The translations under genes and the position numbers were made by a program. The notes below the pieces were generated by a model. The model searched no databases. It was not told where the DNA came from and was given only the letters and a program-made list of their open reading frames with translations. From Acidimicrobiia bacterium (GTDB lineage: Bacteria > Actinomycetota > Acidimicrobiia > IMCC26256 > JAMXLJ01): 64,000 bases of DNA. The DNA is taken from NCBI GenBank assembly GCA_024281095.1, contig JAMXLJ010000047.1:9093-73092 (forward strand). The letters run 5' to 3'. Numbering within the stretch: the first letter of the stretch is position 1; each line of letters opens with the position of its first letter. Of the stretch, positions 1-64,000 are shown piece by piece.

Positions 1-359
1 TCGCGGGCGCCGGCGGATTCGCCCATGAGGTGGAGGGGCACCTCCGCGGTCACTGCGACGTCGCGCCGCACGCGGATGAAGTCCACGTGTTCCAGCGACC
101 CGCGTACGGGGTCGCGCTGGATCTGACGGGCGAGGGCGAGCACCGAGTCGCCGTCGACCTTGAGCGTGATCAGCGTGTTCGCGCCGGTGTCGGCGGTGAG
201 GATGTGGGCGAGGTCGCGGGCCGGCACGCTCACCGACAGCGATTCGGTGCCGAGCCCGTACACGATGGCCGGGACCTTGCCTTCACGGCGCAGCCGGCCG
301 GCCGGGCCGGAACCGCGTTCGGTGCGCTTCTCCGTGGTGAGGATGTTCTGGTCGGCCAT
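1..359 (-). CDS. rplY: 50S ribosomal protein L25/Ctc, N-terminal ~119 aa (3' end lies beyond the window start)
   Basis: Own translation of the minus strand from ATG at 359: MADQNILTTEKRTERGSGPAGRLRREGKVPAIVYGLGTESLSVSVPARDLAHIL... It is absent from the ORF track because there is no stop inside the window. The conserved order glmU-prs-rplY supports the call. Confidence 0.85.
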   Translation of the reverse strand, partial: MADQNILTTEKRTERGSGPAGRLRREGKVPAIVYGLGTESLSVSVPARDLAHILTADTGANTLITLKVDGDSVLALARQIQRDPVRGSLEHVDFIRVRRDVAVTAEVPLHLMGESAGAR

Positions 360-463
360 GGCGCGCGTCGTCCTCCGGGGATGGAACCGGGAACCCGTGA
401 GTCTAGAGCCTGCGCCGGTTGCGGGCCCAGCGGCCTCCCGGTCCGCAGGGGCGGATGTTCCGG

Positions 464-1462
464 CTAGACGTTGTCGCCGCGGAAGATCTCGCTGACCGAC
501 GTGTCCTCGAACACCGCATCGAGGGCCTCGGCCACGATCGGCGCGATCGACAGCACGACGAGGTTGTCGAAGCGCTTGTCGTCGGGGATCGGGAGGGTGT
601 TCGTGACCACGACCTGACGCACCGGGGCGTTCTTCAGCCGGTCGACCGCGGGCCCCGACAGGAGGCCGTGCGTGGCGGCGATGAACACGTCGCTCGCGCC
701 CCGCTCGACGAGCAGGTCGGCCGCGCTCGTGACCGTGCCCGCGGTGTCGATCATGTCGTCGACGAGGAGACAGGTGCGACCCTCGATCTCACCGACGATC
801 TCGGTCGCCACCGCGACATTGTGCGTGCCCTTCGGCCGCCGCTTGTCGATGAAGGCGAGGTCGGTGTGCTTCTGCCCCGCACCGTTGCCGTCGGCCAGGT
901 AGTCGGCGAACCGTCGGGCGAGCTTGCCGCCGCCCGCGTCGGGTGCGACGACCGTGACCTCGTCGTCCTCGATCTCGGTGCGCAGGTACGCGGCGAGGAT
1001 GGGGACCGCCGTGAGGTGGTCGACGGGCATGTTGAAGAAGCCCTGGATCTGCCCGGTGTGCAGATCCACCGCGACGACACGGTTCGCTCCCGCGGCGGTG
1101 AGCATGTCCGCGACGAGCCGCGCGGTGATCGGCTCGCGGCCCTCGGCCTTGCGGTCCTGGCGCGTGTAGCCGTAGAACGCGCACACGGCGGTGATGCGTT
1201 TCGCCGACGCGCGCTTCGCGGCGTCGATCATGATCAACTGCTCGATGATGCGGTCGTTGATCGGCTCGCAGTGGCTCTGCAGGATGAACACGTCCGCGCC
1301 GCGGATGCTCTCGCCGTAGCGGCAGTAGAGCTCGCCGTTCGCGAACGTGGACAGCACCACGTCGCCGAGCGGGACCTCGAGGTGGCCCGCGATCTCCTCG
1401 GACAGGGCGGCGTTCCCGCGGCCCGAGAACAGCATGAGCTTCTTGCGGGGGACGACCTCCAT
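464..1462 (-). CDS. prs: ribose-phosphate pyrophosphokinase
   Basis: Track ORF 464..1480. Start taken at the internal MEVVPRKKLMLFSG. Prs hallmarks present: ...ANGELYCRYGESIRGADVFILQS..., VVAPDAGG, LLVDDMIDTAGT. Confidence 0.95.
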   Translation of the reverse strand: MEVVPRKKLMLFSGRGNAALSEEIAGHLEVPLGDVVLSTFANGELYCRYGESIRGADVFILQSHCEPINDRIIEQLIMIDAAKRASAKRITAVCAFYGYTRQDRKAEGREPITARLVADMLTAAGANRVVAVDLHTGQIQGFFNMPVDHLTAVPILAAYLRTEIEDDEVTVVAPDAGGGKLARRFADYLADGNGAGQKHTDLAFIDKRRPKGTHNVAVATEIVGEIEGRTCLLVDDMIDTAGTVTSAADLLVERGASDVFIAATHGLLSGPAVDRLKNAPVRQVVVTNTLPIPDDKRFDNLVVLSIAPIVAEALDAVFEDTSVSEIFRGDNV

Positions 1463-1525
1463 ACCCGTATCCTCGCACACCGTGGTCGCGCCGCAGGGTT
1501 TGCCGGCCGGGCGCCGCCGGGGGGC

Positions 1526-2947
1526 TCAGCCGCCGGCGTCGGTGTCGCGGCCGTCGCGACGCTCTGCCCAGTGCTCCTCGATCCGAGCGGGCACGCCCTT
1601 GGCCATCGCGCCCGGCGGAACGTCGCGGTTCACCACGGCGCCGGCGCCCGTGTAGGCGCCCTCCCCCACCTCGACCGGGGCCACGAGCACGGTGTTGGAG
1701 GCGATCCGGGCGCGGGCGCCGACCTTGGTGCGGTGCTTGGCGCGGCCGTCGTAGTTCGCAGTGATCGTGCCCGCGCCGATGTTGGCGCCGGGCCCGATCT
1801 CGGCGTCACCCACATACGACAGGTGCGGCACCTTCGCGCCCTCGCCGATGTCGGCGTTCTTCGTCTCGACGAACGTCCCCACGTGAGCGTCGGCCGCGAT
1901 GCGCGTTCCGGGTCGCAACGAAACGTACGGGCCGACCGTGGCGCGGTCACCGATTTCGGCTTCACGCGCGACGGTGTTCTGGACGACTGCTTCGACGCCC
2001 ACGATCGTGTCGACGAGGCGCGTGTCGGGGCCGATCACCGCACCACTCCCGACGACGGTTCGCCCCTCGAGCATCGTGCCCGGAAGTATCCGCACGTCGG
2101 GCTCGAGCCCGACGGTCGCGTCGATGTACGTCGCGTCGGGGTCGACCATCGTCACGCCTTCGCGCATCCACCGCAGGTTGATGCGCGAGCGCAGCAGCCG
2201 CGCTGCGGTTGCGAGCTGCGCACGGTCGTTGACGCCCATCGTCTCCGCCGGGTCGGCGGCCGGGATCGCGATCACTTGGTGACCCGCTTGTCGCAGCACG
2301 GCGATCGCGTCGGTGAGGTAGTACTCGCCCTGCGCGTTCTCCGGGCTCAGACGGCGCAGCGCGGGCGCGAGCAGGCCGCGCCGGAAGCAGTAGATCGACG
2401 GGTTCACTTCGCGCACCGCCAGCTCGTCCGGTGTCGCGTCCGTCTGCTCGACGATCCGCTCGATCCGACCCTGCTCGTCGCGGATGACGCGCCCATATCC
2501 CATCGGGTCGTCGAGGACGGCGGTGAGCAAGGTTGCCGCCGCGTCGGACTCGCGGTGCCGGCGCGCGAGATCGGCGATCGTCTCCGGCCGCAGCAGCGGC
2601 AGATCGCCCGGCAGGATCACGATGTCGTACTCGCCGTCGACGTCGTCGGGGAACGCGGTGAGCCCGACACTCGCGGCGTCGCCGGTGCCCCGCTGGACCC
2701 GCTGCTCCACGAACTCGATCGGCATCTCCGTCGCCAGATGCTCCTGCAGCGTCTTCGTGACGCGTTCGGCTCCGTGGCCGACGACCACGACGACACGGTC
2801 GAGCGGCAACGCGACGAGCGCGTCGAGCAGGTGCAGCAGCATGGGCCGGCCGCACAACGGGTGCAGCACCTTGGGTGTGGTGGAGCGCATCCGTGTGCCC
2901 TCGCCCGCGGCGAGCACCACGGCTGCCAACGGTCGGTACTGGCTCAT
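1526..2947 (-). CDS. glmU: bifunctional GlcNAc-1-P uridyltransferase / GlcN-1-P acetyltransferase
   Basis: N-terminal LAAGEGTRMRS..PKVLHPL nucleotidyltransferase motif plus C-terminal left-handed beta-helix hexapeptide repeats; 473 aa. Confidence 0.95.
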   Translation of the reverse strand: MSQYRPLAAVVLAAGEGTRMRSTTPKVLHPLCGRPMLLHLLDALVALPLDRVVVVVGHGAERVTKTLQEHLATEMPIEFVEQRVQRGTGDAASVGLTAFPDDVDGEYDIVILPGDLPLLRPETIADLARRHRESDAAATLLTAVLDDPMGYGRVIRDEQGRIERIVEQTDATPDELAVREVNPSIYCFRRGLLAPALRRLSPENAQGEYYLTDAIAVLRQAGHQVIAIPAADPAETMGVNDRAQLATAARLLRSRINLRWMREGVTMVDPDATYIDATVGLEPDVRILPGTMLEGRTVVGSGAVIGPDTRLVDTIVGVEAVVQNTVAREAEIGDRATVGPYVSLRPGTRIAADAHVGTFVETKNADIGEGAKVPHLSYVGDAEIGPGANIGAGTITANYDGRAKHRTKVGARARIASNTVLVAPVEVGEGAYTGAGAVVNRDVPPGAMAKGVPARIEEHWAERRDGRDTDAGG

Positions 2948-2975
2948 GGCACCCTCCCGCGGGTCGCGTCGAGCG

Positions 2976-3046
2976 CTCGGGGGCGAGGTCTCGAACCTCG
3001 ACTTGGGACTCCAAAGGACCCCGTGCTGCCGTTACACCACCCCCGA
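2976..3046 (-). tRNA. tRNA-Gln (anticodon UUG), no encoded CCA
   Basis: Hand-folded cloverleaf on the minus strand: acceptor TCGGGGG/CCCCCGA, D arm GTGT-AACGGCA-GCAC, anticodon arm GGGTC-CTTTGGA-GTCCC (one U-U mismatch), 4-nt variable loop, T arm CGAGG-TTCGAGA-CCTCG, discriminator G. The position next to glmU is typical for actinobacteria. Confidence 0.8.
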
Positions 3047-3175
3047 CCGATCGACGATAGCGCCGTGTGTGCCCGGGCCTGTGTCGAACGCCACGTCGAT
3101 GACGAACGCACGGTCCGTGGCGGACATGGCGGCGATGTGATCGATCACGTGGAAACGGGTACCCTGCTCGGCGCC

Positions 3176-3277
3176 ATGGGCTCACTCATCAAGAAGCGCC
3201 GGAAGCGCATGCGCAAGAAGAAGCACAAGAAGCTGCTGAAGCGCACGCGCTGGCAGCGCCGTCAGCAGGGTCGCTGA
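3176..3277 (+). CDS. 30S ribosomal protein bS22 (33 aa)
   Basis: [33 protein letters not shown] at the tail of the spurious 419..3277 ORF. It is near-identical in pattern to mycobacterial bS22 ([21 protein letters not shown]...). Confidence 0.85.
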   Translation: [33 protein letters not shown]

Positions 3278-3313
3278 GCGCGCGCAGCCCGAGCATTCGA
3301 CAGACCTTGGAGC

Positions 3314-3335
3314 GGGCCGCCCTTCGGGGCGGCCC
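3314..3335. terminator. GC-rich hairpin between convergent bS22 and ispE
   Basis: GGGCCGCCC-TTCG-GGGCGGCCC, a perfect 9-bp stem with a tetraloop. Confidence 0.6.
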
Positions 3336-3353
3336 GGCCGCGTCGGCGGTGCT

Positions 3354-4220
3354 TCACCAGGTCGGGTAGGGCTGCAGGCTGAGCGCCGCGTGCACCGGCA
3401 CACCGAGCTTGCGCTCCACGCGTTCGGCTCGGTCGTGCCATTCGTGCTCGTCGCCGCACAGCATCACGTACGCCGACCCGCTGCCCGCGAGGAGCGGTGA
3501 GAGACCCGAGGCGCCTTCGAGCTCGCGGCGGAACTCGCCGAGGCGGCCATCGACGAGCTCGGCCGCCGGCTCGAGATCGTTCACGAGCGTCGGCAACAGC
3601 GATGCCAGCTCCGGCGGCGCGGGCACCTCGCGCGCAGGCGTCGCGCCACCGTGCTCGTCGTAGGCCCGGTACACGTCCGGTGTGGACAACGAGAACGGCG
3701 GCACGACGACCAGCACGCGCAGCGTCGGCAGCCGCACGGGCTTCACGTGCTCGCCGCGACCGGTCATCCGTGCTGCACCGCCCAGAATGCAGACGGGCAC
3801 GTCGGAGCCGATGTCCGCGCCGATCCGCATGACCTCGTCGAACGGCGCCTTCCAGCGCTTGCCAAACGCACGCAGGACCGCGGCAGCGTCGGATGATCCG
3901 CCGCCCAGGCCGGCGCCGAGGGGGATCCCCTTCTTCACGGTGATCTCCACGTCGCGCGCTCGCGACGTCACCGTGCCGAGCGCGTGCAGCGCACGCGCCA
4001 CGAGATTGGTGCGGTCGGACGGAACGTCGCCGGCTGCGGGACCGGTGACGCGCAGTCGCGTGCCGCGCTCGCCGTACACCGCGACGAGGAGATCATGCGG
4101 CTCGTCGAACATGACGACGAGCCCGTCGAGCTCGTGAAAGCCGTCGGGACGTACGCCGAGCACGCGCAGCGACAGCGTCACCTTCGAGCCCGCCATGATC
4201 TCGAGCGGCCCAGGGTTCAT
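3354..4220 (-). CDS. ispE: 4-diphosphocytidyl-2-C-methyl-D-erythritol kinase
   Basis: GHMP kinase motif KKGIPLGAGLGGGSSDAAAVL. Start chosen at the ATG forming an ATGA overlap with the rsmA stop (4217-4220). The later ATG at 4196 is also possible. Confidence 0.9.
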   Translation of the reverse strand: MNPGPLEIMAGSKVTLSLRVLGVRPDGFHELDGLVVMFDEPHDLLVAVYGERGTRLRVTGPAAGDVPSDRTNLVARALHALGTVTSRARDVEITVKKGIPLGAGLGGGSSDAAAVLRAFGKRWKAPFDEVMRIGADIGSDVPVCILGGAARMTGRGEHVKPVRLPTLRVLVVVPPFSLSTPDVYRAYDEHGGATPAREVPAPPELASLLPTLVNDLEPAAELVDGRLGEFRRELEGASGLSPLLAGSGSAYVMLCGDEHEWHDRAERVERKLGVPVHAALSLQPYPTW

Positions 4221-5065
4221 TCGCCCTGTCCCGCAGCTCGCGCCAGCTGTGCCCACTGCTCGAGCGACAGTTGCTCGGCCCGCGCGGCGGGGTCGATGCC
4301 TGCGGCGCGCAGCAGTTCCGACGCGCGGTCTCCGAGCACGCCCCGCAGCGCACCGCGCAGCATCTTGCGCCGCTGGCCGAAGCCGCTCTGCACGAGGGCG
4401 AACAGCGTGGAGACGGAGGGAACCTGCACGGGTGGTTCGCGATGCCGGACGATGCGCACGAGCGCGGAGTCGACCTTGGGCCGAGGCGAGAAGACCGATG
4501 GCGGGACGACTCCCACGACGCGCGCGGTTCCGTAATAGGCGATCTTCACCGACACGGCACCGTACGCGCCGTCACCGACCCGCGCCGCGAACCGCTCGCC
4601 GACCTCGCGCTGCACCATCACCAACAGCCTTTCGACCATCGGCGCGTGAGAGAGCAGGCGCATCACGAGCGGTGTCGCGATGTTGTACGGCAGGTTCGAG
4701 ACTGCGCGCCATCCGTCGCCGTCGAGCAGGTCCGCGAAGTCGACGGCCATCGCGTCGCCCGACACGACTTCCACGTTCTCGGCGCCGCCGTCGTGCAGCA
4801 CTTCGTCGAGCACCGGAAGCAGATGACGATCGCGCTCCAACGCGACGACGCGTGCACCGGCGCGCGCGAGCTCGACCGTCAGCGATCCCGCGCCGGGACC
4901 GATCTCGAGCACGCGATCTTCGGGCTCGACCTCGGCGAGGCGCACGATACGGCGCGCGGTGTTCGGGTCGACGAGAAAGTTCTGGCCGAGCGCGCGACTG
5001 GGATGAATGTCGTGACGCGCCAGCAGCGCGCGAACGTCAGCGGGGGACAACGACATCGTCATCAT
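4217..5065 (-). CDS. rsmA: 16S rRNA (adenine1518/1519-N6)-dimethyltransferase
   Basis: ALGQNFLVDPNTARRIV...VLEIGPGAGSLT SAM motif and NLPYNIATP. Confidence 0.93.
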   Translation of the reverse strand: MMTMSLSPADVRALLARHDIHPSRALGQNFLVDPNTARRIVRLAEVEPEDRVLEIGPGAGSLTVELARAGARVVALERDRHLLPVLDEVLHDGGAENVEVVSGDAMAVDFADLLDGDGWRAVSNLPYNIATPLVMRLLSHAPMVERLLVMVQREVGERFAARVGDGAYGAVSVKIAYYGTARVVGVVPPSVFSPRPKVDSALVRIVRHREPPVQVPSVSTLFALVQSGFGQRRKMLRGALRGVLGDRASELLRAAGIDPAARAEQLSLEQWAQLARAAGQGE

Positions 5066-5107
5066 CGTCGCGCCAGGACCACGCCCGTGCGCGCGCTCAG
5101 GGCGCGG

Positions 5108-6385
5108 TCACCAGGTGATGTGAACGGGGATGACGCCGATGCCGAGCGGCGCGAGCCGGCGGAACACGTCGTTGTCGAGGTCGAGGACCCGGGAGGGCGC
5201 CACCGGCCCCCGGTCGGCCACGCGGCAGGTCGTCGTCGCGCCGGTTCGGATGTTCGTGATGGTGACGATCGTGCCGAACCGAAGCGTGCGGCTCGCGCAC
5301 GAGTCGGGCCCGTACGGGCTCGCGTACCAGCTCGCCCCACCGTCGGCCGAGCCGTTGACGGCCCGGGATGCGGCCGGAGTCGTACGCGGGTCCGGCGTCT
5401 TCGACCCGAGGAGGGACGAACGCGAGGCCGCGGTGGACGGGGTCGCCGCGGTCGGCGCCGGGACCGACGCCGGCGACACCGAAGGCGGGGGCGGCACCGA
5501 AGCGGGCGGTGGCGACGGCGCAACCGGGACCGGCGCGGCGCCGGGAGGAGCGGACACGCCGATCGCCTTGCCCGCGTGGGCCGCGGCATCGCGCTCGATG
5601 TGCACGACCGTTCCGTCACCGAGGTGCGTGCCGAGGCCGGGTATCACACGGTCCAGCGGGCCGAGCGCCACGTGCTGCTCGCGCAGGAAGTCTCCGACCG
5701 TGCCCGCGTCGGTGGCGCGGGTCGCGCTGCGGCCGTCGAGCTCGATGGTGACCTCGTGCTGCTTCGGTCCGCTCGCGAACATCGCACCGACGGCGACGGC
5801 GGCCGCCGTCGCAGTGAGCACCAGCGCCTGGCCGAGGCTCGGACGGGCCGGCGCGCCGGGCCGCGTACGCGGCTTCGACCGTGCGGGCGCGGGTACGGCC
5901 ACAGGCTCGACACGGGTGCCGGGCTGCGGAGGCACGAACGCGACGACGGGTGCCGGAGCGAAGGCGAGGTGGACCGAGTCGACCGTCTCGCCACGTTCGG
6001 GACGCGCATCCGGAAGGGCTTCGCGAAGCGGCGCAGGAACGAGGGTGACGTTCCCGGTCGCGCCGGTTGCCGGCACCGAGGCCGAGACCGGCGCCGGGGA
6101 CGCAGCGGCGAGGTCCATCTCGTCGGCCCAGAGCTCCACCTCGAGGTCGAGCACCTCGCCGAGGTCGGCGATGGACAACCACGCGGCCGGCTCGGGCGCG
6201 GCCTCGCGCGCCGGCGAGGGCCGCACCGCGCGCAACGCGTACCGGCGGGCGCGGGCGTCATGACGCGCCGCGCGGCTTCGACGGGTGAGTTGCTCGGCGA
6301 TCGGGTCCGCCTCCCGGTCGGCTACTGGGGCGCCACCCCCGGCGCGCTCCGCACCCGGGCACCAGAGGGGGTAGGACCGCGGCAC
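5108..6385 (-). CDS. membrane-anchored cell-wall protein: DUF348 domain plus C-terminal RlpA-like double-psi beta-barrel
   Basis: TM segment LGQALVLTATAAAVAVGAMFA. DUF348-like VTIELDGRSATRATDAGTVGDFLREQHV. Pro-rich linker. C-terminus GGASWYASPYGPDSCASRTLRFGTIVTITN..CRVADRGPV..RVLDLD. Start uncertain. Confidence 0.7.
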   Translation of the reverse strand: MPRSYPLWCPGAERAGGGAPVADREADPIAEQLTRRSRAARHDARARRYALRAVRPSPAREAAPEPAAWLSIADLGEVLDLEVELWADEMDLAAASPAPVSASVPATGATGNVTLVPAPLREALPDARPERGETVDSVHLAFAPAPVVAFVPPQPGTRVEPVAVPAPARSKPRTRPGAPARPSLGQALVLTATAAAVAVGAMFASGPKQHEVTIELDGRSATRATDAGTVGDFLREQHVALGPLDRVIPGLGTHLGDGTVVHIERDAAAHAGKAIGVSAPPGAAPVPVAPSPPPASVPPPPSVSPASVPAPTAATPSTAASRSSLLGSKTPDPRTTPAASRAVNGSADGGASWYASPYGPDSCASRTLRFGTIVTITNIRTGATTTCRVADRGPVAPSRVLDLDNDVFRRLAPLGIGVIPVHITW

Positions 6386-6424
6386 CGTATCGACGGGCCA
6401 CCACCCGCCGCAATCCGACTGGGA

Positions 6425-7186
6425 TTATTTCCCAATCAGCCCGAAGACCCGCTCGGCGTTCGCCCGGCTGGCCGTGGCGACCGCCTCGACCTCGACGCCG
6501 CGGGCCGCCGCGACCGCCGCGCCCACCGCCGGCAGGTAGGCCGGCTCGTTCTCGCGACCCCGGTACGGAACCGGCGCGAGATACGGCGCATCGGTCTCCA
6601 CGAGCAGACGGTCGGTGGGCACCAGCGCGGCGGCCGCGCGCAGCGCGTCCGCGTTCTTGAACGACACGATCCCGCTGAACGACAACAATGCTCCGAGGGC
6701 GAGCGCGCGCCGCGCTTCGTCGGGACCACCCGTGAAGCAATGGAACACGACCGTGTCGGGCCGCGCCTCTGCTCCCAATACGCGGAATGTGTCGTCCCAT
6801 GCATCGCGCGTGTGCACGACCAACGGAAGCTCGATCGTGCGCGCCAGACGTATCTGCTCGCGGAACGCGTGCTCCTGCGCGTCGAGCGGCGAGTGGTTGT
6901 AGTACAGGTCGAAGCCGCACTCCCCGACCGCGACCACCTCGGCCTCACACGCGAGGCCGCGCAGCTCGTCCCACTCGTCGTCGAAGCGCGACGCGTCATG
7001 GGGATGTAGACCCACCGTCGCGCGTACGTCGCGGTGCCGGCGCGCGACCTCGATGGCGTCGCGCGAGCTGCGGAGATCCGTGCCGACGCTGACCATCCCC
7101 GTCACCTCGGCCGCACGCGCCCGTTCGAGCGCGGCCTCCGCGCCCCCGGTCAGGAACGGGAGGTGGCAGTGGCTGTCGACCCACAT
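6425..7186 (-). CDS. tatD: TatD family metal-dependent hydrolase
   Basis: MWVDSHCHL start, ...VVHTRDA..., FHCFTG, LLVETDAPYL. Confidence 0.9.
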   Translation of the reverse strand: MWVDSHCHLPFLTGGAEAALERARAAEVTGMVSVGTDLRSSRDAIEVARRHRDVRATVGLHPHDASRFDDEWDELRGLACEAEVVAVGECGFDLYYNHSPLDAQEHAFREQIRLARTIELPLVVHTRDAWDDTFRVLGAEARPDTVVFHCFTGGPDEARRALALGALLSFSGIVSFKNADALRAAAALVPTDRLLVETDAPYLAPVPYRGRENEPAYLPAVGAAVAAARGVEVEAVATASRANAERVFGLIGK

Positions 7187-7203
7187 TCAGGAGTGCCGGC
7201 CGG

Positions 7204-8727
7204 TCACTGAGGCTCGAGGCGCGGGAAGAGCGGCGCGCCCTTCTCGAGCGGGCTGCCCGCCGGCAGACGGCCCCAGGCCGCCGCCTCGGGAAGCCGCTCG
7301 TCTTCCGGGCCGCCTGCAAGGCCCAGGCGGCGCCACAGCTCGCCGGCCGCGTTCGGGATCACGGGCGAGGCGAGCAGCGCCACGACACGGAGAGCCTCGA
7401 GGCAGTCACCGAGCACCGCGGCGGTCTTCGTGGCCTCGCCCGCCTTGTTGAGCGCCCAGGGCTGACGGTCCTCGATGTACGCGTTGGTGGCCCGGATCAG
7501 CTCCCACACCGCGGCGAAGCCGGTGGAGAAGTCGAGTTGGTCCATCGCCGCGTCGAGGCGCGCGAACGCGTCCGCGGCCGCGTCGACGAGCGGCCCGTCC
7601 TCACGCGTGTCGGGTACGACACCGCCGCAGTAGTTGACGGCCATGTTGAGCACGCGGTTCGCGAGGTTGCCGAAGTTGTTGGCGAGGTCGGCGTTGTAAC
7701 GCGACACCATCGCCTCGTAGCTGAAGTCGCCGTCGGGCCCGAAGCGCTGATCGGCCATGAAGTGGTACCGGAAGCCGTCGACCCCGAAGTCGGCCACGAG
7801 ATCCGCCGGCGCGATCTGGTTGAGGCGCGTCTTCGACATCTTCTCGCCGCCCACGAGCAACCAGCCGTGCGCGAACACGTGCTGCGGCGGCTCGAGACCG
7901 GCCGACATGAGCATCGCCGGCCAATAGACGGCGTGGAACCGGAGGATGTCCTTTCCCATGAGGTGGTAGTTCGCCGGCCAGTAGCGACGGAACCGCTCGT
8001 CGTCCTCCGCGTAGCCCACACCGGTGCAGTAGTTGAACAGGGCGTCGAACCACACGTACGCGACGTGCTTCGGATCCCACGGCAACGGCACACCCCAGTC
8101 GATCGAGGTGCGGCTCATCGAGAAGTCGCACAGGCCCTGCTTGATGAAGCCGATCACCTCGTTGCGCCGCGTTTCGGGCTGTACCGCGTCGGGATGCGCT
8201 TCGTAGTGGTCGAGCAGCCGCTTTTCGTAGCGCGAGAGCTTGAAGAAATAGTTCTCTTCGGTGATCCGCTCGACGGGCCGCTCGTGGATCGGGCAGCAGA
8301 GCCCGTCGAGCAGCTCGTCCTCGCTGTAGTACGCCTCGCACGCCACGCAGTAGAGGCCCTCGTAGGTGCCGAGCTCGATGTCGCCGGCGTCGTACACCCT
8401 CTGGAGGAACTCCTGGACGGCCCGGTAGTGGCGGGGCTCCGTGGTGCGGATGAAGACGTCGTTTTTGATGCCGAGGAGTCGCCAGGTCTCCTGGAACCTC
8501 TCGCTGTTGCGATCGGCGAGCTCCTTGGGCGTGATGCCCGCCGCCTCGGCCGCCTGCTTGATCTTGAGGCCGTGCTCGTCAGTGCCGGTGAGATAGACGA
8601 CGTCGTCGCCCCTGAGCCGCCGCCAGCGGCTCAGGACGTCGCCCGCGACGGTTGTGTACGCATGGCCGATATGGGGCACGTCGTTGACGTAGTAGATCGG
8701 CGTGGTCACGTAGAACGGGCGCGGCAT
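7204..8727 (-). CDS. metG: methionine--tRNA ligase
   Basis: PIYYVNDVPHIGHAYT (HIGH) and KMSKT motifs; 507 aa. Confidence 0.95.
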   Translation of the reverse strand: MPRPFYVTTPIYYVNDVPHIGHAYTTVAGDVLSRWRRLRGDDVVYLTGTDEHGLKIKQAAEAAGITPKELADRNSERFQETWRLLGIKNDVFIRTTEPRHYRAVQEFLQRVYDAGDIELGTYEGLYCVACEAYYSEDELLDGLCCPIHERPVERITEENYFFKLSRYEKRLLDHYEAHPDAVQPETRRNEVIGFIKQGLCDFSMSRTSIDWGVPLPWDPKHVAYVWFDALFNYCTGVGYAEDDERFRRYWPANYHLMGKDILRFHAVYWPAMLMSAGLEPPQHVFAHGWLLVGGEKMSKTRLNQIAPADLVADFGVDGFRYHFMADQRFGPDGDFSYEAMVSRYNADLANNFGNLANRVLNMAVNYCGGVVPDTREDGPLVDAAADAFARLDAAMDQLDFSTGFAAVWELIRATNAYIEDRQPWALNKAGEATKTAAVLGDCLEALRVVALLASPVIPNAAGELWRRLGLAGGPEDERLPEAAAWGRLPAGSPLEKGAPLFPRLEPQ

Positions 8728-8807
8728 CGGACCTACGATACCGAGCGTTTCCGGCGAACCGACGCCGAATTCGTGGTCGGGGGGTGCGTCCGGTGAAAGC
8801 GATCGGC

Positions 8808-9032
8808 ATGGCTCGCAAGGTCGATCAGCTCGGACGCATCGTGCTGCCCGCCGAGCTGCGGCGCCTGTTCGGGATTCGCGAGGGCGATCTCGTCGAGATC
8901 TTCGTGGAGGACAACCGCATCGTGCTCGCGAAGGTCGAGGAGCAGTGCGTGTTCTGCGGGTCGACCACCGAACTGCGCGAGTTCAACAGCAAGCTCGTGT
9001 GCGTGACCTGCGTGGAGGGCCTTAGGTCCTAG
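8808..9032 (+). CDS. AbrB/MazE/SpoVT-type DNA-binding protein with a C-terminal CxxC..CxxC tail
   Basis: MARKVDQLGRIVLPAELRRLFGI swapped-hairpin motif. C-terminus CVFCGSTTELREFNSKLVCVTC. Start moved to the internal ATG of track ORF 8784..9032. Confidence 0.75.
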   Translation: MARKVDQLGRIVLPAELRRLFGIREGDLVEIFVEDNRIVLAKVEEQCVFCGSTTELREFNSKLVCVTCVEGLRS

Positions 9033-9901
9033 CGCTCGCGTCGTTGCCGAGCACGGGCTACGGCGACCTCGTACGCGCGCCGCTTCGGCACACGGAGCTC
9101 GGCCGCGACGGAGGCGGCCGCGTCGCGCGCCGACAACCCGTGCTCGAGCGCGGCGCGTATCGCGGCGTCGACGGTCGAGTCGTCGACTGCGGGCGGCTCG
9201 ACGTCGCCGGGCCCGACGACGAGCACGTGCTCGCCTCGTGCGTCGCGGCCCTTCGCGCGCCGTGCCGCGTCGCCGAGTGTGCCGCGCCACACCTCCTCGT
9301 GCAGCTTCGTGAGCTCGCGCGTCACGGCGACCGCCCGCTCGTCTCCGCACGCGTCGGCCAGATCCGCAAGCGTCGTCGCGACACGCCCCGGTGCCTCGAA
9401 GCACACGACCGTGCGCTCATCGGCCGCGATCGCCCCGAGTCGGGCCGCGCGCGCCCGGCCCTTGCGCGGCAGGAACCCCTCGAAGACGAACCGGTCGGCG
9501 GGGAACCCGGAGACCGCGAGCGCGGCAAGCACCGCACTCGCACCGGGGACGGTCGACACGGTGAGGCCGGCCTCGTGACAGGCCTGGACCAATGCCGTGC
9601 CGGGATCCGACACTCCGGGGGTACCGGCATCGCTGACGTACGCGACCGTTCCGCCTTCCTCGATGCACGCGACGACGCGGCGCGCCACCTCGCGCTCGTT
9701 GTGCGCATGGACTGCGAGCAGACGGCCCGCGGCAGGGATGCCGAACGCGCTGAGGAGCGTGCGGGTGCGGCGAGTGTCCTCGGCCGCGACAATGGTCGCG
9801 TCGCGCAACGTGTCGACAGCGCGCGGTGGGAAGTCACCGAGGTTGCCGATCGGCGTGGCGACGAGCACGAGCGCGGGTCGCCGCTCGCCGGCCGCGGCCA
9901 C
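9029..9901 (-). CDS. rsmI: 16S rRNA (cytidine1402-2'-O)-methyltransferase
   Basis: LVLVATPIGNLGDFPPRAVDTLRDATIVAAEDTRRT, tetrapyrrole-methylase fold signature of RsmI. Confidence 0.92.
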   Translation of the reverse strand: MAAAGERRPALVLVATPIGNLGDFPPRAVDTLRDATIVAAEDTRRTRTLLSAFGIPAAGRLLAVHAHNEREVARRVVACIEEGGTVAYVSDAGTPGVSDPGTALVQACHEAGLTVSTVPGASAVLAALAVSGFPADRFVFEGFLPRKGRARAARLGAIAADERTVVCFEAPGRVATTLADLADACGDERAVAVTRELTKLHEEVWRGTLGDAARRAKGRDARGEHVLVVGPGDVEPPAVDDSTVDAAIRAALEHGLSARDAAASVAAELRVPKRRAYEVAVARARQRRER

Positions 9902-9904
9902 CGG

Positions 9905-10291
9905 CTAGTCCTTCACTTCGAGCACGTCGAGCGGCCGCAGCCGCCAACGTTCGAACGAGCCTGCCGGGGCTTCGACGGCGAACTTCGCGCGCCGAACGAC
10001 TCGAGAGAGCCGCCACGGCCGCATCGTGGTCGCGTGGAGCACGACGCCGTCGCCCGTGCAGAACGCGACGTCGATCGGGAACCGCATGCCCCAGGTGTGC
10101 ACCTGCCGGCAGGGCCGCAGCACGAGCGCGCCCTCGAACTCGTTGCGTCCGAGGAGCCCGCGCATCCGGGCCCGGGCCGTGGTGGCGAGCTGCGCGCTCG
10201 CGAGCACCTCCCCGTCGCGGACCAGCCAGCCAAGGGTTCCACCCTCGCCGCCGCCTCGCTCCACGTTTCCGTTGCCCACGTCCATCGGCAC
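9905..10291 (-). CDS. DUF192 domain protein
   Basis: ...RARMRGLLGR..L..GALVLRPCRQVHTWGMRFPIDVAF... matches the DUF192 pattern. Confidence 0.75.
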   Translation of the reverse strand: MPMDVGNGNVERGGGEGGTLGWLVRDGEVLASAQLATTARARMRGLLGRNEFEGALVLRPCRQVHTWGMRFPIDVAFCTGDGVVLHATTMRPWRLSRVVRRAKFAVEAPAGSFERWRLRPLDVLEVKD

Positions 10292-10303
10292 GGCTCCGGC
10301 GTG

Positions 10304-11326
10304 TCAGACGTTGAAGCGGATCTCCAGGACGTCGCCGTCGACCACCTCGTATTCCTTCCCTTCAACCCGCAGCTTGCCCAGCTCTTTTGCCCTGTTCCAC
10401 GACCCGATCTCGAGCAGGTCGTCCCAGCGGATGACCTCGGCACGGATGAAGCCGCGCTGGAGGTCGGAATGGATCACGCCCGCGCACTCGGGTGCCTTGG
10501 CGCCGGCCCTGAACGTCCATGCCCGGCTCTCCTTGTCGCCGGTCGTGAAGAACGTGCGCCGGCCGAGGAGGTGGTGGGCGGCCCGGGCGACACGGGGCAG
10601 AACGCTCTCGCTGATGCCGAAGCTCTCCAGCAGCTCGGGGCGGTCCTGAGGCTCGCACGCGGCGATCTCGGCCTCGATCTCGACGCACACGCCGAGCGCG
10701 TCGGGTCCGAGAGGCGCCACGATCTCGGCAGCCCGGTCGAGTTGGTCGAGATCGAGGTTCACGACGACGAGGACGGGCTTGTTCGTGAGCAGGAACACCG
10801 GCGCCAGCAGCGCGCGCTCACCCGGGGTGAGCTCGGACCGGTACACGGGCACGCCGTCGCCGAGCTGCTGCTGCGCATGTTCCAACGCCGCGATCTCCGG
10901 GCCGAGCGTCTTGTCGCCCTTCGCAGCGCGCCGCTGACGGTCGAGCCGTTGCTCGACCGAGCCGAGGTCCGCGAGCACGAGCTCGTATTCGAGCGTCGCA
11001 AGGTCCTCGACGGGGTCGTTCCCACCGGTGCCGCGCAGCACATAGAGGATCGCGTCTGCGTCGCGCAGTGAGCCGAGCAGCTTCGCTCCAAGGCCCTCAC
11101 CCGGACGCGAGCCCGGCGCGAGGCCCGGGATGTAGTCGACCTCGAAGGTCGCGTGCACGGTCTTCTTCGATTCCGACATGGCCGACAGCCGGTCGAGGCG
11201 GGCGTCGGGAAGCTGCGCCACGCCCTTCATGGTCTCGAACCCGCCGGGCGTGGGCAGCCCGGTGAGCGCGCTGAACATGCGACCGTGCTCGGAATCGGGC
11301 AGGCCGACGAGGCCGAGGTGCTCCAT
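10304..11326 (-). CDS. ychF: YchF/OLA1-family protein with degenerate nucleotide-binding motifs
   Basis: The C-terminal half is canonical YchF (FFTTGDKESRAWTFRAGAKAPECAGVIHSDLQRGFIRAEV...VEGKEYEVVDGDVLEIRFNV). The N-terminus MEHLGLVGLPDSEHGRMFSALTG replaces GIVGLPNVGKSTLFNALT. Confidence 0.85.
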   Translation of the reverse strand: MEHLGLVGLPDSEHGRMFSALTGLPTPGGFETMKGVAQLPDARLDRLSAMSESKKTVHATFEVDYIPGLAPGSRPGEGLGAKLLGSLRDADAILYVLRGTGGNDPVEDLATLEYELVLADLGSVEQRLDRQRRAAKGDKTLGPEIAALEHAQQQLGDGVPVYRSELTPGERALLAPVFLLTNKPVLVVVNLDLDQLDRAAEIVAPLGPDALGVCVEIEAEIAACEPQDRPELLESFGISESVLPRVARAAHHLLGRRTFFTTGDKESRAWTFRAGAKAPECAGVIHSDLQRGFIRAEVIRWDDLLEIGSWNRAKELGKLRVEGKEYEVVDGDVLEIRFNV

Positions 11327-11399
11327 CACGTTCAGGGTACCGGCGGCGCTTGCGCCCTCGGCTAGCCTGCAACGTTCCCGGTCCCGCAGCGAGGGCGAG

Positions 11400-11486
11400 A
11401 TGAGCAAGAAGACGAAGAAGCGCAAGCTCAAGGCACGCCGGAACAAGGCGAACCACGGCAAGCGGCCCCTCGCCGGCCGGCGCTGA
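11400..11486 (+). CDS. 50S ribosomal protein bL37 (28 aa)
   Basis: MSKKTKKRKLKARRNKANHGKRPLAGRR at the tail of track ORF 11178..11486. The basic tract plus ANHGKRP is the bL37 signature known from mycobacterial ribosomes. Confidence 0.75.
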   Translation: MSKKTKKRKLKARRNKANHGKRPLAGRR

Positions 11487-11489
11487 CGC

Positions 11490-12272
11490 TCAGGCGTCGG
11501 CGGAGCGGGTCATCGGCACGAGCCGGTGGTCGCGGGTGAACAGCCGGCGGCTCACGCCGAGGGCGACGACGGTCGTCGTGGTCGCGGCGGAGCCGAGCAC
11601 GAGATACATCACCGCCGCCTGCACGAGCACCGCCTTCATCGGTGCCACACCGGCCAGGATGAGACCGGTCATCGCCCCGGGTAGGAACACGATCCCGACC
11701 GCCTTCGTGCTCTCGATCTGCGGGATGAGCGCGGTCCGCAAGGCGGAGCGCAGATAGGGACGGGCGGCGTCGCGCGACGACAGCCCCAGGGCGAGCCGGG
11801 CCTCCACCTCGGACCGCTTGTCGCGTAGTTCCTCGAACACGCGCCGGCCGACGAGCACGGTGCTCGTCATCGCGTTGCCGACCATCATGCCGGCGAGCGG
11901 GATCAACGCCCGCGCTTCTAACGGGAACACCCCGAGACCGAACAGCACGCCGAGTGTCACGACCGCGGAAGTGGCGAACGCGGCAAGCCCGAGCACGAAC
12001 ATGTCGGGCACCTCTCGCGCGCGCCGGCGAACCGTCTCGGCCGCGAACGTCACCATCACGAGCACCCAGATCCACGACCAGCCGAGCGAGTGCCGCGACC
12101 GGAACAGCACCTGCAGCAACAGCCCCACCACGAGAAGCTGGGCCATCGCCCGGGCCGCCGACCACACCATGCTCTGCTCGAGGCCGAGCCGCCGCCACAG
12201 CGAGATCGCGACGGCGACGCCGACGAGCACGAGCGACGTGACGAGACCCGTCCATCCGATGTCGCCGGTCAT
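11490..12272 (-). CDS. fetB: UPF0014/FetB-type ABC exporter permease
   Basis: Internal start MTGDIGWTGLV of track ORF 11490..12845. Strong resemblance to E. coli YbbM/FetB (...IPLAGMMVGNAM..., ALIPQIESTKAVGIVFLPGAMTGLILAG). ATGA overlap with the fetA stop. Confidence 0.85.
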   Translation of the reverse strand: MTGDIGWTGLVTSLVLVGVAVAISLWRRLGLEQSMVWSAARAMAQLLVVGLLLQVLFRSRHSLGWSWIWVLVMVTFAAETVRRRAREVPDMFVLGLAAFATSAVVTLGVLFGLGVFPLEARALIPLAGMMVGNAMTSTVLVGRRVFEELRDKRSEVEARLALGLSSRDAARPYLRSALRTALIPQIESTKAVGIVFLPGAMTGLILAGVAPMKAVLVQAAVMYLVLGSAATTTTVVALGVSRRLFTRDHRLVPMTRSADA

Positions 12273-12991
12273 CGCTGCGCTCCCTCCTCGCCGGTACCGG
12301 TCAGGAACTCCAGTGCCTCGCGCGGCATCGACGCGGCGTCGAAGTCGCGCGCGCGTCCGGTGTGCACGATGACACCCTTCACGAGGACGACGACGTGGTC
12401 CGCGATCCGCTGGACCTGCTCGAGGTCGTGACTCACCCAGATCACGGCGACGCCGCCGAGCGCCTGCGCACGCGCGAGGGCCTCGAGCGCGTAGCGCGTG
12501 TGCGGGTCGAGCGACGACGTCGGCTCGTCCATCAACAGCACTTCGGGCCCGGTGAGCAGCGTGCGAGCGAGGCACACCCGCTGCGCTTCTCCACCGGAAA
12601 GGTCGCCTGCGGGGCGCGGCAAGAAGCTGCCGTCGAGCTCCACCCGTTCGAGCACGGCCGCCATCGCGGCGTCGTCGGCGTGTGGCTCCGCCACCCGCAG
12701 GTTCTCGGCCACGGTTCCGGGGAACGGCGTCGGACGTTGTGCCACGAGCCCGACCCGGCGGCGCAGCCGGAGCGGATCGAGCTGCGCGACGTCCTCGCCG
12801 CGGAACAGCACGCGGCCGCCGGCCGGCACCTCCAGACGGTTGCACAGACGCAGCAGGGTCGACTTGCCCGCACCCGACGGGCCGACCACCGCGGTCACAC
12901 CGGCGTCAGGTATGCGACCGGTCAGGTCGACGACGAGCGGGCCCCAGGGGCTGTCGACGGCGACATGTTCGAACTCGAAGAGGGTGTCGAT
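12269..12991 (-). CDS. fetA: FetA/YbbL-type ABC ATP-binding protein (5' end unresolved)
   Basis: Walker A GPSGAGKST, LSGGE signature, Walker B LLMDEPTSSLD. The track start (GTG 12898) lies only 5 codons before Walker A. The open frame continues upstream as IDTLFEFEHVAVDSPWGPLVVDLTGRIPDAG without any ATG/GTG/TTG. Confidence 0.8.
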   Translation of the reverse strand: MDTLFEFEHVAVDSPWGPLVVDLTGRIPDAGVTAVVGPSGAGKSTLLRLCNRLEVPAGGRVLFRGEDVAQLDPLRLRRRVGLVAQRPTPFPGTVAENLRVAEPHADDAAMAAVLERVELDGSFLPRPAGDLSGGEAQRVCLARTLLTGPEVLLMDEPTSSLDPHTRYALEALARAQALGGVAVIWVSHDLEQVQRIADHVVVLVKGVIVHTGRARDFDAASMPREALEFLTGTGEEGAQR

Positions 12992-13419
12992 GACTGGATC
13001 ATTCCACCGTGTGACGGGAATTCACGCGACAAGATCAGTACCACGAGGGCCAGCACGGGCGTGATCGTCAGGCTCGCGATGCTGGCGATGCGTTCGTCGG
13101 TGGGCAGCACGTCGTAGTGACGCACGTGGTACACGAGGTGGAGCACCCCGTCGACGAGCCAGGCGATGCTCGCGGCTCGCACCATGGCGGGCGTGAACCA
13201 CACGACCGCAAGCAGCGCGACGGCAGCCAACGCGAGCGACAGCTCGCCGACGTCGCGCACGAGGTGCTCGTTGAACGGCCCGTCGGCCGACACCCATTGC
13301 TGCCCGAGGCCCGGAAAGTCGTCGTAGAACGACCTCGGCGCGAACGCGGCCCACACGCCGACGATCGCGCCCGAGACACCGAGCACCGCGACACCCACAC
13401 GCACGGCCGTTTCACGCAT
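12922..13419 (-). CDS. hypothetical integral membrane protein (about 4 TM)
   Basis: Hydrophobic segments VGVAVLGVSGAIVGVWAAF, LSLALAAVALLAVVWF, ITPVLALVVLILS. The Ser-rich tail after ...SREFPSHGG looks non-native. Confidence 0.5.
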   Translation of the reverse strand: MRETAVRVGVAVLGVSGAIVGVWAAFAPRSFYDDFPGLGQQWVSADGPFNEHLVRDVGELSLALAAVALLAVVWFTPAMVRAASIAWLVDGVLHLVYHVRHYDVLPTDERIASIASLTITPVLALVVLILSREFPSHGGMIQSSTPSSSSNMSPSTAPGARSSST

Positions 13420-14347
13420 TGATCCGCTCCCTCGCGCGCTCCTCCGCCACCGCGCGCCAACCCTCGCGTGCGGTTCGATGGCGCGGCACCCAACCGGTCG
13501 CCGTCTTGAAGCGATCGTTGCAGACGCGCTGCGAACGCACGAGCGCGCCTGCGCTGCTCCCCGCCAACCGAAGCAGCGCCGGCGAGACCACCCAGAGACG
13601 GGGAAGATCGAACGCGGTCGCGAATGCGGCCGCGTAGTCCGCCTTGCGAAGCGGCTCGTCGTCGGTGACGTTGTACGTACCCGACGGCGCGATAAGAGCG
13701 GCGGACACCGCGCTGCCGGCGTCGGCGGTGTGAATGCTCGACTGGTAGTTGTCGCGCCCGCCCATGACAGGAGCGATCCGCCATCTCGCGAACCGCAACG
13801 CGGCCTCGGTCGACTCCGCCGTCGGGCCGTAGAACGACGAGAAGCGCAGCGTCACACCTTGCCCGCCCCGTGCCCGGAACCGTTCGACCTCGCGTTCGAG
13901 GTCGAGCACCGACCGCAACGCCGCGTTGTCGGTCGCGAGCGTCGTGCTCTCGTCGATCCACTCCGAACGGCAGTCGGGATAGATGAACGTGATCGACTCC
14001 GCTACGAACCTGCCGATGCCCTGCTCGAGCGCGACGTCGACGAGCATCGGTGTGAGGTCGCTGCGGAGCCGATTGTTCTCGACCCACGCGTCCGGGCTGC
14101 GCATCTGGCGCACGGGCGGGATGTGCGTCGCGAGGTGCAGCAGCGCCTCCGACCCGTGCGCCGCTCGTCCGACCGCGTCCCGGTCGAACACGTCGGGAAG
14201 CACAACGGGCTCCGCACCCATCTCGGCGAGCGCCCCCGCCTTCGCCTCCGTGCGCGTCGCCGCGCGCACGCGATGACCGGCTGTGGCCATCTCCCGCACC
14301 GCGGGCCGCCCGAGCTCGCCCGTAGCGCCGATCACGAACACGTCCAT
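13412..14347 (-). CDS. NAD(P)H-binding, NmrA/atypical-SDR-like protein
   Basis: MDVFVIGATGELGRPAV Rossmann start, internal to track ORF 13412..14389. Confidence 0.8.
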   Translation of the reverse strand: MDVFVIGATGELGRPAVREMATAGHRVRAATRTEAKAGALAEMGAEPVVLPDVFDRDAVGRAAHGSEALLHLATHIPPVRQMRSPDAWVENNRLRSDLTPMLVDVALEQGIGRFVAESITFIYPDCRSEWIDESTTLATDNAALRSVLDLEREVERFRARGGQGVTLRFSSFYGPTAESTEAALRFARWRIAPVMGGRDNYQSSIHTADAGSAVSAALIAPSGTYNVTDDEPLRKADYAAAFATAFDLPRLWVVSPALLRLAGSSAGALVRSQRVCNDRFKTATGWVPRHRTAREGWRAVAEERARERINA

Positions 14348-14381
14348 GACGCATGTCCTCCCGTGCGTGAGCCCCGTGGCA

Positions 14382-14870
14382 TCAACCAAAGATCTCCTGG
14401 AACCACTGCGCCCCCTTGCGCAACGCGACCGGGCTCGCGTTCTGCGCGACCATCGCGACGAGGTCGGCGATCGACGTCTTCGCGAGCTCGAACCGCCACG
14501 CGGCGTCGGCGCGGTCCATCACCTGGTGGATCGAGCACGGCACCCGGTACTCGCGCGCCGCAACAGCGGACGGCCCGCGGCGGCGGATCTCGGTGCAACG
14601 GAACGCGGGCGTCGACCCGTCGACGGCCTCGACCACGTCGAGCACCGAGATCTCCCCGGCCAGACGAGCGAGGCGGTATCCCCCACGGGGCCCCGGCACG
14701 GAGTCGAGCAGTCCTGCGCGCGACATCGCCTGCAGGTGCTTCGCGAGGTACGCCGCCGGGACTCCGTGGTACTCGGCGAGCCGGCCGGTAGGCAGCGCCG
14801 CGTCCGGAGGCAGTACCGCGAGGAGGACCGCGCAGTGCAGGCCCCACTCGACTCCTTCGGAGATACGCAT
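14382..14870 (-). CDS. Rrf2 family transcriptional regulator
   Basis: MRISEGVEWGLHCAVLLA...LAEYHGVPAAYLAKHLQAMSRAGLLDSVPGPRGGYRLAR winged-helix signature. Confidence 0.9.
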   Translation of the reverse strand: MRISEGVEWGLHCAVLLAVLPPDAALPTGRLAEYHGVPAAYLAKHLQAMSRAGLLDSVPGPRGGYRLARLAGEISVLDVVEAVDGSTPAFRCTEIRRRGPSAVAAREYRVPCSIHQVMDRADAAWRFELAKTSIADLVAMVAQNASPVALRKGAQWFQEIFG

Positions 14871-14893
14871 TAGCCTTCGGAGATACGCATTAT
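14854..14893. repeat. 20-bp direct tandem duplication spanning the Rrf2 start codon
   Basis: ccttcggagatacgcatta occurs twice with a 20-nt period (14854-14872 and 14874-14892). Confidence 0.7.
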
Positions 14894-14955
14894 CCGGATA
14901 CTAACTCTCCGTGATTCTGCCCGTCAACGCCGGCCGACCTCCCCGCATGCGCGGG

Positions 14956-15759
14956 TCAGCGGGTATCGAGCAAGAGCGTCTGCAGCGAGCGCCCGACACG
15001 ACCACGCTCGTCGTAGAGCGCGGTGTCGGCGAGCGCGATGCCGTCGTGATCGGGCCACGTGACCGCCTCGAGCCCGATCCACTCGCCTTGCGCGGGCCGG
15101 TGCAGCGTGACGGTCAGATCGGGGTTGATGAAGCTGTAGCCCTCCCAGCCGAGCGGCGAGCTGATCCCGTTGCCGAAGTCCGCGGCGGCGAGCACGCGCT
15201 GCAGCGGTGACGGGTCCTCCCCGGCGACGAGCGCAGCGTTCAGGCGGATCCAGCACGTGCCCGGCCCGAGATCACCACTGGGGCCGCCGCGCACGACGCG
15301 GAACTCGACTGCGTCGCCGAAATTGACGGCCGACCCCCAACTGCTTCGCGGCACGATCACGCCGTCCGGCGGACGGGCGTCGGGCCCCAACGCTGCTTCG
15401 GGGAACTCGAGGTGTGCCTCACGCAACCGAAGCGCCGCGGCGCGCACCACCTGCACGTCACCCGCGTGGACGGCCGCTTCGATCAGCTGCACCTTCTTCC
15501 CCGGTCGCACGAGCCGCGCGGTGACGGTGAGCGGCACGAGCGGCACCGGCCGCAACAGCTCCACGGTGACGCGTGCGACGCGCGACGGCGGCGCACCCGC
15601 CGGTAATTCGACGCGCTCGACGGCCCGGCCCAGGAGCGCCGCCGGTGGGCCGCCGTGCTGCGCGTCCGGAGACCACGGCCCGCGGGCCAGCTCCGTGGGC
15701 ACGAAGCGATCGCCGTCGAGGTGGAACACTGCGTCCGGAAGCTCGCTCGGGGAAGCCAC
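14956..15759 (-). CDS. acyl-CoA thioesterase-II-like (double hot-dog) thioesterase family protein
   Basis: FVPTELARGPWSPDAQHGGPPAALLGRAVE... pattern of the actinobacterial thioesterase family; 267 aa. Confidence 0.8.
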   Translation of the reverse strand: MASPSELPDAVFHLDGDRFVPTELARGPWSPDAQHGGPPAALLGRAVERVELPAGAPPSRVARVTVELLRPVPLVPLTVTARLVRPGKKVQLIEAAVHAGDVQVVRAAALRLREAHLEFPEAALGPDARPPDGVIVPRSSWGSAVNFGDAVEFRVVRGGPSGDLGPGTCWIRLNAALVAGEDPSPLQRVLAAADFGNGISSPLGWEGYSFINPDLTVTLHRPAQGEWIGLEAVTWPDHDGIALADTALYDERGRVGRSLQTLLLDTR

Positions 15760-15829
15760 GGGCGGCAGGTTACGTGGGCGTCCCGAGAGCCCCGGCAGTA
15801 CCGTCGCAGTCGCACAGCAGGGAGGCGCG

Positions 15830-17752
15830 ATGGAGACCCGGCACGATGCGCTGGCCGCGGGCCGGGAGGCCTTCGCTCAGCACCAGTGGCAGCGCGCCTA
15901 CACCTACCTCAACGAGGCGGACGCACAGCAGAGCCTGGACCCGGAGGACCTCGAGCGCCTGGCGGACGCGAGCCGCTGGTCCGGCCACTACGACGAGCTG
16001 CTCGAGCGACTCGAGGAGGCACAGATCGCGTATACCCGTCGCGGGGACCGGATCGGGTCCGCCCGCACGGCACTCGCGCTCGCCCGCTACATGTACGAGC
16101 ACAACAACGGCGGAGCCGCGACGGGCTGGTGGATGCGCGCCGCGCGCGAGCTCGAGGGCACACCCGAGTCGGTAGAGCTCGGTCACCTGCACTGGATGCT
16201 CGCTCACGCGTGCCTCATGAGCGGCGACTTCGACGGCGCGCGACAAGCGGCGCGCCAGGTCGTCGAGGTCGGTCGACGGCTCAAGGCACCTGACCTCGAG
16301 GCGCTCGGCCTCCACGACGAGGCTCACGTGCTGCTCGCGCAAGGGCAAGTACGCGACGGTCTCGCGCTGGTCGACGAGGCGATGACGGTCGCAATGTCGG
16401 GCTCGTGCGCGGTCTCCACCACGGGCACGGTGTACTGCGGAACCATCTGGGCCTACCGCAACGTGGGCGACTGGCGACGCGCGTCCGAGTGGACCGACGC
16501 TTCGTTGCGCTGGTGCGAACGCGAGTCGGTGACGCGCTTTCCCGGGCTGTGCCGCTTCCACCGCGCCGAGGTCATGCGCCTCCGCGGTGCGCTCGCCGAC
16601 GCCGAGCAGGACGCGCTCGCGGCCGCGGAGGAGCTGGTGCGCACCGCGCCGGTCAACGCAGGGTGGGCCTTCGGCGAGCTCGGCGAGATCCGTCGGCGCC
16701 GCGGCGACGCGGCCGGCGCGGCGGACGCGTTCCGCCGAGCGGTCCAGGTCGGCTACGACCCGCAGCCGGGGTTCGCGCTGCTGCGCCTCGACGCCGACGA
16801 CCCGGCGGGGGCGTTCCGCATGATCGAGCGCGCGCTCGCGGACCCGTCATTCCTCACGGTCGAACAGCGCCCGGCGCTGCTCCCTTCGGCCGTACGCATT
16901 GCGGTCGCAGCCGGCGACATCGACACCGCGCGCGCACGGCAGGCCGAGCTGGAAGAGGCGGCCGAGGCAACAGGCTCGCTGCTGCACCTCGCCGGGGCGC
17001 GCGAGTCGGCCGGCCGCATCGAGCTGGCCGAGGGAAACACGGCGCGGGCAGCATCCATTCTCCGCGACGCAATCCGGCTTCTCTGCGAGCTGGAAGCGCC
17101 GTACGAGACGGCCCATGTCCGTCTGGCGCTCGCCGAGGCCTACACCGCGCTGGACGACTCGTACGCGGCCGCGCTCGAGTCCGACGCAGCTCGCGCCACG
17201 TTCGAACGGCTCGGAGCGAACGCGGACCTGGCTCGTCTGGCAACGCGTGCACCCGCGCGCCGGCGGCTGACGTTCCTGTTCACCGACATCGTCGACTCCA
17301 CCCGCCTCGTGGAGGTGCTCGGCAACGAGGCCTGGTCGTCGGTGCTCGACTGGCACGACCGCACGGTGCGCGCAACGCTGCACCAGCACCAGGGGACCGA
17401 GGTCGACCACACGGGTGACGGATTCTTCGCCACCTTCCCGGATGCCGATCGCGCGCTCGACTTCGCGGTGGAGCTGCAGCGCACGCTCCTGGCGCACCGC
17501 CACGACCACGGCTTCGCACCACAGGTTCGCGTCGGCGTCCACGCGGGTGAGGCGCTCTCGCGCGAGGAGAACCTCAGTGGCCGCGATGTGCACGTCGCGG
17601 CGCGGATCGCGGCCGCAGCGGGCGGCGGCGAGATTCTCGTCAGCGAGGCGACGATCCGCGAGACCACAGGTCGGGCGACGTCGGATCCGCGCTCGCTGTC
17701 GTTGAAGGGCGTCGCCGACCTGGTCGACGTGGTGACCCTCGACTGGCGCTGA
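15830..17752 (+). CDS. adenylate/guanylate cyclase with an N-terminal TPR-like helical region
   Basis: Internal ATG (METRHDAL) preceded by GGAGG at 15821. C-terminal class III cyclase domain LTFLFTDIVDSTRL...HTGDGFFATF...VRVGVHAGEA. Confidence 0.85.
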   Translation: METRHDALAAGREAFAQHQWQRAYTYLNEADAQQSLDPEDLERLADASRWSGHYDELLERLEEAQIAYTRRGDRIGSARTALALARYMYEHNNGGAATGWWMRAARELEGTPESVELGHLHWMLAHACLMSGDFDGARQAARQVVEVGRRLKAPDLEALGLHDEAHVLLAQGQVRDGLALVDEAMTVAMSGSCAVSTTGTVYCGTIWAYRNVGDWRRASEWTDASLRWCERESVTRFPGLCRFHRAEVMRLRGALADAEQDALAAAEELVRTAPVNAGWAFGELGEIRRRRGDAAGAADAFRRAVQVGYDPQPGFALLRLDADDPAGAFRMIERALADPSFLTVEQRPALLPSAVRIAVAAGDIDTARARQAELEEAAEATGSLLHLAGARESAGRIELAEGNTARAASILRDAIRLLCELEAPYETAHVRLALAEAYTALDDSYAAALESDAARATFERLGANADLARLATRAPARRRLTFLFTDIVDSTRLVEVLGNEAWSSVLDWHDRTVRATLHQHQGTEVDHTGDGFFATFPDADRALDFAVELQRTLLAHRHDHGFAPQVRVGVHAGEALSREENLSGRDVHVAARIAAAAGGGEILVSEATIRETTGRATSDPRSLSLKGVADLVDVVTLDWR

Positions 17753-17788
17753 CCGCAATCGCCCCGTGGCGTCGTCTTCGTACCGGAG

Positions 17789-17807
17789 CGGCGTCAAAAC
17801 GACGCCG
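17789..17807. terminator. short hairpin between the convergent cyclase and hydrolase genes
   Basis: CGGCGTC-AAAAC-GACGCCG. Confidence 0.4.
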
Positions 17808-17821
17808 GACCGGCCGGTGGC

Positions 17822-18703
17822 TCACCACGCCTCGACGGTGGACAGGTAGTCGAGCATCGCGGCGGTGGTCTCGGCGGGGCGTTCCTGCTGGGTCCAGTGG
17901 CCGCAGTCGTCGATCACGACACGTCGGAGGTTGGGGACGCGTTCCTCCATCCCGATCGACATCGCGGGCGACAGGACGGGGTCGTCGGCGGCCGAGATCA
18001 TGAGGCACGGGACCTCGATGCGCACGTCGGCGAGGTCGGCGGTGAGCTCCCAGTTGCGGTCCAGGTTGCGGTAGTACTCGATGGGCGGCGTGAACGCGCC
18101 AACTGGTGAGAACGCCTGCACGTACACGTCGATCACCTCGTCGGGGAAGGCGTCCGCCCGTCGTGTGACCTCGCTGCGGAACATGAGCTCGAGGAAGTCG
18201 CGCGCTCCGCGTCCCCACGAGAGCACCCACTCCGCGACACCGCGGTCCTGCAACTGCACGATGTAGACGGGCGGGTCGAACACCTGCCGCATCAACTGCA
18301 CGGGCGGCATCGGCGGCCGCGGCAGATCGGGCGTGTTCACACCGATCACGCCCGCCGTCAGCTCCGGATAGCGGCGAGCGAAGGTCCACACCAACAAGCC
18401 TCCCCAGTCGTGGCCCACGACGACGGCCCGGTCGTGCCCGAGCTCGGGGATCATCCCGGCGAGACATGCGTTCACCCACTCGATGTCGTAGGCGACGTCG
18501 GGCTTGTCGGAGCGGCCGTATCCGGGCAGGTCCACCGCCGCCGCGTGGTACCCGGCCGCTGCGAGTGGGCCGAGCTGGTGCCGCCACGAGTACGCGAGCT
18601 CGGGAAAGCCGTGAAGGAGCAGTACGAGCGGACCACCGGAGTCTTCGCCGTCCTCCACGGTGAACAGACGGATGCCGTTGGTGGTCGCGTATCGCTCGCG
18701 CAC
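17822..18703 (-). CDS. alpha/beta hydrolase, epoxide-hydrolase-like
   Basis: GTG start at 18703 (VRERYATTNGIRLF). LLLHGFPELAYSWRHQ, GHDWGG nucleophile elbow, C-terminal DDCGHW. Confidence 0.85.
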   Translation of the reverse strand: MRERYATTNGIRLFTVEDGEDSGGPLVLLLHGFPELAYSWRHQLGPLAAAGYHAAAVDLPGYGRSDKPDVAYDIEWVNACLAGMIPELGHDRAVVVGHDWGGLLVWTFARRYPELTAGVIGVNTPDLPRPPMPPVQLMRQVFDPPVYIVQLQDRGVAEWVLSWGRGARDFLELMFRSEVTRRADAFPDEVIDVYVQAFSPVGAFTPPIEYYRNLDRNWELTADLADVRIEVPCLMISAADDPVLSPAMSIGMEERVPNLRRVVIDDCGHWTQQERPAETTAAMLDYLSTVEAW

Positions 18704-18740
18704 GCGGCCGCACCGTATCGCGCGCCGGTAGGATCGCCCG

Positions 18741-19508
18741 GTGCCCGACCTCGTCCTCGTCGACACCGATGCGCGGGTGCGGATCGTCACCCTCAACCGC
18801 CCCGAGGCGCGCAACGCACTCGACACCGCGCTCCAACGGGCGTCCGCCGCGGCGCTCGTGGCCGCGGAGGCCGACGACGGCATCGACGTCGTCGTGCTCA
18901 CCGGTGCCGATCCCGCCTTCTGTGCCGGGCTCGACCTACGCGAGCTCGGCAGCACCGGCGACAATCTCAAGGGCGGCGGTGACGGCCCCGAGGGCAACCC
19001 CTTCGCAGCGCTCTGGCAGATGACCAAACCGGTGGTCGGCGCGATCAACGGCGCGTGCGTCACCGGCGGATTCGAGCTCGCGCTCGCGTGCGACTTCCTC
19101 GTCGCGTCGGAGCGGGCGAAGTTCGGCGACACGCACGCCCGCGTCGGCGTCACACCGGGCGGGGGGATGAGCGTCTTCCTCCCCGAGGCCGTCGGCGTGC
19201 GCATGGCCAAGCAGATGAGCCTCACGGGGAACTTCGTCGACGCGCCGCGCGCGCTCGAGCTGGGTCTGGTCAACGAAGTCGTGCCGCACCACGAGCTCGT
19301 ACCCCGCGCCGTCGAGCTCGCTCACGACATCTCGGGGAACGATCAACACGCCGTGCGCAACCTCAAGCAGCTCTACGACGAGAACCGCAAGCTCAGCGGG
19401 GCGGACGCGATCGCGAACGAGCAGCGCCGGTTCCGGTCGTGGCGCGTCGACCCCGCCGAGGTCGAGCGGCGCCGTGCCGAGGTGGTCGCGAGGGGCAGAA
19501 ACCAGTAG
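18741..19508 (+). CDS. enoyl-CoA hydratase/isomerase (crotonase) family protein
   Basis: VRIVTLNRPEARNAL, FCAGLDL, GGFELALACD. Confidence 0.9.
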   Translation: MPDLVLVDTDARVRIVTLNRPEARNALDTALQRASAAALVAAEADDGIDVVVLTGADPAFCAGLDLRELGSTGDNLKGGGDGPEGNPFAALWQMTKPVVGAINGACVTGGFELALACDFLVASERAKFGDTHARVGVTPGGGMSVFLPEAVGVRMAKQMSLTGNFVDAPRALELGLVNEVVPHHELVPRAVELAHDISGNDQHAVRNLKQLYDENRKLSGADAIANEQRRFRSWRVDPAEVERRRAEVVARGRNQ

Positions 19509-19559
19509 CTGCCACGTCCTCCGAGCCACTGAGAGCGAGCCATAGGCTAGGCGCCCGAC

Positions 19560-20987
19560 ATGCTGTTCCCCACCGTCACGTTCGCGATCTTCTTCATGAT
19601 CGTGCTGCCAGTGAGCTGGCTCCTCATGCCCACGCCGGCTCGCTGGAAGCTCTTCATGGTGGCCGCGAGCTACTACTTCTACGGCTACTGGAACTGGCGC
19701 TTCATTCTGCTGATCGTCGCGTCGACGCTGGGCAACCAGTTCTTCGCGCGCCTGATCCATCGGACCGACGACGAGCGTCTGCGCCGGGTGTTCCTCACCG
19801 TCGCCGTCGCGATGAACCTCGGGGTGCTCGGCTACTTCAAGTACTACGACTTCTTCGTCAGCTCGGCGCAGAACCTGCTTCGGCACGTCGGAATCTCGAT
19901 GTCGCCCGAGATCGTCGCGATCACGCTGCCTGTCGGGATCTCGTTCTTCACGTTCCAGGCCCTGAGCTATGTCATCGACGTGTACCGGCGGAACTTCGAA
20001 CCGGTGGGGCTCGTCGACTTCGCCGTGTACCTCTCGTTCTTCCCGCACCTCGTCGCCGGACCGATCGTGCGCGCAGCCGAGTTCCTGCCGCAGCTCCGCG
20101 AGCGCCACGACCCGCGTCGCGTGGACGCGAGCCGGGCCTTCTTCCTGATCGCCGGCGGCCTGTTCAAGAAGGTCGTCATCGCGAACTTCCTCGCGACCTC
20201 GATCGTCGACAGCGTGTTCGCATCTCCCGCACGACATTCCGGGTTCGAAGCGCTCGTCGCGGTCTACGCCTACGCGGTGCAGATCTATGCCGACTTCAGC
20301 GGCTACACCGACATCGCGATCGGGCTCGCGCTGCTGCTCGGCTTCCGGTTCCCGCAGAACTTCGACGCGCCCTACACCGCGCGTTCGCTGCAGGACTTCT
20401 GGCGACGGTGGCACATGACGCTGTCGCGATGGCTGCGCGATTACCTCTACATCCCGCTGGGCGGCAACCGTCGCGGCCGTTTCCTCACGTATCGCAACCT
20501 CATGATCACGATGGTGCTCGGTGGGCTGTGGCACGGCGCCGCGTGGACGTTCGTGGTGTGGGGCGCCATCCACGGCGGCGTGCTCGCGTTCGAACACTGG
20601 CGGCACGAGGAGCGCATCCGGCGGAGCCTGCCGGAGCCCGACGACACTCTGCTCCGGCGGGTGGGCGATCGGCTCCTCACGTTCAACATCGTGTGCCTCG
20701 CGTGGATCTTCTTCCGAGCCGATTCCTTTTCCAACGCCGGCGCGGTCCTGTCGCGGATCTTCTTCCACTGGGGCGGCACCGCGAGCCTTGTCACACCGTG
20801 GGTGCTGCTCGCGATCGCCGTCGGGATCGTCACGCAGTACGTGCCCACACACGCGCTCGCGCACGCCATGTCGCAGTTCTCGCGGCTCTCGCCGGTGGTG
20901 CAGGGTTGCGTCCTCGGCGTCGGCCTGCTGTTCATCAACGCGCTCGGACCGCGCGGCGTCGCTCCGTTCATCTACTTCCGTTTCTGA
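19560..20987 (+). CDS. MBOAT family O-acyltransferase (AlgI/PatA-like)
   Basis: Multi-TM protein, FWRRWHMTLSRWLRDYLYIPLGGNR with the conserved His, GLWHGAAW. Confidence 0.9.
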   Translation: MLFPTVTFAIFFMIVLPVSWLLMPTPARWKLFMVAASYYFYGYWNWRFILLIVASTLGNQFFARLIHRTDDERLRRVFLTVAVAMNLGVLGYFKYYDFFVSSAQNLLRHVGISMSPEIVAITLPVGISFFTFQALSYVIDVYRRNFEPVGLVDFAVYLSFFPHLVAGPIVRAAEFLPQLRERHDPRRVDASRAFFLIAGGLFKKVVIANFLATSIVDSVFASPARHSGFEALVAVYAYAVQIYADFSGYTDIAIGLALLLGFRFPQNFDAPYTARSLQDFWRRWHMTLSRWLRDYLYIPLGGNRRGRFLTYRNLMITMVLGGLWHGAAWTFVVWGAIHGGVLAFEHWRHEERIRRSLPEPDDTLLRRVGDRLLTFNIVCLAWIFFRADSFSNAGAVLSRIFFHWGGTASLVTPWVLLAIAVGIVTQYVPTHALAHAMSQFSRLSPVVQGCVLGVGLLFINALGPRGVAPFIYFRF

Positions 20988-21005
20988 TTCGATGTTGCGC
21001 CTGCC

Positions 21006-22103
21006 ATGACCGTCACCCGGGAACCGACGACCTCCACCACCAAGACCGCTCCGCCGTCGTCGCGGCGCGCCGGTGAACCGCCGCGCCGTCCGATGGCCGC
21101 GGGTCACGTCATCGTGGTGCTCAGCGTCGCGCTGCTCGTCGGATCGTTGTTGAACGCGCGCGGCATGTTGAAGACCGCGCACAGCCTCAATCTCGACAGC
21201 ACACGCCGCGAGTTCTCCCTCTTCTTCGCGAAGCCGCTGTTCCGCGTCGCGCACTTCCTGCACACCGACCGCCCGCGCGAGTGGATCCAGGAGTTGATCG
21301 GGCGCAAGCACGACGACGACATCGCGTCGGTCGCGGGCCCCTCGCCGACCACCACCACGACGACGCTTCCCCCTCCGCCGTCGACTGCAGCGGGCGGCGT
21401 CGCGCCACCACCTACGGTGCCGACCGCACCACCCGCGAAACCCGTGTTCGACGCGAACCACCGCCTGCGCGTCTACATCGCCGGCGACTCCCTCGGTGTC
21501 GTGCCCGGCCAGGAGTACCTGAACCTCGTCACCGGCGTGAACGCGATCACCGTTCCCAACGGCGTCGACACGAAGATCTCGAGTGGTCTGTCGCGTCCCG
21601 ACTACTTCGACTGGCCCAACCGCATACTCAGTCAGGTGAAGTCGATCGATCCCAACGCGGTCGTGCTCACGTTCGGCGCCAACGACGACCAGGCGGTGCA
21701 GGCACCCGACGGTACGAAGTACGGCTTCGGCTCGCCCGGATGGGTCAAGGAGTACCGACGGCGCGTCGGCGGCCTCATGGACGCGATCGTGTCGCAGGGC
21801 CGCACCGTGTTCTGGGTCGGTGTGCCGGTCGTGCGCGACCCGGCCCGTTGGGCGCACTACCAACTCATCGACCAGATCTCTTCGTCCGAGGCGGCGGCCC
21901 GGCCTGGCAAGGTCTTCTTCATCGACACCACGCCGGTCGTTGCCGGCCCGCACGGCGAGTACGAGGACTACCTCCCCGATTCGTCCGGGCAGCTGCGCCG
22001 GGTCCGTTCCGCCGACGGGATCCACGTCGAACGACCGGGCGGTCGCCTGATCGCGGAGGCGATCCTCGCCAGGATGCGCGAGGTCTGGGATCTGAGGGGC
22101 TGA
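21006..22103 (+). CDS. secreted SGNH/DUF459-like hydrolase partner of the MBOAT
   Basis: N-terminal TM/signal anchor, Thr/Pro linker, VYIAGDSLG (block I Ser), TFGANDDQ (block III). Confidence 0.75.
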   Translation: MTVTREPTTSTTKTAPPSSRRAGEPPRRPMAAGHVIVVLSVALLVGSLLNARGMLKTAHSLNLDSTRREFSLFFAKPLFRVAHFLHTDRPREWIQELIGRKHDDDIASVAGPSPTTTTTTLPPPPSTAAGGVAPPPTVPTAPPAKPVFDANHRLRVYIAGDSLGVVPGQEYLNLVTGVNAITVPNGVDTKISSGLSRPDYFDWPNRILSQVKSIDPNAVVLTFGANDDQAVQAPDGTKYGFGSPGWVKEYRRRVGGLMDAIVSQGRTVFWVGVPVVRDPARWAHYQLIDQISSSEAAARPGKVFFIDTTPVVAGPHGEYEDYLPDSSGQLRRVRSADGIHVERPGGRLIAEAILARMREVWDLRG

Positions 22104-22126
22104 GCCGGGCGAAATACCCTGTCGGC

Positions 22127-23320
22127 ATGGAGCTCCACCAACTGATCCAACCCGCCGACACCAAGATCGTGCTCGTCGTGATGGACGGCCTCGGTGGCTA
22201 CGCCGACGCCGAACACGGCACCGAGCTCGAAGAGGCCGAGACGCCGAACCTGGACCGCCTCGCCGCGGAGGGGATCTCGGGCGTCGTCGAGCCGGTGGGT
22301 CCGGGGATCACACCGGGCTCGGGCCCCGGTCACCTCGGGCTGTTCGGTTACGACCCCGAACGCTTCGAGCTCGGTCGCGGCGCGTTGAGCGCAGCCGGCC
22401 TCGACTTCACGCTGCAAGCCGGCGACGTCGCGGCACGCGGCAACTTCTGCACCCTCGCTCCCGACGGCACCATCGTCGACCGTCGCGCCGGGCGCATCCC
22501 CGACCCGGAGGCCGCCGCCGTCGTCGAGAAACTGCAGGCGGGCGTGCGCCTCGACGGCGCCGAGGTGTTCTTCCGGCACGAGCGTGAGCACCGGCTGCTC
22601 GTCGTGCTGCGTGGCGAGGGCCTCGAGCCCGACGTCGCCGATACGGATCCTCAGAACACCGGGGTACCCCCGAGCGAGGCGGTCGCGCACGACCCCGGTT
22701 CGAAACGAACGGCCGAGCTCGTCGCCGAGCTCAATGCACAGGTGCGCGCGCTTCTCGCGGGCGAGCCGAAGGCGAACTTCGTGCTGCTGCGCGGCTTCGA
22801 CACCCACCGCGAGCTTCCGAGCTTTGCCGACCGCTACGGCCTTCGCGCCGCGGCGGTGGCGATCTATCCGATGTATCGCGGCATCGCTCGCCTGCTCGGG
22901 ATGGAGGTGCTGGGGCGTCCGGCCGACCTCGACGAGCAGCTGCAGATCATGGGCGACGCGTGGGGCGAGTACGACTACTTCTTCCTGCACCACAAGTACA
23001 CCGACTCCGCGGGCGAGGACGGCGACCGGCCTCGCAAGATCGCGATGATCGAGCGGCTCGACACCGCCATCCCCGCGGTTCGCGCGCTCGGTCCGGATGT
23101 CATCGTCGTCACCGGCGACCACGCCACGCCGAGCCAGTTGGCCGCCCACTCGTGGCACCCGGTACCGGCGCTGCTGTGGAGCGAGCGCTGCGGCCGCGAC
23201 GACGTCGACCGGTTCGGCGAGCGCTGGGCCCGGCACGGTGGCATCGGCATGCGACCCACCAAGGACCTCATGCCGATCATGCTGGCGAACGCGGGGCGCC
23301 TCCAGAAGTACGGCGCTTAG
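22127..23320 (+). CDS. apgM: cofactor-independent phosphoglycerate mutase, archaeal/ApgM type
   Basis: Internal ATG (MELHQLIQ). VLVVMDGLGG, ETPNLDRLA, PGSGPGHLGLFGYDP, VDRRAGRI, VVTGDHATP. Confidence 0.85.
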   Translation: MELHQLIQPADTKIVLVVMDGLGGYADAEHGTELEEAETPNLDRLAAEGISGVVEPVGPGITPGSGPGHLGLFGYDPERFELGRGALSAAGLDFTLQAGDVAARGNFCTLAPDGTIVDRRAGRIPDPEAAAVVEKLQAGVRLDGAEVFFRHEREHRLLVVLRGEGLEPDVADTDPQNTGVPPSEAVAHDPGSKRTAELVAELNAQVRALLAGEPKANFVLLRGFDTHRELPSFADRYGLRAAAVAIYPMYRGIARLLGMEVLGRPADLDEQLQIMGDAWGEYDYFFLHHKYTDSAGEDGDRPRKIAMIERLDTAIPAVRALGPDVIVVTGDHATPSQLAAHSWHPVPALLWSERCGRDDVDRFGERWARHGGIGMRPTKDLMPIMLANAGRLQKYGA

Positions 23321-23414
23321 CCCACCACCCCACGGCGCAGTGCGGCCGGCGGAGTTTCGGGAATCGTAAGACGGGCGGTGATCCGTCCGGCCGCTCCCGC
23401 CGTATCCTCGTCGT

Positions 23415-24140
23415 ATGGCGCAAACAGTGCGCGAGCCCGGGCCGGGCACGCCCGTCGGGCGGCGCGTCTTCCTCGGCCTCGTGGGCGCCGGGGCGGCCGG
23501 GATCCTCTGGGGCGCCAAGGCGAACGACTTCCTCGAGCGCACCGTCGGCAAGCTGGTCTCGAAGGACGGCACCGGCCTCTCTTCCCTCCTGCCGATCGGG
23601 CGGTTCCGGATCTACACCGTCACCGGCGACCTCCCGAGCCGCAGCAAGGCCGCGTGGCGCCTGAAGCTGCACGGCCTCGTCGACCAGCCCTACGTGCTCA
23701 CGTACGAGGATCTGCGCGCGATGCCGCCATTGCACGTCACGCGGGACTTCCAGTGCGTCACGGGATGGCGCGTGCACAGCGTCGGATGGACGGGCGTGCG
23801 CCTCGGCGACCTGCTCGACCGGGCCGGTGTGCAACCCAGTGCCCGGGCGCTGCGACTCACGAGCTTCGACGGCGAATACACCGAGAGCCTCACCCTCGAG
23901 CAGGCCCGCCGCGCCGACGTCATGATCGCGTACCAGCTCGACGGGAGTGACCTGTCGAGTGAGCACGGCGGGCCGGTTCGGCTCTACGTCGCGCCGATGT
24001 ACGGCTACAAGTCGTTGAAGTGGCTCGACACCATCGAGGTGGTCGACAAGGTCATCCCCGGCTACTGGGAACAGCAGGGCTACGACGTGGACGGTTGGGT
24101 CGGGAAGTCGAATGGTCGCGACGACCGCCCCACGAGCTGA
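23415..24140 (+). CDS. molybdopterin-dependent oxidoreductase (sulfite-oxidase/MsrP-like), Tat-type signal
   Basis: GRRVFLGLVGAGAAG twin-Arg leader and the Oxidored_molyb core FQCVTGW...HGGPVRLYVP. Confidence 0.85.
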   Translation: MAQTVREPGPGTPVGRRVFLGLVGAGAAGILWGAKANDFLERTVGKLVSKDGTGLSSLLPIGRFRIYTVTGDLPSRSKAAWRLKLHGLVDQPYVLTYEDLRAMPPLHVTRDFQCVTGWRVHSVGWTGVRLGDLLDRAGVQPSARALRLTSFDGEYTESLTLEQARRADVMIAYQLDGSDLSSEHGGPVRLYVAPMYGYKSLKWLDTIEVVDKVIPGYWEQQGYDVDGWVGKSNGRDDRPTS

Positions 24141-24798
24141 CATACCGGAGCGGGTCGCTCGCTTCGATCGTCTCGAGCGCGCCGTCCACTGGACGAACGC
24201 AACGCTCTTCCTCGTGCTCTTGACCACCGGGGCAATGCTCTACGCCGGACCCCTGTCCGGATTGGTCGGGCGGCGGGAGCTCGTGCGCATGGTGCACGTG
24301 TATTCGGGCCTCGTGTTGCCCGTTCCTCTTCTCGCCGGCATCGTGTTGCGTTCCGGACGCCAGTTGCGCGAAGACCTCCGCGCGTTGAACCGATGGATCC
24401 CCGACGACTTCCGGTGGCTGCGCACACGGGGCCGCGACCCGCACGTGCGTCTCGGCAAATTCAATCCCGGACAGAAGCTGAACGCGACGTTCGTCGGCGC
24501 GGCCATCGTGGTGATGCTGGCGACCGGTTCGATCATGCACTGGTTCGGCTACTTCCCGAACGACTGGCGCACGGGCGCGACGTTCGTGCACGACTGGTTC
24601 GCGATCGCGCTCTTCTTCGTCGTCGTGGGCCACATCTGGCTCGCGCTCGCGGACCCGGTCGCGCTGCGCGGCATGACCAGGGGCTCGGTGACGGGCGCCT
24701 GGGCGAAGCATCACCGTGCACGATGGTTCGACGAGGTGACGGCGGGCACACGGGGTCCGGCGGAAACCGCGAACGAGGTGACGTCGGACGCTCGCTAG
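24112..24798 (+). CDS. membrane b-type cytochrome (PF01292-like) partner subunit
   Basis: RFDRLERAVHWTNATLFLVLLTTG, four TM with conserved His; overlaps the upstream gene by 29 nt. Confidence 0.75.
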   Translation: MVATTAPRADIPERVARFDRLERAVHWTNATLFLVLLTTGAMLYAGPLSGLVGRRELVRMVHVYSGLVLPVPLLAGIVLRSGRQLREDLRALNRWIPDDFRWLRTRGRDPHVRLGKFNPGQKLNATFVGAAIVVMLATGSIMHWFGYFPNDWRTGATFVHDWFAIALFFVVVGHIWLALADPVALRGMTRGSVTGAWAKHHRARWFDEVTAGTRGPAETANEVTSDAR

Positions 24799-24808
24799 GC
24801 TCGTCGGC

Positions 24809-25954
24809 ATGCCCCCCGCGTCTTCTTCCCCCGAGCCCGAGGACGTCCGCATCCCTCGCGACGTGCTGCCGTCGGACGGCCGGTTCGGGTCGGGCCCCTC
24901 GAAGGTTCCACAGCGTGCGGTCGACGCGTTGGCCGCCGCCGCCCCGACGTACCTCGGCACCAGCCACCGGCGCCCCGGCGTCCGGTCCGTCGTCGGGCGC
25001 ATACGCGAGGGTCTCGCGTCACTCTTCGCGCTCCCCGACGGCTACGAGGTGCTGCTCGGTGTGGGTGGCTCGACGCTGTTCTGGGACGCGGCGTCATTTG
25101 GGCTGATCGAGCGGCGCAGCCAGCACCTGGTGTTCGGCGAGTTCTCGTCGAAATTCGCCAAGGTCACGGCGGCGGCGCCGCACCTCGACGCGCCGGAGAT
25201 CATCGAGTCCGCGCCCGGCACGCATCCGCTGCCGCACGCGAGTGACGTCGACGTGTACGCGTTCACACACAACGAGACGTCGACCGGCGTGATGATGGAC
25301 ATCGCCAGGCCGCACGACGCCGACGGGCTCGTGGTCGTCGACGCGACATCGGGCGCCGGTGCTCTTCGCGTGGACCCCCACGACTTCGACGTCTACTACT
25401 TCGCGCCTCAGAAGGCGTTCGCGAGCGAGGGCGGCTTGTGGCTTGCACTGTGCTCGCCGCGGGCGGTCGAACGCATCGAGCGGGTCGGCGGGTCCGGCCG
25501 GTTCGCGCCCGCGTCGCTCAGCCTTCCGATCGCGCTGGAGAATTCGCGCCTCGAACAGACGTACAACACGCCCGCGCTCGCGACCCTGTTCCTCCTTGCG
25601 GAGCAGATGGAGTGGATGCTCCGCAACGGCGGGCTCGAGTGGGCCGCGTCGCGTTCCGATCGCTCGTCGGAGACCGTCTACGCGTGGGCCGAGGCGCACC
25701 GGTACGCGACACCGTTCGTCGCCAAGCCGGACGAACGCTCGCACGTGACCGCGACGATCGACTTTGCCGAACCCGTCGACGCGGCCGCGATCGCCAGGGC
25801 GCTTCGCGTCAACGGCGTCGTCGACGTCGAGCCGTACCGCAAACTCGGTCGCAATCAGTTGCGCATCGCCACGTTCCCGGCCATCGAGCCCGAGGACCTC
25901 GTGGCGCTCACCCGTTGCATCGACTACGTGATCGAGGCGCTCGGCTGGAGCTGA
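24809..25954 (+). CDS. serC: phosphoserine aminotransferase (actinobacterial type)
   Basis: DGRFGSGPSKV, GGSTLFWD, NETSTGV, YYFAPQKAFASEGGLW. Confidence 0.9.
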   Translation: MPPASSSPEPEDVRIPRDVLPSDGRFGSGPSKVPQRAVDALAAAAPTYLGTSHRRPGVRSVVGRIREGLASLFALPDGYEVLLGVGGSTLFWDAASFGLIERRSQHLVFGEFSSKFAKVTAAAPHLDAPEIIESAPGTHPLPHASDVDVYAFTHNETSTGVMMDIARPHDADGLVVVDATSGAGALRVDPHDFDVYYFAPQKAFASEGGLWLALCSPRAVERIERVGGSGRFAPASLSLPIALENSRLEQTYNTPALATLFLLAEQMEWMLRNGGLEWAASRSDRSSETVYAWAEAHRYATPFVAKPDERSHVTATIDFAEPVDAAAIARALRVNGVVDVEPYRKLGRNQLRIATFPAIEPEDLVALTRCIDYVIEALGWS

Positions 25955-26060
25955 CCGAGCGCACCTCGTGTGGATCGGGCGGGACGTATTCGCCGGAATC
26001 CACACGCCGTCGGCGAGAGTGTCGTTGACGTCGCCTCCACGGACGCGCCATCCTCCCGTC

Positions 26061-27491
26061 ATGGTGCAGTTGCCCGACGGACTGGTCGCGGTCGTGAAGC
26101 GCGACTGTCCCACGTGCAATCTCGTGGCGCCGGTGCTGGCCGAACTGGCCGCGGGCGACGAGCGACTCACCGTGTACTCGCAGGACGACCCGACGTTTCC
26201 CGAGGGCCTGTCCGTCATCGACGACCGTGCGCTCGAGGTGTCCTTCGCGCTCGACCTGGACACGGTGCCGACCTTGCTGCGCATGTCAGGCGGGCAGGAG
26301 TCGGCGCGCACGGTCGGATGGAGCCGCGAGAAGTGGCGTGAGCTTGCGGGGCGTTCGGACCTCGGCGGCGGGCTTCCGGAGCATCGCCCCGGATGTGCAT
26401 CGCGTACGCAGGACCCGGCGATCGCGGAGGCGCACGCGGTCGCGACGCTCCTCCCGAAGCTGGCGGCCCGCCGGGTCGAGCTCGGATCGGAAGAGGACGA
26501 CGCCGAGGCATGCTTCGAACGAGGGTGGACCGACGGTCTGCCGGTCGTCGCGCCCACGCCGGAGCGGGTGGCGCGCATGTTGACCGGCACCGAGCGGTCG
26601 CCCGACGAGGTCGTGGCCGTCGTGCCGCCCGATCTCGTCGAGTGCACAGTCGAGAAGGTAGCCATCAACGCGGTGATGGCGGGCTGTCGCCCCGAGTACC
26701 TACCGATCGTGCTCGCAACGGTGGAGGCGGCGTGCACCGACGAGTTCAACATGCACGGCCTGCTCGCGACGACGTGGTTCGCGGGCCCCGTCGTCATCGT
26801 GAACGGCCCGATCGCGCGCGCCGTCGGGATGAACGCGGGCGTGAACGCGATGGGGCAGGGCAACCGCGCCAACGCGAGCATCGGGCGCGCGCTGCAGCTG
26901 GTCGTGCGCAACGTCGGCGGTGGCAAGCCGGGCGAGATCGACCGGGCGACGCTCGGCCAACCCGGCAAGTACACGTTCTGCTTCGCGGAGAACGAAGCCG
27001 AGTCGCCTTGGGATCCACTGCACGTGGAGCGCGGGTTCGCCAAGAGCGCGTCCACGGTCACCCTGTTCGCCGGCGAGGGGCCCCGCGGCATCATCGACCA
27101 GCTGTCGCGCACGCCGGAGTCGCTGGCCCGCTCGTTCGCACAGTGTCTGCGGGCGACCACACATCCCAAGCTGCCGATCGCGTTCGACGCGATGCTGGTC
27201 GTTTCACCCGAGCACGGGCGGGTGTTCCGCGAAGCCGGATGGACCAAAGGGCGGCTGCACGAAGAGCTCGGGGCGCTGCTGCAGCTCGACGGGGCCGACA
27301 TCGTGCGCGGCGCCGGTGGCATCGCGGAAGGTGTCCCCGAGGCGTTCGCCGGCACGACCCTGCCGAAGTTCCGCGACGGTGGGCTGTTGATCGTGCATGC
27401 CGGGGGTGGCGCCGGTTTGTTCTCGGCCATCATCGGCGGGTGGGCGAGCGGCCCGGCCGGCAGTCAGGCCGTCACCGTGGAGGTCGCTTGA
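26061..27491 (+). CDS. thioredoxin-fold (CPTC) domain fused to a ~380-aa domain of unknown function
   Basis: Internal ATG (MVQLPDG). VAVVKRDCPTCNLVAPVLAEL ... DTVPTLL. The remainder (GWTDGLPVVAPT, AINAVMAGCRPEYLP, NRANASIGRALQLV) matches no family I can name. Confidence 0.7.
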   Translation: MVQLPDGLVAVVKRDCPTCNLVAPVLAELAAGDERLTVYSQDDPTFPEGLSVIDDRALEVSFALDLDTVPTLLRMSGGQESARTVGWSREKWRELAGRSDLGGGLPEHRPGCASRTQDPAIAEAHAVATLLPKLAARRVELGSEEDDAEACFERGWTDGLPVVAPTPERVARMLTGTERSPDEVVAVVPPDLVECTVEKVAINAVMAGCRPEYLPIVLATVEAACTDEFNMHGLLATTWFAGPVVIVNGPIARAVGMNAGVNAMGQGNRANASIGRALQLVVRNVGGGKPGEIDRATLGQPGKYTFCFAENEAESPWDPLHVERGFAKSASTVTLFAGEGPRGIIDQLSRTPESLARSFAQCLRATTHPKLPIAFDAMLVVSPEHGRVFREAGWTKGRLHEELGALLQLDGADIVRGAGGIAEGVPEAFAGTTLPKFRDGGLLIVHAGGGAGLFSAIIGGWASGPAGSQAVTVEVA

Positions 27492-27550
27492 GTGCGGACG
27501 CAGCGAAGCTCCGCTCGGCGAAGCCCACTCGAGCGAGAGCGGAGTCAGCC

Positions 27551-28081
27551 ATGAACACACCCGGCACGCGCACGCTGCTCGATCCGACGGGCGAGCTGGC
27601 CCCCACGACCCGGCCTGCCGCGGCGCGGCCGTCGTCGCTCGACGGCAAGGTCGTCGGCCTGCTCGACATCGGCAAGGCGAGGGGAAACGTGTTCCTCGAC
27701 CGGCTCGACGAGCAGCTCACGGGCCGCGGCCTCACGGTGAAGCGGTTCGCCAAGCCCACGTTCACGAAGCCCGCGCCCGTCGATCTCCGCCACGAGATCT
27801 CGACTCAATGCGACGTGGTGATCGAGGCCCTCGCCGACTGAGGCTCGTGCACGTCGTGCAGTGTGCACGACATCGTCGATCTCGAGAGCCGCGGGTTGCC
27901 GTCGGTGATGATCGCGTCGACCGAGTTCGTCGACGCGGCCCGCGTCCAGGCGGCAGCGCTGGGCGCGGAGCCGGCCCGTGTGTTCGTGGCTCATCCCATC
28001 CAGGACCGAACCGACGAGGAGCTCGTCGCGCTGGCGGACGACGCGATCGAGGAGATCGTGCGTAACCTCACGACGGAATAG
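27551..28081 (+). CDS. UGSC-family selenoprotein; TGA 27839-27841 read as selenocysteine (176 codons)
   Basis: ATG 27551 with GGAG 6 nt upstream. Two track ORFs are in the same frame, separated by a single TGA. The junction reads ...EALAD-U-GSCTSCSVHDIV..., with a hairpin 12 nt downstream. Confidence 0.75.
27853..27871 (+). promoter_or_regulatory. candidate SECIS hairpin
   Basis: GTCGTGCA-GTG-TGCACGAC, perfect 8-bp stem. The apical G/U-containing loop lies about 21-25 nt from the UGA. A possible outer helix is GGCTCG (27842-47) with CGAG(AG)CC (27883-90). Confidence 0.5.
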
Positions 28082-28115
28082 ACCGGGCCGGGGTCACTGA
28101 GCGACGGAGTTCCCA

Positions 28116-28829
28116 ATGCTGTTCGTGCACGAGGTCCACCGTGTCGTCGGTGCGCGGGAAGACGCCTTCGAAGCCGCGTACCGTGACAAGTGGCTGCCCC
28201 TGCTGGCCAAATCCGACGACGCGCGCCTGCTCTATTTCCTGCACCACGCCCACGGAAGCGGACGCGCGTACGTCGCGGTCACCGTCACAGCGGTGCGCGA
28301 CGGAGCCGCGTACGAACGTCTCGTCGAACGGGTGCAGAGCGGTGATCTGCGGCAGTGGGCCGCCGAGGTGGACCGTGCGCGTCACGAGGTCGCGGGCAAG
28401 CTCCTCGTCCAGGTGCCGTGGTCGCCCTGGCACGACCTCGACCTCGACGCGGTGCCGACCGATGCCGGCGACCACCCGCTGACCATCTTCATGGAAGACA
28501 CCGCGTGGCCACACGAAGCGATGCTGGACGAGTATCTCGACGCGGCCCGGAACCACTACGCGCCCAGCCTCGAGGAGAGCCGCCACTCCGGTCGCGCGCT
28601 GCTCGAGTTGCAGGCCGTGTTCCAGACGGCGTGGGGCGCGGCCGGACGCCGGCGCGAGGTGGTGCTGTGGCAGAAGGTCGTCGAGCCCCAACGCATCACC
28701 GGCCTGCTCACAACGGAGGTGCCGCCCGAGTACCGCGCTCCGGGCACGTGGATGCACGACGCGCTGCGCGTGCGTGACGACTGGGAGAGCCGGTTGTTGC
28801 GCACCGCGAGCTGGTCGCCGCTGTACTGA
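28116..28829 (+). CDS. tandem NIPSNAP-like / dimeric alpha-beta-barrel protein (hypothetical)
   Basis: Two repeats of the pattern MLFVHEVHRV..GAREDAFEAAYRDKWLPLL; no catalytic motif recognised. Confidence 0.6.
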   Translation: MLFVHEVHRVVGAREDAFEAAYRDKWLPLLAKSDDARLLYFLHHAHGSGRAYVAVTVTAVRDGAAYERLVERVQSGDLRQWAAEVDRARHEVAGKLLVQVPWSPWHDLDLDAVPTDAGDHPLTIFMEDTAWPHEAMLDEYLDAARNHYAPSLEESRHSGRALLELQAVFQTAWGAAGRRREVVLWQKVVEPQRITGLLTTEVPPEYRAPGTWMHDALRVRDDWESRLLRTASWSPLY

Positions 28830-28835
28830 TCCGTC

Positions 28836-29603
28836 GTGTCGACACGTCGAACGGTCGTCTTCCTCCACGGCCAACCGGGCACCTCCGTCGATTCGCTGCG
28901 GCTCCGCCGCGCGCTGCCACCGTCGCTGCACCTCGTCGCACCGGATCGGCCCGGATACGGCGCGAATCCACGGCCGGCCACCGGGTTCTTCGGCAACGCG
29001 GAGTTCGTCGTCGACGTCCTCGACGCGATCGACGTCGAGTCGGCCACCATCGTCGGGCACAGCTGGGGTGGTGGGATCGCCCTACGCCTCGCTCAGCAGC
29101 ATCCCGAGCGGGTCGACGCGCTCGTGCTCGCGGCGTCGGTCGGCCCGGGAGCAGTCAACTGGATCGATCGCCTGCTCGCGCTGCCGGCGCTCGGCGAAGC
29201 GTTGACCGCGCCGGTGTTCACGCTCGCCGGTCCGATCGTGAGGCCGCGGTATCGCCGGTTCCTCCACGTGGACTCGGTCGACCAACCGGAGCGGCAGCTG
29301 ATCGAGCAGAGCCTGCACGGCGCGAGACGGCGCCCCACCTGGCGAAGCTTCCTCGTCGAGCAGCGCGCGCTGTTCACGGAGCTTCCGGCCGTCGACGCAG
29401 AACTGGGCCGCGTCACGGCGCCGACAACGGTGGTCACCGGCACCAAGGACCATTTCGTGCCCGCCGCGACGGCGCGGGCGCTCGCCGAGCGGATCCCGAA
29501 TGCCCGCCTCGAGCTGATCGACGGAGTAGGCCACGTACTACAACTCCGCGCCCCGGCGGCGCTCGCCCGCGTCGTCGTCGAGAGCGTCGAACGCACCGCC
29601 TGA
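28836..29603 (+). CDS. alpha/beta hydrolase
   Basis: VVFLHGQPGT, GHSWGG nucleophile elbow, C-terminal GVGH. Confidence 0.85.
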   Translation: MSTRRTVVFLHGQPGTSVDSLRLRRALPPSLHLVAPDRPGYGANPRPATGFFGNAEFVVDVLDAIDVESATIVGHSWGGGIALRLAQQHPERVDALVLAASVGPGAVNWIDRLLALPALGEALTAPVFTLAGPIVRPRYRRFLHVDSVDQPERQLIEQSLHGARRRPTWRSFLVEQRALFTELPAVDAELGRVTAPTTVVTGTKDHFVPAATARALAERIPNARLELIDGVGHVLQLRAPAALARVVVESVERTA

Positions 29604-29635
29604 CACCCTCAGTTGCGACTGAGCGGAGGTGCCCG

Positions 29636-30442
29636 CTAGATCGTGCTGAGGAGCTCCCATCCCGCGGGTGGTGGTGCGAGGCGCCAGATCTGCTCGGGCG
29701 CGGGCGCGGCGAGCTTCGCTCCGATCTTCCAGTCGGCTTCGAGCGCGAGGAGCTGCGAGGTGTAGTGCGCCAGCGCGGCGTGCTTGCGCTCCTGCGCGGG
29801 GTCGACGGTGGGAGCCGCCGGCGTGGGCCACACACCCGCGTGGAACAGCTTCGAGACGCGCCACGCGAGCAGGCCGGGAATGTGCTTGTACCCGTGGTCC
29901 TCGTAACAGAGCCATGCCGGCTCCGGGAACCGGTCGCGCATCGCCATCGCGGCCTGATGTGTGACGTCGTGGTCGGGGTTGGCCAAGCCGAACGGGATCA
30001 ACACCGCCGTCGGCTCCAGCGTGCGGACGGCGGTCTCGAGCGTGTCGACGACCGCATCGGCTTGCACCCATTCCGGTTGGGGCAGGTACTGGTGCTCGAT
30101 GTGATCGAGCCATACCGGCGTCGCGTCGAGCTCGGCGAGCGCCTTGGTGTCCTCGTCGCGACGGGCCGCGATGACGTCGTCGCCGGGGCCGAAGCCGGCC
30201 AGCTGGTCCCAGCGGGTCATCGGATCGGGATACGCCGGCGGCCGCCCCGCGAACACCGTGATCACTGTTGCACCGGCATGGGCAGCGAGGAACTGACCCA
30301 GGCCCAGCACGGCGTCGTCCATGTGCGGCGACACGACGACGATCCGCTCGAGCTCGGCGTCCGTCACCACACCCCAGTCGCGCATCGGCGCGTCTTGCGG
30401 TCCCGGGCTCACACCGGGCAGCTTGCCACGCGTCGCTATCAC
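29636..30442 (-). CDS. PIG-L/LmbE family deacetylase
   Basis: VVVSPHMDDAVLGLG motif plus a later HPDH-like NPDHDVTH. Confidence 0.85.
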   Translation of the reverse strand: MIATRGKLPGVSPGPQDAPMRDWGVVTDAELERIVVVSPHMDDAVLGLGQFLAAHAGATVITVFAGRPPAYPDPMTRWDQLAGFGPGDDVIAARRDEDTKALAELDATPVWLDHIEHQYLPQPEWVQADAVVDTLETAVRTLEPTAVLIPFGLANPDHDVTHQAAMAMRDRFPEPAWLCYEDHGYKHIPGLLAWRVSKLFHAGVWPTPAAPTVDPAQERKHAALAHYTSQLLALEADWKIGAKLAAPAPEQIWRLAPPPAGWELLSTI

Positions 30443-30464
30443 GCAGGGACGGGGGGAATACTTC

Positions 30465-30483
30465 GATAGACTAATTAGTTATC
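30465..30483. promoter_or_regulatory. AT-rich imperfect palindrome, likely MarR operator in the divergent promoter
   Basis: GATAGACTAA-TTAGTTATC immediately upstream of the MarR ATG (30490), in an otherwise 70% GC context. Confidence 0.4.
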
Positions 30484-30489
30484 CGAACT

Positions 30490-30939
30490 ATGAGCGCCAC
30501 GCCCGCCTCCACGAAGTCCGTCACCTCCGGCGACCTCGCCGCCCGCCTGCGCCTCGTCGTCACGCGCCTCTCGCGCCAGCTGCGCCAGCGGGCCGTCGTC
30601 GACCTCACGCCGAGCCAGACTTCCGCGCTCGCGGCGCTCGCCCGCACGGGCCCGCTGACGTTGGGCGAGCTCGCCGGGATCGAGCGGGTGCAGCCGCCGA
30701 GCATCACGGCCGTCGTCACTCGGCTCGAGGAGAAAGGGCTCGTCGCCCGCCGCCAGGATCCGGCCGACCGGCGCGTGGTCCGCGTCGAGATGACCAAGGA
30801 GGGGCGCAAGCTGCTCGCGCGGAGCCGGAGCCGCAAGGACGCCGAGCTCGACCGGCGCCTGCGCACCCTCACCGACGACGAACGCTCCACCCTCGCGGCC
30901 GCCGCGTCGATCCTCGAACGCATCGTGGAGCCGGAGTGA
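30490..30939 (+). CDS. MarR family transcriptional regulator
   Basis: LTPSQTSALAALARTGPLTLGELA..ERVQPPSITAVVTRLEEKGLVARRQDPADRRVV. Confidence 0.9.
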   Translation: MSATPASTKSVTSGDLAARLRLVVTRLSRQLRQRAVVDLTPSQTSALAALARTGPLTLGELAGIERVQPPSITAVVTRLEEKGLVARRQDPADRRVVRVEMTKEGRKLLARSRSRKDAELDRRLRTLTDDERSTLAAAASILERIVEPE

Positions 30940-32198
30940 GCACCCTCAGACTCGCCGCAGGTCAGACGTTCCGATCGCTCCGCATCCGCAACTACCGCCT
31001 CTACTTCGTCGGGATGCTGATCTCCACGTGCGGCACGTGGATGCAGTCGGTCGCGCAGTCGTGGCTCGTGCTCAAGATCAGCGGCAGCAGCGCCGCGGTG
31101 GGGCTCACGGTGGCGCTGCAGTTCCTCCCCGTGCTTCTCGGCGGTGCCTGGTCCGGCGTGCTTGCGGACCGCGTCGACAAGCGGCGACTGCTCATCGGCA
31201 CTCAGACTGCGGCAGGCGTTCTCGCCACGGTGCTCGGCTTCATCGTGTTGTTCCACGCCGTGCAGCTGTGGCACATCTTCCTGCTCGCGCTGGCTCTCGG
31301 AGTCGTGACCGCCCTCGACAACCCCGCGCGCCGGGCGCTGTCGGTCGAGATGGTCGGCAAGGAGCACGTGGCGAACGCGGTGAGCCTGAGCAGCGCGATG
31401 TTCACCGGCGCGCGCGTCATCGGCCCCGCGATCGCCGGCATCCTGATCGCCGGCGTCGGCATTGCGTGGTGCTTCTTCGCCAACGGCATTTCCTACATCG
31501 CCGCGATCGTCGCCTTCGTCATGATGCGCTCCGACGAGTTCCACGCCGGCGAACGCATCCCGCGCAAGAAGGGTCAGCTGCGCGAAGGCCTCGTCTACGT
31601 CTGGCGCACTCCGGAGTTGCGGATCCCGCTCCTCATGGTCGCGGTGATCGGAACCTTGTCGTACAACTTCCAGGTCGTGCTCCCGTCGCTCGCGAAGTTC
31701 ACCTTCGGCGGCGACGCGAGCACCTTCGGGTTGATGTACTCGTTGATGAGCATCGGTTCGGTAGCGGGCGCCCTGTTCGTCGCCCACCGCACGTACGCGA
31801 CGCAGCGGCTCCTCACCCTCGCCGCGGCCGCGTTCGGTGCGCTCCTGCTCGTGGCGGCCGTGGTGCCGAGCCTGGCGATCGAGTACTTCGTGCTGATGCT
31901 GGTCGGCGCGACGAGCGTGATGTTCGTCTCGAGCGCGAACGGCCTGCTGCAGCAGCGGGCCGATCCGCAGATGCAGGGCCGGGTCATGGCGCTGTACTCC
32001 GTCGCGTTCCTCGGGAGCACCCCGATCGGCGGCCCGATCGTCGGCTGGGTCGACGACGTGCTCGACCCGCGTGCGGGTCTGGCGCTCGGTGGTATCGCCG
32101 CACTCGTGACGGCACTGGTCGTGATCGCCGGGTTCCGGGCCCGCTCGCGCGACGCGCAGGAGCGGGAGCGGCCAGGCGTGCCCGTCGCCGCGGCCTGA
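30936..32198 (+). CDS. MFS transporter (EntS/DUF894-like)
   Basis: GTG start overlapping the MarR stop (GTGA). FRSLRIRNYRLYFVGMLISTCGTWMQSVAQSWLVL; 12 TM. Confidence 0.88.
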   Translation: MSTLRLAAGQTFRSLRIRNYRLYFVGMLISTCGTWMQSVAQSWLVLKISGSSAAVGLTVALQFLPVLLGGAWSGVLADRVDKRRLLIGTQTAAGVLATVLGFIVLFHAVQLWHIFLLALALGVVTALDNPARRALSVEMVGKEHVANAVSLSSAMFTGARVIGPAIAGILIAGVGIAWCFFANGISYIAAIVAFVMMRSDEFHAGERIPRKKGQLREGLVYVWRTPELRIPLLMVAVIGTLSYNFQVVLPSLAKFTFGGDASTFGLMYSLMSIGSVAGALFVAHRTYATQRLLTLAAAAFGALLLVAAVVPSLAIEYFVLMLVGATSVMFVSSANGLLQQRADPQMQGRVMALYSVAFLGSTPIGGPIVGWVDDVLDPRAGLALGGIAALVTALVVIAGFRARSRDAQERERPGVPVAAA

Positions 32199-32204
32199 CT
32201 CGAG

Positions 32205-32218
32205 CCCCCCTCGGGGGG
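32205..32218. terminator. short C/G hairpin between convergent MFS and metB-like genes
   Basis: CCCCC-CTCG-GGGGG. Confidence 0.4.
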
Positions 32219-32229
32219 ACCCAAGTGAG

Positions 32230-33384
32230 TCAGGTGGAAATGTCGCCGCAGCCGATGCGCAGCGCGTGCGTGAGGTCGTCCCAGAGATCCTCGACGTCCT
32301 CGCACCCGACACTCACGCGGAGGAGCTGTGGCGGGGTGAGGTCCTCACGCGCCCAGCGGTGCCGCCGCTCCATCGTCGTCTCGATCCCGCCGAGGCTCGT
32401 CGCATGCACGATGAGACGGGTGGAGCGTGCCACTGCCTCCGCCGCGTCGGCGCCGCCGCGCACGTCGAACGCGAGCATCGAACCCCAGCCGGTCATCTGC
32501 GCGCGTGCCCGTTCGTGACCCGGGTCGTCCACGAGGCCGGGGTACCGGACGCGTTCGACCGCCGGATGCTTCGCCAGCCGAGCCGCGAGCTCGGCCGCGT
32601 TGGCCTGCGCGCGCTCGAGGCGTACTGGCAGCGTGCGCAGCCCCCGCAGCGCGAGGTACGACTCCATGGGACCCGGCACCGCACCGTGCAGGCTTCGCTG
32701 CAGACGCAGCGCCGGCACGAACGCACCGCGCGCCACCACCGCGCCCATGACAACGTCGGAATGACCGGAGAGCAGCTTCGTGACGCTGTGCACGACCATG
32801 TCGGCGCCGAGACGCAACGGTCGCTGCACCAATGGTGTCGCATAGGTGTTGTCGACCGCGACGACCGCACCGCGATCGTGCGCCCCCGCGGCAAGCGCGG
32901 CGATGTCGGCGACGTCCATCTTCGGGTTCGTGGGCGACTCGATCCACAGCAGCGAGGCGCCGTCGCACGCGTCGAGGGTCGCCTGCGTGTCGACGACGTC
33001 GACCGCGCGCATCTCCCAACGTCCGTCGACCGCCTCCTCGATCAGCGCCCGCGTTCCCGTGTATCCGTCACGCGGGAGGACGATCGCGGCGCCTACCGGC
33101 AACGTCTCGAGCACGGCCGCGACAGCCGCCATCCCCGATGCGAACGCGAGTGCCTCGCCACCCTCGAGGGCGCCGAGCGCGGCCTCGAACGCATCCCAGG
33201 TCGGGTTGCCGTCGCGCCCGTATGCGACCGGGCCGCCCGCGTGATACGTCGACGCGAACACGACAGCCGGGTTCAACGGTCCGTCGGGAACGACATCGGG
33301 CCGGCCGGCCGTGATCGCCACTGTGGCCGGGGCGGGGCGGCGACGGGTATGGGGTATTCCGAGCGGTGCGGAAGGTTCGGTCAT
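32230..33384 (-). CDS. PLP-dependent cystathionine gamma-synthase/lyase family enzyme
   Basis: Internal ATG (MTEPSAP). GNPTWDAFEAALGALEGG, HSVTKLLSGHSDVVMG (PLP Lys). Confidence 0.88.
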   Translation of the reverse strand: MTEPSAPLGIPHTRRRPAPATVAITAGRPDVVPDGPLNPAVVFASTYHAGGPVAYGRDGNPTWDAFEAALGALEGGEALAFASGMAAVAAVLETLPVGAAIVLPRDGYTGTRALIEEAVDGRWEMRAVDVVDTQATLDACDGASLLWIESPTNPKMDVADIAALAAGAHDRGAVVAVDNTYATPLVQRPLRLGADMVVHSVTKLLSGHSDVVMGAVVARGAFVPALRLQRSLHGAVPGPMESYLALRGLRTLPVRLERAQANAAELAARLAKHPAVERVRYPGLVDDPGHERARAQMTGWGSMLAFDVRGGADAAEAVARSTRLIVHATSLGGIETTMERRHRWAREDLTPPQLLRVSVGCEDVEDLWDDLTHALRIGCGDIST

Positions 33385-33485
33385 GCGTCGCTGATAGCAG
33401 ATCAGGTGGGTGTACGGGGTCGCCGGGGCCGGCCAGTAGCCTGTGTGGCTTCCGGTTGCTCCCAAGTGACCGGTCTGCTCCCTGC

Positions 33486-34202
33486 ATGACGATCCCCTCT
33501 CAGTCCAACCCGGCCCGGCGCCTCGCGCTCCTGACGCTCGTCGTGGTCGCGGCCGCGTGCGCGGGCGCCTCGAGTTCACGCGCGACACGAGCCCGGGAGA
33601 CAGGACGTGTGGAGACGACCATCCCCCCGACGATCCTGACGACGCTTCCCCGGCCGGTCCCCACCACGGGACGGCCCGCGGCGGCGACCACTCCCCCGCC
33701 CACGACCGCAGCCGCGGTCGTGCCCGGCGCGGCCCCCGTCGAGACGCCCGGCGTCTTCGCCATCGGCGACTCCGTCATGCTTGGCGCCGCGCCGCAACTG
33801 CGCGCGAAAGGGTTCGGCGTCGACGCGGCGGAGAGCCGGCAGTGGGGCACGGGCACTGCCATCCTGCGGATGCTGGCCGCCGGCGGGCGCCTGCCGCGCG
33901 TGGTCGTCGTGCATCTCGGCACGAACGGACCGTTCGCGCCGGCCCAGTTCGACGAGATGATGCGCCTGCTGGCCGGCCACCGCGTCGTGCTGCTGAACGC
34001 GCACGAGCCGCGCCGCTGGCAACAGCAGGTGAACGACACGCTCCGAGCCGGTGTGACGCGCTGGCCCGGATCGGTGCTGCTCGACTGGGACGCGGCCGGG
34101 AACGCGCACCCCGAGTGGTTCTGGAGCGACCGCATCCATCTCCGACCCGCCGGAGCACAGGCGTACGCCGATCTGGTCGCGGGGGCGGTGGTACCGGCGT
34201 GA
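33486..34202 (+). CDS. SGNH-like lipoprotein (stand-alone OafA-type C-terminal domain)
   Basis: Internal ATG. Lipobox LVVVAAAC, Thr/Pro linker, FAIGDSVMLGA, HLGTNG. Confidence 0.7.
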   Translation: MTIPSQSNPARRLALLTLVVVAAACAGASSSRATRARETGRVETTIPPTILTTLPRPVPTTGRPAAATTPPPTTAAAVVPGAAPVETPGVFAIGDSVMLGAAPQLRAKGFGVDAAESRQWGTGTAILRMLAAGGRLPRVVVVHLGTNGPFAPAQFDEMMRLLAGHRVVLLNAHEPRRWQQQVNDTLRAGVTRWPGSVLLDWDAAGNAHPEWFWSDRIHLRPAGAQAYADLVAGAVVPA

Positions 34203-34214
34203 GACCCCGGAAGC

Positions 34215-34673
34215 ATGGCGCACGCCCGGAACGGGAAGAGACCGAGCATGCCGAACGACGACAAATCCAGCCGGGAGCGGCTCCCTTCGACACTGGAGCG
34301 CTCACCCGAAAAAGCGCAGCGCACGTACCTCGAGACGCTGGAGTCGGCCGAGAAGACATACGACGGTGACGAAGAGCGCGCTCACCGTGCCGCGTTCGCG
34401 GCGGTCAAGCATTCCTTCGAGAAGGTCGGCGACCACTGGGAGCCCAAGGAGCACCGCGGGCCGAGTGACGCGCAGGCCGCGCGCGGTGGCTCCGCCGCGC
34501 GCGACGGCGGAGGCGATACCGCCGAAGGCGTCGACGCGAACGCGTCGAAGTCGCATCTTCTCGACGTAGCCCGCCGGCTCGACGTGCCCGGCCGTTCCAA
34601 GATGTCGAAGGACGAGCTCGTCGAGGCGATCGAGCGCGCCAACCGCCGCGAGACGGCGCGAGCGCGACGCTGA
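34215..34673 (+). CDS. ChaB-like / Rho N-terminal (SAP-like) domain protein
   Basis: LPSTLERSPEKAQRTYLETLESA (ChaB) and C-terminal KSHLLDVARRLDVPGRSKMSKDELVEAI. Confidence 0.7.
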   Translation: MAHARNGKRPSMPNDDKSSRERLPSTLERSPEKAQRTYLETLESAEKTYDGDEERAHRAAFAAVKHSFEKVGDHWEPKEHRGPSDAQAARGGSAARDGGGDTAEGVDANASKSHLLDVARRLDVPGRSKMSKDELVEAIERANRRETARARR

Positions 34674-34678
34674 CCGCG

Positions 34679-35206
34679 TCAGGCGCCGGGCTTGAACACC
34701 ATCAGATAGACGATCACGACGAGCAGGACGTCGAGGAAGAGCCCGGCCATGGCCATGCGCTTGCCGATGGCTTCCATCTCCGTCACCTGCGGGGGTGCAC
34801 CGACCGCACCGACGGCAGGCGGGCCGCCGTCGGCGAGCTCGTGCATGAGGACGTTCATGCGCTTGTGACCCGGCCGCAGCACCATGTGCGACACGGTGAT
34901 CCCGACGACGTAGAGCAGTAGCGACACGCTGACCCAACCCTGGGAGAACTTCCACGCCTTGTCGCTGAGGACGACGAGGAGAATGCCGAGAATCGGCACG
35001 GCGTAGATCAGGTACTCGGCGACGCTGGAGACCGCGTAGTTCGCCTCGGAGATCGCGAGGCCCTCGCGTCCCTTGTACGCGCGGACCTGCGCGGCGTAGA
35101 GGCCGTTGAGGAACACGGCACCGAACCCCACGATGGCGCACATGATGTGGAGCACGAGCACCAACTTGTAGGGCCCGCTGTTGAGACCGGCCGCGAACAG
35201 GGACAT
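34679..35206 (-). CDS. DUF2269-like integral membrane protein
   Basis: ATG at 35206 preceded by AAGGAGAG; 4 TM. Confidence 0.65.
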   Translation of the reverse strand: MSLFAAGLNSGPYKLVLVLHIMCAIVGFGAVFLNGLYAAQVRAYKGREGLAISEANYAVSSVAEYLIYAVPILGILLVVLSDKAWKFSQGWVSVSLLLYVVGITVSHMVLRPGHKRMNVLMHELADGGPPAVGAVGAPPQVTEMEAIGKRMAMAGLFLDVLLVVIVYLMVFKPGA

Positions 35207-35324
35207 GCGGTTCTCTCCTTGCAACGCGGATCGTCGTCGGGGCCGGAAGCCTGCCACGCGCGCACACGCGCATCGCGGACCGCGGACCGCCGACCGCGCC
35301 TGCGCGCCCCCGTCGGCGGGGCGA

Positions 35325-35645
35325 CTACAGCGTGGCGCGCTCGCTCGGCGTGGCGTCGTCGAGTGTGCCGGTGGAGCACACGCCGTGATCGACGAGCAGG
35401 TGCTCGAGCGCCGCGGCCCAGCTCTCGTAGTACGGCCGGGTCGGCACCGCGCTGATCGCGGCGATCAGGCGGGTGCGGAACTCCTCCCACGGCAGGCCGA
35501 GCCGGTCGACGACCTCCACCGCGATCGCGAACGCGCGACCCTCCCACGGCGCCGCGAACACGAGCGTGCCGTTGTCGCGAGGCGGCGCGGCCACACCGAC
35601 CATGGTGCCGGCCTCGGACTGCGCGTCAGACTGCGCTTCGGTCAC
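35325..35645 (-). CDS. nitrile hydratase accessory (activator) protein
   Basis: GTG start overlapping the nthA stop (GTGA). ...[19 protein letters not shown]...[14 protein letters not shown], typical of NHase beta-homologue activators. Confidence 0.75.
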
Positions 35646-36244
35646 AGCCGCTCGACCCCGATCATCGAATCGCGCGTCACGAGCGAGGCGAGCTCGTCGG
35701 CTGAATAGCCGTCGGAACCAGCCGGCCGCTCCGGAAGCACGAGGTACCGAACCTCGGCGCTCGAGTCCCACACCCGGATCTCGACTCCGTCGGGAAGGTC
35801 CGTGCCCATCTCCGCAAGCAACGCGCGCGGCTCGCGCACCGCGCGGGCCCGGTACGCCGGCGCCTTGTACCACCTGGGCGGCAGCCCCAGGACAGGCCAC
35901 GGGTAGCACGAGCACAACGTGCAGACGACGAGGTTGTGCACTCGCGGCGTGTTCTCCACCACGACCATGTGCTCACCCTCCGGACCACCGAACCCGAGCT
36001 CGGCGATGGCGACGGTCGCGTCGGCCAGAAGCCGACGCTTGTAGTCGGGATCGACCCACGCGCGGGCGATCACCTTGGCGCCGTTCATCGGGCCGAGATC
36101 GTTCTCGAAGTGCGCGACCACGTCGTCGAGTACGGCCGCGTCGAGGAGGCCTCGTTCGGTCAGGACGCGCTCGATCGCGGCGACCCGCGCTTCGACGGGT
36201 GCGAGCGGTGCCTCGTGATGGGCGTCGTGATCGTGGACCGTCAC
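35642..36244 (-). CDS. nthA: nitrile hydratase alpha subunit, cobalt type
   Basis: [14 protein letters not shown] metal-binding motif (Thr marks the Co type). GTG start overlapping the nthB stop. Confidence 0.92.
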
Positions 36245-36870
36245 GCGTCGTCCTCGAGGTAGTGCTCCCACAGGTCCACGTGCACGACCGCGCCGGGTTC
36301 GCCCCCGTCGCCCCACAGCTGCGCGGCGTCGAAGCGCACGGAATACGTCGGGTCGAGCCGGCGGTGGTCGCTGTGCGCCTCGACGTCGGGTATCGAGAAT
36401 GCACCGTCGCAGCGCACGACAACTCCGCGCTTGCCCTGTACGTAGCGCGGCGCGCGCGTGTGTCCCGGCGGGTGCCACTCCCGGACCCGGACACGGTCGC
36501 CGATCGCGAACTTCGCCTCCGTGCGGTCGTGTTCGACCGTCGGCGCGCTCCCGCGGTCGGGTCGTGACCGCGGGAAGACACCACCGGCGCACTCGTCGAG
36601 CTCCTCGGCGGTGGCCACTCCGAGCTCCACGAGCAGCGTGGCGATACCGGTGAGCCAGTGCTCGTAGTAGCTCGCTGTCAGGTAGTGCGCCGGATCCATG
36701 CGTTCGATGCTGTGCCGGAAGCGTCCCCCGTTGTACAGCTGCGCCATCACCGCGGCGACCGCGACCCGGAGGACTCGTCGCTCCCAATCATCGTGGAACA
36801 CCGGTTCGCCGGCCTCGATCTCGACCGGCCCGAAGCCGGCGATGCCTCCGAGGTCGTGGATTCCGTCCAT
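36241..36870 (-). CDS. nthB: nitrile hydratase beta subunit
   Basis: [16 protein letters not shown] start, [15 protein letters not shown]. Confidence 0.9.
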
Positions 36871-37093
36871 CCGCGCGCCAGCCTGGCACGTGTGCCGCCG
36901 GTACTGCATCGGTGGCCTCGCTCCCCCGTCCCGTGTTCCGCCGGCTGATGAGCCCGCCGTCGACCATCCTGCTACGGCACGGATCCGGACGACCGCGGAC
37001 CGGGTTCGGCGCCGGGAGCGATGACCGCCCCTGTTGGATGGAGGTGACGGATACGGGTAGAAACGGTGGCGTCACTCGGGCAGGAGGACGCTC

Positions 37094-38446
37094 ATGGCCT
37101 GGCTTCGCAGTCGGCGAGCCGCGCTCTTTGCCATCTTCGGCATCGCAGGCGCGATGTCGGCGTGCCTTCCGCTGGTGACACGCGCGCCGTACTTCACCGA
37201 CGCGACCACGACGTCGGAACGCCTCAACTTCGCGACGAAGACCCAGAGCCCGGCACCCGTCGTCACTTACGGACAGTCCCCCGGATGTAGTGGTGCCAGC
37301 GCGAACGCGACGTTGGTGGCGCCCATCACCGTGGGCACCACGACCGAGTACCAATGGAACGCGGTACTCAGCCCCCTTGTTGCGAGCACGACGTACTGCT
37401 ACTCGGTGACACAGGGCGGCAGCGACCAGCTCAACGGCGCTATGCCGACGTTCACGACACCGCCTCTGGCAGGTACGTCGTCGTATTCCTTCGCGGTGCT
37501 GGGCGATTGGGGTGCCGGCACGACCGATGAGACGAGCGTGCTGAACCAGATCCGCTCGAGCCCTGCGCAGTTCGTCGTCACCGTCGGTGACAACGTGTAT
37601 AACTCCGGAACCCAGTCCGAGTACGGTGACACGAGCCAAGGCAACGTGTACACGTCGGCCAATTGGCCCATCGGGCAGTCGATCCCGTTCTTCGCCGCGC
37701 ACGGCAACCACGGATTCACGCAGAATCTCCCGTATCTGCAGAACTTCCCGCAGGGGACGGTCGTTGCCGCATCGGGCGGCCGGCTCCAGCAGGACACGTA
37801 CTGTTGCATCAGCACGCTGGGAACGCAGACTCCGAAGTACGCGAGCGCCTGGTTCGCGTTCGATTGGGGCAACGCGCGTTTCTACGTGCTCGAGGCCGCG
37901 TGGGCCGACAGTCTCGGCGCCTACCAGGGCGACTTCCAGGCCCATTGGAACGGACCGGTCACGGGCTGCGCGGTGTGCGGCACGGAGCTGCAGTGGCTCG
38001 AAAACGATCTCGCCGCGCACTCCGGCACGTCACTCAAGTTCGCGTTCTTCCACTACCCGCTGTATTCCGACGACAAGAACCAGGGCTCAGACACGTATCT
38101 CCAGGGCACGAGCGGCCTCGAGGGCGTGCTGGCCAATGCGGGCGTGAAGATCGCCTTCAACGGCCACGCGCACATCTACGAGCGCAACAAGCCGCAGATC
38201 GCCGGCAAGCCGATGGTGAGCTACATCACCGGGACAGGCGGCGCGTCACTCGGCACCGTGGGGAGTTGCAGCGCGTTCGACGCGTACGCGATCGGAGGCG
38301 GCGGCACGCCGTGCAACGCACCCGCGCCGACGAACAGCTCACAGGTGTTCGGGTTCCTCCTCGTGACGGTGAACGGCACGAAGGTGACCGTCACGCCCAC
38401 CGACGAGAACGGCCATGCCTTCGACGTGCAGAACTACAACTTCTGA
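37094..38446 (+). CDS. secreted purple-acid-phosphatase-like metallophosphoesterase
   Basis: Signal peptide, FAVLGDWG, VTVGDNVY, AAHGNHG, FNGHAHIYER. Confidence 0.85.
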   Translation: MAWLRSRRAALFAIFGIAGAMSACLPLVTRAPYFTDATTTSERLNFATKTQSPAPVVTYGQSPGCSGASANATLVAPITVGTTTEYQWNAVLSPLVASTTYCYSVTQGGSDQLNGAMPTFTTPPLAGTSSYSFAVLGDWGAGTTDETSVLNQIRSSPAQFVVTVGDNVYNSGTQSEYGDTSQGNVYTSANWPIGQSIPFFAAHGNHGFTQNLPYLQNFPQGTVVAASGGRLQQDTYCCISTLGTQTPKYASAWFAFDWGNARFYVLEAAWADSLGAYQGDFQAHWNGPVTGCAVCGTELQWLENDLAAHSGTSLKFAFFHYPLYSDDKNQGSDTYLQGTSGLEGVLANAGVKIAFNGHAHIYERNKPQIAGKPMVSYITGTGGASLGTVGSCSAFDAYAIGGGGTPCNAPAPTNSSQVFGFLLVTVNGTKVTVTPTDENGHAFDVQNYNF

Positions 38447-38479
38447 CCGAGGATCGTCGCGGCGGGGAAGACTCCGCGC

Positions 38480-39343
38480 ATGGCTGACACAGACGCAATG
38501 CCCGCCGCGTTCCTCGGGCACGGCAACCCCATGAACGCGCTCGAGCACAACCGCTACACCGAAGCATGGCGGTCCTTCGGGGCATCGGTGCCGCGTCCGC
38601 GCGCGGTCGTCGTCGTCTCGGCGCACTGGTACATCAATGCGACCGCGGTGACGGCGATGCGCACGCCCCGAACCATCCATGACTTCTTCGGCTTCCCGCA
38701 GGAGTTGTTCGCGGTGACGTATCCCGCGCCCGGCGCACCTGAGGTCGCCGAAGAGGTGGCCGAAGTCGTCAAGCCGCACTGGGTCGGCCTGGACCATGAC
38801 AGCTGGGGCCTCGACCACGGGACCTGGTCGGTGCTGTGCCACGTCTTCCCCGCCGCGGACGTGCCCGTGGTGCAGCTCTCCATCAATGCGCTGCAGCCGC
38901 TCGAACACCATTTCGAGCTCGGCCGTCAGCTCGCGCCCCTCGTCGCGCGAGGCGTGCTCGTCGTGGGCAGCGGCAACATCGTGCACAACCTGCGCCGGAT
39001 CGACTGGGGCCGCCCCGATGCCGCGTACGACTGGGCCCGGCGTTTCGACGACGCCGCCCGCGACGCGATGGGCGACGACCCGGCCCGCGTGCTGACCCTC
39101 GCAGGGCACCCCGACTTCGCCGCCGCAGTACCGACGCCGGACCACTTCCTGCCACTGGTGTACATCGCCGGTCTCGCCGACGCTTCGGCCCGGCGCCCGC
39201 ACGCGCTCGTGGACGGATACGCGATGGGATCGCTGTCGATGACGTCATATGTGGTCGGTTCGGCCGGCTCGGCGGTGGTGACCGATCCCGACCCGGCGCC
39301 CGCGTTGCCCGACACCGTGCCACCCGACGAGACAAACCTCTGA
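38480..39343 (+). CDS. ygiD: 4,5-DOPA dioxygenase extradiol (YgiD family)
   Basis: [28 protein letters not shown]. Confidence 0.88.
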
Positions 39344-39382
39344 CGCGCTCCGCGTCGGTTGGGACGAGCTGCCACGTGGGTG

Positions 39383-39997
39383 TCAGAGCCGGCGCGCCGA
39401 GCTGAACGCGAGCTGGTACTCCTCGAGGGTACGGATGGCCGTGTTCGTCGCGGCGACCGCGTCGGCGCGTATCGCGGCCTCCGCGGGCCGGCTCGCGAGG
39501 AGCGCGTCCTCGTCGATCCAAACCGTCTCGTTGACCGCCTCCCGGCTGCGGCGGTCGACCAACATGACCGCGCGGCAGAAGCCGTCGGTCGACATCAGCC
39601 ACGGCGTCGCGGTGTCTTCGTAGTTCGCGATCGCGTCGTCGATGTCGGTCGTCGCGAGGTCGCTGCGCGTCACGCGCACGCCCGACCCGGCATGGGGTCG
39701 CGCCGCCTGCACGAAACTCGCGAGCTCGTAACGCTCCATCGATGAGGTGCCCGAAGCGAGGCCGGCGGCCTTGCCTATGAGCGGCGCGATGGCCGCCTCG
39801 TTCTCCTTCGCCGCATCGGCGGATACCCAGTGCGAAGTGATGACCGCCGTCCCGAGCGCCGCATTGACGTCGAGCGACATGCCCAGGCTTCCGGGCCGCC
39901 CCTCGACCTGACCCCGCGCTTCGTCTTCGAGATAGCGCACGACGTCAGCGATCCGGTCCGGGTCGGCGGCCATGAAGCTCAACTGCACGTGCTGCAT
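39383..39997 (-). CDS. hypothetical protein, two ABM/ferredoxin-like repeats
   Basis: Internal repeat architecture only; no named motif. Confidence 0.5.
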   Translation of the reverse strand: MQHVQLSFMAADPDRIADVVRYLEDEARGQVEGRPGSLGMSLDVNAALGTAVITSHWVSADAAKENEAAIAPLIGKAAGLASGTSSMERYELASFVQAARPHAGSGVRVTRSDLATTDIDDAIANYEDTATPWLMSTDGFCRAVMLVDRRSREAVNETVWIDEDALLASRPAEAAIRADAVAATNTAIRTLEEYQLAFSSARRL

Positions 39998-40089
39998 CCC
40001 GACGCCTCCTCACGGCGCCCTCACCGGCGCTCTCTCGCACACTTCCCATCGCGGAGCCCCGTCTCACACTCCGCCCGCCCCGGGGCCGG

Positions 40090-41478
40090 TCAGCCCGCCG
40101 GCGTGGGGAAGAGCACGTTGGGATTCAGGACGCCGCCGGGGTCGAGGGCCCGCTTGATCGCCCGCATGGACGCGAGCTCCGCCTCGCTGCGGTTGAGGTG
40201 CAACCACCGGCGTTTGGCGGTCCCGATGCCGTGCTCGGCGCTGATACTGCCGCCCAGACTCGCCACATGCGTCAGCACCGCGTCGTCGACTCGCTCGTCG
40301 TCCGGCGCGACGCCGGTCACGTTCACGTGGAGATTGCCGTCACCTACGTGACCGAACAGCCAGGTGCGCGCCTCGGGCACGGCCGCCGCGACGATCCGGG
40401 GCACGTCCACCACGAACTCGCCGAGCACGACGAGGGGCACGGTGACATCGAGCTTGTGCGGTGGCCCGAGCGTGTTGATCGCGAGGGTGTGATCCTCGCG
40501 GTAGCGCCACAACGCCTCACGACGGGCAGCGTCACCGGCGACCGCGACGTCGCCGACGTCTGACGCGGACGCGACCGCGCCCGCGAGATCGTCGGTCGGG
40601 TCGTGCACCGCCGCGACCTCGACGAGGACGTACACGGGCCAGGCGCGGTCGAACGGCGGCGCGAGGCCGAACGAGTCGCACACGAGACGCAAGCCGCCGT
40701 CGAGGAACAGCTCGGCCGCTTCGAGACAGTCGAGCGCGGACCGCCACGTCGCAACCGCTTCGACGGCATGGGCGACGTTGTGGAACCCCACGAGCGCGAC
40801 GACGCGCTCGTCATGGCGGGTCACGAGTTGCAGCCGCGCCGCTGTGACGACACCGAGCGTGCCCTCACTTCCGCACAGCACCGACGGCAGGTGGTATCCG
40901 GTGTTGTCCTTCACCAGGCCCTGCAGGTGCTCGATGCGCGCGCCGGTGCCGAGCACCGCCGCGATCCCGATCACCTGCTCGCGAGTCCCGCCGTACCGGA
41001 TCACGTTGAGACCACCCGCGTTCGTGCCGACCGTTCCGCCAACCGTCGCGGTGTCGCGGGCCGCGAGGTCGACGGCGTACCGCAGACCCGCTCCCTGCGC
41101 CGCGCGGTGCACGGCCGCGATGGTCGCGCCCGCGCCGGCGGTCACTTGGCGGGCGGACCGGTCGACCGGACCCACCTCGTCGATCCGGCGCAGGCTGAGG
41201 ACGACCTCGCCCGCCAGCGGCACGCTGCCGCCGACCAGACCGGTGTTGCCGCCCTGGGGGACGATCGCGAGGCCGTGGCGACGGCACACGTCCACGACGG
41301 CGGCGGTCTCGGCGGCATCGGCGGGACGGACCACCGCGGGGGTGTGCCCGTGAAACCGGCCCGTCCAGTCGATCTCGTAGGAGCTGCGCTCGTCGGCGTC
41401 GGTGATCAGGTGGTGCGGACCGACGACGTGGGTCAGTTCCCGCAACGCAGCCGTCATCGCAGTGCCGGCGCGGACCAT
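40090..41478 (-). CDS. FAD-linked oxidase (GlcD/D-lactate dehydrogenase family)
   Basis: IVPQGGNTGLVGGSVP FAD-binding PCMH motif and C-terminal GGSISAEHGIG. Confidence 0.88.
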   Translation of the reverse strand: MVRAGTAMTAALRELTHVVGPHHLITDADERSSYEIDWTGRFHGHTPAVVRPADAAETAAVVDVCRRHGLAIVPQGGNTGLVGGSVPLAGEVVLSLRRIDEVGPVDRSARQVTAGAGATIAAVHRAAQGAGLRYAVDLAARDTATVGGTVGTNAGGLNVIRYGGTREQVIGIAAVLGTGARIEHLQGLVKDNTGYHLPSVLCGSEGTLGVVTAARLQLVTRHDERVVALVGFHNVAHAVEAVATWRSALDCLEAAELFLDGGLRLVCDSFGLAPPFDRAWPVYVLVEVAAVHDPTDDLAGAVASASDVGDVAVAGDAARREALWRYREDHTLAINTLGPPHKLDVTVPLVVLGEFVVDVPRIVAAAVPEARTWLFGHVGDGNLHVNVTGVAPDDERVDDAVLTHVASLGGSISAEHGIGTAKRRWLHLNRSEAELASMRAIKRALDPGGVLNPNVLFPTPAG

Positions 41479-41521
41479 GGCGGTCAGTACACCACGCCGG
41501 AATCACCGGCCGATCGACGCG

Positions 41522-42430
41522 TCAGCGAAGGACGCGATCGGCCGCGCCGAGGCGGGGCCGGCGCGGCACCGGCCCGAACCGACCTTGGCGGTAGTCGTCG
41601 AACGCCTTGGTGATCTCGACGCGGTGATTCATCACGAACGGTCCCCCCATCGCGACGCGCTCGCCGATCGGGCGGCCACTGAAGAGCATCACCGTGCTGA
41701 CCTGGTCGAGGTGCGTCGCGGTCATCCCGAGCATGCCGGACGCGGCCGGGTCGTCGAGCGGCTCCGACCACGCGACCTGACCGGCCGAGAGGTCGTGCAA
41801 GCCGATGCGCACGGCACCGGTCATCACGTACACGAAGGCGCGGTCGTGCGCGGGGAGGTCGAGCGCGACCGATGCCCCCGGCTCAACCGTCACGACGACG
41901 CCGGTGACGGGCCAGTGGTTCTGGGCCGTCCCGCGCACGCCGTTCACCGATCCCGAGATGACGTCGATGCCGGCGCCCGGCACGTCGACGTGGGGCCGGT
42001 CGGCGGCCCGGAGATCCTGATACCGCGGCTCCACCATCTTCGCCCGGGCCGGCAGGTTGAGCCACAGCTGCAAGGTGTGGGCGTGTTCGTCGCCGTACGC
42101 GAGCTCGCGGTGGATGATGCCGCGGCCCGCCGTCATCCATTGCACATCGCCGGCTTCGAGCACTCCCGCGTGCCCACCGTTGTCCGCGTGCTCCAGCGCG
42201 CCGTCGATGACATACGTCACCGTCTCGAGCCCGCGGTGCGGATGCCAGTCGAAACCGGGAATGGAGAACCAGTCCTCGCTCAGGAGGAGGAACGGGTCGG
42301 TGCGGCGCGGATCGGTCGGAGCGATCACCACGGCCTTGTCGTCGACCTGCGCGTCGGGACCGACCAGGGTCTTGGCCTGGATGCGGTCGATCGTGCGCCC
42401 CCGGGGAACTGCGGTCTCGACGGTTGTCAC
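41522..42430 (-). CDS. pirin family protein
   Basis: GFDWHPHRGLETVTYVIDG...WMTAGRGIIHRE. Start uncertain; a GTG at 42430 was chosen and the track ORF extends to 42559. Confidence 0.85.
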   Translation of the reverse strand: MTTVETAVPRGRTIDRIQAKTLVGPDAQVDDKAVVIAPTDPRRTDPFLLLSEDWFSIPGFDWHPHRGLETVTYVIDGALEHADNGGHAGVLEAGDVQWMTAGRGIIHRELAYGDEHAHTLQLWLNLPARAKMVEPRYQDLRAADRPHVDVPGAGIDVISGSVNGVRGTAQNHWPVTGVVVTVEPGASVALDLPAHDRAFVYVMTGAVRIGLHDLSAGQVAWSEPLDDPAASGMLGMTATHLDQVSTVMLFSGRPIGERVAMGGPFVMNHRVEITKAFDDYRQGRFGPVPRRPRLGAADRVLR

Positions 42431-42612
42431 GGCCTCACGCTCACGAGTTGCAGCCAGATGCAGCCGGCGCAGGTTCCGGTGTGTGAAAACGTTGTACCGC
42501 CCGACGCGCTCCCGGGTCGACTCGAGACGCGTCAACGTTCGGTAAGGAATCGGTGACACCGCGACTGCGAGCGCGGGCTACCGTCCGGCGGTGATTCGGC
42601 CCGGGATGTCCG

Positions 42613-43836
42613 GTGACTGACGTCTGGCACGAGCCGGCGCGCGATCTGCCGGTGATCGGCCGCCCCGATGTGCTGGTCGTCGGGGCCGGCAGCGCCGGGA
42701 TCGCAGCGGCCATCGCCGCGGGGCGCCGCGGAGCGGACGTCATGCTCGTCGAGCGCTACGGGTTCGTGGGCGGCCTCGCCACGTTCGGGCTCATCAACCT
42801 CCTGCTGACACTCGACGACGGATGCGGGGCTCAAGTGGTCGCGGGGCTGTGCCAGGAGTTCGTGGACCGTCTCGACGCCCGTGGCGACGCACGCTTTCCT
42901 TCGCTCGACGAGTGGGGCTCGCTCGACCCGGCCGCCGTCGAGCACTGGCGGAGGTGGGGCCTGATCTGGGGCGCTCCGCCAGACGTCGTGCGGTACTCGG
43001 TGGCGTTCGATCCGGAGTCGTTCTGCGACGTCACCTTCGACCTCGTGCGCGACGCCGGTGTGCGCCTGCGGATGCATTCGTGGTGCGCTCACGCATACGT
43101 ACGCGACAACCGCATCGACGCCGTAGTGCTCGAGTCGAAGAAGGGCCGCGAGGTGGTGCAGCCGACGATCGTGATCGACGCGACGGGTGACGGCGACGTG
43201 ATCGTCGCGGCGGGCGCACCGGCTGACGCGGTCAGCATCCCACCCTGGCTCTGGTTCCGGATGGGCGGGATCGACGAGCCGCCGCCCGGAACGTTCCGCA
43301 CGACCGCGCCGGGACGCGTGCTCGTCCCCTTCGGCCCCCTGGACCGCCGCGTGGACGCAACCGACCCGGACGACCTCACCGCGGCCGAGCTCGAATGTCG
43401 CGACCGCGCACGGATCGAGGTCGCGCGGCTGCGGGAGTCGAACCACGGGGCGTGGCTCGACGACGTCGCGAAGTTGATCGGCATCACCGAGAGCCGCCGC
43501 CTGGTCGGTGACTACGTGCTCGAGAAATCAGACGGCGACCGCCGTTTCGACGATGCGATCGCGCGCACGGGCCACTGGACGAAACGCGAGGTGGTCTACG
43601 ACATCCCGTACCGGTGCCTCACGACGTCGACGGTGAGCAACCTTCTGGCAAGCGGTCGGTGCATCTCGACGAGCCGGTACGTGCACCAGGCGACGAAGGA
43701 GATACCGGCCGCGATGGCCACCGGTGAAGCCGCCGGCGCGGCGGCGACCCACGCCCTCGACGCCGGCGGCAACGCACGCGCGGTCGACGTCGAGCGCGTC
43801 CGTCGTGACCTTTCCGCCGCGGGCGCCATCGTTTGA
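42613..43836 (+). CDS. FAD-dependent oxidoreductase (PF12831-like)
   Basis: DVLVVGAGSAGIAAAIAAGRRGADVMLVE dinucleotide fold. Confidence 0.8.
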   Translation: MTDVWHEPARDLPVIGRPDVLVVGAGSAGIAAAIAAGRRGADVMLVERYGFVGGLATFGLINLLLTLDDGCGAQVVAGLCQEFVDRLDARGDARFPSLDEWGSLDPAAVEHWRRWGLIWGAPPDVVRYSVAFDPESFCDVTFDLVRDAGVRLRMHSWCAHAYVRDNRIDAVVLESKKGREVVQPTIVIDATGDGDVIVAAGAPADAVSIPPWLWFRMGGIDEPPPGTFRTTAPGRVLVPFGPLDRRVDATDPDDLTAAELECRDRARIEVARLRESNHGAWLDDVAKLIGITESRRLVGDYVLEKSDGDRRFDDAIARTGHWTKREVVYDIPYRCLTTSTVSNLLASGRCISTSRYVHQATKEIPAAMATGEAAGAAATHALDAGGNARAVDVERVRRDLSAAGAIV

Positions 43837-43844
43837 CGTGAGTG

Positions 43845-44786
43845 CTATCCGAACCGGGACGTGAGGAGCGTGCCCGCGCGCTTGATGGTGTCGGGGTCGG
43901 CGAGGGGAAGATTGAAGATGAGCTCGTCCACCCCCGCGTCGATCAGCTCTGCGACCTGATCGACGATCTCGTCCTCACGCCCGACGTTGTAGCCCGCGGC
44001 GGCTTCGGCGCCTGCAGCCCGCACGATGAGGTCGCGTATCTGGGCCGTCTCCTCGTCGGACCCGGTGACGAAGAGGCTCGCCAGCCGCGTCACCGTGATC
44101 TCCTCGGGGTCGCGCCCGACGTCGCGGCAGTGCGAGCGCAACACCTCGATGCGGCGCCGGATCGTCGGGGCGTCGCCCGAGATGTTGCACAGGTCCGCGT
44201 ACTGCGCGACGAGCTTCAGCGTGCGCCGTTCACCGCTGCCGCCGATCATGATGCGTGGGCCGTTCTGCTGCAACGGTCGCGGCACGTTGCGCGCATCGTG
44301 CACGCGGGAGTAGCGGCCGTCGAACGTCGCCGCCGGCTCGGTGAACATGGCCCGGCAGATCTGCACCGCCTCCTCGAGGCGGTCCATGCGTTCCTTCACC
44401 GCCGGGAACTCGAACCCGAGGGCCTCGTGCTCGATGTCGTGCCATGCCGCTCCGATGCCGAGGATGGCGCGCCCGCCACTGATGACGTCGAGCGTCGTGA
44501 CGGTCTTCGCGAGGAGCGCGGGGTTGCGGTAGGTCACGCCGGTGACGAGCGTGCCGAGCTGCACACGTGAGGTCTGGGTCGCGAGCGCACCGAGCAGGGT
44601 GTACGCCTCGAGCATCGGTTGGTCGGCGCCACCGAGCGCGGGCAGTTGGTAGAAGTGGTCCATCACCCAGAGCGACGAGAACCCCGACTCCTCGCCGGCT
44701 CGCGCCAGCTCGACCACGCGTGAGAAGAGCTCGGAGTCGGGAACGCCGAGGGTGAAGTTCGGAAGCTGCAGGCCGAAACGCGTCAC
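43845..44786 (-). CDS. LLM-class F420-dependent oxidoreductase
   Basis: GTG start (VTRFGLQLPNF); SLWVMDHFYQLP; luciferase-like TIM barrel pattern. Confidence 0.85.
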   Translation of the reverse strand: MTRFGLQLPNFTLGVPDSELFSRVVELARAGEESGFSSLWVMDHFYQLPALGGADQPMLEAYTLLGALATQTSRVQLGTLVTGVTYRNPALLAKTVTTLDVISGGRAILGIGAAWHDIEHEALGFEFPAVKERMDRLEEAVQICRAMFTEPAATFDGRYSRVHDARNVPRPLQQNGPRIMIGGSGERRTLKLVAQYADLCNISGDAPTIRRRIEVLRSHCRDVGRDPEEITVTRLASLFVTGSDEETAQIRDLIVRAAGAEAAAGYNVGREDEIVDQVAELIDAGVDELIFNLPLADPDTIKRAGTLLTSRFG

Positions 44787-44861
44787 GTCGGGTCCTCCAG
44801 GTCGTTGCCGTCGCTCGTTTCGTGCTCTTGGCGCCGTGGGCTGAATCGCGTCGCCTTTCAC

Positions 44862-45287
44862 CTAGCCGGCGCCCCATTCGCGCTCGGCCCACGGCTCGCT
44901 GCCCGACTCGGCGAGCTCGGCCCGCAACTCGGGCAGGAGCGCGTCGCGCAGCTCCCGCCACGCCTCGTGCATCTCGTCGAGCGACGCGAACGGGAACGGC
45001 GGCATCACGCCGTGCTGAGCCGGGAGCGGAGGCCCCGCCTTGAAGAGCAAGCGCGCCATCGGGTCGGTGACCCATTTGTTCGAACCGGTTTGGACGTTGC
45101 GCTTCCGCAGCTGTGCCATCGGGCCCACGGTAACGCTCCACTGGGCCGGCGCCGGTCGCGCCCGCCAGTTGGGTGACGTTGCCGCCCCGGAGCAGGGAAC
45201 CGCGACCCGGCAGCGCGGGTCGCCGAGGGTGTCGATGACGGACCGCTTGACGGTACCCGGGCGAACGACGACCTTGTCCTTGATCAA
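44862..45287 (-). CDS. hypothetical protein
   Basis: Uninterrupted frame with high GC3; no recognisable domain; start uncertain. Confidence 0.4.
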   Translation of the reverse strand: MIKDKVVVRPGTVKRSVIDTLGDPRCRVAVPCSGAATSPNWRARPAPAQWSVTVGPMAQLRKRNVQTGSNKWVTDPMARLLFKAGPPLPAQHGVMPPFPFASLDEMHEAWRELRDALLPELRAELAESGSEPWAEREWGAG

Positions 45288-45320
45288 TCTTGCGCCGAGC
45301 GCAGCTCATCTGGAGATGAC

Positions 45321-45962
45321 ATGGACACGACTCCCCCGGCTGTGCCACCGCCCACGTATCCCGTCAGCTTCGACGTCGAGCGCCAGTTGTCCGGTCGCAA
45401 TCGACTGACGACAGCCTTTCGCCTGATCCTCGCGTTTCCGCACCTGGCGCTGGTCGGCGGCGCCGGCATCGGCCTCAACTGGGGATCGTCCCCCGGCGGA
45501 GCGCTCGGAACCGCGGCGTTCGTGATGGCGGTGTTCTCGTGGTTCGCCATCATCTTCGCGTCCGTCCATCCCCGCGGGTTCTGGGATTTCGGCGCGTTCT
45601 ACATGCGGTGGCGGGCACGAGCCGTGCCGTACGTGATGTTGCTTCGCGACGAGTACCCGCCGTTCGAGGACGACGTTGCGTACCCGACGACCTTCGCGGT
45701 GGACCGACCCACGGGCCCGCGTGACCGGCTGTCGGTCGGGCTGCGGATCATCTACGCGATCCCGCACATCGTCGTGTTGATCTTCCTCAACATCGCGTGG
45801 CTCGTCACGTCGATCATCGCCTGGTTCGCGATCCTCTTCACCGGGCGGTACCCGGCCGGCCTGTACGAATTCGCTGTCGGCGTCATGCGCTGGGACGTGC
45901 GCGTCGAGACATATCTGTTGCTCATGCGCGACGAATATCCACCCTTCCGGCTGTCGCCATAA
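45321..45962 (+). CDS. DUF4389 membrane protein (tandem repeat)
   Basis: The module RL.L..PH......W.AI.F.GRYP.G...F......RW..RV..Y..L.RDEYPPF occurs twice. Confidence 0.8.
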   Translation: MDTTPPAVPPPTYPVSFDVERQLSGRNRLTTAFRLILAFPHLALVGGAGIGLNWGSSPGGALGTAAFVMAVFSWFAIIFASVHPRGFWDFGAFYMRWRARAVPYVMLLRDEYPPFEDDVAYPTTFAVDRPTGPRDRLSVGLRIIYAIPHIVVLIFLNIAWLVTSIIAWFAILFTGRYPAGLYEFAVGVMRWDVRVETYLLLMRDEYPPFRLSP

Positions 45963-46016
45963 CACCTCGTGTGGATCCACCGCGCCCTACGCGTGTGATC
46001 CACGCGAAGCTGAGCC

Positions 46017-47249
46017 TTACCGGTGGAGGACCAACGGTTGGTGACGGACGCCGGTATGCCGGTTGCTTCGCGTCCATTCGATCGGACCTGCCGCCTCGAT
46101 CATGCGGAACCGAACGAAGAGCTCCTCGTAGAGCACCCGGATCTCGAGCTTCGCCAGGTTCGCGCCGAGGCAGTAATGGATCCCGTGGCCGAAACCGAGG
46201 TGGGGATTCGGATCACGGCGGACGTCGAACGCCATCGGGTCGTCGAACACCGCCTCGTCGCGGTTGGCCGAGCCCTCCCAGACCACGACCTTCTCGCCGG
46301 CCGTGATCTCGTGGCCGCCGAGGCGTGCGGTCGTCGTCGCGGTGCGTCGCTTCGACGGCGAAGGCGTGGTCCACCGCAACACTTCCTCGACTGCCGTGGC
46401 CATGACGCGCGGGTCCTTGCGGAGCGCCTCCAGCTGATCGGGATGGTCCACCAACGCAGCAAGCCCGCCTGCGATCGCATTGCGCGTTGTCTCGCTACCC
46501 GCCGCGAACAGCAGGCTGAAGAACATGTACAGCTCGTCGTCGGTCAACATCGCGGGTTCGTCGTCGTCGAGGCGCGCGTGCACGACCGCCGACAACATGT
46601 CGTCGGTCGGACGCAGTCGCTTCTCCGCGATGAGGGCCCGTCCGTACGTGAGCATGTCGAACGGTGCCGCCTCGCGCTCCGCACTGTCACCCGAGCGGAA
46701 GTCGAAGCCGGGCTCGACGGCGGAGAAGAGATCGTGGCGGTCACCCTCGGGCACTCCGAGCAGGATGCAGATCATCTGCATCGGCAGCTCGGCGGCCACG
46801 TCCACGAGGAAGTCGAACGGCTCGCCGTCGGGAACAGCGTCGAGCAAGACGCCGGCGCGACGGCGCAGCTCGTCCTCGAGTCTGCGGACGGTCTGGGGTG
46901 TGAGGCCCTTGCTCACGAGCCGGCGGATCCGGCCGTGGCGCGGTTCGTCCATCATGTTCAGCACGATCCCGGCGACGGGCAGATCCTGGATGAGCGTGCC
47001 GCCGTAGGGCCGCTCACCGCCACGCTCGGACGAATAGGTCGACGGGTCGGTCAGGACCTGCAAAACCTCGGCGTACGTCGCGACGGACCAGAAGCCTTCG
47101 CCGTCGGGCGTGTGCGCGGTGGCCTCGTGCCACCACACGGGCGCGCCGGCACGGTGGATCTCGAACAGGTGATGGGGAAAGCCGTTCGCGAAGTTGTCGA
47201 GATCGGTGAGGTCGATGCCGGCGAGCCGCTCGCTTGACGCGCGAAGCAC
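46017..47249 (-). CDS. cytochrome P450
   Basis: Heme loop [18 protein letters not shown] (EEVLRW), AGSETT I-helix. Confidence 0.93.
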
Positions 47250-47263
47250 CTGCCGAGGCTACG

Positions 47264-47473
47264 TCAGTGCCGGCGCGCCTTGCGGGCTGTCAACCCGACC
47301 GAAAGTGACAGAAGCATGGTGACCGCGAGCGGGAGGAGCCACCACACGTTGACGCCGCCGTGCGCACCCACGTAGGCCGCGGGCACCGCGATGACAACGC
47401 CCATGGCCAGGCGCCAGTCGTCACCGACGATGAAGTCGTACCAGAAGCGCGCGAACCGGGAGAGGAACTTCAC
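47264..47473 (-). CDS. small membrane protein (about 69 aa), translationally coupled
   Basis: GTG start in a GTGA overlap with the upstream stop; two hydrophobic helices. Confidence 0.5.
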   Translation of the reverse strand: MKFLSRFARFWYDFIVGDDWRLAMGVVIAVPAAYVGAHGGVNVWWLLPLAVTMLLSLSVGLTARKARRH

Positions 47474-48243
47474 GCCCCGACCGCCTCGACCGACTCGACG
47501 GCTTCGACCTTGGTCGTCTGGGCACTGCCGTCGCGTTTCAGGACGGCCACGAGCGCGAACGCGATCACGAGCACGAACGCGATGAGCCCGAGGATCGAGG
47601 CGTCGCTCCCGGGCCACGAGACCCCGGCACCCTCGCCGGCCCAGAACATGCCGAACGCGCTGAGCATCACGCCGACGCCGAACTTCAGCGTGTTCTCGGG
47701 AACGCGACTGAGCGGCGCGTGCACGATCGAACCGGCGACGAGCACCACCACGAGCGCGGCCGCCGCGCCGATCGACGCGAGGCCGACGTTGTGTTGCGAG
47801 CCACCGAACGTCACCACGATGAAAGCCACTTCGAGACCTTCGAGGAACACGCCCTTGAACGCGACCGTGAACGCGTACCAGTCGTGTGCGGGAAGACGGC
47901 CCGCGGCGCGCAGGGCCGCGACCTCGTCGCGGTAGATGGAGTCCTCGTCATGCATGGCCTTCAGACCGCTCGCTCGCAGGATCGCTTTGCGCAGCCACTG
48001 CAGCCCGAAGACCAGCAGCAACGTGCCGACAACGAGACGGAGTGAGTCGATCGGCAGGTACGCCAGCGCGGGCCCGAGCGCGGCGACCACGACGGTGAGC
48101 CCGCCGAGGGCCGTCGCCGTGCCGATCAGCGCCGAACGCCATCCCCGCGTGACGCCGACCGCCAGCACGATCGTGAGCGCCTCGACCATCTCGACCGCGC
48201 AGGCCAAGAATGCGGCCACGACGAGCAACGCCTCACGCGTCAC
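47470..48243 (-). CDS. polytopic membrane protein (COG4280 / UPF0016-like)
   Basis: GTG start at 48243 (VTREALLVVAAFLACAVEMVEALTIVLAVG). A second half repeats ...FKGVFLEGLEVAFIV. Confidence 0.65.
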   Translation of the reverse strand: MTREALLVVAAFLACAVEMVEALTIVLAVGVTRGWRSALIGTATALGGLTVVVAALGPALAYLPIDSLRLVVGTLLLVFGLQWLRKAILRASGLKAMHDEDSIYRDEVAALRAAGRLPAHDWYAFTVAFKGVFLEGLEVAFIVVTFGGSQHNVGLASIGAAAALVVVLVAGSIVHAPLSRVPENTLKFGVGVMLSAFGMFWAGEGAGVSWPGSDASILGLIAFVLVIAFALVAVLKRDGSAQTTKVEAVESVEAVGA

Positions 48244-48265
48244 GCACGCTCCTCGGGAGAGACGG

Positions 48266-48283
48266 GTGTAGCATTTGCTACAC
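48266..48283. promoter_or_regulatory. perfect 18-bp palindrome abutting the RpiR start codon
   Basis: GTGTAGCA-TT-TGCTACAC. A related half-site pair TGTAG-N6-CTACA lies at about 48297-48312. Confidence 0.5.
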
Positions 48284-48285
48284 GT

Positions 48286-49167
48286 ATGGCAGTACGTGTA
48301 GAAACTACTACAGGCGGCTCTCTCGGTGAACGGCTGGCGCACGTCACCGGCCCGCAGGAGCGGGCCGTCGCCCACTACCTCCTGAGCGAAGGATCGCGGG
48401 CGGCGGCAATGTCGGCCCGTGAGATCGCGGCGGCGGTCGGCACGAGTGATGCGACCGTCGTGCGCGCGGCGCGCTCGCTCGGCTTCGCGACCCTGCGCGA
48501 GCTGCGCCACGCGCTTGTGGACCGGGCCGACGGCAGTGACCTGCCCGGAAGGCTCCGAGCCACCCTCGAGGGGACGCCGACCGCTCATGACGTGCTCGCG
48601 CGGGCCGCGCACCGCCAACTCGACGCGCTCGACGCGCTGCTTCGTCGCATCCCACCGGCACGCTTCGACGAAGCGACCGGGCTGCTCGCCGCGGCGGGGC
48701 GGATCTGGTGGTCGGGCATCGGACCGAGCGCGTACGTGGCGGGCTACGGCGCGTTCCTGAGCCGCCGGCTCGGCAAGCCGGCGGGCACGCTCACCCACGC
48801 GGGCACCGATCACGCCGACGAGCTCCTCGGTGTGGAGCCCGGTGATGCGGTGGTCGCCCTGGCGTACGGACGGATCCATCCCACCGTCGGCGTGCTGCTC
48901 GAGCGCGCGGCCGGGATCGGCGTGAAGACCGTTCTGATCACCGACACACCCCGCCGTCGCCTCGCCCACCCGCCCACGGTGGTCCTCGACGCGGGGCGTG
49001 GCACTCCGGAGCTCTTCGCGACACACGGTCCGACCGTCGTGTTGGTCGAGGCGCTCGTGCTCGCGATCGCGGCGAGCGATCCGGCCGGCTCCGCCGCCGC
49101 GCTGACCACACTGAACGAGTTGCGCCGATCGATCGCCGGGAGGCGGGTCGACGTCGACCCGGTCTAG
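48286..49167 (+). CDS. MurR/RpiR family transcriptional regulator (HTH + SIS)
   Basis: ERAVAHYLL...SAREIAAAVGTSDATVVRAARSLGF plus a C-terminal SIS domain. Confidence 0.88.
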   Translation: MAVRVETTTGGSLGERLAHVTGPQERAVAHYLLSEGSRAAAMSAREIAAAVGTSDATVVRAARSLGFATLRELRHALVDRADGSDLPGRLRATLEGTPTAHDVLARAAHRQLDALDALLRRIPPARFDEATGLLAAAGRIWWSGIGPSAYVAGYGAFLSRRLGKPAGTLTHAGTDHADELLGVEPGDAVVALAYGRIHPTVGVLLERAAGIGVKTVLITDTPRRRLAHPPTVVLDAGRGTPELFATHGPTVVLVEALVLAIAASDPAGSAAALTTLNELRRSIAGRRVDVDPV

Positions 49168-50102
49168 GCGGGCTCGGGCTCCGCGGGCTCGGGCTCCGCG
49201 GCCTCGATGTCGGTCCACACGTCGGGCTGCGTGCCGTCGACGTCCACGAAGCCGTACGCGCGGGCCAGCTCGGCGGACGTCAACGACTGCTGGTTCCAAC
49301 GGGCACGATCGGGGTCAGCCGCGAGCGCGGCGACGGCGCGGCCCACGTAGCGAGGCGTCTCGGACATTGCGAAGCTCGGCGGCGCGTTGCGCCCCACGGC
49401 ATCGCGCCAGTTCTCCTCCGAGACGCCGAAGTTCTCCAGCATCAGCTCGGAGCGCAAGAACCCCGGCGTGACGGCTACCGCGGTCGCGCCGTACGGCGCG
49501 AGCTCGTGTCCCTGCGAGAACGCGAGCCGGTTCACCGAGACCTTTGCGAGGTCGTAGAACACGGAGATGCGATAACGCGACGCGTTGAACGCGGTCGTGC
49601 CGTCGGTGACCTCGACGACCAAGCCACCCGGCCGGTCCACCATCAACGGCAGCAGGTGATGCGACGTGATGATGTGCGTGTCGATCGCGAGCCGCAGGAT
49701 GCGCAGCCCTGTGTCGAGATCGAGCTCCCAGAGCGGTGTGTTCCAGACGGTCGGGCCGCCCTTGAGGAGCTCGGCACCCCAGATGTCGTTCACGAGCACG
49801 TCGATGTGGCCGTAGTCGTCGCCGATGCGCGACGCGAGCGTCTGCACCTGGCCGGAGTCGAGGTGGTCGAGCGCGATCGCGACTCCCGTGCCGCCGAGAC
49901 CGTTGACGATCTCGGCGGTCTCCTCGATCGTCTCGGGACGGTCGTACTCCGACCGTCTCGACCGCGTCGTGCGGCCGGTACAGATCACCGTTGCGCCCGC
50001 TTCGCCGAGCGCGGCGGCGATCCCGCGGCCAGCCCCGCGTGTCGCGCCCGCGACCACGGCCACCCGGCCGCGCAACCCGCCGGGATCAGGTGTCCAACTC
50101 AT
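49164..50102 (-). CDS. SDR family oxidoreductase
   Basis: VAVVAGATRGAGRGIA glycine-rich loop. Confidence 0.85.
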   Translation of the reverse strand: MSWTPDPGGLRGRVAVVAGATRGAGRGIAAALGEAGATVICTGRTTRSRRSEYDRPETIEETAEIVNGLGGTGVAIALDHLDSGQVQTLASRIGDDYGHIDVLVNDIWGAELLKGGPTVWNTPLWELDLDTGLRILRLAIDTHIITSHHLLPLMVDRPGGLVVEVTDGTTAFNASRYRISVFYDLAKVSVNRLAFSQGHELAPYGATAVAVTPGFLRSELMLENFGVSEENWRDAVGRNAPPSFAMSETPRYVGRAVAALAADPDRARWNQQSLTSAELARAYGFVDVDGTQPDVWTDIEAAEPEPAEPEPA

Positions 50103-50145
50103 CGACGGGGCTCCCTCGCTCGAGCGGCCGGTCCGCCGAGCCAGC

Positions 50146-50343
50146 GAAGTTCTGGCCGCTGAACCCCGTGAGGAACCTCAGCGACAGGAACAGGGGCGCG
50201 ATGATCGCGAGCTGCCTCATCACCACGTTGAGGCGGTTCGACACGGTCGAGATATGACTGTCCATCGCTCCGGTCAGGAGGTCGCGATCCGAGTCGACGA
50301 GATTACGGATGCGGATCAGGTGGTCGCACGCTCCACCGTGTAG
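50146..50343 (-). pseudogene. corA: CorA Mg/Co transporter fragment (end of the cytoplasmic domain plus TM1); N-terminus and TM2 missing
   Basis: ACDHLIRIRNLVDSDRDLLTGAMDSHISTVSNRLNVVMRQLAIIAPLFLSLRFLTGFSGQNF matches the CorA pattern Y.RDv.DH...snr.N.vMk.LTiia.iflP.tfiaG.yGMNF. No second TM follows, and the SDR gene starts about 45 nt downstream of the last CorA-like codon. Confidence 0.55.
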
Positions 50344-50540
50344 CCATCGGAGGCCATCACCCGGGATGCCCTGGGTGCCAGGCATCCCCGAGACGCGGAG
50401 CACGGCGGGGAACACCTACGCTTCGCAGGTCGGGTGGGTGAGCGGTCGGCCGACGCTCTGGCGTTGACACCGGGGGTTCCGTGCGACGCGATGGCGGTCT
50501 GTGTTTCTGCTGGCGGCGGGGCGCGGGCGAAGCCGTCCGC

Positions 50541-50912
50541 ATGCGACCGCTCGCCGCCGGGTTTGCGGTGTTCCTCGGCTGTTTGGGCTGCAGCGGCGGC
50601 ACGCCGCGCGAACCTAATCCTCTGGTAGGACACATCCTGGAGATCAATTTCACCAACGCAGCCAGCACCGGCGATACGTCCCGGTGCAGCAGCCCGCTCC
50701 CGGTGGGACAAAAGATCCTGATACGCGACAGCGCCGGGCACGTCGTCTACGCGGGAACCTCGCAGGGGGTAGGCACGACGGCGTTGGTGCCGATCGGCAA
50801 CGACCGGTACGACACGATCGAGATTCCCCGCGGCGCTCGAACTACGCGCGCGACCTACAGCCGCAACTACCTTGCAGCTCACAACTGGACCGTGACCCTC
50901 TCCGGTTGCTGA
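50541..50912 (+). CDS. small putative lipoprotein (123 aa)
   Basis: MRPLAAGFAVFLGCLGCSGG signal with lipobox; beta-rich mature part; lies in the GC trough. Confidence 0.45.
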   Translation: MRPLAAGFAVFLGCLGCSGGTPREPNPLVGHILEINFTNAASTGDTSRCSSPLPVGQKILIRDSAGHVVYAGTSQGVGTTALVPIGNDRYDTIEIPRGARTTRATYSRNYLAAHNWTVTLSGC

Positions 50913-51317
50913 ATTGGCGCACGCGCTGAATAGCCACCGCGTGTTCAGCCCCGTCCCAGCTCGCCACTACGACCAACGCGGCTGAACGGTCGAGCACGAC
51001 GACGCGCTCGCGACGCCGATTGAACGTCTCGTGCATCACGAAGTCGTCGTCGAGCCATGACAAGTCGAACGCGACGAACATCAGCGATTCGCGCCGTCGC
51101 GCAGACCACCGAAGGGGTCAAGCGACGAATCGGGGTTCGCCGCTACGCCGGCGTTCGTCGCCGCGACGATCGCGCCACGGCCAGCCCGGGGCGGCCCAAC
51201 GTTCAACGCATCACCGGGCCGGGATGCACCCAGGAAGAGCACCGTGTCCCCGCCGAGAGCGACCCGGCCCAGCGGCACCCCCTCGACGCGGACGACGACA
51301 ATGGCAGGGCCCTGCAT
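50842..51317 (-). other. two ATGA-overlapping small ORFs (78 and 79 aa) of unknown function; possibly frame-broken N-terminal CorA remnants
   Basis: GC3 is coding-like in both. GDTVLFLGASRPGD and MFVAFDLSWLDDDFVMHE loosely resemble the CorA segments G.i.iFvG..fvvTvRHGe and ilD.vvD.Y. The second ORF shares its frame with the CorA fragment at 50146-50343. Confidence 0.25.
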
Positions 51318-51716
51318 CCTCCAAATTCCACTATGCGTGGCCCCGTTCAGCCGCTGGGTGCTGCTTCATGACCGCAAAATGTCGGTCTGCATGCTCGCCG
51401 CCGGCACAGCGCCACTGTGCGTTCATTGATCGTTCTCATAGTCGTGGTCGTGGCTTCATCCAGCCACCGATTCACAACGCGGATCGTGGTTACCATGGCA
51501 CTCGGGCGAAAGGGCAGTTGATTCTCTGGGGCAGAGACCGCGGTTTTCGCCACCGCGGCAAACAAGGGAAGCAGGGAAGGAGTCTTCTTCGGCGTGACGA
51601 GGTCGTCGCGGCTGAATGCACGCGACGCCAGAAGCGCCTGGAAGATCCGTGGAACCGCGTGCGCGAGCGCGAGACGCTCGTGTCCTGGCGGTCGTGAACA
51701 TGGGCGGGAGACCACT

Positions 51717-53813
51717 GTGCAGCTGCAGCGCGCAGAAATCGGCGCGACTCATGACAGCGCATGCGTCTTGCACATTGCGCTGCTCGGCGGCTTTCGGGTG
51801 GAACGCGCGGGAACGTCCGTCTCCGACTTGTCCTGGCGACGGCGCAGTGCGAAGCGCCTGACGAAGCTGCTGGCGACGAACCCGAGTCACGCGCTCCACC
51901 GCGAACAGATCTTCGACATCCTCTGGCCCGACGCCGATGTCGATTCCGCTCGGAACAGCCTTGCAAAAGCGCTGCACGCGGCCCGTCGAGCGCTCGAGCC
52001 GGAACGGAGGCCGCGAGAGCACTCGTCATGTCTGCGGTCGCGGGACGACATGGTCCTGCTCGACGCGGACCAGGTGCTCATCGATGCTGATGCATTCCAA
52101 CGACTCGCGCAGGCCGCACTGCGGCTCGGGACCGTGACCGCGTACGAAGCGGCGCTCGCCGCGTACACGGGTGTGCTGCTCCCGGAGGACCTCTACGAGG
52201 ATTGGCCGTCCGAGCGTCGTGACTACCTCGCGGACCTGAACATTCGGCTGCTCGTCGGGATGGCCGAAGAGCTCGAGAAGAACGGGGGGCACCGGGTTGC
52301 CGTCGACCGACTCCGCACTGCGTTGCACAGCGATCCACTGCGTGAAGACGTACACCGCCGGCTCATGCGCGTCTACGACGCCATGGGTGACCGTGGGCTC
52401 GCACTGCGGCAGTTCGAGGTCTGCCGTGACGCCCTGCGGCGCGAGCTCGACGTCGCGCCCGAGCCCGAGACGACAGAGCTCTACGAACAGCTGATCGCGG
52501 GCCGGGCGGCGCCTCGTCGCGAGAGCACGGGCGGCGAGACAGAACGCGTGTGTGTGACCGGCGCCGCCCGAGACCGCGCCGGGGAACCGGCGGCCACGAC
52601 CGCGGCGCCGTTCGTCGGCCGCGATGCGGCCTTGCAGGAGTTGACCGACCACCTCGCTCGGGCGGCGGAAGGTAGCGGAAGCGTCGTCGTCGTCGGCGGC
52701 GAGGCAGGGGTTGGGAAGACCCGCCTCGTCGCCAGGTTCGCAGTCGCGGCGCAACAGCTCGGTGCGTGCGTCCTCGGCGACGCCGCGCACGCCAGCAGCT
52801 TCCCTTACGGCCCGTTTGCAACCGCGGTCGAGGGCTACGTTGCCGCGCGAACGGACGCCGAACGCAGCGAGCTCGCGCATCGTTACCCATCGCTCGGATG
52901 CCTCAGCCCCTCTGCGCAGAGCCCGGCACCCCTTTCTCTGGTGACACAGGACGGCTCGGATGCAATGCATGTGCGGCTCAGCACCGAGATCGCCCGCCTC
53001 TTGACGGACATCGCCGAGAGGCAGACAGTCGTGCTCGTGCTCGGCGACCTCGACGAAGCGCACCCCTCGAGCCTCGGGCTGCTCGAGTACTTGGCGAACC
53101 TGGCCCGTGGCCGCCGGTGGCTCGTCATCGCGACGCTGCGCGACGAGACCATGCTGCCGGGCAGCGCGGCCATGCGCACGCTCACGTCGATGTCATACGA
53201 GCGCCCGTGCAGCCGTGTGCGGCTGCCGCGCCTCGACCGCCACGAGTGCGACGAGCTGGTCCGGACGCTGCTTCGTGGTCGCGCCCTCGGCAGCGACTTC
53301 CTCGACCGGATGTACGCACTCACCGGCGGCAACCCGTTGTTCGTCGAGGAGCTCGCGCGGCGCGTCTCCGACCGCAGCGACACACCGACCACGACGCTCC
53401 ACTCCCGCGACCTCGGACGGGACAGCCTCGACACATCTCCAACTGTGCGAGCGGTCGTGCAGAAGGCGATCGCGCAGCTTGGAGCAAGCGCCTGTCGCGT
53501 CTTGGAGCTCGTCACCGTCGCAAAGTCCGGTGTCGCGCTCGAGAACCTTCGGCTGGCAGCTGCGGAGCTCGAGCCGCCGATCACGAACGCCGAGCTGTTC
53601 GACGCGCTCGACCGGTTGCTCGCCACCGGGATGTTGATCGAAGACCGCGGCGCATACACGACTCGGCACGCGATCGTCGGTGCCGTCCTCCTCCACGACC
53701 TTCCGCAACATCGCCGTGCCCAGTTGGCCGCGGCCTTGCGGGTGGTGGCGCGCCCGCGCGTGAGCACACGGCCGATGTCGTGGCCCCGCGCACACGAGGC
53801 CGAAGTTCGGTAG
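51717..53813 (+). CDS. AfsR/SARP family regulator: winged-helix + BTAD + P-loop (AAA_16/STAND) NTPase
   Basis: LLGGFRVERAG...RRSAKRLTKLLA...HREQIFDILWPD. BTAD segment (YEAALAAYTGVLLPEDLYEDW...DPLREDVHRRLMRVY). FVGRDAAL...VVVGGEAGVGKTRL. Start is 51717 or 51765 (both GTG). Confidence 0.85.
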   Translation: MQLQRAEIGATHDSACVLHIALLGGFRVERAGTSVSDLSWRRRSAKRLTKLLATNPSHALHREQIFDILWPDADVDSARNSLAKALHAARRALEPERRPREHSSCLRSRDDMVLLDADQVLIDADAFQRLAQAALRLGTVTAYEAALAAYTGVLLPEDLYEDWPSERRDYLADLNIRLLVGMAEELEKNGGHRVAVDRLRTALHSDPLREDVHRRLMRVYDAMGDRGLALRQFEVCRDALRRELDVAPEPETTELYEQLIAGRAAPRRESTGGETERVCVTGAARDRAGEPAATTAAPFVGRDAALQELTDHLARAAEGSGSVVVVGGEAGVGKTRLVARFAVAAQQLGACVLGDAAHASSFPYGPFATAVEGYVAARTDAERSELAHRYPSLGCLSPSAQSPAPLSLVTQDGSDAMHVRLSTEIARLLTDIAERQTVVLVLGDLDEAHPSSLGLLEYLANLARGRRWLVIATLRDETMLPGSAAMRTLTSMSYERPCSRVRLPRLDRHECDELVRTLLRGRALGSDFLDRMYALTGGNPLFVEELARRVSDRSDTPTTTLHSRDLGRDSLDTSPTVRAVVQKAIAQLGASACRVLELVTVAKSGVALENLRLAAAELEPPITNAELFDALDRLLATGMLIEDRGAYTTRHAIVGAVLLHDLPQHRRAQLAAALRVVARPRVSTRPMSWPRAHEAEVR

Positions 53814-53820
53814 GGCGACT

Positions 53821-56800
53821 GTGGAACAGGAGCGTTCGCTGCACGACGACGGCGCCTCGACGGCGACTCCGGCGGCGCGGCGCCGGCTGCTGTGGATGCT
53901 CCTCGTCGGCATCGCACCGCAATGGCTGTTGATCGGAACTTCGACGGGCGCGATGGTCGTCGGCGCCTTCCTTCTCTGCGTCGCCTTGGCGCTGGTCGAG
54001 CTGCATCTGTCGTGGTGCGCGCGGGGCCGCGGCGAGTATCGGATCCGCGCCCGCACCGTGCGGATCGCGCGCTCGTTCGCCCCGCCGCCTCTCTGGCTGC
54101 GCGTCGGCTCGGTCGGCGCGACAGTCGCGCTGCTCGTGCTCATCTGGTCACAGGTCCGCACGGGGTCGTTGCTCTTCCTGTCCTACATCGTGCTGTCTCT
54201 CCTCATCGGTGCGGTGTGCTGGACGACGCTCGTGTGGATGACGGACGCGTGGCGCGATCCGGCTGCGTTCGACGAGACCCGTCTGCCCCCGACGGATCTC
54301 GCGGCCTTTCACTCGTTCTCGCTGATCGTCCCGGCCCGTCATGAGGAGAACGTCCTTGCGGCGACGCTCAGCCGCCTGATTCAGACCGACCATCCGGATT
54401 TCGAGGTGATCGTCGTCGTGGGTCACGACGACGAGGCCACGGCGGCGGTGGCGCAACGCTTCGCGGCCGCGCATCGCGACCTGGTGAAGGTCGTCGTCGA
54501 CCACAGCTGGCCGAAGAACAAGCCCAAGGCGCTGAACACCGCCCTGCCGTACTGCCGGGGCGAGATCGTCGGTGTGTTCGATGCCGAGGACGACGTGCAT
54601 CCCGCGCTCGTCCGCCGGGTCGATCAGTGCCTGCAGCGCACCGGCGCCGACGTGGTGCAGGCCGGCGTCCAGCTGACGAACCTCCACTCCAGCTGGTTCT
54701 CACTCCGGAATGCCCTCGAGTACTACTTCTGGTTCCGCAGCCGGCTCCAATTCCACGCCCGCGTCGGCTTCATCCCCCTCGGCGGCAACACGGTGTTCAT
54801 GCGGACCGAAGTGCTGCGGCAAGTAGGCGGTTGGGACGAGGAGTGCCTGGCCGAGGACTGCGAGATCGGCGTGCGTCTGAGCTCCATGGGGGCGAAGACC
54901 GTCGTCTTCTACGAGCCGGAGCTCGTGACCCGCGAGGAGACGCCACCCACGCTGCGCGCCTTCGTGCGGCAGCGCACACGCTGGAACCAGGGATACCTCC
55001 AGACACTCTCGAGGGGCTATTGGCGCAACCTCCCCCAGACGCAACGTGCGCTCGGCGTCTACACGCTCGCGATGCCGTACTTGCTCGCCCTGGCGTGGCT
55101 CATGATCCCGACCGCGATCGGCACCGCGATTGCAGTGACCGCGCCCGTGCCGCTCACGATGCTCCTGTTCCTTCCGATCGTGCCCATGCTGGTGGTGCTC
55201 GCGGTCGAGACGGCCGGCCTCGGTGACCTGTGCCGTTCGTTCGGAGAGCGCGCATCCGTGCGCGACTACGCGCGTCTGGTAATCGGGTTGCCCGTGTACC
55301 AGGTCGTGCTCGCGTTCGCGGCGGTGCGCGCGGTCATCCGCGAGGCCGTGGGCGCACGAGGCTGGGAGAAGACCGCGCACTTCGGGCTCCACCGCGCGTA
55401 CGCCGACCGCGTACCCGAGCCGGCCTACCAGCTCGCCGCGGTGGGCACGTCGGACGGAACTGCCGCGACGGTTCCGCGGCCGGGGCTCGTTCTGTGGCAC
55501 ACGAACCCGAACGTCGAGGCCTTCGCCCTCGGCACGGCGCCGAGCGCACGTTCCGCCCCGCAAGTCATTCCGCTGCCCCACCACGACGGCCCCGCGCCGG
55601 TGCCCGATGTCGGTCGCACCACCCGGGACACACCCCTGTGGATCCGTCTCCGAACCGGGCGGGCGGGCGGCGCGTACACACTGCGGCCGGCGGATGCAAT
55701 CAGGATCGTTCCCCCCACCAGCGACACGCCCGGACGACGCGGCTTGCGCGCGCTTCTCGCGTGGCTGCGCACCGCGGTTCCCGCCATCGGGTTGCTCGCG
55801 GTCTTCACCTGCGTATCGCTGGTGCAAGTGGCGAACATCGCGCACTGGCCGGGAACGTTCTTCGACGAGGGTACCTACATCTCGAACGCCTGGGCGGTGC
55901 AGACCCATGGAGCGCTGTCCAACTACACCTATGGCTACGGCCATCCGCCGCTCGGCTGGCTCCTGATCTCGCTGTGGACCTGGACGACGCGACTTTTCGG
56001 GAACACCGTGTACTCGGTCGGTGTCGGGCGCCAGCTCATGGCCGCGCTGACGATCGTCAGCTGCTGGCTCGTGTACGTCCTCGCCCGCCGGCTCGGGATC
56101 CGCCGGCCGTTCGCCGCGGTCGCGGTGGCGCTGTTCGGCCTGTCGCCACTGTCCCTGTACTTCCACCGCCTGGTGCTCATCGACAATCCCGGGGTCACAT
56201 TCGCGCTCGGCGCCTTCGTGCTCGCGCTGTCGCCGAAGCGCCGTTTGTGGACGTTTGCTGCGAGCGGTGCCTGCTTCGCGGCCAGCGTGCTGGCGAAGGA
56301 GACGATGCTGCTGCTCCTTCCGGTCCTGTTTCTCATCGCGTTCAGCAACCTCGACCGGCGTAACCGTCGGTACTGCGTGACGTTCCTCGTCGCGTTCGTC
56401 ACACTCGTCGGGCTCGGGTACCCGCTCTACGCGTTGCTGAAGGGCGAGCTCTTCCCGGGGCCCGGCCACGTGAGCTTGATCGACGAGGCCGTCTACCAGC
56501 TGTTCTCGCGCCAGGCGACCGGAGCCCTCTTCAACGCGCACAGCGAGACGTACCAGATCGTGCGGCAGTGGTGGAACACCGATCCTTGGCTGCTGGGGGG
56601 CGCGGCGCTGTTCACGCCGATCGCGCTCGCCCGTCGATCCACACGGGCGGTCGGCGTGGCCTTCGTGTTCCAAGCGTTGATGGTGCTGCGCCCGGGTTAT
56701 CTGCCGTACATGTACGTGATCGCGTTGTTGCCCTTCGCGGCCCTCATCGTGGCCTGTGGGATGGACACGCTGTGGGCGTTCGCAGTGGACGGCCCGCGCC

Positions 56801-57387
56801 AGCGCGAGCAGAACGGTGGACGGTTGCGCTCGATCGTCGCGGCGGTCTCGCGACGCCTCGCTCCGGTGACGCGCACGGCCGCGGCCGGCGGCCTTCTCTC
56901 GGTCATGGCGGTCGCCGCGCTCGTCGTCAGCCCGGGCTGGGGACGGTACGACCGCGCGGCGATGACCGTCCGCTACGACAAGGCGGAGCGTGCCGCGGAA
57001 CAGTGGATCGTGAGCCACGTCGGCCACACGCAGCGGATCCTCGTGAGCGACAACTTCTGGATCGATCTGATCGAACGCGGCTTCGATGCGAAGGCTGTCA
57101 AGGGTGGTTTCTACTCTCGGACCGTGCTCTTCTACTGGTCGTTCGACTTCGACCCCGCCGTGGAGCGTCTGGTGCCAGATTGGAAGAACATCGACTACGT
57201 CGTATCGACACAAGGAATGCGCAGCGACATCGCGAACGCTCAGGTACCGAAGACCGCGCTGGCGGTCGAGCACTCACACGTCGTCGTGACGTTCGGGAAC
57301 GGAGACCAGCGAATCGAGATTCGCGCAATTGATGGCCACGTATCGGCACCGCTGGACCTTCCGCGCTCCATCGCGCAACACAGCTGA
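53821..57387 (+). CDS. 1188-aa fusion: membrane-embedded processive GT2 synthase (aa ~165-395) plus GT-C/PMT_2-like glycosyltransferase (aa ~645-985) plus C-terminal extracytoplasmic domain
   Basis: GT2 part: FSLIVPARHEE, DAED (54580-54591), QRTRW (54970-54984), flanked by TM helices. GT-C part: WPGTFFDEGTY first-loop acidic motif (55858-), more than 10 TM, LAKETMLLLLP. Confidence 0.85.
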   Translation: MEQERSLHDDGASTATPAARRRLLWMLLVGIAPQWLLIGTSTGAMVVGAFLLCVALALVELHLSWCARGRGEYRIRARTVRIARSFAPPPLWLRVGSVGATVALLVLIWSQVRTGSLLFLSYIVLSLLIGAVCWTTLVWMTDAWRDPAAFDETRLPPTDLAAFHSFSLIVPARHEENVLAATLSRLIQTDHPDFEVIVVVGHDDEATAAVAQRFAAAHRDLVKVVVDHSWPKNKPKALNTALPYCRGEIVGVFDAEDDVHPALVRRVDQCLQRTGADVVQAGVQLTNLHSSWFSLRNALEYYFWFRSRLQFHARVGFIPLGGNTVFMRTEVLRQVGGWDEECLAEDCEIGVRLSSMGAKTVVFYEPELVTREETPPTLRAFVRQRTRWNQGYLQTLSRGYWRNLPQTQRALGVYTLAMPYLLALAWLMIPTAIGTAIAVTAPVPLTMLLFLPIVPMLVVLAVETAGLGDLCRSFGERASVRDYARLVIGLPVYQVVLAFAAVRAVIREAVGARGWEKTAHFGLHRAYADRVPEPAYQLAAVGTSDGTAATVPRPGLVLWHTNPNVEAFALGTAPSARSAPQVIPLPHHDGPAPVPDVGRTTRDTPLWIRLRTGRAGGAYTLRPADAIRIVPPTSDTPGRRGLRALLAWLRTAVPAIGLLAVFTCVSLVQVANIAHWPGTFFDEGTYISNAWAVQTHGALSNYTYGYGHPPLGWLLISLWTWTTRLFGNTVYSVGVGRQLMAALTIVSCWLVYVLARRLGIRRPFAAVAVALFGLSPLSLYFHRLVLIDNPGVTFALGAFVLALSPKRRLWTFAASGACFAASVLAKETMLLLLPVLFLIAFSNLDRRNRRYCVTFLVAFVTLVGLGYPLYALLKGELFPGPGHVSLIDEAVYQLFSRQATGALFNAHSETYQIVRQWWNTDPWLLGGAALFTPIALARRSTRAVGVAFVFQALMVLRPGYLPYMYVIALLPFAALIVACGMDTLWAFAVDGPRQREQNGGRLRSIVAAVSRRLAPVTRTAAAGGLLSVMAVAALVVSPGWGRYDRAAMTVRYDKAERAAEQWIVSHVGHTQRILVSDNFWIDLIERGFDAKAVKGGFYSRTVLFYWSFDFDPAVERLVPDWKNIDYVVSTQGMRSDIANAQVPKTALAVEHSHVVVTFGNGDQRIEIRAIDGHVSAPLDLPRSIAQHS

Positions 57388-57400
57388 CCAAGGCCACGCA

Positions 57401-58501
57401 GTGCGCCACCGTGAATGGGCTGCGGCCGTCGCGCTGATCGCCGGCATCGCACTGCTCGCAGTCCTGCTTCCCTGGCACAAGTCGAAGTCGCCGCTCGAGA
57501 TCCGGGTGCGCGGCGCACATCTCGTCGACGGCTCGGGCCGCAACATCCGCCTGTTCGGCGTCAACCGGTCGGGTACGGAATACCAGTGCACGATCGGTGG
57601 CACGACGGGCGCCGGGATCTTCAGCGGGCCGGACGACGCCGCGTCGATCGCGTCGATGGTGTCGTGGCACATCAATGCGGTGCGGGTGCCGTTGAACGAG
57701 GACTGTTGGCTCGGCATCAACGGCGTGAACCCGGCCTATACCGGCACGGCGTACCAGCACGCCGTGGACGGGTACATCCGCAGACTCAACCACGCCGGCC
57801 TCATCGCCATCGTCGACCTCCACTGGAACGCGCCCGGCCGCCAGCTCTCGAGTGGACAGCGCGCAATGGCCGACGCGGATCACGCCCCTGCCTTCTGGAG
57901 TTCGGTCGCGACGCGGTTCAAGGCCAATCGGGCAGTGATGTTCGATCTCTACAACGAGCCCGTCAGCATCTCGTGGAGCTGCTGGCGCTCGGGGTGCGCG
58001 ACAGCCGGCGGCTGGCAAACCGTCGGCATGCAGACGCTGATCGACGTCGTTCGGCGCGCGGGCGCGCGGCAACCCGTCATCGCTTCCGGTCTCGGCCACG
58101 CGAACGATCTGTCGGGCTGGCTGGCCGCCGGCCTTCACGATCCGCTCCATCAGCTCGTCGCCGGCCTGCACATGTACGACACCGACGCTGACGGATACTG
58201 CAACACCGCCGCGTGCTGGGACGGCACCGTTGCGCCGGTCTCGAGGCAGGTTCCCGTCGTGACCGCTGAGATCGGCGAGCACGATCGCCGGTCCGACTTC
58301 GTCACGGCGTACATGCACTGGGCCGACCACGAGTGGCGTGCCGGCCGGTCGGTGTCGGTTCTCGCGTGGGCATGGGATGCGGCGCAGGGCGAGACCGCCC
58401 CGTCGCTGATCACCTCGTACGACGGCACGCCGACCGGCTACGGGCTCGGCTTCCGCACCTACCTCGCCGCGCTCTTCGAGCGAGGCGAGATCCACCGCTG
58501 A
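57401..58501 (+). CDS. glycoside hydrolase family 5 (endoglucanase-like), membrane-anchored or secreted
   Basis: GTG start after the synthase stop; TM/signal anchor; GVNRSGTEYQC; FDLYNEP (acid/base Glu); VVTAEIGE (nucleophile Glu). Confidence 0.85.
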   Translation: MRHREWAAAVALIAGIALLAVLLPWHKSKSPLEIRVRGAHLVDGSGRNIRLFGVNRSGTEYQCTIGGTTGAGIFSGPDDAASIASMVSWHINAVRVPLNEDCWLGINGVNPAYTGTAYQHAVDGYIRRLNHAGLIAIVDLHWNAPGRQLSSGQRAMADADHAPAFWSSVATRFKANRAVMFDLYNEPVSISWSCWRSGCATAGGWQTVGMQTLIDVVRRAGARQPVIASGLGHANDLSGWLAAGLHDPLHQLVAGLHMYDTDADGYCNTAACWDGTVAPVSRQVPVVTAEIGEHDRRSDFVTAYMHWADHEWRAGRSVSVLAWAWDAAQGETAPSLITSYDGTPTGYGLGFRTYLAALFERGEIHR

Positions 58502-58528
58502 CGGCTGCCCTGCCCAACTTCACCGGTT

Positions 58529-58571
58529 CATGCGTGGATCCTCGTCGCTCAGCGACGGAATTCCACGCATG
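58529..58571. terminator. bipartite 43-nt hairpin between the convergent operons
   Basis: CATGCGTGGA...TCCACGCATG (10 bp) enclosing CGTCGC-TCA-GCGACG (6 bp). Confidence 0.6.
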
Positions 58572-58595
58572 AAAGCGGTGGTCGGTGTTCGGGCG

Positions 58596-58880
58596 CTACG
58601 CGGCGGGATCCTTGCGCTCGAGGCTCCGGCGCATGACCTTGCGGGCGAGCGACCGCACCTTGTTCTCGATGTTCCCGCCGCGCACGGCACGGTCGTCCAT
58701 CGCGTCCTTGTGCGCCTTCACGAGGAACGATGGTGACCGCACCGTCTCGGGCAGGCCGTGGCGTTCACGAATGCCGGCCAGACCGTCGTAGTGCTGCGTC
58801 ACCCAGTAGAGGTTGATCCGGCACGAGACGCAGTTCCACGCCTCGTCGGGGTTGTCGGTCCCGCACTTCGGGCACTTCAT
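58596..58880 (-). CDS. zinc-ribbon domain protein (94 aa)
   Basis: MKCPKCGTDNPDEAWNCVSCRINLYW; ATGA overlap with the upstream epimerase stop. Confidence 0.65.
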   Translation of the reverse strand: MKCPKCGTDNPDEAWNCVSCRINLYWVTQHYDGLAGIRERHGLPETVRSPSFLVKAHKDAMDDRAVRGGNIENKVRSLARKVMRRSLERKDPAA

Positions 58881-59878
58881 CGCTCCACTCCTGCGGTCTG
58901 GTACTCGAGCTGACCTGATGCGGCGCGGAGAACGCCCTCCCGGAGCGGGACGCGCGGCACATAGCCGAGGCGACTCCGCGCCTTGTCGATGCTGTGACGG
59001 TTGTCCGTGCCGAACAACTTCACGCCGAGCCGGGTCGCGGGTGGCTGGCGCCGCGATCTCATCGCGACCGCAGTGCGCTCCGCCGCGGCCGCAGCCGCGT
59101 AGAGCGGACGGTACGGCACGTGCACCCGCGGTCGTTTCGCGTCGATCGCGTCCGCGATGGCGTCGAACATCTCCTGCTGCGTGAGCGGCTCGTCGTTCGT
59201 GATGTTGAACGCCTCTCCCAGCGCGTCGTCGTGATCGAGGCCCAACAACAGACCCTGCACGACGTCGGTGACGTACGCGAACGGCAAGGCGTTGTCGCCG
59301 CGGCCGATGATGAGACCCTTGCCGGCTGCGATGCGTTCCGCCATCCGCTCGAAGTGCAGCTTGTCACCCGGGCCGAAGAAGGTTCCCGGCCTGATGATCA
59401 CCGCGGGCAGCCCGTCCTCGACGATCATCCGCTGCACGAGCTCGTCGCCCTCGGCCTTGGTGACGGGATACGGATCGGAGAACGGCCTGAGGGGATGCGT
59501 CTCGGAGCACGGCAACCCCTGGTCGATGCCGTAGACCGTCCACGAGCTCACGTGCACGACTCTTCGCACGCCGTGCTCGAGCGCGGCGCGACAGACGTTC
59601 TCGGTGCCCGTCACATTGACGGCTCGGTAATCGGAGAGCGGTCGCCAAACGCCCATCATGCCTGCGAGATGCAGGACGGCATCGACGCCACGCGTGGGTG
59701 CGATCAAGGTGTCCGGGAACCGGATGTCACCGCGGTACACCGCGCCCCCACGCTGCTCGAACCACGACACGTCTTCGCCGGGCAGCGCGAGCACACGCAC
59801 GACGTCGCCGCGCTCGAGAAGCTCGGAAACGAGGTGCCGCCCCAGAAGACCGCCGCCTCCTGTGATCAAGATCTCCAC
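58877..59878 (-). CDS. NAD-dependent epimerase/dehydratase, 3beta-HSD-like (paralogue 1)
   Basis: GTG start with AAGGAGAG upstream; ILITGGGGLLGRHLV; NVTGTENVCRAA; VHVSSWTVYG. Confidence 0.88.
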   Translation of the reverse strand: MEILITGGGGLLGRHLVSELLERGDVVRVLALPGEDVSWFEQRGGAVYRGDIRFPDTLIAPTRGVDAVLHLAGMMGVWRPLSDYRAVNVTGTENVCRAALEHGVRRVVHVSSWTVYGIDQGLPCSETHPLRPFSDPYPVTKAEGDELVQRMIVEDGLPAVIIRPGTFFGPGDKLHFERMAERIAAGKGLIIGRGDNALPFAYVTDVVQGLLLGLDHDDALGEAFNITNDEPLTQQEMFDAIADAIDAKRPRVHVPYRPLYAAAAAAERTAVAMRSRRQPPATRLGVKLFGTDNRHSIDKARSRLGYVPRVPLREGVLRAASGQLEYQTAGVER

Positions 59879-59889
59879 AAGTTCTCTCC

Positions 59890-60666
59890 TTACTGGACCG
59901 GCGACCAGTGCCGGTATCGGTGCGCGAGATCGGCGAGCGCCGGCGACGTCTGCTCGAGCCATGCGATGGCGGTGTGCCGGCGAGGGATGATCACTTCGCG
60001 CCGCGGCCGCCGGACGAGGTCACAGATCGCGTCGGCGACGACGCGGGGCTCGGGAAGACGACCCTGCACGTGACGGGTCATGTCCGTGCGGATGTTGCCC
60101 GGCGACACGAGCGAGACCGACACGCCGGTTCCTGCGAGCTGCCGACGCAGGCTGAGCGAGAATCCACGCAGCCCGTACTTGGTCGCCGAGTACACGGGCT
60201 CCATCGCCACCCGGCCCGACAGCGAGCCGACGCAGATGATGGTCCCGCGCCGCTGTCGAAGCATCCCCGGCAGCACCGCGCGGGTGAGCAACATGGCGCC
60301 CAGGAGGTTCACCTCCAACATGTCCGTCAGCTCGTCGGGCGCGGTCGCGACGACCGGGCGCATCCAGTTCGCACCGGCGTTGTTGACGAGAATGTCGACA
60401 GGGCCGAATGCGTCGTCGGCCCGGTCGACGAGTCGGTCGAGCTGGTCGGGATCCGTCACGTCGGTCGGGACCGACACGGCGTCGCAGCCGAGCGCCGTGA
60501 TCGCCAGTGCGTGGCGCCGGAGCTTGTCGGCCCGGCGGGCTGCGAGCACGACACGTGCCCCCTGCTGGGCGAGCGCACGCGCCGTCGCCGCGCCGATGCC
60601 GGAGCTCGCGCCGGTGACGATCGCAACCCGCCCTGCGAGCGTGTCCGTCCGATCGAGTGTGTGCAT
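59890..60666 (-). CDS. classical SDR family oxidoreductase
   Basis: VAIVTGASSGIGAATA, NNAG, YSATK. Confidence 0.88.
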   Translation of the reverse strand: MHTLDRTDTLAGRVAIVTGASSGIGAATARALAQQGARVVLAARRADKLRRHALAITALGCDAVSVPTDVTDPDQLDRLVDRADDAFGPVDILVNNAGANWMRPVVATAPDELTDMLEVNLLGAMLLTRAVLPGMLRQRRGTIICVGSLSGRVAMEPVYSATKYGLRGFSLSLRRQLAGTGVSVSLVSPGNIRTDMTRHVQGRLPEPRVVADAICDLVRRPRREVIIPRRHTAIAWLEQTSPALADLAHRYRHWSPVQ

Positions 60667-60671
60667 CGTCC

Positions 60672-61715
60672 TCACCGTTCCGATGTCCGCAACACAACCG
60701 CGGGATCGTGAACCGCCGGCGTGACGGGCGCCGGGTTCTCGCCCTGATACCAGGCGGCCGCGAGACGGATTCCCTCTCGCAGCGGCACGCGTGGTGCGTA
60801 GCCGAGCCGTGTCCTCGCTTTGGCGACCGAGAACCGCATGTCGCTCCCGGCGAACGCGACGCCGACACGCGTCAGCGGCGGGCGTTCCCACGTGTATCGG
60901 CCCGCGGGTACACGTTCGGCAAGCCAGGCCGCAGCGGAGAAGGCGCGGTATGGCAACGACACGAGACGCGGCTTCACGCCGAGCTCCTCCGCGATGGCTG
61001 TATAGAGCTCGCGTTGGGTGAGCGGCTCGTCGTTGGCGATGTTGAACGCCTCCCCGACCGCGTCCTCGTGGTCGACGCCGAGCAGGAGACCCTGCACGAC
61101 GTCGGTCACGTAGACGAGCGGTATCGCGTTCTCGCCCCGGCCGACGATGACGGCCTTGCCGGCTCGGACCCGGTCGGCCATGCGGCCGAAGTGCATGCGG
61201 TCGCCCGGGCCGAGGACCTGGTCGGGACGGATGATGGCCGCGGGAAGGCCGTCGTCCACGATCATTCGCTGGACCAGCTTGTCCGCTTCCGCCTTGGTGA
61301 TCGGATAGGGGTCGGGAAACGGCAAGAGCGCGAAGTGTTCCTCGACCGGCACGTCCCATTGCATGCCGTAGATGCTCGACGAGCTCATGTGCACGAACCG
61401 CCGAACCCCGGCAGCGAGTGCGGCCTTGCACACGTTCTCGGTACCGCGCACGTTCACGGCGACGTAGTCACGCATGGGTCGCCAGACGTCCATCATCGCG
61501 GCGAGATGCACGACCGCGTCGACGCCGGCCATGGGCGCGACCAGTGTCTCCGGCCGGCAGATGTCGCCGCGGTGGATCGACACGCCGCGCTGTTCGAGGC
61601 GCGACGTGTCCTCCGACGGCAACGCGAGCACGCGCACGCGGTCGCCACGGTCGAGCATCGCGTCGACGACGTGGTGGCCGACGAAGCCGTTGCCGCCGGT
61701 GACGAGTACCTCCAT
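60672..61715 (-). CDS. NAD-dependent epimerase/dehydratase, 3beta-HSD-like (paralogue 2)
   Basis: MEVLVTGGNGFVGHHVV; about 60-65% identical by eye to paralogue 1 along its length. Confidence 0.88.
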   Translation of the reverse strand: MEVLVTGGNGFVGHHVVDAMLDRGDRVRVLALPSEDTSRLEQRGVSIHRGDICRPETLVAPMAGVDAVVHLAAMMDVWRPMRDYVAVNVRGTENVCKAALAAGVRRFVHMSSSSIYGMQWDVPVEEHFALLPFPDPYPITKAEADKLVQRMIVDDGLPAAIIRPDQVLGPGDRMHFGRMADRVRAGKAVIVGRGENAIPLVYVTDVVQGLLLGVDHEDAVGEAFNIANDEPLTQRELYTAIAEELGVKPRLVSLPYRAFSAAAWLAERVPAGRYTWERPPLTRVGVAFAGSDMRFSVAKARTRLGYAPRVPLREGIRLAAAWYQGENPAPVTPAVHDPAVVLRTSER

Positions 61716-61717
61716 TG

Positions 61718-62728
61718 TCAGTTGCTCCTCACGGGAACCCCGGACTCGTGCGCGCAGCGGTACCACTCGATGCTCCGGCGCACGCCCTCGTTCATGTCGA
61801 TCTGGGGAGCGAAGCCGATCTCCTGCCGGGCCCGCTCGATACTGAAACGGTTCTCGCCCCCGAGCACCTGAAGGCCGTAACGCATCAACGGCGGCGGTTG
61901 CGCGCGCCGCGCCATCCGGCCCACGGTCTCGAGGCTCGCGCCGAGGGCCACGCCGAGGCGGTACGGAATGTGCCGGGTGGGTGCGGGGACGCCGAGCTCG
62001 GCCGCGATTGCGCCGAGGTACTCGCGCTGCGTCACGCGTTCGTCGTTGACGAGCAGGTACGCACGCCCCTGCGCGCCATCCGCTTCCGACGCCTGCAGGA
62101 TTCCCCGAGCCACGTCGCCGACGTAGACGAGCGGCAGGTGGTTGTCACCGGACCCCACGACCACCATCCGGCCGTCGCGGATCATCGTCGCGAACCGTCC
62201 GAAGCCGGCCACGTCGCGAGGGCCGTAGATGTAGCCCGGACGCACGACGGTGACGGGCGCACCGTCACGTTCGATCAGCCGTTGCAGCAGGCGTTCGCCC
62301 GCGACCTTCGAGCGACTGTACGGATTCGGTTCCGTCCGGAAGGGCGAGAGCTCGTCTGCGTCGCCCCGCACGTCGTTGCCGTGCACAGTGATCGAGCTCA
62401 CGTGGACGATGCGTCGAACGCCGGCATCGCGCGCGAAGCGCACGAGGGTCGCGAGCGCGTCGACGTTCGTACGCTGGTACTCCTGCTCGGGGCCCCATGG
62501 GCCGGTGCGCGCCGCGCAGTGGAGTACGGAATCGGCGCCGGTCATGGCGGCTGCGAGCACGCCGGGGTCGGCCACGTCTCCCGCGTGCGTCTCCACACCG
62601 GCGCGCGTCAGCGCAGTGGCGTCGTCGCCCGGCCCGATGAGGGCGCGCGGTTGCTCCCCCCGCTCGAGGAGGAGGTCGACGAGGTGGCTTCCCAGGAGCC
62701 CGGCTGCGCCCGTGACGACGACGGTCAT
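61718..62728 (-). CDS. NAD-dependent epimerase/dehydratase (paralogue 3)
   Basis: MTVVVTGAAGLLGSHLV; VHVSSITVHG; YSRSK. Confidence 0.88.
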   Translation of the reverse strand: MTVVVTGAAGLLGSHLVDLLLERGEQPRALIGPGDDATALTRAGVETHAGDVADPGVLAAAMTGADSVLHCAARTGPWGPEQEYQRTNVDALATLVRFARDAGVRRIVHVSSITVHGNDVRGDADELSPFRTEPNPYSRSKVAGERLLQRLIERDGAPVTVVRPGYIYGPRDVAGFGRFATMIRDGRMVVVGSGDNHLPLVYVGDVARGILQASEADGAQGRAYLLVNDERVTQREYLGAIAAELGVPAPTRHIPYRLGVALGASLETVGRMARRAQPPPLMRYGLQVLGGENRFSIERARQEIGFAPQIDMNEGVRRSIEWYRCAHESGVPVRSN

Positions 62729-63804
62729 GCGGCTCGCTCCTTCGACTCGTCACCCGACCACAGTTCGAGCGTCGACCGGAAGCTCAAGCCGATCGCCCTG
62801 ACGCTGACGAGCGCGGCCGCGGTCATCAACAGTCCCGTGAACGGATGGGAGAAGACGAACATCGCGCCGACTCCGGACCGGCTGACGCCGAACACCCCGG
62901 AGAAGATCAGGAGCCCCATCAACTCGTTGCTCCCGAGGTGGGCGGGTGGCGTGGGAAAGATGTACGCGAGGTTGTACAGCGTGTAGCCGTACAGGACGAC
63001 GGCGAGGCTGAGCGACGTGCCGACGGCCAGAAACGCGAGGTAGCAGAACAGCCCGTCGAGCGTCACCGCGACGCCGGTGTACGCCGCGCCGACGAGCAGC
63101 AGTCGCGGGTTGCGGAACAGCGTCAGCAGCGTGTCGACGAATTGCACTGCGAACGGCTCGACCCGGGTGGCCAAATGGCGCGGCAGCACGATGCGCACGA
63201 CGCGGGACACCAGACCCATGGCCCCCTCTTGCCGGCGGCCCGCCAGCGCGAGCACGAGACCGGCTGCCGCGAGCGCGAAAAGGGGAAAGAGGAGGAACAG
63301 CCACAGCGCACCGCTCAGGTGGAGCCCCGCGAACGGGACGATCAGCAGGAGCACGACAGCCGGAAGCAGGTCCAGCGACTTGTCCATGGTGATCGTCGCG
63401 AGCGAACGGCTGACCGGAATGCCGTTCGTACGGCGAAGGATCCCGCTCTTGGCCAGCTCGCCTCCCTGAACGGGCAACAGCCAATTCAGGAAGATCGCGA
63501 TGAAGTAGATCCCGACGGCACGCGTCGCGGGCAGCTCGTCGGGGCCGACGAACCGCCGCCACCGCAAGGCGCGGACCACGTACGCGCTCAGGAACACCAA
63601 CCCGCAGAGCAGCGCGAAGCCGACGTTCAGGTTCTCGACGCGGTTGAACACGGCTCGGACGCTGATCAGCTGGAGGAAGACGACGACGAACACTCCGCCG
63701 ACCACGAGGCCGGTCGCCATGCGCACGAACAGCTTCCGCACGTTCGTGGATTCACGAGCGGGGGGCGCAACGACTTCTTCGAGGTCGACGGTCTCGATGG
63801 TCAT
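62725..63804 (-). CDS. UPF0104 / lysyl-PG-synthase-TM-like flippase-like membrane protein
   Basis: 8 TM; YVVRALRWRRF, NWLLPVQGGELAKSGIL; ATGA overlaps at both ends. Confidence 0.85.
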   Translation of the reverse strand: MTIETVDLEEVVAPPARESTNVRKLFVRMATGLVVGGVFVVVFLQLISVRAVFNRVENLNVGFALLCGLVFLSAYVVRALRWRRFVGPDELPATRAVGIYFIAIFLNWLLPVQGGELAKSGILRRTNGIPVSRSLATITMDKSLDLLPAVVLLLIVPFAGLHLSGALWLFLLFPLFALAAAGLVLALAGRRQEGAMGLVSRVVRIVLPRHLATRVEPFAVQFVDTLLTLFRNPRLLLVGAAYTGVAVTLDGLFCYLAFLAVGTSLSLAVVLYGYTLYNLAYIFPTPPAHLGSNELMGLLIFSGVFGVSRSGVGAMFVFSHPFTGLLMTAAALVSVRAIGLSFRSTLELWSGDESKERAA

Positions 63805-64000
63805 GCCGGGAGGTAGCCGTGCTCGCGATACCAGGCGATGGTGTTCTTGATGCCGATGTCGAGGTCGGTCGACGCGACGAAGTCGAGGCTGCGCTCCGCC
63901 TTCGTGACGTCGTAGACGCGGCTGTGGGTGAGGAAGTCGAGCCGGCTGCTCGTCAGCGGCGCGCGGTGTCGCAGACGCCGGGGCAGCGCGTCGCCGAGCG
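63801..64000 (-). CDS. C-terminal end of a fourth NAD-dependent epimerase/dehydratase (5' part beyond the window)
   Basis: Own translation: ...LDFLTHSRVYDVTKAERSLDFVASTDLDIGIKNTIAWYREHGYLPA*, the typical C-terminus of this family. Confidence 0.75.
   Translation of the reverse strand, partial: LGDALPRRLRHRAPLTSSRLDFLTHSRVYDVTKAERSLDFVASTDLDIGIKNTIAWYREHGYLPA

Follow-up and report, generated by a model that had tools for sequence, protein, structure and literature searches.

A genuine fusion of a CesA-like GT2 synthase with a GT-C glycosyltransferase, and the conserved actinobacterial gene pair to which it belongs

Results and Discussion

One gene of the window, by which we mean the whole stretch of 64,000 nucleotides of acidimicrobial DNA that was analysed, encodes a single polypeptide in which a membrane-embedded CesA-like GT2 enzyme is followed by a GT-C glycosyltransferase, putatively of the lipid-carrier type. 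The fusion is genuine and no assembly artefact, and the GT2 plus GT-C arrangement is shown to be a two-gene unit of ancient origin that is conserved in Actinomycetota. The catalytic signatures are intact in both glycosyltransferase modules, which lie on opposite faces of the membrane. In hundreds of soil Actinomycetota the two enzymes are neighbours, mostly accompanied by a cellulase-like enzyme, which points to a widespread surface-glycan machine.

Integrity of the fusion gene

53821..57387 (+): GT2-GT-C fusion gene, 1188 aa plus stop

The gene is one open frame with a GTG start, and the uninterrupted ORF reported in an earlier note on this DNA is borne out by independent lines of evidence. 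Indeed, the GC content by codon position (0.67/0.49/0.87), the existence of at least 400 metagenomic proteins that are full-length fused homologs and the ratio of natural variants in soil-metagenome contigs (20 synonymous versus 3 non-synonymous) identify it as the true coding frame rather than a shadow ORF of GC-rich DNA. An antisense ORF of 857 aa (54700-57273, −) was rejected as a shadow of the fusion gene. The translation start is uncertain, residues 1-90 being weakly conserved and modelled with low pLDDT.

As most relatives of the fusion are encoded by two separate genes, the long ORF could be taken for an assembly join or for the loss of a stop codon between two genes. This reading is already refuted and we leave it practically no probability: contigs of four soil metagenomes from four studies map onto positions 54900-56100 without indels, and metagenome contigs from two runs tile this interval end to end. 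The doubt about coverage of the linker region raised in the earlier note is thus settled, as independent contigs cross the linker with neither indels nor stops. Also, the variants within the linker are predominantly synonymous (7 versus 1), and the fused homologs are monophyletic.

The N-terminal half is a CesA-like GT2

54091..54246 (+): two N-terminal transmembrane helices of the synthase module (aa 91-142; hydropathy; AlphaFold2 helices 91-111 and 114-142)
54313..54990 (+): cytoplasmic GT-A catalytic domain of the CesA-like GT2 (aa 165-390; PF13641, 1e-44)
54580-54591 (+): DAED motif, residues 254-257, invariant in 117 homologs
54850-54858 (+): AED catalytic-base motif, residues 344-346, invariant in 117 homologs
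54952..55350 (+): QRTRW-bearing interface helix and C-terminal transmembrane/interface helices of the synthase (aa 378-510; AlphaFold2 helices 378-397, 406-439, 453-473 and 480-510)
54970-54984 (+): QRTRW motif, residues 384-388, invariant in 117 homologs

Residues ~90-510 of the protein correspond to a membrane-embedded GT2 of the CesA/HAS/PcManGT-like kind, in which GT-A motifs are found together with the flanking membrane helices and fold of these synthases. Pfam places PF13641 over residues 165-390 (E=1e-44) and also returns PF13632 (1e-24), while D203/D204, DAED, AED and QRTRW are all invariant among the 117 fused homologs. The D,D,D,QxxRW layout with transmembrane helices on either side, proposed in the earlier note from the letters alone, is therefore upheld by Pfam, residue invariance, AlphaFold2 and Foldseek, and the motifs lie where they had been placed (DAED at 54580, QRTRW at 54970 and, in the second half, FFDEGTY at 55858).

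In respect to the fold, the Foldseek matches of this half are PcManGT (2e-11, TMt 0.69), BcsA (1e-10) and HAS (TMt about 0.6 over about 440 columns), all within 1e-11 to 1e-10, with GtrB at 4e-7; a PDB sequence search likewise matches PcManGT and BcsA. The alignments to HAS and BcsA span about 435-590 columns, which exceeds the ~225 residues of the GT-A domain, so that the helices of aa 378-510 are probably covered as well. The best match overall is PcManGT (PDB 6YV7), a crenarchaeal minimal cellulose-synthase-like mannosyltransferase (E=1e-11 by sequence, 2e-11 by fold), with which the identity is only 19%. PcManGT is reportedly a non-processive mannosyltransferase for a lipid-linked glycan, said to have been assigned to N-glycan precursor synthesis, and we know of no GT-C partner for it.

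The label "processive" is used here in a putative sense, as suggested by motifs and fold. The AlphaFold2 model has a minimal set of about 4-5 transmembrane helices, and this, together with a reportedly non-processive best structural match, makes processivity and a complete channel no more than putative; the QxxRW motif is found in non-processive GT2/GT21 enzymes as well. For polymerisation coupled to translocation, the GH5/GH8 partners that are conserved or fused on are circumstantial evidence. Two specific assignments were rejected, namely BcsA proper (TIGR03030 CelA, 38 bits against a cut-off of 699), for which Pfam scans of the fusion protein and of neighbouring genes gave neither a PilZ/c-di-GMP module nor BcsB, and the PNAG synthase PgaC/IcaA (TIGR03937, 82 bits against 422). 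The names "XagB" and "PNAG synthase-like" given by JGI are generic.

These observations bear on whether the GT2 polymerises at all. It could instead make, and perhaps flip, a polyprenyl-phosphate sugar or other glycolipid that the fused GT-C would use on an unrelated acceptor, in a self-contained system resembling Gtr. ArnC/ArnT, GtrB/GtrC, PpgS/Rv3779 and CsbB/YfhO operate in this way, as does, to our knowledge, every characterised GT2/GT-C partnership; fusions of consecutive pathway enzymes are common, and the synthase has few transmembrane helices. The likeness to GtrA/GtrB/GtrC, ArnC/ArnT, CsbB/GtcA/YfhO and PpgS/Rv3779 extends to the pairing of a cytoplasmic-face GT2 with an outer-face GT-C. 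However, these systems use a GT2 that lacks QxxRW and makes polyprenyl-phosphate sugars non-processively, whereas the one studied here is CesA-like, with a fold far nearer BcsA, HAS and PcManGT (1e-11) than GtrB (4e-7), and we know of no fused CesA-like GT2/GT-C example. The invariance of AED and QRTRW, which in CesA-like GT2 enzymes act on the sugar acceptor, argues in the same direction, as do the endoglycanase genes that are conserved beside the pair or even fused onto it and the separate PpgS-like GT2 and GtrA genes of some loci. We consider a system of the Gtr kind improbable.

The linker and the C-terminal GT-C half

55351..55740 (+): disordered Ala/Pro/Arg/Thr-rich linker (aa 511-640; AlphaFold2 pLDDT, hydropathy, composition)
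55741..56967 (+): GT-C transmembrane module (aa 641-1049; PMT_2, Foldseek, invariant motifs)
55858 (+): start of FFDEGTY (F680), read from the sequence
55861-55878 (+): FDEGTY, first outer loop of the GT-C, invariant
55942-55953 (+): HPPL motif of the GT-C, HPP invariant
56296-56301 (+): KE motif of the GT-C, invariant
56968..57384 (+): C-terminal α/β domain (aa 1050-1188), conserved in fused and split GT-C proteins

AlphaFold2 predicts disorder for residues 523-640 (pLDDT <50 for 523-592 and 615-640), a segment of 118 aa with 17 Ala, 17 Pro, 13 Arg and 12 Thr, in agreement with the Ala/Pro-rich linker of about 120 aa described earlier. It contains a short conserved helix, PLWxRL, at about aa 603-613, and among homologs the motif-to-motif spacing across it ranges from 99 to 238 residues. 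The linker is K/R-rich, the hydropathy-defined loop that contains it (507-651) having 18 K/R residues, and it is probably cytoplasmic.

When the C-terminal half is scanned alone, PF13231 (PMT_2) scores 38.6 bits against a cut-off of 26.1 (1.6e-9), a match shared by 46 of 58 family members; PMT_2 is a broad Pfam family, so this is no proof of ArnT function. The model of this half (pLDDT 87, pTM 0.87) has about 13 helices, consistent with the body of more than 10 transmembrane helices seen earlier, and its top 38 Foldseek matches in the PDB are all GT-C enzymes with probability 1.00. ArnT (PDB 5F15/5EZM, GT83) is the best of them (1.8e-8, TM 0.53/0.57), the best matches lying at TM 0.5-0.57, and the OSTs STT3, AglB and PglB are found at 1e-7. 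With a multi-helix fold and acidic residues in the first extracytoplasmic loop, both features of the GT-C superfamily, the second half is indeed a PMT_2/ArnT-like GT-C, as had been suspected, and a putative user of lipid-carrier donors.

The FDEGTY, HPP and KE motifs are invariant in the fused set (117 homologs) and in the split forms, at overall identities of 33-65% across the two lineages; D682 and E683, invariant in the fused set, correspond to D82/E83 of A2 in the fused-plus-split set. The loop which carries the acidic motif (671-732) has one K/R residue by hydropathy, which is consistent with an outside location. A long conserved loop comprises aa 874-908.

The acidic motif in the first outer loop and HPP, which we take to be PMT-family signatures, are shared with the PMT family (GT39). 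An assignment as GT39 protein O-mannosyltransferase was nevertheless rejected, as PF02366 (PMT) falls just below its cut-off (22.6 bits for the C-terminal half against 22.7, 9e-5; 21.2 for the whole protein) and the Foldseek alignment to yeast Pmt1/2 extends over no more than about 265 columns. Pfam scans of the whole protein and of the C-terminal half returned no MIR domain, which in eukaryotic PMTs sits in a luminal loop. Likewise, no PDB GT-C chain was found by sequence with either the single sequence or a family profile as query, so that homology to ArnT is undetectable at this level, and the genomic context is a SARP regulator and a GH5 gene, with no arn-operon genes among the neighbours.

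A further difference from ArnT and PMT is the C-terminal domain, which is unique and for which a Pfam scan matched no family. It forms an α/β tail of about 140 aa in the model, close to the soluble tail of about 150 aa noted before, and would be extracytoplasmic; homologs add fn3+GH5 or LysM after it.

The whole-protein AlphaFold2 model reaches a pTM of 0.76 despite 184 disordered residues, a weak hint that the two membrane modules may pack together. Such packing, and a window without a lipid-donor synthase, would fit a GT-C that is a non-catalytic partner, serving the synthase as scaffold, channel extension or localisation device. The invariance of the DE, HPP and KE motifs across fused and split lineages is however the pattern of an active GT-C enzyme, and makes a non-catalytic role very improbable.

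Neighbouring genes and the wider family

51594..53813 (+): SARP-type regulator, 739 aa, with winged-helix, BTAD and AAA/STAND ATPase domains (Pfam BTAD 1.5e-20, AAA_16 8e-23, Trans_reg_C)
57401..58501 (+): GH5 (cellulase-family) glycoside hydrolase (PF00150, 8e-23)

The regulator gene, whose product has a weak NCBIfam AfsR match, stops 8 nt short of the fusion gene; the same SARP-type family recurs next to the fusion in 8 of the 10 fused loci, in 6 of them immediately upstream with the same orientation. As read from the sequence, the GH5 gene has a likely GTG start 14 nt downstream of the fusion stop and a hydrophobic N-terminus (signal or anchor), and the best PDB sequence matches of its product are Cel5A-type endo-β-1,4-glucanases. 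Neither a GtrB-like synthase nor GtrA is within reach in the window or in any of the 10 fused loci, and a source further away would be needed for the lipid donor.

Relatives are encoded in at least 563 species genomes, mostly of Actinomycetota. In the larger family the GT2 gene is followed immediately by the GT-C gene, and the fused forms constitute one clade nested inside it (support 99/92), consistent with a single origin of the fusion; the best 80 loci include 69 adjacent split pairs and 10 fused genes. A GH8 or GH5 gene lies within the ±6 kb flanks of 53 of these loci, the remaining 27 including some on truncated contigs and the ORF filter being crude. All 10 fused loci have a GH5 gene, the glycanase family is swapped between clades (GH8 versus GH5), one homolog is a triple fusion GT2-GT-C-fn3-GH5 and another carries a C-terminal LysM domain. 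The functional coupling of GT2 and GT-C that had been proposed earlier is strengthened by the adjacency of the pairs and by these conserved neighbours. As for the remark that no characterised example of the fusion was known, it stands in that our literature search found no study describing or characterising the GT2/GT-C pair, the fused CesA-like form included; the architecture itself is however common, and more often split.

Small GT2 genes resembling PpgS, AglJ or ArnC occur in 17 loci and GtrA in 5, either being present in 19 of the 80; such genes would fit a separate donor supply for the GT-C. They also bear on a lipid-carrier route, in which the GT2 would elongate a polyprenyl-phosphate primer and export it, and the GT-C would act like an OST or ligase, transferring the glycan en bloc onto peptidoglycan, protein or lipoglycan. 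PcManGT as best structural match of the GT2 half, the OSTs among the GT-C fold matches, the lack of a separate polyprenyl-P-sugar synthase near the fused loci and the LysM domain, which suggests the wall as site of action, speak for this route. We hold it to be unlikely, although a serious candidate, as the GT-C sequence resembles PMT_2/PMT, whose members move single sugars from polyprenyl monophosphate donors, the small GT2 and GtrA genes fit a monosaccharide lipid donor, and the search of the related loci gave no initiating phosphoglycosyl transferase.

Proposed mechanism and known systems

We give an even chance to a β-glycan synthase system in which the nascent chain is modified or attached outside by the GT-C and trimmed by the GH5. 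The GT2 module would polymerise a β-linked glycan from a nucleotide sugar and thread the chain across the membrane; the GH5/GH8 partners make a β-1,4-glucan-like polymer the most likely. From a polyprenyl-phosphate sugar, the tethered GT-C would then decorate the emerging chain or link it to an envelope acceptor, and the GH5 would trim or release the product. Control of the operon probably lies with the SARP-type regulator encoded upstream. In this scheme the anatomy is shown, and we infer the identity of polymer, donor sugar, lipid donor and acceptor.

The proposed synthase system has its closest parallels in two known ones. In the Bcs system of E. coli and Salmonella (BcsA, BcsG and the GH8 BcsZ) a CesA-type GT2 is also physically coupled to an outer-face, chain-modifying membrane enzyme, with a β-1,4-glucanase gene alongside, and the leading fold matches of the GT2 half include BcsA and BcsA-BcsG complexes. 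Unlike here, BcsG is an alkaline-phosphatase-type pEtN transferase and not a GT-C glycosyltransferase; the present synthase is much smaller, its coupling is covalent, and the PilZ/c-di-GMP and BcsB matches are missing from the fusion protein and neighbours scanned. Streptomyces CslA-GlxA-CslZ, which makes a wall-associated β-glycan, likewise combines an actinobacterial CesA-like GT2, an extracytoplasmic partner and an adjacent endoglucanase. There, however, GlxA is a copper radical oxidase in the place of the GT-C, the CslZ-type glycanase is a GH6 and not a GH5 or GH8, and no fusion is known to us.

Synthase-dependent export from nucleotide-sugar donors and extracytoplasmic GT-C glycosylation from lipid-linked donors are usually treated separately. 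A pair that is conserved across at least 563 species genomes, fused once and linked to glycanases which are sometimes fused on, argues for both chemistries in one machine. More tentatively, and in our view possible but doubtful, GT2 and GT-C may form an obligate complex, covalent here, that would give bacteria a fourth way of assembling glycans: its polymerase-translocase, of the synthase type, would pass the chain directly to a lipid-donor GT-C, which would branch it or anchor it to the envelope at the exit, with a dedicated endoglucanase setting the length. If true, this would amount to a phylum-wide and previously unrecognised actinobacterial pathway for a wall or matrix β-glycan, and the product could belong, so far unrecognised, to the envelopes or biofilm matrices of actinobacteria. 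As a single chain, the fused protein also makes an attractive cryo-EM target for a synthase-modifier complex. The family is present in cultivable and genetically tractable Microbacterium, Nocardioides and environmental Mycolicibacterium, which makes both product and mechanism directly testable.

Reading frame and integrity of the fusion gene

The gene under study forms a single open frame on the forward strand (53821-57387), starting with GTG and encoding 1188 residues, which the earlier note had read as one uninterrupted ORF. An 857-aa ORF runs antisense to it at 54700-57273 and, since DNA of ∼68% GC often yields long shadow ORFs, the coding status of the forward frame was checked. The codon-position GC of 0.67/0.49/0.87, the hundreds of full-length homologs retrieved by protein search and the pattern of natural variants all agree with this frame. 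As for the lost stop codon or assembly join in the linker that the earlier note wished to have checked, no fewer than 20 soil-metagenome runs, drawn from 12 studies, contain the 54900-56100 stretch. In four of these runs, each of a different study, contigs align to it with zero indels or joints, and in two (X1 and X5) they tile it from one end to the other. The 23 single-base differences in those contigs comprise 20 synonymous and 3 non-synonymous changes in the ORF frame, and within the linker the ratio is 7 to 1, with no stop created. Clearly, independent indel-free contigs and mostly synonymous variants rule out an assembly artefact, whose probability we consider negligible. No match to the linker region was found among RNA or metatranscriptome runs.

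The fusion is thus real, and it is also conserved and uncharacterised: our literature search (GT2/GT-C fusions, cellulose synthase-like proteins, Actinobacteria, three-component systems, PcManGT) yielded no account of either the pair or the fusion, just as the earlier note had known of no characterised example.

Assignment of the two catalytic halves

The diagnostic motifs of both modules lie precisely where the earlier note had placed them:

54580 (+), DAED motif of the GT2 module, residues 254-257
54970 (+), QRTRW motif of the GT2 module, residues 384-388
55858 (+), FFDEGTY motif of the GT-C module, residues 680-686

The N-terminal half matches Pfam Glyco_tranf_2_3 (E=1e-44, residues 165-390) and Glyco_trans_2_3 (1e-24), and remains below the NCBIfam equivalog cut-offs of PgaC (82 bits versus 422) and CelA (38 versus 699). 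Its sequence matches in the PDB are PcManGT (6YV7, 1e-11) and BcsA, and Foldseek gives 1e-11 to 1e-10 for PcManGT, BcsA (BcsA-BcsG complexes among them) and hyaluronan synthases, against only 4e-7 for GtrB. Domain search and fold comparison therefore concur with the predicted GT2 synthase type. Among 117 fused homologs D203/D204, DAED, AED (the equivalent of the TED base motif) and QRTRW are invariant. Three-component glycosylation has the GT2/GT-C logic in common with this system, a CesA-like GT2 replacing here the GtrB-like one. A self-contained Gtr-like system, with a GT2 making the lipid donor only, appears improbable, as the N-half fold, the GT2 motifs and the linkage to glycanases (see below) all speak against it.

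When scanned alone, the C-terminal half scores 38.6 bits with Pfam PMT_2 (cut-off 26.1), PMT falling slightly under threshold. PDB sequence searches with this half, either as a single sequence or as a 58-member profile, returned zero GT-C chains, and its placement thus comes from Pfam and fold comparison only. Modelled separately (pLDDT 87.2, pTM 0.87), it has GT-C enzymes as all of its top 38 Foldseek matches in the PDB, the best being ArnT (1.8e-8, TM 0.53/0.57), followed by STT3, AglB, PglB, ALG9, ALG12, Pmt4, DPY19, AftD, Emb, AftB and PimE, which upholds the PMT_2/ArnT-like GT-C assignment. In fact, the fusion protein belongs to two broad superfamilies, the CesA-like GT2 and the GT-C enzymes, and membership tests for BcsA, PgaC, GT39 PMT and ArnT proper were negative. 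PMT_2 was matched by 46/58 sequences of the combined fused and split GT-C set. Within the GT-C module FDE-TY, HPP(L) and KE are invariant in the 117 fused homologs, and adding split GT-C proteins of 33-45% identity leaves D, E, G, T, Y, HPP and KE unchanged; this invariance of active-site motifs makes a non-catalytic GT-C half very unlikely. For the tail (residues 1011-1188) Pfam returned nothing credible.

Linker and predicted topology

We have built an AlphaFold2 model of the whole protein using the 117 homologs (pLDDT 76.7, pTM 0.76), in which residues 1-48, 68-89, 523-592 and 615-640 are disordered. The linker (523-640) is rich in Ala, Pro, Arg and Thr. The hydropathy-defined loop containing it (507-651) carries 18 K/R, while the DE-motif loop carries one. 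In homologs the C-terminal domain is extended by fn3 and GH5 or by LysM: the metagenomic homolog P0056 (1680 aa) joins GT2, GT-C, fn3 (1257-1340) and GH5 (1371-1640) in one chain, and P0070 (1218 aa) ends with LysM (1170-1216). Judging from sequence, these architectures would place the C-terminus outside and link the machine to a glycanase and perhaps to peptidoglycan. Taken together with the signal or anchor of the neighbouring GH5 protein, the K/R distribution and these extensions suggest that the GT-A domain and linker lie inside and that the GT-C loop and tail lie outside.

A short element of the otherwise variable and disordered linker (55627-55695, residues 603-625, consensus PLWxRL...P) is conserved within the fused clade and predicted to be helical (pLDDT about 81); a role in docking or gating is possible.

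Distribution and origin of the fusion

Protein search returned at least 403 full-length relatives, ∼55% identical; among the matches listed, essentially all carry GT2 plus PMT_2/PMT, and their sources are soil metagenomes and MAGs of Thermoleophilia, Solirubrobacterales, Acidimicrobiales and Streptosporangiaceae. A relative is encoded in at least 563 of the species genomes scanned, the matches listed including Microbacterium, Frigoribacterium, Plantibacter, Nocardioides, Lentzea, Pseudonocardia, Millisia, Mycolicibacterium and Mycobacterium spp., as well as a few Chloroflexota and Dormibacterota MAGs. The survey proposed earlier did reveal a phyletic spread, and it shows the GT2/GT-C family to be common, not rare. 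The family can be tested in cultivable relatives.

In the 80 best loci, 10 are fused and 69 have a GT2 gene directly followed by a GT-C gene, often overlapping, which constitutes a classic Rosetta-stone case. Maximum-likelihood analysis of the GT2 domain groups the 11 fused sequences as a single clade (support 99/92, one change), whose sister comprises split pairs from two non-actinobacterial MAGs. Partnership of the two enzymes is old and general, with a fusion that fits a single later event.

In seven split loci (L009, L010, L011, L015, L016, L028 and L042) the two genes share a frame, with one stop between them; as 7/69 is below the one-third expected by chance, the shared frame gives no signal of readthrough. 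The closest relative of the window's gene among the loci listed (L001, CAZJSY010000051.1; 81% identical in the GT2 domain) shows the SARP-fusion-GH5 order of the window. Its contig carries the bin label 'uncultured Burkholderiales'; both gene content and tree position among Actinomycetota suggest mis-binning or horizontal transfer.

Glycanase linkage and proposed function

The immediate neighbours of the fusion gene are the following:

51594-53813 (+), SARP-type regulator (BTAD plus AAA ATPase), ending 8 nt upstream
57401-58501 (+), GH5, beginning 14 nt downstream

Read from the GTG at 57401, the GH5 protein carries a hydrophobic signal or anchor at its N-terminus, and Cel5A-type endo-β-1,4-glucanases are its closest relatives of solved structure. 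GH5 occurs within ±6 kb in 10/10 fused loci, immediately downstream in at least seven, and a SARP regulator adjoins the fusion gene in 8/10. Split loci follow the order GT2 > GT-C > [DUF4397] > GH8 > [small GT2], with GH8 in 42 loci and the DUF4397 protein in 19. Overall, GH8 or GH5 is found in at least 53 of the 80 loci and this, together with the 69 adjacent pairs, strengthens the case for the functional coupling of synthase and GT-C put forward in the earlier note.

The analysis establishes two intact catalytic modules, on predicted opposite sides, in an obligate-looking partnership linked to glycanases. A GT2 that would polymerise and export a β-glycan, a GT-C that would branch or anchor the chain outside with a polyprenyl-phosphate sugar as donor, and a GH5 that would trim it make up a complete reading to which we give about an even chance. 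Transfer en bloc by the GT-C of a lipid-primed polymer is less probable. For the proposed β-glycan, a cellulose-like or related backbone is favoured, because unrelated GH5 and GH8 enzymes swap beside the pair and the specificities that the two families have in common are mainly for β-1,4-glucan-type substrates. Functionally, the nearest system is BcsA-BcsG-BcsZ, a synthase with tethered periplasmic modifier and GH8, and CslA-GlxA-CslZ of Streptomyces is also similar, but in both the partner enzyme belongs to a class other than GT-C.

In Microbacterium the DUF4397 protein after the GT-C gene precedes a GH8 that carries a fused sortase domain (L031:9312-11839 and comparable loci of Microbacteriaceae), which hints at a component of the system covalently attached to the wall.

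Possible donor supply and surrounding genes

A small GT2 in 17/80 loci most resembles the polyprenyl/dolichyl-phosphate sugar synthases AglJ, PpgS and ArnC, below cut-offs, and GtrA occurs in 5/80; neither was found in the window or in the 10 fused loci. A search of the window with the neighbours from related loci returned no GtrB-like, GtrA, GH8, DUF4397, radical-SAM or second GT2 homolog. In the flanks of six fused loci (L001 and L003-L007) a second GT2 (PgaC/MftF-like, ∼450-570 aa), a radical-SAM/SPASM protein and an epimerase recur beside SARP-fusion-GH5 in varying orientation; only epimerases among these are also present in the window. Upstream of the SARP regulator, a stretch of ∼1.2 kb (50400-51600) has a lower GC (0.63-0.67) and holds no ORF with a Pfam match.

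Beyond GH5, and convergent with it, a run of genes occupies 58877-63804 (-), followed by a fragment at the window edge:

58877-59962 (-), NAD-dependent epimerase/dehydratase
59890-61431 (-), overlapping open frame with SDR-domain match
60672-61766 (-), NAD-dependent epimerase/dehydratase
61718-62728 (-), NAD-dependent epimerase/dehydratase
62725-63804 (-), LPG_synthase_TM membrane protein
63807-63974, fragment of a fourth epimerase, with 73% identity to the one beside the fusion gene in L001

The genes at 58877-63974 may form a cluster, linked to the locus, for nucleotide-sugar supply or for glycolipids.
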